DNA from: Paragordius varius
Taxonomy: Eukaryota; Animalia; Nematomorpha
Length of the DNA: 64,000 nucleotides
Assembly: GCA_964247055.1 (NCBI GenBank)
Contig: OZ176053.1
Location: 10,168,001-10,232,000 of the forward strand
Direction of reading: 5' to 3'
The translations under genes were made by a program, and so were the position numbers. Under the pieces are notes generated by a model. The model did not search any database and was not told the DNA's origin. It saw only the letters and a list, made by a program, of their open reading frames with translations. Positions 1 through 64,000 of the stretch are shown one piece after another. The number at the start of each line of letters is the position of its first letter. The stretch's first letter is position 1.

Positions 1-800
1 TTGTATGTAAGTTGTATAACAAATGCACTAAAATAATATATTTAAAATCATATAAATATATAATATTCTAAAATAGTTTTAAGCAAATAAATTTAACTGC
101 ATTTAACCGAAAAACATATATTTAATTAAGTCTCTAGATATAAATCGGACTCAATCCAGTGCATAGCTTATCTTATACTCTTAATAAATATGATCAAACA
201 AAAATTAATTTTTATTATCAATATATATTTATATATACACTGTGTGCAAAAAAAGGGTTAATTATTTATTTGATGAGATCAGCGAATTCATTTACCGCAA
301 AAATTTTTATTTGTTGATGACCTAGTTTTTAAAATATTAAGAGAAAATTAAAATTGGGCAAAAAGTGAAGATAATAATTTAAAAATAATGATAAAATTTG
401 AGATATTATGGCTTATTATCATTTAAGTTTTTTAATATATAAATAGCCTAAAATCATTTATTTAGTATTTGCATAAAACCTCCGTTCAAAAAATAGCGTT
501 GTTCTTTTAACATACTACAAGAATTTTTGATAATACTATAGTAGAATAATTTTTTTAATTATTTACTAGCTAAACTCACTATTATAATTTTAACATTCAT
601 ATTTTATTCAGTAAAAAAATATTGTTTTTTATTTTTTATTTTTTTGTCTGGTTTATTAGTGTATAATACCGTTTTATTTTGGAATTTTAGAGTGAGAAAT
701 AAAAACTATAAAATTTATGCAAATAAAATTAAAAGTAGTTGACTATCACAATCTTTACGAATCCCTGTAACAAGTTTGTTTTAACACAAAATAATATTTT

Positions 801-1259
801 CAAATCCAACTGTCGAAAAAATATAATCATAAATGAATGCCCCGACAATAGCTTGGCCCTTTTTTGAATTAGGTCCCCAGTTCGGGCCCACCCCGTGTAA
901 AAAGCGGGATTTTTTGAAAATACAAGTCCACAAAAATCGTGTCTTTGAGACAATTTTTCCGAAAACGTGTTTGACCATTCGATTTCAAATATGATTTTTT
1001 TTACTTATTTTCGATTGTGCCGAACATAGTTGGCTCTCTTTTTTAATTTAGGCCCTCTTTTTACCCTCTCCCCCGCAAAATGCCACTTTTCAAAAAAATT
1101 GTCCACAAAAATAATTTGTTAAATCTATTTTTCGCCCAACGTATGAGGCCGTAAATAATTCAATAAGGATTCCAGGTATTCCCTGTTAAGAGGCAAAAAA
1201 TTTAGTCAAGCGTTTCTTTGATGATCGCTGCTGGGTAAGGAGATACCCGCTAAAAACTG
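801..1259. repeat. Dispersed copy of the ~510-bp unit found inside the Helitron at 12620-13703 (Helitron-related remnant)
   Basis: Near-continuous similarity to 12688-13150 and 13200-13615 (e.g. aatgaatgccccgacaatagct...ggcccacccc...gctgctgggtaaggag...gctaaaaactg). The ORFs called at 729-978 are spurious translations of this repeat. Confidence 0.8.
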
Positions 1260-2251
1260 CCCCGTCATATCAAAATAGCGTGTCTTTGGGGCTAAATTTC
1301 AGAAAACCTATCAGGCCATATGAGTTCAATAGGTGCTTAAAATATTACCCGTAACAAGGCAAAAATTTAGGTCGTACCTTTTTTTTAAAATTAGCCGTTA
1401 ATTAGGCCCTTCACGCCCTGAAAAATGAGCCACCATAGAATGATTTTTTAATTTTGAGGCGATTTTTCCAAAAACTAATGAAAGCATATGGAATCAATTA
1501 CACTAGAAAACAAATTTTAACTTTTTTTAACTGTCATTTTTGTAAATATAAAATTTTCATTAAAGTACATAATTAGTATATCTGAAAAGAAAATTGGTTC
1601 TGCATGCAAGAATTTTTTTTATATTAGAGTTTATCGATAATTTTTGGCCCCGATTTAACATTAAACTCGAAATTTCGAAAATAAAAAGTTTTAGATAAAG
1701 CCATGTATTTTATATCATTTAAAAGAGCGCAAAAAACTGCATCTTTTAAATGGTAGTAAATTTAAATCAATCGGATGTAAAAGTTATTTGGATTTAAATG
1801 GTCAAAATTTTCAATCCTTAAATAAGTCAAGAATTTTCACAGACAAATGTATGAAAAAGCGTTTGGTTTGCTTTTTTAATAAAAAATAAAAGATCAAAAA
1901 TAATATATATATATATGCTATTTCATTTATATCTGTGATAGTTAGACCCAAAACATTTATAAAAAATTTAAATGTAATCATGTTCCACAGTATCCAGGTG
2001 AAAAATGATGTAATATATATTCAAGGGAAATGTATCAGGACAAGGGCCGTTTTGGCAACGAATTTACGAAAGTAATTTAACTTTTGTGGAAACTGCCTTA
2101 TACCAGATAACGACACTCACAATAGTCGAAAGCTAAGTGACTCATTCCAAAACTATCACTAAAAATATGATAAATTACATATAAAAACAAAACTATTTTT
2201 ATAAAATTTTAAATTTTTGACGTGGGCTCGCAAGGTCTCAAGTTCTCTTAA

Positions 2252-2894
2252 CACTTCGATTCAAATTGGGGTATCTAAATACCCCAGACTAAATTTAAGT
2301 TAGGATTTTTAAAAAACTACCAAAAGAAACGGTCCCAATTTAAATTTGTGCTTCTATCCTAAAAAAATTATCTAAATACAAAATTTTATTGAAAGAAATG
2401 GTCCCAATTATAATTTATGCTTCTATCCTAATCAAAATTAAATAAATAAGCCGAAATATCCAAATATAATTTGGTTTTGATAAAAAAGTTTCGTATCAAA
2501 CTACTTTGACGCCTTTTTTATCTTACAACATTTTTGCAAAATATCGTGTTTATTTGATTTTAAAGCTAAAATGAAAGCTAATTTTTATTTAAATCTCATC
2601 TAACATTGATAGAAAAAGATAAATGGTTTATTTTTTATTATTTTTTAATTTAGCCAATCATATGTCACGTTGATTAAATTTTTACCTTGAGATGTTAGCT
2701 AAAAATAAGCAACATCAAGTATTTTCGAATAAAGTTTTTTATCTATTCAGCTTTATTAATGTTACCTAAATGCAAAATTTTGCCATGGTTTCAATTCCTT
2801 CCATATTTTTTAAAGTATTTAATTTTAAACAGGCCTGGGGTATCCAACTACCCCAATTTGAATCGAAGGACTGAAATGAATGTGTTATATCCAG
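2252..2894 (+). mobile_element. piggyBac-type MITE, family A
   Basis: TTAA at 2248-2251 followed by CACTTCGATTCAAATTGGGGTA; the other end has TACCCCAATTTGAATCGAAG, a ~30-bp spacer, then ...tatccag|TTAA (2895-2898). Internal sequence shared with 7177-7755 and 43140-43684. Confidence 0.75.
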
Positions 2895-2898
2895 TTAA

Positions 2899-3594
2899 AA
2901 GATAGTTTATTCAAATCTCATCTAACATTGTTGGCAGAAAAATCGTTTATTTTGTATTATTTTTAAATTTAGCTAATGCACACATGTCATGTTGAGTCAA
3001 TTTTTACCTTTGGGTTTTACCTTAAATTAAATATCAAGTATTTGTGAATGATGTTTTTCTATGTCGGTTCATTAAACCTCGATTTAGGTTATATAAAACA
3101 GGCTAAATTTAAACTGATTTTTTTAAAAATCTATTGAAGGAAACCTTTTTAATTTAAATTTATGCTTCTATCCTATTAAAAATAATATAAATAAACCAAA
3201 ATATCTAAATAAAATTTTGTTTTGAAAAAAGTTCCATGTCAAACTACTTCGAGGCCATTTTTATTCTATAAAATATTTGCAAAATATCATCTTCATCTAA
3301 TAATAAGGGTAAAATTAAAGCTGATTTTTTATTTAAATTACATCTAACAATGATAGAAATAGAAAAAGCGGTTTATTCCGTATTTTTTTTTCAATTTTAC
3401 TATTGTACACATGTCACGTTGACTAAATTTTTACATTTTAGTTTTAGCTTAAAATAAGTAATATCAAGTATGTTTAATAAAAAAATTTATATATTTCGGT
3501 TTATTAATGTTCTATAAGTGCAAAATTTTGCAATGGTTGGTATATAACCCTCCCAATTTGAATCGAAGGACTGAAAATGTGTTGTATCCAAGTG
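2899..3594 (+). mobile_element. Truncated/tandem additional copies of MITE family A
   Basis: Internal family-A sequence repeated twice; ends ...ccaatttgaatcgaaggactgaaaatgtgttgtatccaagtg|TTAA (3595-3598). Confidence 0.7.
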
Positions 3595-4444
3595 TTAATG
3601 TTGTATAACAAACTTTTGCTATGCGTTCAATTAATTCCATATTTTTTAAACAATTTAATTTGAAACAGATTTGGAATACCTAACGAAACCAATTATCGAA
3701 TGACCGATATGGAGGTGTTGCATCAAAGTGTCAATGTAAAAAAATCCTAATCTCAAATTTTTCCGCCGCCATTTTTTCTTTAATTTTAATATAGATCGCT
3801 AATATAATTACGCAAATAAATGTATAATATGGTTAAAAATTTATATTTAGTAATCTTTCAGGTTACTATTTTCCAGCAAATTTTATATTTATTGGTTTTG
3901 AACAGCTGTTTTCAATCGCGATTTGGAGCTGCCCCAATTTCAGAAGAAAAGGGGTGTTACAAGATTATATGAGCGGCCCGCTAAAATTTCGGATATTCAT
4001 AGGTTAAATTTTTTAATAAAAATGATATTTCCCATTCTAAAATAGTCTCTCGAATTGGCAAAAATATAGTTATATAGTGTTTGCATTTGTCAGCCCTATG
4101 TTAAAAAAATTTTTAATGCCACTAATAAATGTTTTGAGTAAAAAAAATACGGCCCGGGAGACCATTTGTGTTGAATGCCTTATAAAACTGTATCAAATAT
4201 AAAATTATCTAATCTAGGAGAATGTTTGATAACTAAATTTTAGCTAAGATTCCTTTTAAAACAGTAATTTTTTTACAAGATTGAGCTCTGGAATATAAAA
4301 CCCCAATATCGGACAAAAAAGTTAAAAGGTCAATGTTAGATATGATTTATGCATCCAGTTTTATGTCGCTTTCGGATATACAATATGACAATAAAATTTT
4401 AAACAACCGTTTCGCATATATCCATATACACGTGTTTTAACTTT

Positions 4445-7400
4445 ATGAAAGCTTTAATTTTAGTTGGTGGGTATGGAACGCGATTAAGGCCCTTAACCTT
4501 AACAAAGCCAAAATCATTGATAGAGTTTTGCAATAAACCAATTGTTGGGCATCAAATTGAAGCGTTAGTTGAAGTAAATAATTATCATAGTAGGCCGGTG
4601 TTAATCATATTGTTTTGGCTGTATGTTATCAAGCCGATCAATTGGAAGAAGAGTTAAGAATATATGAAGAAAGGGTATGAATTTTTGAATCATTAATAGC
4701 TAAAAATTAAAATAACTATATCTACCGAACTCAGTGAACCTTTGGGTACCGCAGGCGCAATAGCTCAAGCCAAGGATCACTTACTATCAGATCCTGGCGA
4801 ACCATTTTTTGTTCTTAACAGTGATATTATTTGTCATTTTCCATTTAAAGAAATGATTATCTTTCATAAAAAACATGGAAAAGAAGGCACTCTAGTGGTA
4901 AAACATTAATAAATTAATTTATGTATCATGCACTATTTCTAACTAATTTAAATATATCTACTTTTATGAATATCATTTTTGATTAAAGGCAATTAAATAT
5001 TTTTATTTTTACATTTTATACAATTTTGTCTGCCATTTCGATGTAAATATCAAATCTATATCATTTTGAGGAACAAACTTTTGAAGTTTTATAAAATTTT
5101 TTGAAAAGATGATTGTAGCCAATTTTCTATTAGTAATTTATTATATACTTTCAGGTGAAATAATTATAAACATTATGATGAAATCAATTAATCTAATCAT
5201 TTTTTATTATTTAATTGATTATTTTTTCACGTATATTCGGACTTTTTGATATTTTCCTTAGGCTAGACTCTTTTCGATATTGTTTTTCTATTTTTCATAA
5301 GTAATTGATAATTTGGCCTTGTTTTAAACCATTATGCATAATTTTAAAAATATAATAAAATCGAATAAACGGACAATAGTTACCATAATTAATTATCATT
5401 TTGCTCCGTAAAGTTTGTCCTTTTTTTTAAAAAATGTTAAAATTATATGAGCTTATATGTAATTTGTCTGTCTATTTTAGCTATTTCCCATATTTATAAT
5501 TTTGGATAAATTATTAAGCGTAATTATTTTAAAAATTACTCTACATAGTAACATATAAAAATACTAAATTTTTCATTTTAAACATTTGAATTAATATCAG
5601 GATATTTGGTTGTATGTTTTTTTTTCATAGCAATTATTATTAATATTTATCCTATAACACTTCATTTATTTTGACTTTGTCCTAGTTTACATTTTGGGGT
5701 AGTTTATCCCAGAGGTTAGTTTTGTAAATAAATACAGTTTTTTACAGTTATGTGGCTTATAGAGTCTAATTAGGACAGCTCCAAAACACGATTAAAACAA
5801 ACAGCTGATATTAAAATCAAAATATATCCTGTTGGTAAAATATGGCCTTGTTAATTATTTACATTTGCTAACCATAATATACATTTATTTACTTGTTGCA
5901 TTACCAATAAAAATATAGAAAAAAATGGCGGCCAAAAAGTTGGAGATTTTTAGAAAAATTTCTATAATACGCCCAAATGACTAAAGTAAGTATATTTTTT
6001 TAAATTCGGCTTAAAGCTTAAATACTTTTTATAATATTCAAATTTTGAATCGCTCTGGGATATAAAACTACCTCAAAAGGTAATGGAGTGTTAAAAGTGT
6101 CTATATAACTTCATTATTTAATAATTTTTGAATGTTTCAACTAATTTATATGATAGAACAAACTATTATTTATTTTTATTGCTGAATGTTTTAAATTATA
6201 TCAATGTGGTAAAATATATAGGTAACCAAAGTGGATGAACCATCCAAATATGGTGTTATCATATATAATACAGAACAAGATAACCTTATTGAACGGTTCA
6301 CGGAAAAGCCGAAAATTTTTGTCTCAAATAAAATTAATGCTGGTCTTTATATGTTTTCCCCATCATTCCTTTCACGCATTAAACCCGTCAAAACTTCCAT
6401 TGAAAAAGATGTGTTTCCCCTTATGGCTAGTGATCAACAATTACATGCTCTTGAATTGAAAGGTAACTTAAATTTTTTGCGATACGATTAGAAATATCTT
6501 GTATAAAAAAATTTAAATATTATTGACAAAAGTTTTTGACCGAATTATTTAAACTTTATAATTTTAAATGAGGGTTGTATTATATTTGGTAAGCCAACTT
6601 CACCTTTTCCTATTTCATAAACCTTTTAATAACATTGGCCATAAGAATAAGCATTATATATCGTAAAATTAATAATTTTAGTTACAATGCGGTTTTATAA
6701 AAAAACTTGCACTTTCATTTAGATTTTAATGTAACCATTTAAATTGAAAATCAACGTTACTATTGCAATTTTGTAAATCTTATTAAAGAATAATTATTTA
6801 ATTTATAATAGGGTTTTGGATGGATGTGGGTCAACCCAAAGATTTTTTATCGGGGATGTGTATGTACATGGAATCTGTGGTTGCTCCTCAAAATGAAAAG
6901 TTCTCTAAGGACGTCTCCAAAACCATTGCCGGTGATAATGTATCTCGACCCAGAATAATTGGAACTGTATTAATTGTAATACCAAAATAATTTTATATTT
7001 TATATGTTTTTACTCTTTTGATCTATTATATAAAATTACAAGTTTTTTAAAAATATAAGCAACAAAGTTAAACTCTTTTGTAAAAATAGTTTAATGTTCT
7101 CTATCATTTTGGGTTGCGAAATTAGTAATATTAATAATTATTATAAAATGTTATTTTTACATAAGTGTTATCCTAACACTTGGATACAACACATTCATTT
7201 TAATCCTTCGATTCAAATTGGGGTAGTTGGATACCCCAGGCTTGTTTAAAATCAAATACTTTAAAAAGTATGAAGCAATCGAAACCATGGCAAAATTTTG
7301 CACTTATATGACATTAATAAACCGAAATATATAAAAAAATTTATTCAAAAATACTTGATATTACTTATTTTGAGCTAAAACTGAAAGGTAAAAATTTAGC

Positions 7401-9226
7401 CAATGTGACATGTGTCAAATTGTAAAATTAAAAAATAATACAATAAACCGCTTTTTCTATTTCTGTCAATGTTAGATGTAATTTACATAAAAAATAAGCT
7501 TTAGTTTTACCCTTAAAATTAAATGAAGACGATATTTTGCAAAATTTTTGTAAAATAAAAATGGCGTCGAAGTAGTTTGAGATGGAACTTTTTTTTCAAA
7601 ACAAAATTTTATCAAGATATTTTGGCATATTTATATAATATTTATCAGGATAGAAGCATAAATTTAAATTGGGACCGTTTCCTTCAGTAGTTTTTTAAAA
7701 ATTTTAATTTAAATTTAGTCTGGGGTATTTAGATACCCCAATTTGAATCGAAGTGTTAAAGGTTGTAAAAAATCACCATCAAAACATATAGTTATATTTG
7801 GTTTTTTTAATTTAGTTTATCTATTATATAAATATGATCATTTTTATGATATTATAGGACGAAAGTGCTGAGATTGCCGCAGGTGCTATAATCGGACCAA
7901 ACGTTGTGATAGGACCCAAATGTAAAATTGAAACTGGTGCCCGTTTAAAGAATAGCATTCTCATGCCTGGCGTTAAGATTGGCTGTCACACTTGGATTAA
8001 CCATTGTATTGTTGGTTGGAATAGTAATGTAGGCAAATGGGTAAGTATGCGTCCATAGTAGATTCAGAGTTTTTTTTATTTTCTATATAGGTTAAAAATG
8101 TTTTATACAACAATTACTTTAAAAAGTTTAATTGGTTAAAATGTATGAAATCCATGTAATAGTTTATTGTTGCATGGCTTATAAAGTTTGAAGAAGGGTG
8201 TTGAATAAAATATTAATTTACAACAAACATAAAATACAATATATTAATTGGACGATGTTTTTTGAGTAACATAAATAATAAGCGTAAATAAAGTCAAAAT
8301 TATATAAATTATTAGTTCGCATATCCATATAATTATAATCGGCTAAAATTAAAAATTCACTTTCTACATCACTGTAGTTTATATTAATTTTTTTACATTT
8401 TATGTGCTAAAAAATCCTACATTAAATTTTCTATAATTTGCATTATCGCAAAATACAAAACTATAATAAAATTACGAGTTTAAAATAATAAAATAGTGAA
8501 ATTAAGTTTCCCAATAGTATATTATTAAGTAAACTCAGCGAATGTTTTGCATACCATACCTATTTAAGCATAATACAGTTCTTAATTTTCAGCCAGCTTA
8601 ACCTTAGAGACAAAATAACATTCAATTGGATACCGCTGCCAAAATCACTTGGACAAAATAACATTCAATTGGATACCGCTGCCAAAATTACTTGTACAAG
8701 AATGGCTTTTTCAACTTAAACTTAAACCAAATTTTCTCATACCAATTAAAATTATTAGATTCAACACTTGCCGCTGTAATAAAGTCTCGTTAATGAACAC
8801 AGTTATAACGGCTAAAATCAGATCATTAATTATTTTATTTGCATCTATAATTTTGAAAACAAAACCAGAAGCTATCATACCTTTAAAATTATCATATATA
8901 AGGAATTCCTTATTTGTGATTATTACGGTTATTTAAGAGTAATTTGTGGCGGTTAGGAACTTTCATTACATAAAACTAACATTTTTTTTTTAACATATAA
9001 TTATATCTAGACTTGATTATAAACTTAAACCTCCGGCTATATATGTAAATACAATTAAATTATCATATTATATTTTATTTATCTATTGTTATAGGTTAGG
9101 ATGGAAAACATATCTGTGTTGGGAGAAAACGTTGAGGTTGGTGATGAAATTTACATAAATGGTGGCAAAATTTTACCCCACAAATCCATAACAACGTCTA
9201 TAAGGGAGCCACAAATAGTCTTATAA
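4445..9226 (+). CDS. GMPPB: Mannose-1-phosphate guanyltransferase beta (GDP-mannose pyrophosphorylase B), 7 exons: 4445-4573, 4594-4674, 4700-4897, 6222-6462, 6812-6975, 7858-8040, 9095-9226
   Basis: Spliced translation [19 protein letters not shown]...EPLGTAG...[10 protein letters not shown]...EPSKYG...[16 protein letters not shown]...[13 protein letters not shown]...IGPNVVIGP...[11 protein letters not shown]...[11 protein letters not shown] matches the GMPPB family throughout; all introns GT-AG and in phase. Confidence 0.97.
5658..6090 (+). mobile_element. piggyBac-type MITE, family B (GMPPB intron 3)
   Basis: ataa|CACTTCATT... and ...aaaaggtaatggagtg|TTAA; subterminal inverted GGGGTAGTTT(T)ATATCCCAGAG motifs; internal similarity to 16045-16565 and 14070-14386. 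Confidence 0.7.
7177..7755 (-). mobile_element. piggyBac-type MITE, family A (GMPPB intron 5)
   Basis: ctaa|CACTTGGATACAAC...cttcgattcaaattggggta ... taccccaatttgaatcgaagtg|TTAA; reverse complement of the 2252-2894 copy. Confidence 0.8.
8610..8696. repeat. 43-bp tandem duplication in GMPPB intron 6
   Basis: acaaaataacattcaattggataccgctgccaaaat(c/t)acttg occurs twice with period 43. Confidence 0.9.
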
Positions 9227-10073
9227 ATTATGATATTGTGATGACAAAAATATGCATATATAATTTTTATTTACATATACCTGGGATGTATATATATACT
9301 TTAACAAAATTATTTATTGAATAAATCCAAGTATATCATGATTAAATTTATTTATAGCATTTGGAGCAATAAATTAAAAAAACTTAATGAGCAAAATGTA
9401 AAATGTTTTTAAACATTTGAGAACACCTTTTTGGGGTGGTTTACCCCTGAGAGCATAATTGTAAAATATCTACATGATATTGGGCCGAATTTAAATAAAT
9501 TATTTTTTAGCCTTTTAGGTGATTAATCTAGAAAAATATTTTGTAAAAACTATTAAATTATAAAATACCCTCTCTCAAACTTTTTAGCGTTTTTTTTACT
9601 AAATACTTAAAAACACGGGAATTTGATACCATGTCATAAAATTAACTAAAACGCATTTGATTATGTTTTAATAAAATTTCAATATTATTTAATTTTAGCA
9701 TCAGGTGTTTTTTATAACTCTATTTAAGTAAGCAATCTGAAGTTTAGAATGTCAATAATATAATCATTGATAATGTATTTAAGCCAAAATACCTTTAAAA
9801 AATTTATTAGGATTGGAAGGGTAATGAAGTGCTAAAGCTTTATCCACCATGTAAAATATTACGACTGTTTTACAATAAGAGTACCAGATAGCACATTCAT
9901 CAAAGGGCAATATACTTTTTATTATTACCCAATAAAAATGCTCTTTGCTGTATATGCTAACTGGCAATATTTAATGTGATATCATTGTATACTTACTTAT
10001 ACAATAATTTTATATCATATAATATTTTTTGATTGTTGTCTATACGTTGTTGAATCTCATCAAAAACTTGATT

Positions 10074-12271
10074 ATGGTATCATTACCCTCAATACATTTG
10101 TATACTTTTTGTTTTTTGGTGGTCTTTTCCAGAGGACTAAAAATTGGTATAGCAATTTTTGAATTAATATAATGATAATATATTTATTTGTTCTATATTT
10201 TTAGTGATTCGTACTATAAAATATATGATTTAGATCCAAATATGGATGTCGTTTTCCTTATACAAATGAACAATAGAATTAAAAACAATACTTTTGATTG
10301 TCTTAAAGGATCGCTTATGGTAAGTTAAATTATATTTTGGGGGGCAGGAAATTTTTTATTACTTCATAAATAGTAGCTATTTGCAGTGATCTATGGTCGC
10401 AACCATATAACAATATCTAAAATGTAACTATATTGTAAACCAATCAAATAACTTTTAGTGTTTGTTATAACGAAAAACAAAATTAACGTTTAACTCTTAT
10501 TTATTAATATTGTAATAGCCCATCAACACTTTTAAATCCTTAAATTTATATTCAGCGTTAAGATTGTGTTTATGGGGCAATTTAAATATATAGAGATAAA
10601 ACAAAAAACTGATTATGCCAAAAGTGATATTTTATATCAATGAGTCATTCTAGCCCAGAAACGCGTAATTCATTTTGTGAATTGGAAATATGTAAAAGTA
10701 TTCGATTGTTTAAGGGTGAACATTCAAATACCTTTACATATTATAAGGTTGTATACATGGCCTGAGCGCGGTAATTCAAGTGATGCGCTGCTTAGAATTT
10801 TATGTAGTTTAAGTCTATGCTTGAATTTTTTCGCTATCAGTATTCATAAACCGGGCGCTTAGGCACGCGATATATAATGTTCTAGGGATATTGAATAATA
10901 GGTTAAAATATTCTAATATGTAAAGCAAGAGTGTCCAACACGCGGCCCGCGGACCTCCAAAATTATTATTTTAGGGAGTCCAAGTAAAATTGATTTTCTT
11001 AAACAATTTTTCTGAATAAGTCTTTCCGAATTTCGGCAATAAACTAGCAAAAATATTAATAATAATAGTTTTCACAATCCTAAGTTTTAAGTCTAATAAA
11101 ATATTTGTTAATGCCCATATAATTTGTGAATGCGGCACGTCGGATTTTTTGACCCTTAAATGCGGCCCACAAGGCGATTTGTGTTAGTTACCCATGATGT
11201 AAAGGATAGTAACCATGTTTAAATACTTTCAATGTTGACAATGATGGTTTTACTATATGTTTGTGACACCGAAGTTGACGATATAAGATTAGTACATTAC
11301 CATATTAAATTTTTGTGCACATCATTAAAATCAATTAAATTAATCAATAACAAACAATTTACTTAATGTTCACTCCCAAAAAATTTACTAAGATGCGCGA
11401 CTTATATTAACATTAATATAATTTTTAACGAATTCCATATATATACATACATATATTTATCAATTTTTCTATGAAAAGACCAGGATAGTCGAGATAAACA
11501 ATGAAAAACCCATAGGGGCCCAAGGAACGAAAGTTGGAATAGTTAGTTATGGTAGTTTAGCACGTATCGTTCAATCCTTACGAGCCGGCATTAACTCATC
11601 TTCCATATTCTCGAAGATAAAAGCACTTGAACCGTCAGATGAAAGTATGATAAAAATAAAATTCTAATTCCTTTAAATCCTTGATATTCAACTACAAAAT
11701 TTAAGTTATAATCCGTTAATGTTATAATTTTTCAGTGTAATTATTTAGATATTATATTTGATAATCAATAATAAAAGGGCGCTCAAAATTAGTGTATATA
11801 TTTTTAGAAGATAGCTTAGTCCACCATGCATTATCGACAGTTATGGGTATGTTTAGAAAGGGTGGACGTCCAAAAGCTAAGAAATGGCTTACTTTAGTTT
11901 CTGATGGCCATTGGTCAAATAGGACCAATTTTAATGCTCTCGATAGATATCAAGATATCCACCCGAACAATCGTAATGTTTCGACTAATATATTTTACTT
12001 TATTGTACATGGCGAACTTTTATTTATATTACAAAATATATAGTCAACTTCATTTTATATAAATACCGGATGGCATATTTATCCAAAAAAATGCCATGAA
12101 AATGCAAGAAATAAAACGCATTTTGCAAGTTAAATAAATGCGCATATAGTTTGCACAAAAATTATCAAAAAAATCATTTTTCGCAAACAGTTAAATCATT
12201 TTGACAAAAAGGGTAAACCTGAATCAACACGTTCACAAAGAGCTTCGATACCGGTTCAATATAATAAATAG
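10074..12271 (+). CDS. Secreted single von Willebrand factor A (vWA)-like domain protein, paralog 1; exons ~10074-10146, 10234-10319, 11479-11644, 11808-12004, 12044-12128, 12150-12271
   Basis: Signal-peptide-like exon MVSLPSIHLYTFCFLVVFSRG; vWA-like strands MDVVFLIQ, GTKVGIVSYG, ALSTVMGMFRKGGRPKAKKWLTLVSDG; first exons and phases match the paralog at 23542. The 3' exons are less certain. Confidence 0.7.
10926..11196 (+). mobile_element. hAT-type MITE with 8-bp TSD
   Basis: Starts caagagtgtccaacacgcggcccgcgg, ends ...gcggcccac...gttagttacccatg; flanked on both sides by ATGTAAAG (10918-10925 and 11197-11204), the hAT 8-bp TSD signature. Confidence 0.8.
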
Positions 12272-12619
12272 GTTTCATAAACATAAATTACCTAAAATAT
12301 TTATTCAAATACGTCAGTGGCTTGCATAGGATGGGGAAGGGAGTAAAGCGCTATCATTAGGAATTTTTTTCGATATAGGCAACTAGCATTATTCTTGGTA
12401 GAATACTGAATTATCGTTAAATATATATTTTATTTTAAAGTTCATTTAATGTATAGAAATTAGAATAAGTGCCATTCCAGTTGGGGATACTAAATACGAA
12501 AACTTGTTCACCCTCATATCACGTCCGTTAGATGATAATATATTTTTATACAAATGCTCTTAAATAATAATGTTTATAGTGTTAGATAAAAAGAAAAAAC
12601 AAATAAATGAATGTGTTAA

Positions 12620-13703
12620 TCTATATATTTATAAAAATGGAAAATGCTGGCTTTGTGATCTGGTACAGGAAAACCGGTAGACCCAATCAAATCCAAATAT
12701 CGAAAAAATATAATCATTAATGAATGCCCCGACAATAGCTTCGCCCTTTTTTTGAAATAGGCCCCCAGTTTGGGCCCACCCCGTATGAAAAACGGGTTTT
12801 TTTTGAAAACAGAAGTCCACAAAATCGTGTTTTTGAGACAATTTTCCGGAGAACGTGTTGGACCATTCAATTTCAAATATAATTTTTGTTTACTTATTTT
12901 CGATTGCGCTGAACATAGCCGAGCCACTTTTTTGATTTAGGCCCTCTTTTTACCCGCTCCCCCCGTGAAATGCCACCTTTTTCAAAAAACAAAGTCCACA
13001 AAAATAATTTTTTAAATCGATTTTTCGCCCTAGGTATGAGACCGTAAAAATTCAATAAAGATTCCACGTATTCCCTGTTAAAAGGCAAAAATTTTAGTCC
13101 ACCGTTTATTTGATGATAGCTGCTGGGTAAGGAGCTACCTGCTAAAAACTGATTTTTCATATAACTTTGTGATCTGTTTCCGGAAAACCGGTGATCCCAA
13201 TCAAATCCAAACATCGAAAAAATTTAATCATTAATGAATGCCCCGACAATAGCTTCGCCCTTTTTTGGAATTAGGTCCCCAGTTTGGGCCCACCCCGTGT
13301 GAAAAATGGGTTAAGTCAATTTTTTGGAGAACGTGTTGGACCATTCAATTTCAAATATGATTTTTGTTTACTTATTTTCGATTGCGCCGAACATAGTCGA
13401 GTCACTTTTTTGATTTAGGCCCTCTTTTTACCCGCTACCCCCGTAAAATGCCATTTTTTTCAAAAAAAAACAAAGTCCACAAAAATATTTTTTTGATTGT
13501 ATTTTTTTGTCCACGGTATGAGACTGTAAAAATTCGAGAAAGATTTTTCGTATTGCCTGTTAAAAGGCAAAAATTTTAGTCAAGCGTTTCCTTGATGATA
13601 GATGCTGAGTAAGGAGTATCTATCATATGTATAGCATTCGAACCCCCCCCCAGAAGTCCGAAGGACTTCCTCGGGCTGCGTAGCAGCACGAGATTCACGC
13701 TAG
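12620..13703 (+). mobile_element. Non-autonomous Helitron with an internal ~514-bp tandem duplication
   Basis: A|TCTATATATTTATAAAAATGG 5' end; 3' end has hairpin GCTGC-GTA-GCAGC (13675-13687) 12 nt before CTAG|T (13700-13704); internal units start at 12651 and 13165. ORFs 12616-13214 are spurious. Confidence 0.85.
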
Positions 13704-14069
13704 TATAATTATATATTTAAAATAATATTATTGCAATATGAAAATACTGAATAGTAAATAAAAATTTGAAATGATTTTGGACATTTTCCCCGTAAGACTA
13801 CTTGTATATCTCCAAATCCTTTTATACGAATTAGAATAAACCTAAAGCTAATCTTATCATTTGGGTGTTTCAGTTCTACCCCTATTTTATTTATAACGTT
13901 ATTGAATCGGTGCGTAAGAGATAAGTAAACCAATTTTTATCGAACATAGGGGAGGTTTTCTACCCTGTTTATATTATAGTAAACAATCCCCTGTTTTAAA
14001 AGTTGTTCTGATATTGTAATCAAACATTGTTCTGCTGTATTTTAAAATAAGCTAATATTTTTTTGCTAT

Positions 14070-14386
14070 GAGGGTGCCGAATCGGGGTAGTTCCGAAATT
14101 ACAATCGAGACAAACCGATTTTAAAATTAATCGAGAATTTGCGGATAAAATGTAATCTGAAAGCTTTTTAAGGTTAACTATTTACATTTTTACCATAATA
14201 TACATTTATTTTCCTGTTGTATTAGCGATAATAAAATAATAGGGGCAAAAAAATTTCTAATTTTTTTTAAGCAGCGCCTAAAGGCTAAAGAATCCCTACT
14301 TTTAAATTTTACCCAATATAAATACTTTTTAAGATATTCGTATCATGGCTTTGTGATACAAAACTCTCTCAAAAGATAATGAAGTG
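14070..14386 (+). mobile_element. Partial piggyBac-type MITE, family B
   Basis: Ends aaaagataatgaagtg|TTAA (14387-14390); internal blocks (accataatatacatttatt, aaatactttt) shared with 5658-6090. Left boundary approximate. Confidence 0.6.
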
Positions 14387-14802
14387 TTAATATAACCATT
14401 ATGTCGCTTTTGTTAATAAAATGAAAATAACTTCCATTTTTTCCGAAAGATATAATATTAACTGATTTTTAACCCTTTTATATTTCCATACTATTACACC
14501 ACTAATATTCGTCAATAATAATGAAAAAAAGATAGGTACAATAAAAATTATCACACGTATTAGGTTAGCAATGTTATCAGAGAAAATAACAAAATAAAAC
14601 CATTTGTATCAAAACAACATACAGGCGAAAAATTATTCTGGAAAGAGATTCGGTACTATTAGGATTGAATTAATTACGGTTACCTATATTATCAATTCTA
14701 TACTCGGAACTAAGGCGAATAAAAGATATCTCAAAAAGAAAATTGTATATTTATTTACATATTAATTAAATGAATAGATTGTGTTCAAATTTATGACCGC
14801 CT

Positions 14803-15974
14803 TCAATCATCATCATCGAACACTATATGATTTTTAGGTTTGGGAAGAGACTCTTTTAAATCCATTCTTTTTCGTATATTTGCCTTATTATTTATATTAG
14901 TATCAATTTTTATTGTATTTGATACTTTGAGTTTTCGTTTTGCAGCCCAGGATGGGTGCAGGTTTTCATTTTCCTTGTTATCCATTTCAGTTTTTTGGAA
15001 GGGTGGCCTAGTTTTGCGAATATTATTATGGTTATTGGACATGTTACGCTCAATTTTATTTGCTTTGGGTAATCGAGAAAATGAATTTTCGTTTGAATTC
15101 CCAAAATTGTTTTTCTTCTTGGTTTTATTTTTGTACATGTTATCCTTTTGTACTTTTGAGAATTTGGCATCATAACGACTAGTAAGTGTGTCCATAAAGG
15201 CTGTTTGAAATTTCATGCCTTTGTTTTGAGATTCAACAAAGATGTCTTTCTTCTTAACTTCAGGGATTTTGACCACAGTATTATCACTGAAAAAAGGATC
15301 AAACTCTATGGCATTTGATTCGGTCAAAGCTTCGCTTTTGATATTAGATTTGGGTTCAAATGTTATGTATTCGGATTTTCCTTCGGATAAAAGCGTTTGC
15401 AGATTTAATTTTTGCACGGAATTGCTTTGTGATACATTTTTTTCGTTCAATGGAGGTTTGATTTTAACAAGTTCACATTGTGAAACAATTGGTTTTTCCA
15501 AAGTGGGTAACGATTTTTTGGTATTTGGTTTATTTTTTCTTAATACAATAGTGTCGTTGATTATCTTGTTAATGTTATCCAATGAGCATTTATGAAGCTG
15601 AATTAATGCATTTGCGTAATGGGTAAGTTTTTTACCACTGGCTAGATTATTTAACAAACTTTGTTCTGATATCTAAAATTTATATAAAAATTTACAATTT
15701 CATTCGGGACATATAGTTTTCTAAAAAAAAATAAAATAATATCGTCTGGTTTATATGTTTTTATTGTTTTAAGGCACTCCAAAAGCTTCAAAATTTTAGG
15801 ATTATCTATATTCCGCCTTAAATAATATATCATAATAAACTTTTTTAATCCTTTTATTCTGCTTATAATTTTGGCTGAGTATCTAATTTTCTCCATCTTA
15901 GCATATTTTCTTAATTTAATTTTGATGTCGTTTAAAACCGCCTTACTATTAGGTTGTGGATTTTCGTCACACAT
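14803..15974 (-). CDS. SRFBP1: Serum response factor-binding protein 1 / BUD22 family; 2 exons (15696-15974, 14803-15672) separated by a 23-nt intron
   Basis: N-terminal helical region (KLRKYAKMEKIRYSAKIISRIK...IKTYKPDDI), low-complexity middle, diagnostic C-terminal LHPSWAAKRK and ...HIVFDDDD end; the two ORFs join in frame via a GT-AG intron at 15673-15695. Confidence 0.88.
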
Positions 15975-16044
15975 GTGATAAAAACAATGCGTTCAAAATG
16001 AGTGATACACTAAATTCAATATATATCCATAATTTAAAGTTTGA

Positions 16045-16565
16045 CACTTCATTACCTTTTCACTATTAATTTTAAAATTGGGATAGTTTATATTTTAGAG
16101 ACCTGTAAATAAACTACAGTTTTAAAGGCTATTATAATTAAAATTCAATAATCAAAATTGTTCATTAGATAAAAAAAGCTTATATTATTTATGTTTTGTG
16201 AACTCTAGAGTCTAAAATTGGGATAGCTCAAAAACATTGAAACAGGCAGATTAAAAAAGTAATCAAGTTGTTGCTTGTAAAATAGAGCCTATAAGCTTTT
16301 GTTAATTATGTCCAATTTCTAACTATAATATAAATGTGTTTTGGCCGATACATTGGCAATTTCAAAAAAAATCGGAAAAAATGCGATAAAAAAGATTTAG
16401 ATAAAAAATTTTCTATAATTTTTTATTTTTTATAAAAAAAAAGTTTGTATAATAAGCATAGAAGGCTAAATTATTTTTAAATTTAGTTTAATACCTTAAA
16501 TATTTTTTTAAGATATTTAAATTTACGTTCTGGGATATGAAACTACCCCAAAAAGTAATGGAATG
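16045..16565 (+). mobile_element. piggyBac-type MITE, family B, 70 bp upstream of the SRFBP1 start codon
   Basis: ttga|CACTTCATTACCTTTT ... aaaagtaatggaatg|TTAA; terminal inverted repeats plus the subterminal GGGATA/TATCCC motif. Confidence 0.75.
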
Positions 16566-16996
16566 TTAATAGAGCTTGTGTAATTCCTGTTTTAATATTT
16601 TATTAACATAATAAATTACTGGCGAAAAATTGAATTATACAGAGAAAATGTAAAATAAAGACAAATTTTTTTTTCAAAATATTACTATAATTTTTTTACA
16701 AATTAATGTTCTATATTATAAACTAGATAATAGTGATATAAATCAATAGCACATTTTAATTATAATAATTACATTATATGATATCACTCTTTCAGCGGTC
16801 AAGCGTAAATTATTAGTAAATTATTTCGCCATAGAATCCCTATGGCGTCCTTACGTTTTAGGTTCAGTTGTGATGTTCCTCTTACTCGCGTTTTAGGGTG
16901 CCTCTTCCACTCCTACCTTTCACAATATACTCATCAATCTATTTACCAATGTAGTTATTCTCTTTTCGTTCAACATGTCCAAACCATCTAAGATAA

Positions 16997-17718
16997 CACT
17001 GTGACACAACTTTTTCTGGACTCGATTTTCTAAATATTTTCTGATTATAGTATTGTGATCAGATTTGCGTAAAAAATTTTTTACTTACCCAGCTCGTTTT
17101 CGAGATATGGGACTTTTTCCATATTTGGACATATCCAAAATATTCTTGTTTGTAAATATTTTTCGCTATGTAAACAAATAATATGTGGCTTACATAAGTA
17201 TTTTTACAAGAAATTACCAATTTATCTTCAAAATAAAAAAAATTTACTCAAAATATCCAATACTTTTTGTTTTAGGGGGCAAAAACCCTCAAAAATTGGG
17301 TAACTTAACATTTTTGCACACAAATATTTTTTATCAATTTATTAAATCAAAACAAACTTTATTATATGCTCTTGGATGTTAATGATGTTTGTTTAAGTAT
17401 AAATATCACTTTGTAATAGCTTTGTGGACTTTTACTTTAAAAAATAAATTTAATTTTTACAGCTTTTTTGCTGTTTTTTTATGTAAAAAATGATTTAATA
17501 TACTCAGCTGTATATACTGATTTCATTTTTTCATCTGAAATTTTTAAATTTTGACCATATATGGTGTCAGATATGATGATTCGTTTGCTTCATTTTTAAA
17601 TATTTTAAAATAATATGAAATGGACAATGATTCTTATATAAATTTGTAATTGAATTCTGAATCGGAAAAATCGTTTGTCTTTTGGATAAGAGAAACACAC
17701 CTTGATACCATCAAATAC

Positions 17719-17761
<43 letters not shown>

Positions 17762-19918
17762 TTTAGGGATATGGATGATTCCCTCTTTGTCAAGAGTGCA
17801 ATCTAAAGAAGCTTATTACCCTGTTGAAGTTTTAAGATACTCCGAAATGAATTCTTTTTTAATTAAAGTTGAATCACCCAAAAATTTCAGTTGTTTAGGG
17901 AACAGTACGTATGCCACAGGGAAATCAAAGGAAAGCACCCTCATATACTAAATTATATTTTTAATAATTTTAACCATATATTCTTATAAATTTTATTTGG
18001 GTTATCGTCTCTTCGGTTAAATTATTGTTTTTTGTCGTTAACGTTTCCTTTAATTTAAACTATTGTCGCTTATCAACAACTCTAATCAAACCTTTGTTTT
18101 TTGCTGATATGTGTTTATTTTTAAACATAAATTTAAGTTAAGGATATTTTACCCCAGCCTGTTGGGATCTATATTTAAGTGATTGGTTTATTCTACCTAG
18201 GCAATGTATGACATCGCTCAAGTATTTAAAATTATTTACCAATTCGATTTTGGCGTCTGCCATATAAAAGTATTTTATTGATTTCTTTCATACATTCTTA
18301 TAAAAACAATATATCGATCAGGTAGTTATATTACCATGACAAAGTACCCAATCGCAACAATTTGTGTATCACATCAGCTAATAGTAGCTTTCAATATGGA
18401 CGACTGTGCAGAGAAAATTGGATATGCCATATCTTATCAAAAACGTTTAAATAAAAAATAATACCATTAATAAATGATTTCATCATAATATATTGAACTA
18501 TATGCAAATCCTAATTATAATCAGTTATTAGAGTGAATATTTAGAATATATTTTGGTGTACAGATGTTAAGACGGATAATCTAATCTAGACTTTAAATAA
18601 AGTAAATTAGGTGTAGACAAAATAAAATAATAATTTATTTATTCATATATATATAATCGCAAATTAAATTTATATTGTTTCGATACGTTTTTTCGAAGGG
18701 TTTTTTAAAAATACCGTTTTGAGAGATGCAATTTTTTGATTAGGGATATCACCTCAGTGCCACTTAATTTATTAGTGTCCTTTATATCTTGATGATAAAA
18801 TTCCAAATCAGTATCATCCATCATATCAAATAAATCGATATGAATGGTTGGAGATGAAGGTACGGGAAGGTCAATGGAATGATAAACAGGACGAATTGCA
18901 CAGGAAAAGTTTGGATATTCGATAGGTTTTTTGTTTTTTTTGGTAATGTTAATAAGAAATGGTTTTGGAACTGCACAAAAGTAACATTCAAAATGAGATT
19001 TTGGCTCTCGCCATATCATAGGGATACCCCAAGGGAGTCCAGGTCCGGTTTTGTGGTACCATGCTCCTAAACTAATGCTACATGTCCGAAATACGGTGTT
19101 CGGGGCCTAAATCTAGGTTCGCCATAATATAAAAAAATAGTTTTTTATGTAAGTGGTAATGTTTATACTATTAGTTTTTTGTGTATTGTCCACATATATG
19201 GCAAACAATATTTTTATCTATCCTAAAATTATAAATATATATATATATATATACTTGGGTAGTAATTATATTTTTTGTACATTTTGGGCATATAATAATA
19301 TTTCTTGATGAAAAAACTGATATGGAGTATATTTAAGTGTGGAAAATATTTAAAAATATCATATGAAATAAAGAATATATTATATGCAGCTGAGTAAAAT
19401 TTAGCTTTTTTTACATAAAAAAAACAGCAAAAAAGATGTAAAAATTAAATTTATTTTTATAAATAAAAGTCCACAAAGCTATTACAAAGTGATATTTATA
19501 CTTAAACAAACATCATTAACATCCAAGAACATATAATAAAGTTTGTTTTGATTTAATAAATTGATAAAAAATATTTGTGTGAAAAAATGTTAAGTTACCC
19601 AATTTTTGAGGGTTTTTGCCCCCTAAAACAAAAAGTATTGGATATTTTGAGTAAATTTTTTTTTATTTTGAAGATAAATTGGTAATTTCTCGTAAAAATA
19701 CTTATGTAAGCCACATATTATTTGTTTACATAGCGAAAAATATTTACAAACAAGAAAGTTTTGGATATGTCCAAATATGGAAAAAGTCCCATATCTCGAA
19801 AACGAGCTGGGTAAGTAAAAAAATTTTTTACGCAAATCTGATCACAATACTATAAGGAATCAGAAAATATTTAGAAAATTGAGTCCAGAAAATTGACCCC
19901 ATATTTTGTTGCAAAGTG
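16997..19918 (-). mobile_element. Chapaev3-like (CMC superfamily) DNA transposon, internally deleted/decayed, ~500-bp TIRs
   Basis: Termini CAC...GTG with TAA on both flanks (16994-16996, 19919-19921); highly similar inverted arms ~17012-17515 and ~19383-19892; transposase N-terminal remnant on minus strand (IVCHICGQYT...TCSISLGAW...LPWGIPMIWREPKSHFECYFC...IEYPNFSCAIRPVYHSIDLPVP...LSGTEVISLIKKLHLSK). Confidence 0.85.
17721..17760. repeat. (TA)n microsatellite
   Basis: Pure TA run inside the Chapaev element. Confidence 0.95.
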
Positions 19919-20919
19919 TAATTTAACATCATCTTTTGCGTTATCGGTTTGAGTTCCGTACTTCCTCTAATCTATACATTCCTCACTTTTCTTTCCCCAG
20001 CACATTAATCTATGCATTCTGATTTCAGGAACCTCAAAGTGCTTCTCTTCTTATTTCTTTAATGTAACACACTTCAATTATACCAAATGTATAAGATATT
20101 ACCCGTTTAAATAAGAGGAGAAGTCAGTGAGAGGTACGCAGATTAATTTATTACAGACCCCATTTTGTCATTAAATGACAAACACACACAATTGGGTTGG
20201 CATCTTAATTTTATTATCATTAATAGAAAAGACTGCTAAAAGCCGCAGTTTGCTGAAAGAGAGATAGAGTAAAAACGTGTATCGATAACCACAAGTAAAA
20301 CATGGTTTCAAAACATTAATAGATGGGATTTTATATGAAAGCGTATGGGGCTCTTGTAATCCACACAACTGCTGAAACCCTAAAGTTTAAGGCGGATGAT
20401 GACCCAACTCAAATTAGTAAAAATTGGCGAAAGCATCACATGTATCACAAATGAATGTTTAAAATGTACAACCCTAAATACGATGAAAATATTTAGGTAT
20501 CGGTTTTGTAACGCCGTGGGGATGTATAGTACCGGCTGACGCAACATCTTCTCCAGGCTTGAATCGAACAATGACTGTAAATCCTTAATGACGATCTTTA
20601 AAACTTACCGAAAAAACTTCTATAACTGTGGCCAACTGAGATCTTGAAGCTGCACTGATGAACGCGATTACGATTATACCCCGAAAACCTCGATCACTTT
20701 TAAGCTCTTGACAACGAGGAAACGCACCAGAGTTACTAATCCTATCCCGTTGGAAACCAACGCAAAACTTCTATGCTATATGACGATGACATCGGAACCG
20801 CTGATATTTGAGGGCTGATTACCAATATTCAACTTTTATTTGAACCGGATACTTTGCTCCAGATTGAATGGTACTATTGCGAAGTCGGTAGTATTTTAAG
20901 GTTAATTCCCACTGCTGGA

Positions 20920-21197
20920 TAAGGTATACATTTTATTTTACAACGCTCTGTTAATGTCAGTTAGTATTGATGTAATTAAGGTATACATTTTATTTACAAC
21001 GCTTTGCTAATGTCAGTATTAATATAATTAAGGTATAAATTTTTATTTCACAACGCTCTGTTAATGTAAGTTAGTATTCATGTAATTAAGGTATAAATTA
21101 TATTTTACAACGCTTTGTTAATGTCAGTATTAATGTAATTAAGGTATAAATTTTTATTTTACAACGCTCTGTTAAAGTCAGTTAGTATTGATGTAAT
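20920..21197. repeat. Tandem array of five 52-58-bp units in ABABA order (dimeric higher-order repeat, ~110 bp)
   Basis: Units start 20920, 20977, 21029, 21087, 21140; A units carry ctctg and an extra ttag, B units carry ctttg and lack it. Confidence 0.92.
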
Positions 21198-21761
21198 ATA
21201 TACAACAAAATCTGTTAATGGTAAACACCTATACAGTTAGTTAAGAATATAGACTGCTTCCCACAGATATCCCACGAACAAAATGTATCACTGAATGTAT
21301 AAAGCATGCAAGACGCGACTCTGAGTAGACTATTAGCCAATTATTTTGGGACGACGTCCTGGAAAGCAATGTTGGAGCCGCTGATATTTGAGCAGGGCTG
21401 GTTACCAATCTCCGACATCTCTGTTGGTCGGAGTTGAGACTTAGCTCAGAGCAAGCTCAACGACCACTTATCCCGGGTTAGCGTCCCAGTTGAAGGTACA
21501 ACTGAAACATGGTCGCACGAAGGGGTAACGTTGACGCTTGTAATGTCTAATATCTCCAAATTGGTTTACCTAAAGGCCATACTCATTTAGAAGCAAAAGA
21601 AGACCCCCTTCCACACCAAAGATAAGAGCTTAAAATTAACTCTACGTTTGACCCGACATAGACCTTTGACATTACTTTCTGGAGTAATCAAACCCTGTTT
21701 GTACGGTTATTTAAACTTAAATATTGCTTTTACCTACCTAACAAGGCGAAATTAACATTTC

Positions 21762-21766
<5 letters not shown>

Positions 21767-21797
<31 letters not shown>
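21767..21797. repeat. (TA)n microsatellite
   Basis: Pure AT run. Confidence 0.95.
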
Positions 21798-21798
<1 letters not shown>

Positions 21799-23541
21799 CT
21801 TAATAACTATACTAACTCACATTAACACATCTAACATGGAGGCATATATTTATGCATGTAGATACTAACGTCAAACCCAACCTCCGATGTGTTTCCCCGC
21901 TCTGAAGCTCAATGCATTACGGGTGGGTAGGGATTGCCTTGACGGCAGGTGGCCGACGATCTTCCGACGCTACACCCTTTACTTGTTTACTTGTATCACA
22001 AATACAATCAGTATATGTCTACGAGGAACAAAAAAATCAATAATATCGGCAATGGGTCCCTACCCAAAAACGGAAATTCGTAAAGTAACTTGTAATTCTT
22101 ACTTTATGAAAAGAAATAACTTGTGCATCGAATTTGGACAGGTGATGAGAAATGAAGAAAGTCTTTGTTTTATATAAAATCGAGAAAATTATGGCTTTTA
22201 TTTTGCCACGATTTTTCAGCACTAACGCCAAATTTATCCATAAAAACTACCCTACTTTATGTCTGCCGTGACCAGAATATTTTGTATTTTAAACTTTTAA
22301 CCGGTGAAACCGTTAGGCAACGCTTTCGCCAATTAATTGATAAACGGTTTTTACATGAAAATGATCCGTCTCACACAGCTTAACCAGTGAAAGTTATCTT
22401 AAATCGATTTTATTATCCGTTTAATTCTTATGGCATCGTATGCCTAAATGGGGAGCATCATGGCAGGACAGATTTCAAATATTTATGTTCAATATAAATG
22501 ATCAAGCAAAAAACAGTTAAATAATATTTTAAGGTGATATAAATGTTTATTTCCGAATTATATAAAAAAGTGTTTTCATAATATCTTAGAGTGTTTTACC
22601 GTTTCCATCATGCTTAAAAATATCTTGTTGATGTCTTAATCTAACAAATTAATAATTCTAATTGGAAAATCTCGGCATTGTTTATAACTAGCCGATTTTA
22701 GAGTAGGCTAAATATTTGAATTCGGAATCATATAAAATTTAAATTTTATAAAAATATTGTTTTACTAATTAAATATATTATAAAATAATATTAATGATAT
22801 TTTTCGTATGAAGCATTTAGCTTTTACCAAATTTTTTTAAAATATTGTTTTTAACGTTTATACGATATAAGCAATCGGCAAAAAGTGAATATTTTTTTTA
22901 AATGACTTGTAAGGCATATAATCAAAACCAACAAAAGAATGCCGTTTTATTTTATCATAATCTTTTTCTGTGTGCAATGTGTTATTAGGGTATTTTTTAA
23001 TGCCCCATTTTGAGCATTGCAACGTCCAATTTATCTCAATAATTTTTTTATTTAAAAAATATTGGAGATATCTATCGATATTTTATATGGGGTGCCCAAC
23101 ACAAAGCGGCTATAGGGGCTGCTTCTACAAAATAATCCGGCGGGTCGTGGGCATTAAATATTTTATTAGATTTCCGACATAAAACTCTAAAAAATACAAG
23201 CACAATACAACTATTACATAATTTTTGCTGATTCATTGCCAAACTTTGCTTGGTTCTGAAATTCTTTAGAAATATTTTTATTAAGATTCATATTTTAATA
23301 AACAATATTTATCGAACATTTATTTTAAAGTATATAATCGCATATATTTAGTTTATTTTGAACATAGTTTAGCTTTATCTAAAAAAACAAACATATCCAT
23401 ATCTTTAACTAGTGCCAAAATCCATTTTCGCAGGTACAGTCACACAATTTGCCATATTAGCAATAATTAGATATTGTATTTATTTCAAATATAACATATA
23501 AATTTATATCATTGTTGCTATTTATTGATGTTTATTTTAAA

Positions 23542-25041
23542 ATGCGTGGATTAATTTTCTTGCCTATCATTTTTATCCATACAATTTCCTCTCAATATGG
23601 TTTTTTAACGCAATTGATTTTAATTATTTAAATCTAAGATTTATGAAATTAAATAATTACCTACTATAAATATTTAACGAAAATCAAAAATAATACTTTA
23701 TATTTATTTTTAGCTTGGAAGGAAAAAGCGGATGTAATTTTCCTCATTCAGGGAAACAATCAAATACGATACGAAAAATTTAATTGCATGAAGGAAATTA
23801 TACATGTAACTATTATAATCTATCCTATTTCAGTTTTGATTGATTAAAAATTGTAAGATATGCAACATATTTGAAGCAAGCGATAATACGTTTAAAAATT
23901 ACAGTTTAATGCATCCAGTGATATTAAAATCTTCTGCAAACAGTAAAATTGAAAACTGTAAAGTTCCATGTTTTATATTTTTATGAATCTCAAAAACTAA
24001 CCTTTAGATACAAATATTTTTTCCAATTATCGATCTTTATTATTGTTATTAAATTTTTTTTAATTTATGGTTCTATAGGGGTAATTTTTACAAAATTATA
24101 AACGATATTTATCATCACGTTTTCCGTTAGACACGACTCATATATGTAAATTATGAATACCCAATATGCGTAAACGGTACCACAGTCGGAATTATTGAAT
24201 ACGCAAATGTTCCACGAGTCATTCAAGATATGAGAACCGGAACGCGTATATCATCCATCAAAGCTAAGGTTGATAAGATGCTCCCGTTAAACAGTAAGTG
24301 AAAATTAATATGCCATTTACAGTTCAAATTCACCCTTGAACATTTAAATTCACCCTAAAATAAATTGTTTTTTTACGATTAAATAAATATTTTTAAAATA
24401 TTAAGCGTTTTATTTTGATGCTGAAAAAATAATGAACTATGTCGTAAAAATATATTTCATATTAATGATGAATTTTAGCCCAAAAACACTTTATTTTAGA
24501 GTGAATTTGAATTGTTCAAGGGGGAATTTGTATTGTTGGAGCTTGAACTCGAATTGTTTAAGCATGAATTTGAATTGTTAATGGTATTGGCATATGCTTT
24601 CAAATCATTATGGAGTAGATGTGGCATATTTTAATCAATTATCAAAATTTGTGTTTTCGTTCATTCAAACATACATCTAATATAGTACATTATAAAATCC
24701 GTATTTTTTCTACTAAATTTTAACTAGTCTAATTTATATTTGTTAAAATTTCTCATAGCATCGGATAATAAGTTGCAAAATGGAATATCTTGGGCCCTAA
24801 GCATGTATAAAAGAGTTGGTCGTCCTGAACACAAAAAATGGCTTTTTATCGTTTCAGATGGTAAATGGCCCAATACAACGTCCTTTCGCTTACTAAATAA
24901 TTACCAGGAAGAAAACCCTGATAACAGTAATATTATTGATTAATTTAATTTGTAGTCATCATATATTTTATAAAAGTATCTCTTTTGACTGGACTATTTT
25001 TATGGTTTAAGTTATTTTTGACTTTTTGTTGTGAAGAATAG
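23542..25041 (+). CDS. Secreted single vWA-like domain protein, paralog 2; exons 23542-23599, 23714-23805, 24131-24293, 24759-24926, 24956-(24975 or 25041); 3' end unresolved
   Basis: MRGLIFLPIIFIHTISSQY signal-like exon; KADVIFLIQG, GTTVGIIEY, ALSMYKRVGRPEHKKWLFIVSDGKWPN align exon by exon with paralog 1 at 10074, with the same phases. Confidence 0.72.
24313..24584. mobile_element. MITE with CCATTT termini and ~20-bp subterminal tandem repeats (family C)
   Basis: ccatttacagttcaaattcacccttgaaca... and ...atgaatttgaattgttaatgg|ta; same family as 57811-58118 and 62719-62992. Confidence 0.75.
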
Positions 25042-27254
25042 AGAGTCAACCAATTTTCTATGTTGAATATATTTGGGAGACCGGGTCCACGGTTTTAAAT
25101 GGTTTCATAAATGGCGGAACCGAAACTAATATTTTTGGCAAAAACTTTTGAAACGCATCGGGAATTAATTCTTCTGTAAACAAAAGGAGAAGAAAAGACT
25201 TGGAACCAGAATCGCACAAAATTGGGTTGCGTATCCAACTCAGTAACTTTTCACACAACCTATGCACACAAATGACTTATTTTTGTTTAATTATTATAAA
25301 CTTGGAAATAGTCCTAAATAATATGTATTTTGTAACTGTGACTTAAATAATCACCCAAAAATTAATATTTCTTCTCGAACTCGAACTGAATTTTTTATAA
25401 CATTTTAATAGAAATTAGAATAAGTGGTGTCCCTATCGGAGATAATTATGACCTACGTGCCTTCGAAAAGATTGTTACGGAACCACCTGAAGCAAACATC
25501 TATAGACACATATGCCCATATCCATAGGACAAAATATATATTTTAAATTATTAGTAGCCAAATGGTTTCATTTTAATACCATACAAATAAAATGCTATTT
25601 ATTCATTGATCTATTATTTATAATGATTTAATTTTATTTTACATTATTTTAATGTACACTTTTCGTCTAAATGCATCAAAATTAATAAATTTGAACTAAA
25701 AAAGCACAATGCAAGTGCTCTTTAAAAACTACCATAAATTCATTAATGGACAAAATTTATGAAAAGATATACAAAAGTATTTTAATGCATACACCAGAAA
25801 TAGGGTGCTATAAAAAAATCTAATGATAAATTAATAAGAAACTAATTGGTTTTTTATCTTAATAAATTATCATGAAGCTTATAAAACAATTCTGTTTCAT
25901 TATAATAATATTGTGAAAACATTTTAAACCAACGTTTTGAAGCGTACTATAATATATACTTATGATAGTTGTAAAACACAAATATATGAAATTTAATTCC
26001 ACGAAAATTGATGCATTTTAATGGAAAATTATAAAAATGGAATTGATGAAGGCGACAAACCATAAATAAATTTTGAGGATCAGATACATCTGATGGATTT
26101 ATTCCGAGAAAAAGGTTATAACAACAGTGCAATTATGTTTGGAAATTTAAACTATGTTTGTATATTACTTTAGTATTTTTTGTGTAGGGGCAAAATATAA
26201 CCACTTTTGAGACCAGACAATATAGTTAAATCAAAATTACTCAAAAAACCTATATCGTAATTTTTAACATACTTTGTCATAAAAAAATACAAAATTTTTG
26301 TTAGAGGGCATTTCCGATATTTTAAAGCTAATATAAAATTTTTTAAAAATACTTACGATAACTATGCGCCCGACTGAAAAAATATCCTGTTGAAATATAT
26401 ATATTCTGATTAAATGCAAGACCTGCTTTTGGGTTAATGTTTTTTATGTATAAAATATATTTTTGCGTAAATACTCTAATCACCATATAATTTTTTTTCT
26501 GGAAAATCTAAATGTTTTATGCCAAAAATCTAAAATATATGATTGTATAAACAAAACAATTTTTTTAAAAATTTAAAATGAAGATGTGTCTAAAAGTCCC
26601 AAGCCCTTGGGCTAGTTATATTAAAATAAACGCAAAAAATCACATATTTTTAGATATATATATGAATATGATATATTACAGTGCGTGCAAAATCAGAGGA
26701 TATAAAAAATATCCTAATGAAAAATATTTATGATAGGAAAAAGTATTAGGATTATAATGGTGCTTTTGGTTTCGGACCTTACGAGGGCTATAAAGTTATT
26801 TACACTTTCCCTGTAGAAAATAGTAAAGTTTGCGCACATTTTTTAAATAAAATTGATGAAAGCTAAATCCATGAATATATAAAAAGAAACAATATTTAAA
26901 AACTTTTAGATTTGGGCTTTAAAAGTTTTCAATTTTTTTGCTCTTATGAAATGGACTTCTTATCTTAACTTAAACGCAAAAATGCCGGATTGCCAAATTA
27001 TAAATATGTGTTAAATTTTGATATCAACTAAAATATTTTTAAAAATATAACTTTTCATAAATTCAATGTCTTGCAAAAGTTTGTTGAGGGCATATTCAAA
27101 CGATTATGAGGCAGAAACGGCACACTGTATAAAAGCGCGTTTTGTGTATAATTCGATGATCCTGATCATTTCTATCGCTTCCTACTTCAAATATTAAGGT
27201 TTGTTTGCTTTCAGATACTGGTCAAGTTTTTAAATCAACACATTTTATGTTTAA

Positions 27255-27510
27255 CACTTTGAAACAAAATTTATTTTAGTCCTCCGATTCAAATCGGGGT
27301 CTTTTGGGACCCCATGCTTATTTTAAATTATTCAAAAACATTAATATGTAACCATTGCAAAAGCTGCTTTATATAGATGCACCGAAAACGACTTATTTAA
27401 AAAAACTAGAAATGTTATTGATAAACCTTAGGGTAAAAATTTAGTCCACTTGACATCTGTGCCTTATAAAATACCACAAAATAAACCACTTTTTCTGCTT
27501 ACATCAATGC
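27255..27510 (-). mobile_element. Diverged partial copy of MITE family A
   Basis: TTAA|CACTTTGAAACAA...gtcctccgattcaaatcgggg followed by degenerate family-A internal sequence. Confidence 0.55.
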
Positions 27511-27674
27511 ACCAATTTTTTTTTAAAAAAGTGCGCAAATTTCTTTCTTGATACGGGCCTAGAAGTTTATTTTTTAATTACTCATAAAGGTTAAAAAACG
27601 AATCCCTATGATAACCCCATAATTTCCTGATATTTGAACATGCGGTTCATTAGGTGCGGCTTTTAAAATTTTGA

Positions 27675-30600
27675 ATGGACAATGAAAATATTATTAAAAA
27701 GCGATCATTTAAAAGACCAACTACTATCAATAGATTTTTGTTTCAATCCACCTGTAAAGTAATCAAATTATAATCTTAGGAAAATCATTTACAACCGATT
27801 TTTGGTATCAGTTTTCACACATTCTACTCTCCAGTTCATGGTACATTATTTTGTACTGTTGGAGGCAATCAAGTTTTTCAGTATTTAACCTAAGGCCAAT
27901 ATATATGCAAGCACTTTAACTGGGCAGATAAAGCGGCTTCGTACATATATTGACGATGTAAGTTCAAAATTTTTTACGGATCCGTTAAATTTTGTTACAG
28001 ACGGTTGAAAAATAACTTTAACAATCTGTAATATTTTTTAAGCATTGGTTAATTATATGAGCTATTCAATTAAAATTTACTACTTTTGACCCATTTTATA
28101 TTTTATCCTCTATCATTATCATTAAAAATATGTAAAAATCTATGTTAACAATATCGATATATATTTTAAAAAAATGTTTTGTTAATCTGTTTTTCGGCCT
28201 AAAATGTATATTTTCAAGTCGTCTAAAAAATGCGGGAGATAAAATGATTTGAACAGATTGTATTATTTTTATTTTCGTAAGAATTTCGCTTCGTCACATT
28301 GTGTCCTGACTAGATTTCTGTTTTCTGCACCTTGCATTTTTCTTTTCTCCAAACGATATTTCATAATTTACTTATCCGGCTTTTTAATATTTAAGCTTAT
28401 TAAATTAAAATACATTTTTTTGAAATATCGGGTAGTCTACGATAAACGTGACCTGCCCATCTCATAAATTTGGTTTTTAAGTAGAGGGCCGACATTAGCA
28501 AGGACTAAATTGTTTTTTAAATAAACTATAAAATATATTGTTTTCATTTTAGAGTGATTGAAATTCTTATTCATTTGTATAGGGATTCGCCATTAAATGA
28601 CGGTACACATGTTTCGATTTTTTCTTGATCTAGCTTATTCTATGGTTATATTAAGCGATTCGAGGTCTTTTGTTATTGTCCTGAACCATGAGATATGAGA
28701 TCGGCCGGATTTCGCTGGTTCAACCGAATAATTTTTTATAGTTTTAAGAATATGGTATTATGCCGTTTTCAACATGTCCGCCCATTGTAACCGGAGATTC
28801 TTGATGACGTTGTTGATGGGGTTGAGATTGAGTGTATGGTACGGGTTTATGGATTCGGTATAAATGAATTTAGAAGGATTGTGTGCGAATAATATTGTTT
28901 TCAATAATTTTGATTCAGCGTTTATGAGTTTGGATTCATTTGTTTTTGACATCGGCCAGGATTCGGATCTGTATGTGACGACGAGACGAATGGCAGTTGT
29001 GTAAATGGCACACTTAGTTTGTAGTTTGACGAATATATTATTTATTAATTTAACGAATGGTATTTTTTCCACATGTGATATGCTATGTTTAATTGCATGT
29101 TCTAATCCGCCACTGGCTGATATCATCGCCCAAATAGCAGTGCTTCTATTTCCATATTGAAAGGGTTGGAAATTGAGTTGATTTTTAAATTCATATTATT
29201 ATTACTATATAAACATTTCGAGCATTTGTAATTTTCATCGTAATCATTTAAAGTTTTAAGACTATTACATTTTTTGTGTACCCATAGAGGACAAGAATTA
29301 CAGCGTACGGAGTTTGATTTAACTTCGTTTTTACATATGCTGCATGGGTTTTTAGAGGTGAAATTATCACACATTAATTTAGTTTTGGAGAAATTGACTT
29401 TAAGCCCGTAACTTTGTAGGGCCATTCCACAAACGAATTTTCGCTACGAGGCATTCGGATGTCGATGTTATTAGGAGATCATTTGCCATGTCTTATTTCT
29501 TCCATAATGACATTGAAGAGAGTCGGGCTTAATATGGATCCTTGCTGGAGTACTCTTATTATTAAAAATTTTTTAGTCCAAACGGGGTTTTGATTTGGGC
29601 TCTGAGTATATCGGTATAAGAGCATTATTTAGGATATCAGCCATTTGTCAACGCCTTGACGCCTAAAGCCCATGGTATAAGATCTCTTAAAATGGCATCG
29701 AAGGCTCGTTCCATGTCAAGAAAAGCGTAGTATAAAATAGCTTTTTTTAATGTATGCGCTTTGAAGTTGTTTTAGCGTGAATATGGCATCTATTGTACTT
29801 TTATTTGGCCGGAACCCGCATTTCGTTTAAATGCAATTTGGGTAGGATTTTGGAGAGAAATACTTTTTCATATACTTTCATAGTGTGATCTAATAACTTT
29901 ATTGGACGGTAGGATTTGGGCAGAAGGGGGTTTCCTTTTTTGTGGGAATGATATCGCTGTTTTCTCAGTCAGGAGGGATTTTTTCGTCTTTTATTATATT
30001 GTTTAATAAAGTTGTCAGATATGAGTCGATAATCTGAGGGTCAGTCGGTTTAAGCATGTCGGCCGTGAGTTCTGAAGGGCCAGGGAGTTTTTTATTTTTC
30101 ATTTTGCATAAAGCGGTATGGATTTCTGATTCAGTTAGGTTTTCAGCACCTTTGAGTAGGTGTTGATGTGATAGGAGTAGTAATGGGATTGTTTAGGTTT
30201 AAAATTTCTTAAAAGTAGTATCAATTTTGGTGGAAAAGTGAAAGAGCACATAAAACTGAAAAATTTGGCACATAAAATTTGGTTTAAGGAAAACCAACCG
30301 TTAAATAGAAAATTGTATCTAAAAACAAATGTTTATGTTGAAAAATTATCAGGGAAACCAAAAATAAGAAGCTCTAAAGTATGCGAAAGTATCGATTAAA
30401 AACAAAACTGTGTATAAATGGGCTAAAAGCATAAATAATAATAACACATCCGAACACTGATTTTAATGGAATTTGAAAACACTGTCTACAAATTTTTTAA
30501 GAGTTATAAGGAGGTGTGAACCACCCGCCCCAAATTTTCACTTAAAATTAGTGAGAGTAAACAATGCAATAATAAATGATCCAGCTATTGTTAAAAACAG

Positions 30601-33600
30601 CTATCATAACTGATAACTACTTTTCAGTAATTTTTAAACTTAAACAATTCCATTACTACTTCTATCACGTCGACACCTACTCAAAGCTGCGCTGAAACTT
30701 AACAAGATATCCATACCTCTTTACGCAAAATGAAAAATAAAAAACTCCCTGGCCCTTCAGATCTTACGGTCGACATGCTTTAGTGGTTGAAATTTTAACA
30801 AGTTTATCGTAGTCGTTGGTTTGCGCAATAATTTAGCGCAGGCGGTGTGATATTCACAAAATTAATATAAATTATGTGTTAGCCGTCCTATTATTTCGGG
30901 CTTTAGATGATCTGTATTTCGAGCTGTCGCTAATATTTCCTAGGAAGGTAAAAATCGCTCAACCCTAGAAGTTTAAAATGAGTACGGTTTTGTTATATAC
31001 ATTAAATTAGAGCTCGGATTATTAGCTGTGGAAATATTATCGGCACAATTCCATATTTTAAGATTAGCACACTTTTTTTGCAACCATCTGCATTATGATA
31101 AATGTCCAGGCCGCAGTTCATATGTTTCAATTGATTGAAGAATATTTATCGATGAATCCATGTAAATAAGATTATTGCAGAGATTCGTCAAATCACCATA
31201 TATCACCTTTATACGCTATTTTCTCCTTTCAAAGGAGGTAAGCGTGTTATAGTTTTTCATTTGTTTCTGTCTTGAGCTTGTTGGATATCGATACTGAGGA
31301 AATCTAGGTCTTCTTGAATGGTGGATTGCCAGGTTTTATAAGGCCTTCATTTTTTGTTTTTATTATTGGTTGAATAAGACTGTATGAACTTTATCCAGTT
31401 TGTGTCTTGCGCTCTGTAGATGTGACCAGCCCAACGCAAACGGTATTCCCGGATAGCTGTATTAATTGGTTTAATTTTTAGAGTTTGATAGGGGCAAAAT
31501 TTGGCTTTGAAATCGTATATGTTGGGGTTATGTGCGAAAAGAATGGCGTTTAGGATCTTTTGCTCACCCTTTTGCAGTTTTAGTAGATTTGATTTAGTCA
31601 TAGGCCAAGTTTCCGTACCATATAGTATAGCAGGACGTATAGCCGTCATAAAAATTTTTGCCTTTGAGCTGAGTAAAACGTATTTATTATATACTATTGT
31701 GCGCAGACTATGATATTTTTTCCAGGCGTCTTTGATTCTATGCGATAAGGCCGATTCTATACCACCACCAGCATCTAAAGTATCGCCTAGGTATGTAAAT
31801 TTGTCTACAATTTCGAATAAAGTGGAGGATTCGGGGATTCTATGGTTAATTAATTGGTTGTACTGCACGGGGGGCAGATAAAGTTTTTATTATCATATAA
31901 ACTTTTTAAAGTGGAGCATTTTTTATGTACCCACTTTAAACATCTGTTACACTTTATTGAGTTTGACTTTACATTTAATGAGCACACGGAGCAGGGCCAT
32001 TTTATTGTCCTGTTTTCATCGCACATAAGTTTGGTCTTAGATGTATTTACCTTCAAACCGAATTTACTTAGGGTATCCTTCCATAAATTTAACTTTTCCA
32101 TTAATTCCGGTGCAGATGTGGCGCATAATATTAAGTCATCAGCGTACAGAAGTTCAAAAGGTAAGCCTTTTCGTATGTCTTTTGTGATCTCCTCCATAAT
32201 TAGGATAAATAAAAGGGGGCTCAATATAGAACCTTGGTGTAGGCCGTTTTCAAGTGGGATGGGGTTCGTATCGCCAACGCTTGTACGGATTACAGTTGAG
32301 GTGTTCTTATATAGTGCTTCTATTATTTGTATCATATTTTCCTCTCTATACCTTGCCTTCTGAGCGACCAAGCAATCAGGTGTTGCGGGACTGAGTTGTA
32401 AGCCTGTTCCATGTCTACAAACGCATAGTGGAGAGGAAGATTTCTCAGGTGAGCATTTTGTAATTGGCGGATTATAAATATTGCATCTATAGTACCCTTG
32501 TTTTTTGAAAATCCAAATTGCATAGAATCTATGGTGGAGTGTCGACGGATTCTGTTGGCTATCAGATTTTCAAAGATTTTAAAACCATGTTCTAAGATGC
32601 GTATGGGACGAAAGTTGGAAACGTTAAAACGATCTCCTTTGCCCTTATAAATTGGGATTGTATAGCTTTTCAGCCAATCAGAGGGTATGATATTATTTAA
32701 TGCTATGTTGTTCGCAAGATTTTTGAAACCATCCAAAAATAAATTATGATCTAGGGCTTTGAATACATCATTTGTGATTTCTGATAAACCTGGGCATTTA
32801 TTACTTTTTAAATTCTTTAAACAAAATTCTATTTCATCATTAGTAAATGGTTGAAATGAAGAATATGTTGGGTGAGGGTTCGTGATTTCCATAGGTATTT
32901 TAGGTTTATTAAAAATATTAAAAAAGTGGTTATACTATGTGGCTTTTATAACTTGGGCGTCGTGGGTTATAGTATTATCGGGTAATCTAATTGCATTTGT
33001 TTCGGCCCTTATATTATTGTCATATTTTACCCATCTATATGCAGATTGGGAAGATGTGGCTTTTTCTAGTTCTTTCCCTTTTTCTTCGCCCATTTTTCTC
33101 ATCGATGCTCTGATGGCTTTACGTCAATCTTTCTTTGTTTGGAGGTAATTTATTTTGCTGTCAGCACTTTTTTCTTTTTTCCATTTTTGGAAATCAGATT
33201 TCTTTTTCTTAATTATATCTATCAGGGATATTTGCCACCACCATTTGAATGCTTTTTTATTATTAGATTTCATTCTGCCAACATTCTTCTCTAGTGATTC
33301 AATGCAGCTATATTTTAAGGAATTCCAGAGGTGTTCCGGAGAGGTTGTTTTTAATTTAAGGGAACTTTCCGTGTCGAGTTTCAATCTATTATTGATATTA
33401 TTATCGACTAATTTTTTATATCTAAATTTAGGTTTATTTTGTCCAATGGGTGATTGCGTTGATGTAGATTTATATAATTCAGCAATAATGAGTTTGTGCT
33501 GTAGTTCTAAAGCGGGGATAGATCTAATATTTTTAAAATGGGATTTGTTTTCTTTTATTGACATAATTATGTCAATCATCGAGCGATTTGTGCCGGATAT

Positions 33601-36600
33601 ATAGGTTAGCAAGTTATTATCATTTTTTTAAAAAAAGGTATTAATGATGGATAAATTATTATTACTTGCGAAATCTAATAATATTTTACCTTTTTCATTT
33701 AAATCATCCATTCCAAAACCTCCATGTACTGAATGTAAAGATTCTTTACCGAAGTGAGAGTTTAGGTCACCCCCAATAAATATGAAATCAGTGTGTGGAA
33801 TAGCAGTGACTTTTTCATATAAAGCCAACCAGAATAAATCCTTACAGTTTGAATCACAATTGATTTGTGGGGCGTATACGGATAAAATATGATAGATTTT
33901 TTTGTTGATTTGAATTTTTAATACTAATAATCTTTCAGAACAGTAATCGATGGATATGATATTGGGTACAATGGAATTTTTGACATAAACTCCGACACCT
34001 GATGAACGGCCATTAGATCCAGACCAGAATAATTTATAATCTAGAATGTTTTTGGAACCAGTGTTCTTCCAGCGAGTTTCTTGGACGCAACATATTTCGA
34101 TGTTCTTGGAGAGCAAAGCTGCTATTTCCTGACTCCCTCTGTTAAAGATGTTATATTTTAAGTGGCCAGACGAATGATATGATTAGTATGAAGTGTGGGA
34201 TTCGAACACATCTTATGTTTCGTTATAATGTATTGATATGATAAGAACAAGCAAAAAGCAAGAAAGAAAAGTGAATTAGCGATAAAATACTGAAGTAAAT
34301 TATGGAGCAACCGTTTTTTACGCCGTGTATGCCCTTACTAACCGGCAACCAGAGAATCTGGAGTAAAGTAAATAAACGATTAAAGAAAGATGGTGGTTAC
34401 AGCTGTTCTCACCATAGAATGCCTTAATATTTTATTGATTATAACTAAAATTAGGATGAACTTTTTGACGCTAAATTATTTAATTACATTTTTTTAGATA
34501 CGCACGAGTCTTTAGTTAACGAATAATGTTTAAAGGAAAGATAAAGCAATAAATTAAAAAGAAAAAATTTAAAAATTAAAGGACAAATATTAATTTATCC
34601 AAAATAGTTAAAACAATAAATTTACTCATTAACTAAAAGCGATAAGAGAAACTTAGTATGTTATCCAAAATTTATTTATCATAATATTTATCAAATCTTA
34701 TAAAACTTCTTATGTCATCCGAATACTCTAAAAAATAATTTTTATCCAGATAAAATATTACCATATTTTTACCATATTATATATAAATTTTTTATCAGAG
34801 TGATGAGATTTATTATACATGCGCTTGGACAATGAATGAGGAAAAACAAACCAAAGTCATACTTGGGGGATGTAAAGGCATTATACGTATTTTGCATTTC
34901 CAAACCAAAAATAATGCAATGGAACATTTGTTGGGCCATGGTCAATCTATTAATGATATTAAGGTTCACCCACTAAATCCTAATCTCATATTAACTGCAA
35001 GCAAAGGTTTTTACTGATTACACTTTTTAATGTTTAAAGGGGTAATATACAAACCATAACGCTTAAACATGCAAATGTTTGTTTATTAAAAAACTGATTA
35101 ATATATTTCAGCATTTTATACAATTTAATAATTAAAAAAATTTATAAATCGAGTAATTATCTGTGGTATTTGTTCTTTTTAAGGTTGATAACAAATAACG
35201 TTGTATGCTATTGTTTCGATAAATATTTAAACATTAAAAATTACATGTATATATATATATATATATAATATTTATAGATCATTCGATTAGGTTATGGAAC
35301 TTAAATACAAAAGTCCCCGTCGTCATATATTCCGGTGTAGATGGTCACAGAGATGAAGTCATCGCTTGCGTATATTTTTTCTTTATTTTGAAAAATATAA
35401 AACAAATTTTACAAAGAATTTTTTGATCATAAAAACATATTACGTTAGGACATTCATAAAAGTGGAAAATATTTTGTTTCCTGTGGAATGGATCATGCAA
35501 TTAAAGTTTGGTCCCTCGGATCTGAGTCGGATTGCAAAATCTTAAAGGCCATTGAAGCGTCACATAGTTATATCGGTGCAGAAAATGGGTAAATTTTGAA
35601 ATTTAAATAAATTAATAATTACTACTACCTATTCACCTATTTTATTTTGCTTCCATAAAAAACGTATAATCATTTTTTCGTGCTTTTTCCATAAGATCAA
35701 AAACCTGTTTAATAATAAGATTTTGGACGGGTTAAAATATATTTATCTTATGACCGCATATATCAATTTTTGACATTATTAACATATGGAGTATAAAAAA
35801 ATATATACGATAGCTTAAATTTAATGAGAATTTTAACAATAGTAACAGTATTTGAACCTTTTTGTTGATTAATTTCGTATTGTGCCATTTATAATATAGA
35901 TATCTTATTTCATTATTAATAACTGATTAGATTGTTAATGATTGCATTTATAATTTTTCGGAACGGTTTATACTTTTTGATCGATCGTTAATCATCATTT
36001 GCAAAATTGTTAGTTAATCACAATTGTGTGATGGAAAAAACCCTCTTTAACTATAATATTTTAGGACACGATTGTAACCTAATTAATAACACATTCAATC
36101 ATTTTTAAGTTATTAATTTCATTGGGTTTAGTTCTTTTGCGGTACGTAGTAATTAATTTTTGCCTGATAATAAACTTTATAAGCATTATATTTAGGTATT
36201 TAAATAAAGAAAACGAGATATCCGTTTATTTTAAATTTTTATACCATTTTTTTTAAATTTTATTACCTTTTATCATGCAGGGCGCAAAAATCATTTGAAA
36301 CAGAGCTGTGCCATACACCATTATTTACTACACGTAGCATCCATAAAAACTATATTGACTCAGTGCTCTGGTTTAATAACATTTTGTTTTCCAAATCTTG
36401 CGAAAATATTATATCGTGTTGGAAGATTGGAAATTTCGATAATTTCGCCCTCCAATATTATAGTAAACAAGAAACCCGCAAAAAAGGTTATAAAGAAAGT
36501 TATTTGTTTAATAAACAATATCATAACTAAAAATCATTCAATTCGATTTATAATATGTTTTTTTAGATGAATCACTTTCTTTGCCTTATGAATCGATTGA

Positions 36601-37226
36601 AGATTGTCTAAAACCGCACGCTAAAGCAAACAAAATTTTTGAATTCTATTTGACTGACTGTGAATTATGGTTTATACGAATGTGTATAGATCCAACATAT
36701 AGGGTATGGTGATTTATATTTGTGAAAAATTATTTTTACCTTAAATAGTTTTTAGCGATTGGGAATTGCGTGGGAAAAGTATTTGTTTGGGATTTAAATG
36801 TTGATCAACCAAATAAAACCGAGTAAATATATTTTTTAAAAAATTTACCATTTTTAACTTTGACTTTTTAATTAATACCTCTTAATACTTGACATATACC
36901 ATATTTATCTTATAGCCCGCACATTTTAAAACAAAATAATTGTAAAAGTACCATACGACAATTATGTTTTGGTCCAGCTTACCCATTCAAGAGCCTAGTC
37001 AAAAATGAAATATTGGCTAAAAGTGAAAATGGATCTTCGAATAATTCTACGCCGTATTTATTTTTTATAAAAAACTCTTTTCTTATAAAATCTTTTAAAT
37101 ATATATCTTATATTTTATCTTATTAGAAAGAATGGGGCAGTATTAGAAGAGGTATGGATGAAAAAGATGTCTCTTATAGCCGTTTGTGATGACGCTAGTG
37201 TTTGGCGTTGGGATATAGTATTTTAA
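27675..37226 (+). CDS. EED: Polycomb protein EED/esc (WD40); 11 exons: 27675-27758, 27780-27872, 27895-27957, 34799-35006, 35278-35369, 35449-35588, 36281-36486, 36567-36703, 36749-36822, 36916-37053, 37127-37226
   Basis: Spliced translation ENHLQPIFGISF...FCTVGGNQ...TYIDD|SDEIYYTCAW...GHGQSINDIKVHP...DHSIRLWN...GHRDEV...SCGMDHAIKVW...IHKNYIDSV...SKSCEN...CELWFIRM...LAIGNCVGKVFVWDL...IRQ...LIAVCDDASVWRWD follows EED motif by motif. Confidence 0.95.
28280..28500 (-). mobile_element. Short decayed RTE LINE 3' fragment (EED intron 3)
   Basis: Minus strand LKTKFMRWAGHVYR followed by stops. Confidence 0.6.
28570..30225 (-). mobile_element. 5'-truncated decayed RTE-clade LINE (RT, Cys-rich zinc finger, C-terminus) in EED intron 3
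   Basis: ORFs 29123-29425 (YGLKVNFSKTKLM...CSICKNEVKSNSVRCNSCPLWVHKKC) and 28758-29126 (AIRLVVTYRSESW...LRLQWA); degenerate RT motifs upstream (FLDMERAFD); same family as 31201-34408. Confidence 0.85.
30610..30782 (+). repeat. Inverted copy of the RTE segment at ~30050-30225
   Basis: aaacaattccattactact...aaaatgaaaaataaaaaactccctggcccttcaga is the reverse complement of 30050-30225. Confidence 0.8.
31201..34408 (-). mobile_element. Near full-length RTE-clade non-LTR retrotransposon (AP endonuclease + RT + Cys-rich finger), inactivated by frameshifts and stops, antisense in EED intron 3
   Basis: EN: ICCVQETRW, SVYAPQ, GGDLN; RT: FRPIRIL, QFGF...GTIDAIF, AFVDMEQAYNSVP, GLHQGSILSPLLF, LLYADDL; thumb LRWAGH; 8-bp direct repeat TCACCATA at 31193-31200 and 34409-34416 fits a TSD. 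Confidence 0.93.
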
Positions 37227-37297
37227 ACAAATAAAAACACTCTATAAATAATTTTTTTATTAAATTTATTTTTTTACACATAATATTATTTATTACA

Positions 37298-40200
37298 TTA
37301 TTTCGTTTCAACATTTTTATTCGGCTGTGTAGATATGTATTCAAAATCTATGATATCATCATAAACTGTAATATCAAAGGATATTGAGCTTGTATCGGGC
37401 GTTATTTTAATTCTTTCATCATATACTACACCATTTATATTATCAGCCAAGGGTATGTAAGTAGCACATTTCCAATACGTATTATCAGCAGCCAAGGTAT
37501 TAAACGTAGTCGGTTTTGTTGTATTAGCGTGTAGTGAATATAAAAGTGGATCTAACAAATTTATTTCAAACCAAAACAATAATCCATCCATAAAGTGTTC
37601 ATGGCTATTACAAACTTGAATTTTGTATTCTTTTGTTACACTTTTTATTTTATGGTGTAAAATTAATGGTTGTTGTGTAAGTAAATCTTTTAATTGCCAT
37701 GTTAATATATGAGACGAGGTGGTTGGATCACAAAGTTTTGAGGTTGATGATGATATTGCATTGCATAATGGTATGAAATTATTTTGATATGGATCGTCGT
37801 TATAATTTGATCTATCTTGAGCTGATTGTATATCGAAATCCATAAAGATAGATGACTACAAATAAATTGATGTATTATATTAGCATTATAAAAATTAAAA
37901 TTCATATGTACTGATGAAAATGGTAAAAAAAATAATTAGGGAGAATATACGTTAAACTAATAATCTAAGAAAAAAATAGATTGTGCTATCAAAAAAATTT
38001 ACTTGTGCATAAATAAAATTAAATTTTTTGCTTACGTAATCAATGGGTATTATTATTATATATTGCAATTGAAATTTAACATAAAAAATACTTGAAATGG
38101 ATTCATCACTTTTGCGATACCGTATTCTTCGACAAACCCCTGGTCCAGTAAACATGTTTTTTGCCTTAGATAAGCACTTTGTATTGGTGTTGCATTCAAA
38201 CTCATATTATAAGGGATTATAATTATATCAGTATTCCCTTCTCCATTAACATTCCTGGTGAGTGTTGAATAATAGTCGTTTAACAATGCCAACAATGTGT
38301 GAAATTCTTCTTGTAACAAACCTCGTGGATCTATCAGGGCTTCGATACTGATGCATAGTATATGGCAACAAGAATTTGTTTTATTTGGCTTTTTGAGCAT
38401 ATCATCATCATCATGATGCCAAACCCATATTTTATGAGATAAATCAGATAAATTACGGGGGGTATTTGATGGCCTTGTGGAATATCGGGAAAGATATTCC
38501 TTTAATGATGAAAAGTTTGAATAATAGCCTATGGCCGTATTATGCGTTTTAAGTACAAAATTGAAAATGTGTGGTGTAATTGATAGCGGTTTCCCTGCTT
38601 TTCCATTCAAGCCAGATATATCGTGTAAAACATATTGTTTAACCGCATCATTACTTCTAAAAAAATTAGAGCATAATATCTTTTCTAAATATTTATAGTA
38701 TAAAATATTAATTAAAAAATAATTAATTAACTCATACCTAATTACATTGGTAAAAGCATTCAAATACAAGGACCAATAAAAATCATCATTTATGAGTACA
38801 ATTTCTTTTAGCGTTTTGAGATTATTCAATTCAATCGGTGCATGTTCCAGAAAACCATTTATAGCCAAATCCAATTCGGTATTGGGAGAAAGGTATGAGG
38901 TTGGTACCCCATGCATCATAAAATTTGTGTTGGTTTTATTAACAACAAATGATAAATAATTTTCTTTCAAATAAACTTCCATCAGAATAATCTCATTCAC
39001 TTCCAAATAAACTATGGTAATAAGGATTATAAATAATAGAAACGACATGGACATTTACAATAAACACCAAGTTAATTGTGAGTGAAAAAAAGGCAAAACT
39101 ATTGAAAATGGTTGGTACTTGGCTGAGCCATTGGATATATGGCCTGTTCCCAGCATGAATCCCGTTGCAAAGAATCAAGTGTAAATGTTTGCCCGTTAAT
39201 ATCGTTTAGAGATTGTAAGACAAATGAGATACAAATGGCATCTAACCAACCCGCACTCTGACATTTAGTTTGAAGGGTTAAATAAGGTTTTGAAGAGTTA
39301 ACTATGTAAAAATTTATATATATTTCACGATATAAAACGCTAAATATAATGTTAATTAGTTAAAACAAAAATAATTTTTAGGTGTAGCAGTTTTATTTCT
39401 AAATAACCTAAATATTATTATACAAAAGGGTAAATTGAAAGTTAATAACCATATTTCTCAAATTCATTAAGATATTCCACATTTCCCAATTGATATGTAA
39501 AAAGCTCCATGAAAGGTACTAAATACTTGATATTTTTATCCATATTTGGATTAGAATTCGATACTAAGGATATATGATTGTATACTATACCATATTCATT
39601 GTATTGTGTCAATTTTTCTGATAAATATGGATCAGATAGTGTTTCCCCATCTGGATTCATCTCTTCGAAACATTTAGTATGAGCAGACATTCCATTAAAA
39701 CTGAGATCTGATATGTATTTGCACCTTTTATGTTAAAAAAATTATTCGTGAGAGCATTGTTATATATAAAAAAATACCTTTTAAGTCAATTTTAATTAAA
39801 TAAACCAAAAATGATATTGATAACACTGCTCAACAAGGTTTTGCACCACCCCATTATTTTTGCATTTTCTGATACCTAATGGCATGGGAAGGCCAAAACA
39901 AAAAAGAAAATTGAGGCCTAGGATATTTCCGAAATTTAATTTTTAAATTTGTATTTAATTTAAAAATAACAATCATTCCTCGTGTATATATGTTTAAATA
40001 TTCAAACGAACAAGTCGATACAAATAATATTCCATGCATGAATAACAAAATTCTAGGCATTAAATAATACTAAACAAGCTAAGAGCCAAAGTATTAAAAA
40101 TCTAAAAGGGGCTTATGTATAGTGTGATAAATCCGGGCGGATGCAGAAGCTCTGCATATCCCCCAAGCGATCCAATTATGCCAGATATGGCAAACAATAA

Positions 40201-42597
40201 GTAATCGTAAGCCCGATAAGAGAGACTTGCAAGCAAAATCCAGGCAAATTGACATGTCAAATTGACCAATTCACAGAATAAAGTTAGATAAATTCTACAA
40301 TTAAATGAAATAAAAAGATTAGGTAAATACAAATGGTCCAATCCCATAATAGTAAATTCTACTAAAAGTGGCTACACAACATCCATCTGAAATTAAAAAT
40401 ACAAAACAACCAATAATTTTAAAAAATAAAGTATATCCACTAGGTATAAATAAAGGATTTTTTGTAAGAACCAACTCAAGAAAAAAAGCCTAGTAAGTAC
40501 TCGAAAGAACGAAAACTAACAAAAAAATATAGCCTATATAAAAGTCGAAGGTTTAAACCATAGAATGCCTTTTTTAGTATTTTTTTAAAAAATTTTTATA
40601 CGTATTAAAAATTCACTTGAAAGAAAAAGACTAAATTTTGACGTTTAAGTCCGTACTATTTTTTTCTCTCTGATATTTAAATGACATATTTATATTCAAA
40701 AGATAGAGTTTAAAACGCTTTATTAAATGATATTAATTTATAATATAATAACATTTTATTATAAAGTTAAATGTTTCTCTCGATTTTCTCTTGTTTTTGA
40801 AAAATTGAAAAACCAATAATATTTCAAAATTCTGATTGGCGGGATCAAAAAATTTTTCACATTCGGTTTTAAAACACTGAAATTAGTCATAATTTAAAAG
40901 TTTGAGTGGTGGTGCTCATAAATGTCCAAATTTGTCGACTAGTGTAATTTAAGTACCATATAGTTTGAATTCCCCCTTGAACAATTCAAATTCACCCTAA
41001 AATATATCATGTGTTTTTTATTTTTGAGATTATAAATTACCTCTATTTTATAATGTTTTTATAATATGAAATTCTATTTAAAATTAAATATAATTCTAAT
41101 TAATGACGAGTTATATTATCCTGAAAACACATAATTTATTTGTAGGGTGAATTCAACAATTACAAAAACTTATTTAGAAAAGTTGCTTGGAAAATATTAA
41201 TTTTACTCTGCAACTTATCGAGTTCTAAAATTTTGCGGGCCGTACGAAGAGTTTCGGAGGGCCTCGTCTTGGAAATATTGAATTTTTGTGTATGGACAAG
41301 AGTAAAAAATCAGTTTTAATTAAATTGTTTTGCTCTAAATAAAGCTTTATATATGAACAATAATATCTCTCGTTAATATATTATCCAGTTATGTACCAAT
41401 GTGGTAATGGGTAGAAATATTTTTATTTTAGTAATTTTTGGTTGTTGGTAAATGTAATTACATTTTAGTTTATGAGCCAATAAGTATATAACCTCGTATT
41501 TTACTTATTAAAATAGCAGGACATTTTTAGGTATAATTGCACAATTTTTTCGCTTCTTTATATAAATCGAATATCTTATGGTAACTGGTTTATGTTTGCT
41601 CTTAGTGTAGCTATAATTAAAACAAAATAGCGAACTAAATTAAAAAAATCTAGCCGAAAAGACCCTGTGATTATTTCACACAAAAAAATAATCCTATTTT
41701 CCTAAAAAAGTAAAAAGGGTCAATTTACAAAAACAGTTGGCACAAAAAAGTTTGAAAATATGAACGCAGATTAAACCTTTTTGGGAAACATGATTATAAT
41801 AATTTGTAATTAGAATAACAAACAAGCTAAAGGTAATAATTATAATTTGTATTTTATAAAAATTACCTTGTTTTGAAACGAATATGTTGACTTTCAATTA
41901 AAGCAAAATTTATAATCGAAGAGTGTGGAATAATTTTGGCATGTTTACCTGCGAAGCTTGTCCAAAAATGTAAAAGAACATCGTTAATCCCTTCGCCAAA
42001 AAATCCGGAATCAAATAATTCCAAAACTAATATATCAATACCTCTATTTATTAGTGAATATACTTGGTATATCTTTTTTGCTACAATCAAATGAGGATTT
42101 TTCGAAACAGATTATATTTGAGAAATTTTTAATTATATCGCTGCAAATTTTATAAAGCAATGGATTATGTTCAAAGGCATATATGTTGGATGTAAATTTA
42201 TTGGACATACAACTATTATTAAGTTGCAATAGAACCTTAATATTCCACATCCTGAGCCAATATCCAGAACAGCATCAGTATTTTTAATATTGCTTTTAAT
42301 GCTGGAGAAGTAAAAATTATTCCTGACTAAATCATTTAGCATATTTATATGCCATTTAGATAAAAACTGATTTATAATAAGATTTTTAAAATTTTTCGAT
42401 AATGTCTTACAAATTTTATTGCGTTTTTTTGACGACAAATTAATGGAAATATTTAATTTATTTATAGCTTCATATATATATGAGTGTCTGAAATAAATGT
42501 AAATTTACTGGTATAAAAATTTCCCTAATTCGTAACATAATTCAGGATCTTGTGGGTGTTTATTAATAAAAGAATGAAACGATTCCGGATCGCCCAT
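37298..42597 (-). CDS. PRMT9: Protein arginine N-methyltransferase 9 (TPR-like N-terminus + two methyltransferase modules); start codon tentative
   Basis: HPQDPELCYELGKFLY (TPR-like), KWHINMLND, VLDIGSGCGILS, LELFDSGFFGEG, DPYLSEKL, GWLDAICISFVL, DSCWEQAIYP (CW rather than HW loop, as in PRMT9), second module LIDPRGLLQEE...LLFWFEI...YWKCA. Exons include ~42509-42597, 42236-42487, 42064-42212, 41867-42041, ~39451-39724, ~39119-39300, 38092-39010, 37298-37857. Confidence 0.9.
40955..41165. mobile_element. Degenerate family C MITE
   Basis: ccccttgaacaattcaaattcaccctaaaa... and ...gggtgaattcaacaatt; boundaries approximate. Confidence 0.6.
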
Positions 42598-42879
42598 TCA
42601 AATTTAAATTTTTCCATATTTATATCCTTCATACATATTTTCTGATGATAATCAAAAGTAGAATCTCTTCGAATGACATATTTCACCTAGATACCTGGAT
42701 AACACATTCATAAGATCCTTCTTAAATTAAGTTGAAAGACCAGGCCAAGTTGAAATTATATACTTCAAAAAATATGAAGGAATTAAAACCATAGCAAAAG
42801 TTTGTACTTCCAAAATATAATATGCAATATTTAAAAATTTTCTATTTCTTATTTTAGGGCAAAAAAGTGGAGATTTAGT

Positions 42880-43684
42880 CTAAAATGACATGTGAGATAA
42901 ATGAAATTAAAAAATATACAAAATTAACCACTTTTTCCGTTTTATCAATATTTGTAATTAAAATAAACAATTGCCAAAATGTGATAAAATAAAAATGGGA
43001 GGAAGTAGTTTGACACTGAACTTCTTTAAAAAATTTAGTTTGGATATTTCGGCTTATTTATATATTATTTATTACAATAAAATCATTAATTTAAATTGGG
43101 ACCGTTTATTTCAGTAGTTTTTAAAAAACATATATTTAACACTTCGATTCGATTTGGGATCTCTAAATACCCTAATATTTTAAAGTTGATTTTATAGCAA
43201 AACTACTCAAAGAAACAGTCCCAATTTAAAATGCTTCTATCCTAATAAAAATTATAATTAAGCCATAATTTTAAGTAAAATTTAGCATTGAAAAAAAAGT
43301 TTTATAGCCAACTAGTTCGACGCCATTTTTGCAACATTTTTGGTATCGTGTTGATTTAATTTCAAAGCTAAAATTATCACATCTAACATTGATAGAAACA
43401 GAAAAAGTGGTTTGTTTTGTATTATTTTTGAATTTAGCTAATCCACACATGTCATGTTGACTAAATTTTTAAACTAAGGTTTTAGCTTAAAATAAGTTAT
43501 ATCAACTATTTTTAAGTGAATCTTTTTATATATTTTAGTTTATTAATGTTATATTAGTGCATATTTTTGCCATGGCTCCAATTCATTTGATATTTTTTGA
43601 AATACATAATTTAACACAGGCCTGAGGTATTTAAATACCCCAATTTGAATCAAAAGACTGAAATGAATGTGTTGTATTCAAGTG
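42880..43684. mobile_element. MITE family A cluster: partial minus copy (~42880-43125) abutting a complete plus copy (43140-43684)
   Basis: TTAA|CACTTCGATTCGATTTGGG at 43136-43160 and ...gtgttgtattcaagtg|ctaa at 43684-43688. Confidence 0.75.
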
Positions 43685-45399
43685 CTAAATGTCTGAACTA
43701 TTTAAATATCCTAATTAGCATAGAAGTTTAAACAATTTCAAAAATAAAATTTGCAACCTAAACATTTTAAGTTTTACCAAATTACCTTTTCAGTTTTTTG
43801 TCCTAGTTTATCTTTTGGCTGGTTTTATATCCCAACTCAATTTTGTTAGTAAACTAGAGTTTTAAAAGACAAGTTAAAAATTCAATTATCAAACATTGCT
43901 CTCATGTATTATAGCGACATTATTCTAAAGATTTTTTTGTGAAAGCTAATCGCTTCATTTAAAAAATACATTATTTGATATAATATATATAAAAATAAAC
44001 AAACATATTTTAATTTTAGATGTGGGCTCCGAAAGTATCAATTTTTGAACCCGTCTAAAATGGAGTTTAAGAGGAAAAGGCCGATGCGCGATAAATATCT
44101 AAAAATATGCTATATTTGGCATAAAAAAAGTTTTTAAATGGATATTTTACTTAAAAATTTGATTTTTCACAAGTTTGATAACCGAGTGTTATGGTATGTA
44201 AGGTGAAGCGGAAAAACACTTTAGGATATTATAAAACACCTTTACTATATATTAAAAAACGAACATTTCCATCAACTCGAACATTTAGTGTGTTAACTCT
44301 GAGTTTTAATTGATTTTATGTTAAAACTAAAATTAATCTCTGGGATATAAAATTACTGCAAAGGTAAACTAAGAAAAAATGAAAAATGTTTAAAATAATT
44401 TTATACCGTTTATCTTGCTTCAATTTATCATAAATCCGCTTCACATTCCCTAATGATATTTTTGCCCAAAATATCCATTTTCCGAAAAAAATGCCAAAAT
44501 TTAGCCTATATTTAAATGATTTTGAAACGGCATTTTTGCATTAGCTTATTTTTGGAGAATTCAGATTTCCGGACTTCCTAATTATATAGAATGAGCATAT
44601 TATTTTGTTTTTAAAATATAGCAATGTGCGCACATTTTGAATTTTTTTGATATAAAGCAATTACTATAGTGGTAGGAATTTTATTAAGCTCGTGAGGCCC
44701 AGAGTTAAAAGCATCATGACATCCATTATACATTCTAGCATAATATATATATTTTATTAAGGTATTTATGCACATATCGATTTTATAATAGTAATTATCA
44801 TTGCTTAATAATCATATTCAGAAAAATAACTTTCCGTAAGGGTAAATTTAAGGTAATTAATATATAAACATGCAAAAGTAAATAGTAAATGAAGATATTT
44901 ATAAATTCTGTCCTTTTTACGGTTTGTTTTCGTCCATACCGTTAGATGTGAGGGAATTTATTAAAGTATCCATAACCGCACTATTGAATCATTCTATTGT
45001 GTATTTATATTCCAAAAGCAGCATTACGCGAAAACCTTTTATTAAACATGACGGTTACTTTGTTATAAGTTTTAAATGTAAAAGATTGTAAGTTATTATT
45101 AATATAAAGCTGTTCTTTTTTTTCACAGATGGTGATTGTAATTTGTACTGAGTTTAACGTTTATATTTTCATTTTTTTTAAATTTAGTATGTAAATTTAC
45201 TGCCCTTCCACTATAAAATGATGAAAAAACTAACACAAAGAACAAAATAACATGCTCCCATAATTTATATGTTATTATCAAGAAAGTTAAATCACCAATA
45301 AAATATATTCTTATCAATTGAAAATTTATTATTTTTTTAATTTATTACTGCTTATAGTTGCATTTTTTTAGATAATGAACAGCACTGTTTTTGCACATA

Positions 45400-46658
45400 C
45401 TATTTCCCAGTCTAAATAAACGTTTTCCCAGTCAATCGAAACATTTTCCCAATCAATCGAAACGTTTTCCCAGTCAATCGAAATGTTTTCCCAGTCAATC
45501 GAAACATTTTCCCAATCAATAAAAACGTTTCTCAGTCAATAAAAACGGTTTTATTTTTGATGATAAATATTAAAACAAGAATATAAAAACAACTTTTAAC
45601 CATTATTAGCATAATATTAGGATATAATTTTTTATAAATACACAATTATTGAATGACAATTTTTCCAAGTATATTCCAGTGCAGAATCATTAATGACTTA
45701 TTCTTTAAATGTTATATTTTTGGAATTTGAGATGTTTAAGATGGTATTTTTATTTTATCGATGGTTGGCATTAATATATGCGACTAACTTAAAAAATCTA
45801 TAGTTACGGAGAAATTAATAAAATTTATAAAAATATACCATTTTTATCGCAAAGTTCATTTAACACTTTATATTGGATCTTAAACATAAATTTTGCGCTA
45901 ACTTTATAATATTTAACATTTGGTTGGGGGCCTAAGGCGGCCTTCCGAATATCTTTGTCCGGGCCGCAAAAAATTTGGAAAACCATATGCAAAAATATGC
46001 CCAAAAAATCTTAGTAATATTCATATTTCTTACGCAATTATTATGAATGAATCTATTAAATTGGAAATGAAATAAAAAATTGTTATATTGTGTTTGTATA
46101 CAGTCTTATTAATGAAAAATTATGTGAATGCCTGTATAAATTTTGAATGGGGAACCGTGTGCTTTTTGATTTAAGAATGCGGCCCGCGAGGCACTTGTTT
46201 TAGTCAATTATCCTTTTTATTAAATATTTTTAATCAAAAACATTTTTATCAAAAAAATTTTTCCTTTAGATATTTTTTCCGACAGTATTTTTATCGACAA
46301 ACCGGACATATTTGAAAACTATTTGAAGCGTTCAGCAAATATTAATGCGAACCATCAATAAAATAAAAAATATTATCTTAACTCAAATTCCAAAAATATA
46401 ACATTTAAAGAATAAGTAATTAATGATTGTGCACTGGAATATACTTGGAAAAATTGTCAATCAATAATTGTTTTCAATTGAAAATTACACCATATATTAC
46501 GCTAATAATGGTTAAAAGTTGTTTTTATATTGTTTTGATATTTATCATAAAATATAAAACCGACTGGGAAAACGTTTCGATTGGCTGGGAATACATTTCG
46601 ATTGATTGGGAAAATGTTTCGATTGACTGGGAAAACGTTTATTAAGACTGGGAAATGG
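45400..46658. mobile_element. Foldback-like non-autonomous element: ~370-bp inverted arms carrying a 21-bp minisatellite, TA flanks
   Basis: ta|CTATTTCCCAGTC ... GACTGGGAAATGG|ta; unit ttttcccagtcaatcgaaaca about 6x on the left and about 4x inverted on the right; arms ~45400-45785 and ~46335-46658. Confidence 0.8.
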
Positions 46659-47740
46659 TATATCTAAAATATTATTTTATGTATAACTATTACAATTATT
46701 GGGTATTGAAAGGCCAAAATAAGACTGCTAACATTTTAATCCATAATAAATTAATTCAGCTAATCCTGTGATATGATGAGTTAAAAAAGGCTATTTGAGT
46801 CTAATTATTTTTCTCAAACATACTTTAAGTCAAAAATACATGGTATTTTAATTTATATGCTTTAAAAAAATTAAATTACGTTTTTAGCCATTAATATTTG
46901 AACATTTATTGGGTGGAGAACAAGGAGCTTTTAAAAATTCGATCATGCTAAATATGTGCCTAATAGATGTTTTTTGGTTTACGTAGAAAAAAAACAATTA
47001 ATTTGACTCCCTGAGCAAAATAACATTAATTTATATACTCGTAATATAAAAATATGACGTCTCTTTAATTATCTTTTTGGAAGCAAAAAAAATAAGTTGA
47101 GGTTTGATAAAACATTATTTTGATACAATTTAATTAAGGGAAAATGTAGTAATTTATGTTTCCAGATAAGAAAATGCGTACATATACAATATTTACATAA
47201 TTTTAGATTAGGTCGCATGATCAAAAAACAAAGTATATGTTTTAAATTTTCTAAAATTAATTTAGCTTTTTTGGAAAAAGAACATTATCAGGATTTAAGA
47301 TTATTTAGCCGATAAATAATTTATTTTTGATGATATACAAATGTGTATGTATTGCTTTTATGATGACAAAAAATACCTGATTGAATTAAGCTTTATAGGA
47401 CTGCACTATATTTTTAAAAAATACAGTTATAAACACTTAATAATTTCAACAAAACATACAGCTTACTATCTATTTAATGCATAAACAAATGTCACAAAAA
47501 ATTTACTAACCTTTATGATGAGAAGGTAGGACAAACAATTTAGAAACTGCTGTGACGAATTAAATATACCTTAATCATTGAGTCTATATATTAATATTTG
47601 GATTATGACGGTGCGATATATTAATCATTTCCATTTTTGGGTCTTACATTTAATTATTTTGCAAATAAATTTTTTCTTATATACTGGAAACAACGGTGCA
47701 CATAAATCCTTTAAAGATATTCATTTGTTTGAAGATATTC

Positions 47741-50700
47741 ATGGTAAAAATCTTATCTCTATTTAAATTATATAAATTGTGTATGAACTATCAAAAATAA
47801 TATTATAATATTAATAGCAACTATATTCCATTATTCATCTCACACAATTATTAGCATTATTATTGTTTTGTATTTTAGTTATTTTCTTTCATGTTAAAGG
47901 CTACCAAGAATACCAAAAATTTGATGTTGTTACCCAAATTCCGGTATCTTCGGTTCAAGAGGCAGAGTTCATAAATTTTATTGAAGGTGATCCACTTTTA
48001 GCATACATTGAAAGATCGGGGAATAATGGCGCATATCAATTGTCTCAAAATTTTCAATTAGTTAAGTTTTTACGGAATAAGGTAAAATTTATCTTTGTCC
48101 TTATAAAACATACACTATAATTACATTTAATATTGTGTCGTTTAGGAAGACAACTCTTATGAAACAATGGATTGCAAAATTAAAACTAATGGACCATTGG
48201 CACTCCAGAGTTTTGTGATGAAAAACGCCACATATCTTTTTGTAGCCCAAGATTTCGGTTTCATATTCATCAATTATTTTTATTTGAATAAATTAAATTT
48301 ATTAACAACTTTCAATATATCAAAAATGTATAGATATTGTTAATGAAACGCAAGGTTCAGCGTTGTATCGTATTACGCCAGATTGTGATATTACTCATGT
48401 CCATTCTGTACGTTCCCATAGTCCCAATGCCATTAAATTTTTTCTGTTAGGATCTCTCCCATGTATTGTTGTAGCTAACTCAGAACTCAAAAATGATTTG
48501 GAAATCGAAAGCTATGTTTACGAATGGAGAGGTAAATTACACGAATTAATTCTATGATAATTTTAGAAATCTAATTTAGAAAAAGTTAGGGCTTGTTGAT
48601 ATAACCCTCTGAACCAAATAACTAGTGTAACCACCTTTAAGTTTATAAAATAATTTAGCTTTAACTCTGATTTCAACTGGTAAAATTATTAATTTTTATT
48701 TAAATTAATCAAATTTGTTCATTTTAGCTCAATTTTGAATGTAATAGTTAGTTTAAACTAATGTTGAAAATTATTATATGTATTTAACTGTATTGAATCA
48801 TTATTTTGGATTTGAATTTTGAAATCATAACCGGACCATTTAAAATCGGCATTTAATGTTGGAAACTCTTTTTAATACCGGCAACTTCCCATCGACGCAA
48901 AATCAACTAAACACCGCTTATAATGTTTAATGTTGATTTAATTTGATTTGTTATAACTAATTTAATTTATGGTTAATTCTTTTATACTGGCGTATTTAAT
49001 AAAAAATGCTTATTTGAGATTAAAGGAGCGGATATAAACTATAAACACCTATTATTTTAATTTGATAAATAAATACATGTATACTAACGGAGTAATTTGG
49101 TTAAAATATAATATTTATCTTTTTTAAAGACATTAGCCATTATATGAACAAAATTTTGATTTTTCTATTTTTAATAAATATAAAAATATATCAGCATATG
49201 TAAGTTCGATAATTATCAAAGCTTAAATTATGCAAATTTTATATAATTTGTGTCAAAATGCTTACGTATATCATCATTTTGTAGTCATGTAATATAATAA
49301 ATGAAAAATTAATGAAATCTTAACTATGGATATTTTAAGAGGGCCATTTCCATGTATCTTGATCTTTAAATTGCATGTATTTTACGGTTCCGCATATAAT
49401 ATCGTTTTATGCCGCTAAAATGATTAGAGGAAAATTTTAAACAGCTTAGTAAAAATCACTGGGTTCCAGTGATCCCACAAAACCAGTTTTTAAAATTTTT
49501 TTGATCTCTTCCAAACGCAACCCTAGTTTTATTGATTAAGAAAAATACCGAAAGTGTTCTATTATATATGCGCATACTACCTAAGTTTCCTTCAATTCCG
49601 TCAATTTGAACGGGGCTTATTTTAACACTAATGTACCCTGTATAATTCAATAGAATACATTATTTTTTCTTCTTTATAGGTTCGGGTAGTACTGGACATT
49701 TTGACATTTTTTCCAGTTTTATCACGTTAAATGCAAGGGATGTGGAACATTTTAAGATATACAACAACCATTATTTAGCCATCGCAAATCATCAAAATAA
49801 TCAACAATCCGTTAACATTGATAGCGAAATATTTATTTATGATTTGGAGGAACATACATTTAAACACTTTCAATACATCCCTACGAGTGGTGCAGTTGAT
49901 TGGGAGTTTTTTTCATTTGGTCATGATATAAAGCAAGATTTCTTTTTGGCAGTAGCCAATCAATATAGCATGGGTATTTAATTAAATGCTTTTTTAATAC
50001 GCATGATAAATAAGGCACTAAATTTTATTTTTATATTGATGATGGTTATTTGATTGATTTTTGGATTTATTAGATGGGGATCAAAGCAAAAATTATAATG
50101 TCAAATCAGTCATTTACAAATTCCATAAAAATAGTTTCACAGTTTTTCAAGAGTTGGACACACGTGGCGCAAAAAGATTTCTAAGCTATCAAGGTTTGTT
50201 CCATATTATTCATATTAAAATGTATATTTTATTTAGATATCGATAACATATTGACTTATATTTAGTCAAAAAATTTGTTAAACAATATTTTGTAAGTATT
50301 AATATATAAATAATAAAACATTTATAATTAACAATAGATAGTAATGGAGAATTTGTGTTAATACTTACAACAATTTTCGGAGATGTTCACATCTATCAAT
50401 ATAATGGTTGGAATTTCTATGAAGCAGCTAAAAACCCTGAATTAGGTTCCAACACTGTAGGTTACACGGAAAAAAGTGACAACAAATTAATTATTAAGAG
50501 AAGTCAGGCACTGCATGAAAAATTATCTTTCATAGTGTTACCTATGAAAAAAGCGGTGTATAATCGAGCTGGTGCAGAACTTAAACCAGCATTCATTAAC
50601 ATTAATCCAGTTAGTAAGTTACAAGCATATATGAGGCAAAAACTTGAAAGCCTGAAGGCAAGATTAGAAAATGCTGATAAACGATATGCTCAATTGAACG

Positions 50701-53700
50701 ATCGTTTCAACGATATCGTAGATGCCAATTTAAAAACGGGTAACATAATTAATATTACTCGCACGTCATTTGATGAATATCTCGAAAACAATGGTATCGA
50801 CAACACTCAAGATTTGGATGAATCGGCAAGAATGAAAGCAAATCAAAATTTTATTCAGGAAAACACAATTGATTTGGGACAAGGGGTAAATTTACGCGTA
50901 ACACCTGAATTTCGAGTCCATAATTTAACGACAAACAATATCAGATATTCTCCTGACATTGAACATGGATTGCGTGATAATGAAGAGGTGTTGGTAGATG
51001 AAAAAATTACTGATCATATCTCAGATTTGACATCCAAATTGGGTGATTTAAACCGACAAATGAGCCTGCATGCCAACAAACTTCGTAGCTCAGTTAAAAA
51101 AAGTGGGACACATACTATAAGCGGCACATGGACAATCCCCAAATTAATTTGTCAAAATGTTGGGAAAACAACCGATACAGAGGATGATGAGATTGGTAAA
51201 ATGCCTCCACCAATTACAACAAACAAACTTAAAATTGGTGTTATTGATAGGACGCTTGATCTAAACGCTCTGGCGGGAAAATGTTTGAATCTTACAGCGG
51301 ATCAGGTAATAGAGGGAAACGTGTATTCATAATAAGTTCATTCTTTTTATAAAACTGACCATTTAATACTATACTGATGTTTGCGTTTGTAAGGTTTCAA
51401 CTCCTCTGGATGTAAAGCATTTAAATTAAATATAATATTTAAATTGTTTATTTCAAAGGACTATACGATTCTTTTGTATTTTGGATATTATAAAGGACAA
51501 TTAATATGTTAGCGTTTTGCCCAAATATTGAAAATATGCCAAAATTAGGTCGTAAAATCTAATCTCGTTTTCAATGGCGGCGTTGAATTCCGCAAGAATG
51601 TATGGGTTCACGGTTTAGTAGATGGGCTTGATACCAAAAATCTTATTTCAGGCACCGCTTCACCCTTAAATAAAAACCGTATAATATACGGGGGGAAAGA
51701 TGGAAAACCAATCATATTTGAATCTCATATAACGTTGCAGAATGATATAACTATAAAAGGAAATCTGAATGTGGATGGGACCCTGAACGATGTTAAGTTT
51801 GACTCAGATAATGTATTGTTTTCAAGCAAGGAACAAGTTATAAAAGGTAAATTAATTTTAGAATTCGTTTGAAATGGATAGAACTGGGTTTAAAAAGTTG
51901 AAAGCTTAAAATTTGGGAGAAAAGATTTTAGGACCCCATATAGTTATGCTAATGGTTTTCAAATCGCGCATTGATTTCACCTATTTGATCCCTTTATAAA
52001 CTGGCGATGGTGTTTAATAATATTTGTAAAAATAAACAGGGGTTATTTAAGTTTAAATTATACATGTACCATATTTTGATAATCTGTAAAGCGCGCTTTT
52101 AGGTTGATTTTAATAATTAATTTGATACAAGGTGACTTTAATTTACAAAACGTGCGTGTGAATGATCTTGTTTTCAATGGATTACTCAATGATAAGAATT
52201 TAACCGTTCTTTGGAATGATACAATTCCCATCAATGATCCCAACAAGAGGTATACCGTCCAAGGCTCCAAAAAGTTTAATCAAAAAGTAACTTTCCAATC
52301 TCCAATTACTCTTTCAAATCCTTCGATAGCTTTGGTAAATGGAGAAAATTTTGTGGACTTGGTGGAAAATGCTCTGACCAAAACCGGTCAACAAACAATT
52401 GAAGGTATAACGATTGAATTTGAAATATTTTACAGTAAAAATAATTTCTTATCACATTTCAATATGACAATATTTATTTTTTAAAGTCCCTATTGCATTT
52501 ACCGGGGAACGTGTATCGTTTGACGAAAATGTTGAATTGGACGGTAAACTGAATGGTTTAAAGTTTCCCGAAGATTTTATGCGCTACTCAGAAACATCAA
52601 AACAAAATGCGATTGTTATGAATGGACCAGTTGTGTTTCAGAATACAGTCAAATTCCGAAACATTTTGACCAACAAGAAAATTGGATCATTGGATATTAG
52701 CAAAGTTATTGTAACGTCGCGGAATGAAACAATAAAAAGTTTAATTGAATATAATACCTAAAATATTCTACAACATTGTTTATCTTTATATTATATTATT
52801 TATATTTTTTTATTCCAATTATGTGTAATAGATCCAATTATTTTTTTGAATCCGATTCAACTACAAAACGATGCCCAAATAAATGGACTAATAAATAATG
52901 ATATTAATTTAACGCATGTTTTGCAAAATGGTCTCCGAACAGATATGCCACAAATCATTGATGGTAATTTTTTTAACATTTTTCAATCTATATAAAAAAT
53001 TTTAGTGGATCAAGTAACGCTCAGGGGTAACATTCATTTCGAACGTGGATTCAACATATCTGGGGAATTAAATGGACAGAATATTAAAACGTTCCTTGAT
53101 GATAGTATTGCGTTGGATGATTCAGAAATTCTGTTCACCAATCCTAACCTTAGACTAAGTTTTGATACATTGGTGGTTGGACAACTTCAAACGCCGCTCC
53201 TGGGTGGCTTTAATCCCAACAAAGATTTCGTAAGGCGAGAAAGTGAATCGACCCAAGAAATAAGAGGACAATACATTTTTGATGAAATAACTTTACACAG
53301 CGACGATAACTCTCTGCTCGGACGCATTAACGGTGAAAATTGGGACATGCTCTTCAACAATGATACTTTGTTGAAGGTTTATTTTATTGCTATATTAGAG
53401 TCAAATAAGATATAATCAAACATGTTATAACATTAAATGTTAACTATTTAGGGTGTACCTCAAATAATTACGGGTAAAAAAACTTTTAACATACCCATAA
53501 CGATTGAATTGGATCTTACATTGGATGGGCTCTTTGATGGGAGGAATTTGTCTGATGCTTTACGGTAACGAATAATTATTTGCTTCAATTTATTTTCTGG
53601 AGTTTCTCACAAATAATTTTGAGTTTTTTGGGGTTATTAGTCTCAGGCATTACATGTAAAAATCAAAAATAAAATTATTTTATATATGTATTTAGGGCTG

Positions 53701-55482
53701 ATCAATTGGCCAATGTTGAACAAGTACTTTTTTATGATTCAGTATACCTGGAATCAGGTTTACGAACTGGTATGATAGAAGTTAACGGGCTAATTAACGG
53801 AAAATATTTGGATCTGGAATTGCAAAATGCTGTATTATTAGAAGGTTTTTTACAATATTCATTAATAAAAAAAATATTTGAAATTGCGAAAAATTCATTT
53901 AACACTAAAACTGTCGCATTCTTAACAGCTTAAATATATAAATAAAATGACAAATAATAAAATTTTTTGGCAGGTGACCAGATTATATATGGTGACAAAA
54001 CCTTTTCTGGTGATGTAACGGTACAAAATTTGTTGGTTGATGGTCATTTCAGTGATCGCAATGTCAAAGATTTTACCACCAATGTCCTTCGCCGCAATGC
54101 CAAAAACCAAATTGTCAGGGGAAAGAAAACGTTTATCGGCTATTCAGTTTCTTTTGAGGATGTTGATATTCAAGGTAATTTATCCATAATTCCATTTTTA
54201 TCAAATTTATAAAATTAGAAATTTGATAGCGGTAATGTTATAAATTAAAATAAATCGTATTCGTCCGAAATAGCTTTATTATATATAATAAAAAATAATC
54301 ATTATCAAAATTAAGTGAAATGTGCAAACTAATTACCTAAAGTAATTTTAAGTTATTACGGAAATCATTAATGCAAAAATAATTCTATAAACTAAAATTT
54401 TAAATTATCAGCAAACAAAATGTTAAATAAAGTAATTTATTTCCATTTTGCAGATACTTTAAATGGGTATCGTTTGAAAGATTTGGAGCATTTATTAACC
54501 AATGATAATGATCAACTGATCGATATTCCAGTTTTGTTTGGGAAAACTGTTGAATCAGAATCCGATATTGAAGTAAAATCTATAAATCAAATTGCATGGG
54601 AAACGTATACTGAGGATTTCATAAATATACAGGATCCTAAGAAGGGTAGTATTGAGTTAGTTTTATGCAGGGGTGTTCAACACATATAGTTTCGCGGATC
54701 GCCTTTTTGACTTAAAAAATTCCGCATAAATATTTTATTAGCTTTTAAACATATGACTGTAAAATGCTAACACAAACTAGATTTTTTCTATTTCGTTGCC
54801 AATAGGATAGACTTTTGAAGAAATTTATTATGCGAAAAACTAATTTTACTAAGATATTGTGAGGAGCATATATTTGTAAATTATAGATTTCCAATTTTTT
54901 CGCGGGCCGTGTGTTGGACACTTCTGTTATAAACAATACGTGTAAGTTGGTATAAAAATTTGCACATTTATATTTTACAACATGTATACAGATTACAATA
55001 TCAAGCGCCATTTATTGTTCGATGAAGTCGAAATACGAGGCAACATATATTCCAATCATCGGGATATTAAAGAAATTCTGTTGTCGGATGTTAAAATGTC
55101 TCAAGATTTAGCTATTCGTGGTCGACCAATAGTTTTTGAACAAAATGTGAGAATAAATTTTGAGTCATTAAGTTTTGAGACTAATTTAGTAGTAAAAACT
55201 ACCATAAATTCCGTGTCCATAAAAGATTGGGCCTTATCATTAAACCTGACGGATTCGGCAAATTCTTTCGAAAATACGAAATTGATAGGTATTTATTTAA
55301 TTATATATTGGTATTAAGTACAGTATTCTTATCAAAAAGTTTTGGAAACATATAGAAAGAAAATAGTTGAATGTTGCTAGCATGATGTTATGTAAAATAG
55401 AGTGTAAAAATAGATTTCTCTATATATTGTCTAAAACACTATGAAACAATGGTATAAAAACAAACTTAAATTTAAGTCATTT

Positions 55483-55550
<68 letters not shown>

Positions 55551-56151
55551 ACAATAAAGGCCATTCGTTTTAAAATTACAGTTTTTTCAAATTTAACGTG
55601 TCCATTGTTTATGGAAAAAATTTTGAATCAATTACATAAACCATTTTATCCAAAAACCTCTAGACCGTATTTATTTATAAGAGTACATTTTAGAAAGTAT
55701 CCGATGTGATAGAATGTTAACCCAAATTAAAGGATATTATCCAATATATTTTATCCATTGGTTTATGTAGGTAAATTGATTTAAGATATAGGGTATTAAT
55801 TGGTATTGTTTTAACTTTCCAAGTCATTTTGCGAATTGGTTCCAGGTTCATTGTTGTTACTTCAAATGGTTTTGAAATTTATTTATCGTTTTAACAGTGT
55901 ATGTTAAAACCAAAAAAAATAATTAAGAAAAATCGAAAAACAAATATAATTTTTTTATCATAACATTATTTTAAAAAAAGTTAACATTAAGACTCAAAAT
56001 AAAAAATAATTGTTTTGGAACCATTAGGGAGCGGCGGGTTCGGCTCTTAATCTTGATACATCTATATTATCGAATATGGGACATTATTTATTTTTCCATC
56101 CCCATTAATATCCTTTATTGACGAAAAAATAATAAAATTTTCATTTTATGC

Positions 56152-56216
<65 letters not shown>

Positions 56217-59200
56217 AAACTTGTAAAAGGTAACGTGATAATTGAGGGAGATTTTACCATAAACAATAATTACAATGGTAAAAATTTCCAAAAACATTTG
56301 GATTCCCTAATATATCTGCAAGATAAATCGGGAAAATCGAAACAAATTATAAGAAACCCCATATTCTTCAAAGACGACGTTGTGTTTAACAAGGTAAATA
56401 AAGTATCTGTGCAACAGTGGCAATCTTTAATTAACCTTCAACACTCTCTCTTTTTATAACTATTTTTAAATTTTAAATTTAAATATTTTCACACATGTTA
56501 AATAATAAATCTTACTTGGCAATATAATAATAAATACATTATAATAATATTTAACTTAAATTTGACTCAATTTGAATTTATAAATGTTACAGGATGTCCA
56601 AATTAAGGGCTTATTCCATGGTTATAATGCAAGTGAGTTATTGAGTCCCAAACATTATGCTTGGAAAAGTAACCCTTGCCCCATCAGTCCAAACGATTTG
56701 ACATTTGCCAAGGGCTTAGTTGTTCAAGATACTCTTCAAATATCCAATCTAGACACAGGAAATAGCAAACGAAATCGATTACCCTATCAAAGTAGCAGGA
56801 ATAAAGGATATGTAAATATCAATGTCCAAGATGATAAGCTAAATGGTTTCCCCATCAGTCAACTCAAAGAAGATGGTGGTGTATGGTATGATGATATTAG
56901 TCAAATTACTATAAATCAACCGATAACGTTTGAAGATGATGTGATAATCCAAGGTACAACGTAATTTCGAAAATATTTCAGCTTATTTGATTTGGATATT
57001 TGGTTATAGCATTGTTTAAACTTTCAATTCTTGATGAAGCCAATGAATATAAAAATTGAAAACATATTTTCAATAATTTATTTTTTCCACTTACCTTAAA
57101 TTTAGTTTTAATAAGTTATCCTTTTATAGTTTACTCCTATTGTACCATTTCTTGAGCATGTTCAATTTTATAAGGAAAATATCCATGCAATTAGATGTTT
57201 AGGATTATCTAAAATTACAATTAACATTTTGATTTGTCTTTACTCTTATATTTAAGCGAATGTGGAAATCGCACCAAACGCTCAACTTAACGATATTCAA
57301 TTGGATCAAATTGTTAATGTGCGTAAAAAGAAACACATTTTCAAAGGCGATAACAATTTAGTTTTTGATCAAGGATACGAGGTTAAAAATGATTTCCATC
57401 TGGTGCCGGCTACAGCCTTGATATTTGGGATTAATTTGACTCATCTTATATCCGATGCCTTGCTTAAACATAAACCACTTGTTTTCCATCAAGATGTAAC
57501 TTTGGATCAATTGAATATCATATTCAATGGCCCTGTCATGTAAAATATATAATCCATTAATAATTTTTTTTGCTTAAATTTCATAATGTTTTTCGATAGC
57601 CTAAAAGGACTTTTTAATGAACACGCCTTCAATAAACATAATCTTCTAACCGTTCATGATCGCCAAACTATTCGCGTTCCAATCGTCTTTGAAAATGGGT
57701 TATGCTGCAAACAAGCAACGATTATCATTGAATCAGATCTAATTAACGATTTGGCCATCTCAAGCCTTGCAACTGATTATGTAATATTTTCTCCCCATAT
57801 CCTTTATATACCATTTACAATTCAAATTCACCCTTGAACAATTCAAATTCACCCTAAAAATAATTTATGTGTTTTTGGGCTAATATATCTCATCATTAAT
57901 ATGAAATATATTTTTACGATATAGTTTATTAGTTTTTCAGTATTATATTAATTTTAAACAATATTTCATTTTTTAAAAATATAAAAAAATATAGGTAATT
58001 TTTAATGTTTAAAAAACAGATAATTTATTTTAAGGTGAATTTGAATTGTTCGAGGGTGAATTTGAATTGTTCAAGGGTGAATTTGAATTGTTTAAGGGTG
58101 AATTTGAACTGTAAATGGTATATTTTACATTTCTCACAACTCTCAAAAAATAAAAAAAACTTTCGTTATAAAATCATAAGCACATTTATATATTAATTTA
58201 TAAATTTGATATAAAAAAGTTACGAATGGATAAAGACCAAACGGTAGATGTATCATGGGAAATAGATGCCCCAGTTATTTTTGCTAACGATGTTACATTG
58301 CAAGGAAATTTAAATGGACGATCTCTTGATACCTTGAATACAGATCTTCAGGAATTAGATGAAGCGTCAAAAGATCTCCAAATTTTGCAAAACACTGCCG
58401 ATGAACAATGCAAAGAATTGAATGTTACATATAATTCGCTGAATAGTATATATATTATTTGTTTTAAAAATTATATTCGATCATACTGTTATATACATAC
58501 ATACTATTTCATAAATATTTTTGTGATTAGATTCCGCTATTTACGTTAAAAACTTGATTTTGCACCAAGAAATAAGAAAGGGCTCCAAAACTGATCCCCT
58601 CCAAATATCGGATGATACGATATCCTCTATTCTACCTTTCAGTCTAGGTCAATCTGATTATCTCTTAATAAGCAGTAAACATAAATGTCCTCTGCGAAAC
58701 TGTTTCCCACATTACCTGTACAGAAAATCAAAATCACAAAATTATTTTCATCCTTTTGAGGTTATAAATATTATATTTTTGTTCCTTAAACAGTGAAATT
58801 AATTGGATTAATAAATCCCTAATTTTGATATAATTCAAGTAGGCATGCTTCTTTTCTCATTACTATCACAAAAACGAATGATTAAAATGATTGTTTTTCT
58901 AATGTGTGAATATATCGCATTTAAAGACTTCTCAAATACTTGATAATTAAAATTTTTGCGAATTCTCAAATTGTATCATAAATTTAAGTTCTCATAAATT
59001 AATCCACGCATATTTTTTGAAAAGATTTCTATACATACGAGGGTAAAAAACAATAAACTTTTTGTTTTTAATTCTTTTTAATATGAATAGCAGACAGACT
59101 ATCATTTAAAGTTTCCTAATCATTTCCATTTTTGCATTTATAGCTATTTACAATTTCTAATTAGGTATTATATACATTACGCAACTCGAAACCCAGTATT

Positions 59201-61867
59201 ATATCCTACAATGATGATATATTTATATTTGTTCCAAACGCTTACTTTGGCAAAGATATTTTGGCCGAAAATGATAAAAGTCCGAACGAAGAAACCGAAA
59301 TTAATCATTGCTCACCATCCATATTTACATCGCAAAAAATATCAAGCCAAAGTTTATTTTTAATTTTGGAGCACAATTGGCATATGTATAAAAATGTTTT
59401 ATCTATATAGATTCTCATGTTAATCCGTCCGATTACTTTCATCAAATCTTTCAACTCAGATTGGAGCAAAATGGCAACAGGAATATCATAGGTCTCTATC
59501 TTTACCAAACTCTGCAAACTAATGTGGCTGTTAAAATAAAAACTTTTGGTCCTAGAGATGAAACCTTAGTTTCCAACACATTGAATTTTGCGTGTTTTGT
59601 TTTAATGCCAAGAGATGGCGGTTCAATATCTACAAAGAAATTTGCCACGCAATACCAGAATGTGACATTAAATGGTTTCGTAGAATCTATGGTTTACTGT
59701 TTAACGGATATTGAGAGAGGATATGTCCATGTTAGCTCCGTGCAAACAAAATTATTGAAACAGGTTTTAGCAATATTTTTAACGGATAAAATAAACGAAT
59801 TAATTTCTTAAAATGTGAAAATTTTGATATTTGCCAAAGGCATGATTTGCTGAGTTAATAACACACTCAACTAACTAATTTATATTAAAGTATGAAATAA
59901 AATGCATACCAAAATTAATTGTTAAAAATTGGGTTATTTGGTTTAAATACGATATTTTTTATTTATACTACCATGTTTGACCTACCCAATTGCGTACCGA
60001 GCATTTGTAGGGCTCAATGTATGAATCTTCGTTTTTTTCTGAAAAAATCGTAACCAATTAGCGTCTTAGCCCTATATTTTATCATACTCGTTAGATTGAC
60101 ATACAACTCATTAATAATGATTTGTACTTGGCTACCATGTATGAAGGCGAAACAGACACCGATGTTTTTTACCAAGCTCCTAATGTATTTAGGTGGGAAA
60201 ATTTTATACCAATTAACCCTGAAATCTCAACAAGTCTGTATCAGGAAGAGACACCTTCCCATGCACATTTTCAACCATTTCAACATTTGAGATTAGTGGG
60301 TGGTAGCAAAGCTAAATTTTTTAATGTACGTGAACACACTTTTTTGGCCATCATTCAGAGAAACGATGGTGCTGGTACTGGGAATCACTTACCTGTTTTG
60401 GTGTATAAGTAAGTTTTTAATTTGTTAAAAACATAATATATATCTGTGTGTGTGTCGTTCAAGGTAACTCATGTTAAATTGCTCAAATTAATTAAAATAT
60501 GTGACTAGTGTAATTTCCATATATAAAGGTATTATAACAATTCTTTTGTACAAAGCGGATTAAAAATAATTTAATAATTTACGTTTTTTGCCAAAAAAAT
60601 GTTTTTAATAATTTACTTTGTTATAGTTTACTTTTCCTAAACTCTATATTTAAAATAAGGTTTTGGTTAGAGCTAGAGTCTCGTTTAATTTCGTTTATTT
60701 GTGACAACCAATTAATAAAATTATTAAATTTTGTTTACACTTAACATAAATCAACTATGTTCTCGAGAAACCTTGATTGATTAAAGAATCAGCCATTTAT
60801 AAATAAACGTTTCACATATGTTTTCTTTTCATGATGTAGGTATCGCGTCGGTAAAAAACCATATTTTGATTTGATCCAAAGCATAGCGACGGTAGGAGCT
60901 AAAAATATTGGATTTATTAACGCTTACCCTGACATAGATTACCTTCTCATCTACTGCGAAGGAATAAATCAGCAAACTCTGAATATCTATCAATTCATGG
61001 GGGCGGCATATTTTGTTGAGCAATATGAGCTTGTTTTTAAAAGTAATAATAATTTTATGACATGTATTTTTTAAAGATGCGTTTATTATTACATTCTTAA
61101 ACATCAAATGTATTTGGGCGAATGGCGATTTTACTTGTTTTAAATTCAACAAAATTTTAAATAATTTACCATTTTTTAGCCAATTGAATATGTACTTTAA
61201 TATAATCAAAAATTGTGGAAATTATTTTAGGATATTAAACGGTTTAAATAAAGATTGAAACTTTTTGAGTTATACAAAGACCACTGGACAGTTTAATCGA
61301 TTTTATGAATCTTATAATATATAGAGAATAAACCATTTAATTTTAAAATAATTCAACTTAAAGCTCTATGTGTTAATAACACCAACCAATCAATTACTTT
61401 TTATGAAATAAATCAAATTAACAAAAAAATAATATGTTTATTTTATGCTAGAGCCCACGTCAAATTTTGAAGTTTTTAAGGGTTTCTTACCTTTCCAAGT
61501 CTATATTGTAACACGGACACAGACTGAAGATATGGTTAAAATTGATTCATCCTTAGTTTTGTCAGAAATTATACGCTTTAATTTTGCCGGCCAAAAACTG
61601 CACGCAATGTTAAAGCTGGCCGAATTAACTGGAATCGAATTGACATGTAGGGTTAACCGTTCGGATTTAAGTCAACTACTATTGACTGAAAGTAATAAAG
61701 ATTACAATAATGAAGGGTCTGATGAAAACGTATATGGTAGTATGGTGGACGACCAGCAGAATTCAATTAAAGAAAACTCAGAAATAGTAGGGAGCCATAA
61801 TGAAAATGCGTATCAAGATGATCAAATAATGCCTGAATATGTGGAAGATACTGAAATAGCCGAATAA
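47741..61867 (+). CDS. Giant multi-exon secreted protein: signal peptide, N-terminal EAR/EPTP repeats, coiled coil, many Q-x-I-x-G-x-K-T-F / NG repeats, C-terminal EAR-like repeats, acidic tail; tentatively Closca/Nasrat/Polehole-like
   Basis: Signal-like LLALLLFCILVIFFHVKG; EAR-type repeats (FQYIPTSGAVDWEFF...FLAVAN, FQELDTRGA, ARDVEHFKIYNNHYLAIAN); central repeats (QTIEG, QIITGKKTF, QIIYGDKTF, QIVRGKKTF, QTIRVPIVF); C-terminal repeats (FQHLRLVGGSKAKFF, LIQSIATVGA). ORF-track fragments 47863-61867 are its exons. The ATG at 47741 as a micro first exon is tentative. Confidence 0.8.
54668..54926. mobile_element. hAT-type MITE (same family as 10926-11196) in an intron of the EAR-repeat gene
   Basis: TIRs CAGGGGTGTTCAACAC / GTGTTGGACACTTCTG with a gcgggcc subterminal motif; no intact TSD seen. 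Confidence 0.7.
55487..55546. repeat. (TA)n microsatellite
   Basis: Pure TA run of ~30 units. Confidence 0.95.
56155..56211. repeat. (TA)n microsatellite
   Basis: Pure AT run; source of the spurious IYIYIY ORFs. Confidence 0.95.
57811..58118. mobile_element. Family C MITE (CCATTT termini, 20-bp subterminal repeats)
   Basis: tata|CCATTTACAATTCAAATTCACCC ... GGGTGAATTTGAACTGTAAATGG|tata; 2 units on the left, 4 on the right. Confidence 0.85.
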
Positions 61868-62123
61868 TTTTATAAAACAGAAGCATTTTTTCAAAAATCA
61901 TAAAATCATTTATTTACTTATTTTTTCATAAAATAATTTATACATTTGGTGCAAAAATTTACTATACAATTTCGATTTTATATATATATATTAACAAAAA
62001 TTATTTTACATGCATTATATGAAAAATTAGTTAATTATTTTTTGTTGTTAAAAACAATATAATATATAAAATATACCAAATAAATGCGATGATAAATTGC
62101 ATAATTTTATATGTAAAGAATTA

Positions 62124-64000
62124 TTAATTAAAAACATTATCAATAGTAGTGGTATTGGTATTATTGCGACAAGTTATATCATAAGATTTCTTACGTTCCA
62201 AGCATTTTGGAAATATACCCCAAATTTTGGGTGAAATACTTGGCTCCAAAATTATTTCGGATTCTGAAAAGGGGGTGCCTTTTACCCTAAAATCACTATT
62301 GTTCTTATCGTTTATTTTATCGTCAACATAATAATTTATGGGGACAATATCCTTGCTTTTGGGTATTTGTGAGAATGAACCAATTTTTTTCTTGTATGAC
62401 TGTCGATAACTTTGCCAAGTTTTAATGCAATAAAATAAGAGTAGGTTGAGCAAAAATATGAGCATGAGTATTAGGGCAATAACTAAAATGGTAAAATTTG
62501 AGCGAGTTAAACAGTAATGGTTTTGGCCCCAACTTACAATACTCAAGTATAAACTACTTGTATTGTTTTCATCATTTTTTAGCTGGGCAGGTGTTACATA
62601 AGGACGGGTTGGTACTTGTTCTTCTTCTCCGGCTTCTTCAGAAATAACAGCTTTGATGTGCCTTCGATCTCGATCTATAATAGAGGTTTTATAGATAGGT
62701 AATAGAAAAACTACTATATCATTCACATTTCAAATTCACCTTTGAACAATCCAAATTCGCCCTTAAAAAATTCAAATTTAAATTATGTTTTTTTAAGATT
62801 AAAAATTACCTTTATTTTATAATATTTTTAAAATATAAAATTTTGTTTAAATTTAATATGATGGAAAAAAATAATTAAACTATGTCGTAAAAATATATTT
62901 CATATTGATGATGAGTTATATTATCCCGAAAACACAATTTATTTTTAGGGTTAAATTTGAATTGTTCAAGGGTGAATTTGTATTGTAAATGATACATAAT
63001 ACACAACACCTAAAAAATTTTGGTGGTCACTTATGAAATCAACAATATGGCAACTTATTCAGCGTTTGCTATATATGAGAATCTTAATATTGATTTAATT
63101 TCCAGAATTCTATAGAATCAATTCATTAATATGTTTATTGTGGTAGGCCTTGGATTTGACCCCAAATATATAATTTTTCATCAAGAAACAAAGAAATAAA
63201 GGCAAAAATTGATTTTATTTAAGCGTAAATTACTTGCTAAATTGAAATCTTCATAGACAACTTTAACACCACTTCTGGCTCGTTCGTCTTTAATAGATCT
63301 ACGTTTTCTGAATTTGATTATTTGTTGGCTTGTTTGATTACCACATCGTGGCTAAATAAATTGGAGAATTTTTAAGAAAATCAGAACAATTTTGAATAAT
63401 TTTTTCTTTGAATCTTTGGACAATAAATTAAATTTATAAAAACCATAAAAATTAAGATTATTTTACCAAATTACAATCGTATCCACAAATAGCAACTTTG
63501 CAATCAAAATACACGTTTTCGTCCTCAGGGAATTTGAAAACTGTAAAATGGGCATATACCGCTTTTCCTCCACCACGAGCCGTTAACACGGTTCTTTGTT
63601 GCTGAGACATAACATAAGGAGACACAGGACACCTTAGAAATTAATGGATAAATGATTATATAAGTAATAAATGTCTTAATTTATCAAAACATTAAATTCT
63701 TTCTAATAAATATTATATATAAACCTACAATTATTTGGAAAATTAAACCAATATTTTAAATCGATAAAAAAATTATATCAATACCCGGCAACATCAAACA
63801 ATGGTAGATTGCGAATACGTTTTCCATCATGGGCATAACAATCATTGATAAAGAAATTGTAATTATCTATTAATTATTTTTTGACAAAATAATATATAAT
63901 CCACAAAAATTAGAACCGAATTTCCAAATGGTAGTGTTTAAACCGTTAAATATAATTATTCAAAAATAAATCCTAAATTTTAAGAATATTTTTGCATTCA
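62124..64000 (-). CDS. ZP-domain (cuticlin/dusky-like) transmembrane protein, 3' part; exons ~63785-63860, 63467-63632, 63234-63351, 62124-62674; 5' end lies beyond the window
   Basis: CYAHDGK...LFDVAG|CPVSPY...VYAHFTVFKFPEDENVYFDCKVAICGYDC is the ZP-C signature; furin site RKRR; single TM segment (FTILVIALILMLIFLLNLLLFYCI) and cytoplasmic tail. Confidence 0.88.
62719..62992. mobile_element. Family C MITE in the last intron of the ZP gene
   Basis: ta|tcattcacatttcaaattcacc ... gggtgaatttgtattgtaaatga|ta; internal sequence shared with 24313 and 57811. Confidence 0.75.

Follow-up and report, generated by a model that had tools for sequence, protein, structure and literature searches.

The window analyzed here, a stretch of DNA 64,000 nucleotides long, carries on its forward strand a gene for GMPPB (mannose-1-phosphate guanylyltransferase beta), the catalytic subunit of GDP-mannose pyrophosphorylase. 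Joining its exons gives a model of seven exons and 375 codons with no internal stop (Table 1). In the encoded protein, the NTP_transferase domain at the N-terminus, which bears the GGxGTRLxPLT motif, is followed by a C-terminal GMPPB_C β-helix, which is the same order of NTP_transferase and left-handed GMPPB_C β-helix found in human GMPPB (7d72_K) and in the Arabidopsis protein (8yre_D). At about 375 residues, compared with 360 in human, the protein is colinear with its human counterpart from residue 1. Set beside the human and Arabidopsis proteins, the hairworm protein shows nothing out of the ordinary to us, and it is the structure of the gene alone that is unusual. All six introns begin with GTA and end with TAG, the tiny ones and the long ones alike, and the two tiny introns both lie at the 5′ end of the gene.

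Table 1. Exons and introns of the GMPPB gene, with candidate tiny introns of other genes. Positions are those of the window.
Feature	Position	Strand	Description
GMPPB exon 1	4445..4573	+	43 codons, ATG (MKALILVGG) to EALVE; nucleotide-binding motif; match to 7d72_K
GMPPB intron 1	4574..4593	+	20 nt, phase 0, gtaaataattatcatagtag
GMPPB exon 2	4594..4674	+	27 codons, ends YEER; match to 7d72_K
GMPPB intron 2	4675..4699	+	25 nt, phase 0, gtatgaatttttgaatcattaatag; read in frame, GTA TGA (stop)
GMPPB exon 3	4700..4897	+	66 codons, LKIKITIS...GTLV; sole match in the whole genome
GMPPB intron 3	4898..6221	+	1324 nt, gtaaaaca...atatatag; ~200x repeat at about 5636-6136
GMPPB exon 4	6222..6462	+	ends ALELK + 1 nt; NTP_transferase PF00483, 1e-10
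GMPPB intron 4	6463..6811	+	349 nt, phase 1
GMPPB exon 5	6812..6975	+	ends IIGTVLI
GMPPB intron 5	6976..7857	+	882 nt; MITE-like element inside
GMPPB exon 6	7858..8040	+	DESAEIAAG...GKW; GMPPB_C PF25087, 4e-12
GMPPB intron 6	8041..9094	+	1054 nt, gtaagtat...tgttatag
GMPPB exon 7	9095..9226	+	ends PQIVL, stop TAA
EED, candidate GT-AG introns	27759-27779; 27873-27894		21 nt; 22 nt
BUD22-like gene, candidate GT-AG intron	15673-15695	-	23 nt
ABCF1, candidate intron			24 nt; joins conserved first exon (MPRKNR...) to main ORF; elsewhere in the genome

An earlier note on this DNA had described GT-AG segments of 20 nt (4574-4593) and 25 nt (4675-4699) in GMPPB, and we find their coordinates, their sequence and the accompanying translations to be correct. 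Without splicing, the frame runs into a stop at 4655-4657 and yields an ORF of 70 aa; if either tiny intron is kept, translation stops by residue 72. We searched exons 1–3 singly against solved structures. Exon 1 matches residues 1-42 of human GMPPB 7d72_K with an E value of 2.6e-17, exon 2 matches residues 44-70 of the same chain (E 0.018, weak alone and exactly in register) and exon 3 matches residues 71-134 of Arabidopsis 8yre_D with an E value of 1.6e-19. Together, the three exons correspond to GMPPB residues 1-43, 44-70 and 71-136, and no residue is gained or lost at the junctions. The claim that removing both segments restores an ungapped GMPPB is thus borne out by three exon pieces that are colinear with both 7d72_K and 8yre_D. 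From base frequencies, we estimate the probability that GT and AG would stand by chance at both of the homology break-points as approximately (0.049 x 0.049)^2, or ~6e-6.

To compare intron positions, exon-sized GMPPB fragments of other organisms were traced to three genomic contigs, L002, L004 and L006. In L002, a eukaryotic scaffold from an ENA metagenome, a 43-codon exon 1 (...DALVE) is followed by a 51-nt GT-AG intron, a 27-codon exon 2, a 52-nt intron, an exon that reads LGIRITIS...GTLV, a 55-nt intron at the site of the 1324-nt hairworm intron 3, and the sequence VTKVEEPSKYG. The layout of L004, a eukaryotic metagenome contig, is like that of L002, its introns measuring 58 and 49 nt and its exons 1 and 2 comprising 43 and 27 codons. 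The first two introns of both contigs are in phase 0 and fall at the exact codon boundaries of hairworm introns 1 and 2. Hairworm exon 1 aligns with those of L002 and L004 ungapped at 81-84% identity, exon 2 consists of 27 codons in each of the three species and aligns without gaps, and exon 3 is 69-70% identical to its counterparts. In a third species, represented by L006, the first two introns are displaced by a few codons, so the positions are widespread and not universal. A word search with exon 3 returned only relatives of at most 74% identity, with no hairworm or transcript-derived fragment among them. Phase-0 boundaries shared with ordinary short introns are what shrinkage predicts, and they are hard to reconcile with random insertions. 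Judging from these alignments, introns 1 and 2 very probably occupy old intron positions, held by introns of about 50 nt in other eukaryotes, and have shrunk in the hairworm to near the physical minimum.

The earlier note had itself raised the possibility of assembly deletions, in which case the introns would in truth be longer, having been collapsed in the course of assembly or polishing. The high AT content and low complexity of the region would suit such an artifact, as would the fact that intron 2 is bridged by none of the contigs listed. Against it stand the contigs of four public runs (X1, X3, X4 and X5) that we aligned to positions 4300-9300; introns and repeats are covered in all four, so these runs represent genomic DNA. 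Among the runs found to contain the stretch, none is registered as RNA. The X1 contig shows 0 differences over 4414-4658, the contigs of X4 and X5, which come from a second sample, carry four substitutions and no gap over the same interval, and the contig of X3, from a sister taxon, differs over 4364-4603 only in lacking 2 nt upstream of the ATG. Because the contigs of X1, X4, X5 and X3 all span 4574-4593 with its length unchanged, the 20-nt length of intron 1 is reproducible. The possibility of a deletion is thereby answered for intron 1 by independent DNA contigs, and for intron 2 the evidence is that no indel is reported in any run over 4400-5310. We consider it highly improbable that the assembly has shortened these introns.

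A broken frame could also mark a decaying pseudogene, the 20- and 25-nt segments then being frameshifting insertions with a chance resemblance to introns, and the unspliced frame does break after 70 codons. Copy number and selection argue otherwise. In the 110.6-Mb genome, the GMPPB_C domain and exon 3 are found at this locus only and the remaining NTP_transferase matches are distant paralogues; GMPPB is therefore single-copy. Read in the spliced frame, exonic variants between the samples are synonymous in 14 of 18 cases, compared with 21.6% expected by chance (P = 6e-7); the other 4 are non-synonymous, and none of these 4 lies in exon 2, which has a single variant, or in exon 4 or 7. GMPPB is under purifying selection. 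As the only GMPPB in the genome, with so marked an excess of synonymous variants, the gene is very unlikely to be a pseudogene. Its seven open exons, its six GTA...TAG introns, the location of both segments exactly at the intron positions of other species and the low probability that GT and AG would stand together at both break-points by accident speak against decay as well. A different account accepts the introns as real and has them spliced inefficiently or conditionally, as a dosage or quality-control valve whose retained transcripts are destroyed or yield a stub of 70-72 aa. Either segment, if retained, does lead to an early stop, and an AG at 4589-4590 that would put TAG in frame makes the choice of 3′ site delicate; however, purifying selection acts on GMPPB, a housekeeping gene present in one copy, and the sequence holds no hint of regulation. 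We regard such a valve as unlikely, and it is in any case compatible with the segments being true introns rather than opposed to it. The reading that we prefer, and hold with high confidence, is that the 20- and 25-nt segments of GMPPB are real constitutive spliceosomal introns of the U2-type GT-AG class, whose excision we infer from the DNA. The word "obligatory" in the earlier note is apt in that the frame can be read only without both segments, in a gene that is single-copy and selectively constrained.

The earlier note went on to propose an unusual bimodal splicing system and to suggest that parts of the spliceosome be inspected. The parts for which we did so, U1, U2, U2AF-large and SF1, look conventional. 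The U1 snRNA is canonical (124.3 bits), has the 5′ end ACTTACCTG and is present in many copies; the U2 snRNA, likewise canonical (177.7 bits) and in many copies, contains the GTAGTA branch-site box. A U2AF-large-like gene has colinear exons at C8:1375939-1380291, and an SF1 gene is present, with its SF1-HH domain on C5. A search for U12 snRNA gave no match, a result that, according to its control, is uninformative as to absence. Given these canonical parts and the GTA and TAG ends common to tiny and long introns, we take one conventional major spliceosome to account for both classes, and a bimodal system finds no support. We see no sign of a special or reduced splicing system and read the gene as one in which an ordinary spliceosome acts on very short introns.

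Most likely, the tiny introns are removed by this ordinary major spliceosome through recognition across the intron. In such a scheme, the tiny introns would offer GUAAAU or GUAUGA at their 5′ ends for pairing with U1. An A that precedes the terminal UAG by a few bases would be the target of U2, SF1 and U2AF, which would have to do without a polypyrimidine tract, as 20 nt leaves no room for one. In the tiny introns, the stretch from the 5′ hexamer to the terminal TAG amounts to 8-13 nt, with several candidate branch A residues. In the second sample, position 8 of intron 1 carries a substitution (A>T at 4581), and this natural variant makes position 8 an unlikely branch point. Intron 1 has an extra AG at 4589-4590, 3 bases ahead of the one at its 3′ end, and this AG must be skipped, since its use would put TAG in frame. 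On the strength of the variant at 4581 and the AG at 4589-4590, we favor position 11 or 14 as the putative branch A of intron 1.

The description of kb-sized, TE-filled introns in the same gene is accurate as to size, the other four introns measuring 349-1324 nt, and applies as to content to the two of them, introns 5 and 3, in which we find repeats. The MITE of intron 5, an element of about 10,000 copies, is 587 nt long (about 7174-7760) and has terminal inverted repeats of 69 nt. Its read depth is ~10,000 times that of unique sequence, and loose ends fall at 7174 and at 7759/7760. Intron 3 holds a ~200x repeat. The long introns are thus long, at least in part, by virtue of the repeats inserted into them.

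By sequence comparison, the genome is that of an ecdysozoan of the hairworm kind. The best match of an ABCF1 ORF (L031:4297-6138) is a protein of Gordionus sp. m RMFG-2023, with 82% identity and 1054 bits, and the next best matches listed, which include Lingula, ticks and spiders, show 59-69% identity. The GC content is 25-36% in the window and 27% in two further 100-kb blocks, which fits that of Gordionus montsenyensis, whose genome is reported to have 26.93% GC and 63.8% repeats (Gordionus genome paper). A myxozoan or dicyemid origin is ruled out by the 82% identity of ABCF1 to the hairworm Gordionus; a ciliate or a non-standard genetic code is likewise ruled out, as the exons are open in the standard code and the ABCF1 match is to an animal. 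The assembly amounts to 110.6 Mb in 44 contigs, as compared with 200-300 Mb for published hairworm genomes.

Candidate tiny introns are also present in EED, in a BUD22-like gene and in ABCF1 (Table 1). In each of these genes they lie at the 5′ end, as do the tiny introns in GMPPB. For EED, the 21-aa exon 3 has no match among solved structures and exon 2 reaches an E value of 0.82 only; with structure matches that are weak or absent, the EED introns are plausible and are listed as candidates only. A word search with the 284-aa BUD22-like ORF gave no match. In an annotation-free count over 264 kb, we compared GT..AG segments connecting two open frames with segments bounded by control end motifs; the GT..AG counts were noisy and did not separate from the control boundaries. 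For GTA..TAG segments in the same 264 kb, there is at most a weak bump, with 15 at 20-24 nt versus 6-10 in most neighboring 5-nt bins and 14 in one.

Introns of this size are rare among animals. In a survey of 51 animal genomes (Hadjez et al., Mol Biol Evol, September 2026; PMC13644364), introns of <30 bp were found only in myxobolid myxozoans, with medians of 22-27 bp, and in Dicyema japonicum. Both lineages are parasitic, and their tiny introns have been linked to genome reduction (PMC13644364). In the myxobolids and Dicyema, what remains of the splice signals is GTa at one end and AG at the other, the AG being preceded by a few A residues of weak conservation; the same authors predict that further lineages with such introns will come to light, with no mention of nematomorphs (PMC13644364). 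Of the known cases listed in the earlier note (ciliates, nucleomorphs and dicyemids), the dicyemids agree with this survey (PMC13644364), and the myxobolid myxozoans had been omitted. The word "intron" is absent both from the Gordionus genome paper and from a comparative hairworm/mermithid preprint, and a full-text literature search on hairworm introns found no relevant publication. In view of that survey and the silence of the hairworm literature, the introns described here are a further case of the ultra-short spliceosomal introns already known from animals, in a lineage for which such introns are unpublished.

We think it probable that hairworms, or at least this 110.6-Mb lineage of them, routinely splice introns of 20-30 nt and would thereby be the third animal lineage, independent of the other two, to do so and the first among ecdysozoans. 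Since this is no compact genome and the long introns of GMPPB carry repeat insertions, such extreme shrinkage would then not require genome streamlining. If so, adding this third lineage would weaken the explanation by compaction, as one and the same essential gene has introns of 20-25 nt beside kb-sized ones, at least one of which harbors a MITE; it would also make it possible to probe by experiment the smallest geometry in which an otherwise conventional animal spliceosome can work. What the present locus adds is the 20-nt length, the exact match in position to introns of ~50 nt and the evidence from single-copy status and selection. Because standard gene finders and read aligners work with a minimum intron length of more than 20 nt, their annotation of genes like GMPPB could wrongly show truncations or frameshifts.

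As in the hairworm, tiny GT-AG introns occupy conserved positions in the myxobolids Henneguya salminicola, Thelohanellus kitauei and Myxobolus rasmusseni, the size range being 20-27 nt. The likeness extends to the GTa...AG signals, the lack of room for a polypyrimidine tract, a conventional U2 and U2AF and the presence of longer introns alongside (PMC13644364). Despite these similarities, the myxobolids are Cnidaria, whereas the genome described here is a relative of the ecdysozoan hairworm Gordionus. Their tiny class constitutes the genome-wide median (22-27 bp), whereas here it comprises two of the six introns of one gene, at its 5′ end. In addition, splicing in the myxobolids is backed by Iso-Seq (PMC13644364), whereas the hairworm introns are known from DNA sequence alone. 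Dicyema japonicum is similar to the hairworm in its introns of <30 nt, their conserved positions and its reduced signals (PMC13644364). It differs from the hairworm, whose genome measures 110.6 Mb and in which at least two of the GMPPB introns carry repeats. D. japonicum is said to be a spiralian parasite with a reduced genome. Outside the animals, the introns of the Bigelowiella nucleomorph are 18-21 nt long. Those of Paramecium are given as about 25 nt (PMC5014332), and those of Stentor are 15-16 nt (PMC13644364). The mini-introns of ciliates and nucleomorphs resemble the two hairworm introns in their size, in their GTA...TAG-type ends and in the penalty on retention through a frameshift or an in-frame stop. 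They belong, however, to unicellular or organellar systems in which nearly all introns are tiny, whereas the gene described here is that of an animal that uses the standard code and has kb-sized introns as well.

In the 20-nt intron 1 of GMPPB, the base at position 8 (window position 4581) is an A that reads T in a second sample (S3), whose DNA contigs were compared with the window at this gene. Because S3 carries a T there, the branch point probably lies at another base. An additional AG lies at 4589-4590, three bases 5′ of the 3′ AG that is used. Splicing at this upstream dinucleotide would place a TAG in frame, and it must therefore be skipped. In a whole-genome search of the same organism's assembly, U2 snRNA genes proved both numerous and clustered, with at least 35 matches above the cut-off, most of them at 0.26-0.53 Mb on contig C3; a cluster of U1 snRNA genes is found at 0.56-0.63 Mb on contig C6. 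U12 snRNA gave no match, a non-detection that, judging by the control, says nothing about absence.

Tiny introns come first in all three genes examined, as the first one or two introns of GMPPB (4445-9226), the EED-like gene (at 27700-28000) and the BUD22-like gene (at 14800-16000), and in each of these genes long, repeat-bearing introns follow downstream. This shared arrangement, observed in three genes, suggests that the tiny class is possibly biased toward gene 5′ ends. One such long intron, GMPPB intron 5, houses a MITE-like element whose terminal inverted repeats are 69 nt each (7199-7267 and 7692-7760) and over which read depth exceeds the single-copy level by a factor of approximately 10,000. 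A second, inverted copy, 83-88% similar, sits a short way upstream of the GMPPB start at approximately 3090-3540. Inside the long EED intron, we read by eye a degraded non-LTR retrotransposon on the minus strand (28758-34116), with endonuclease-like and reverse-transcriptase-like ORFs interrupted by frameshifts.

Tiny intron candidates and other features (window coordinates unless a contig is named)
Feature	Position	Strand	Description
MITE-like element, ~587 nt	7174-7760		GMPPB intron 5; inverted repeats and read depth
EED-like gene, tiny GT-AG segments at its start	27759-27779, 27873-27894	+	21 nt and 22 nt
BUD22/SRFBP1-like gene, gtaaatttttatataaattttag	15673-15695	-	23 nt; links 99-codon and 289-codon open frames, phase 0
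ABCF1, gtataattcaatactaaaatatag	G000:C2:5074259-5074282 (L031, a piece of the genome assembly)	+	24 nt; between conserved first exon and 618-codon main ORF
Three ORFs, 332, 181 and 101 aa	37298-42438	-	

The three further minus-strand ORFs may belong to a PRMT7/9-type methyltransferase gene, given the PRMT-like motif (MLND..RN..Y / LDIGSGCGIL) in the 101-aa frame; the pieces of these ORFs tried against Pfam gave no match.

For the BUD22/SRFBP1-like gene, the search yielded no homologue supporting the candidate junction. Exon 2 of the EED-like gene (27780-27872) matches EED chains only and at the expected place, with a weak score (E 0.82), and exon 3 is too short to be scored. The ABCF1 segment contains an in-frame TAA, and the exon preceding it (MPRKNR...) matches residues 1-65 of P0009, the ABCF1 protein of the hairworm Gordionus.
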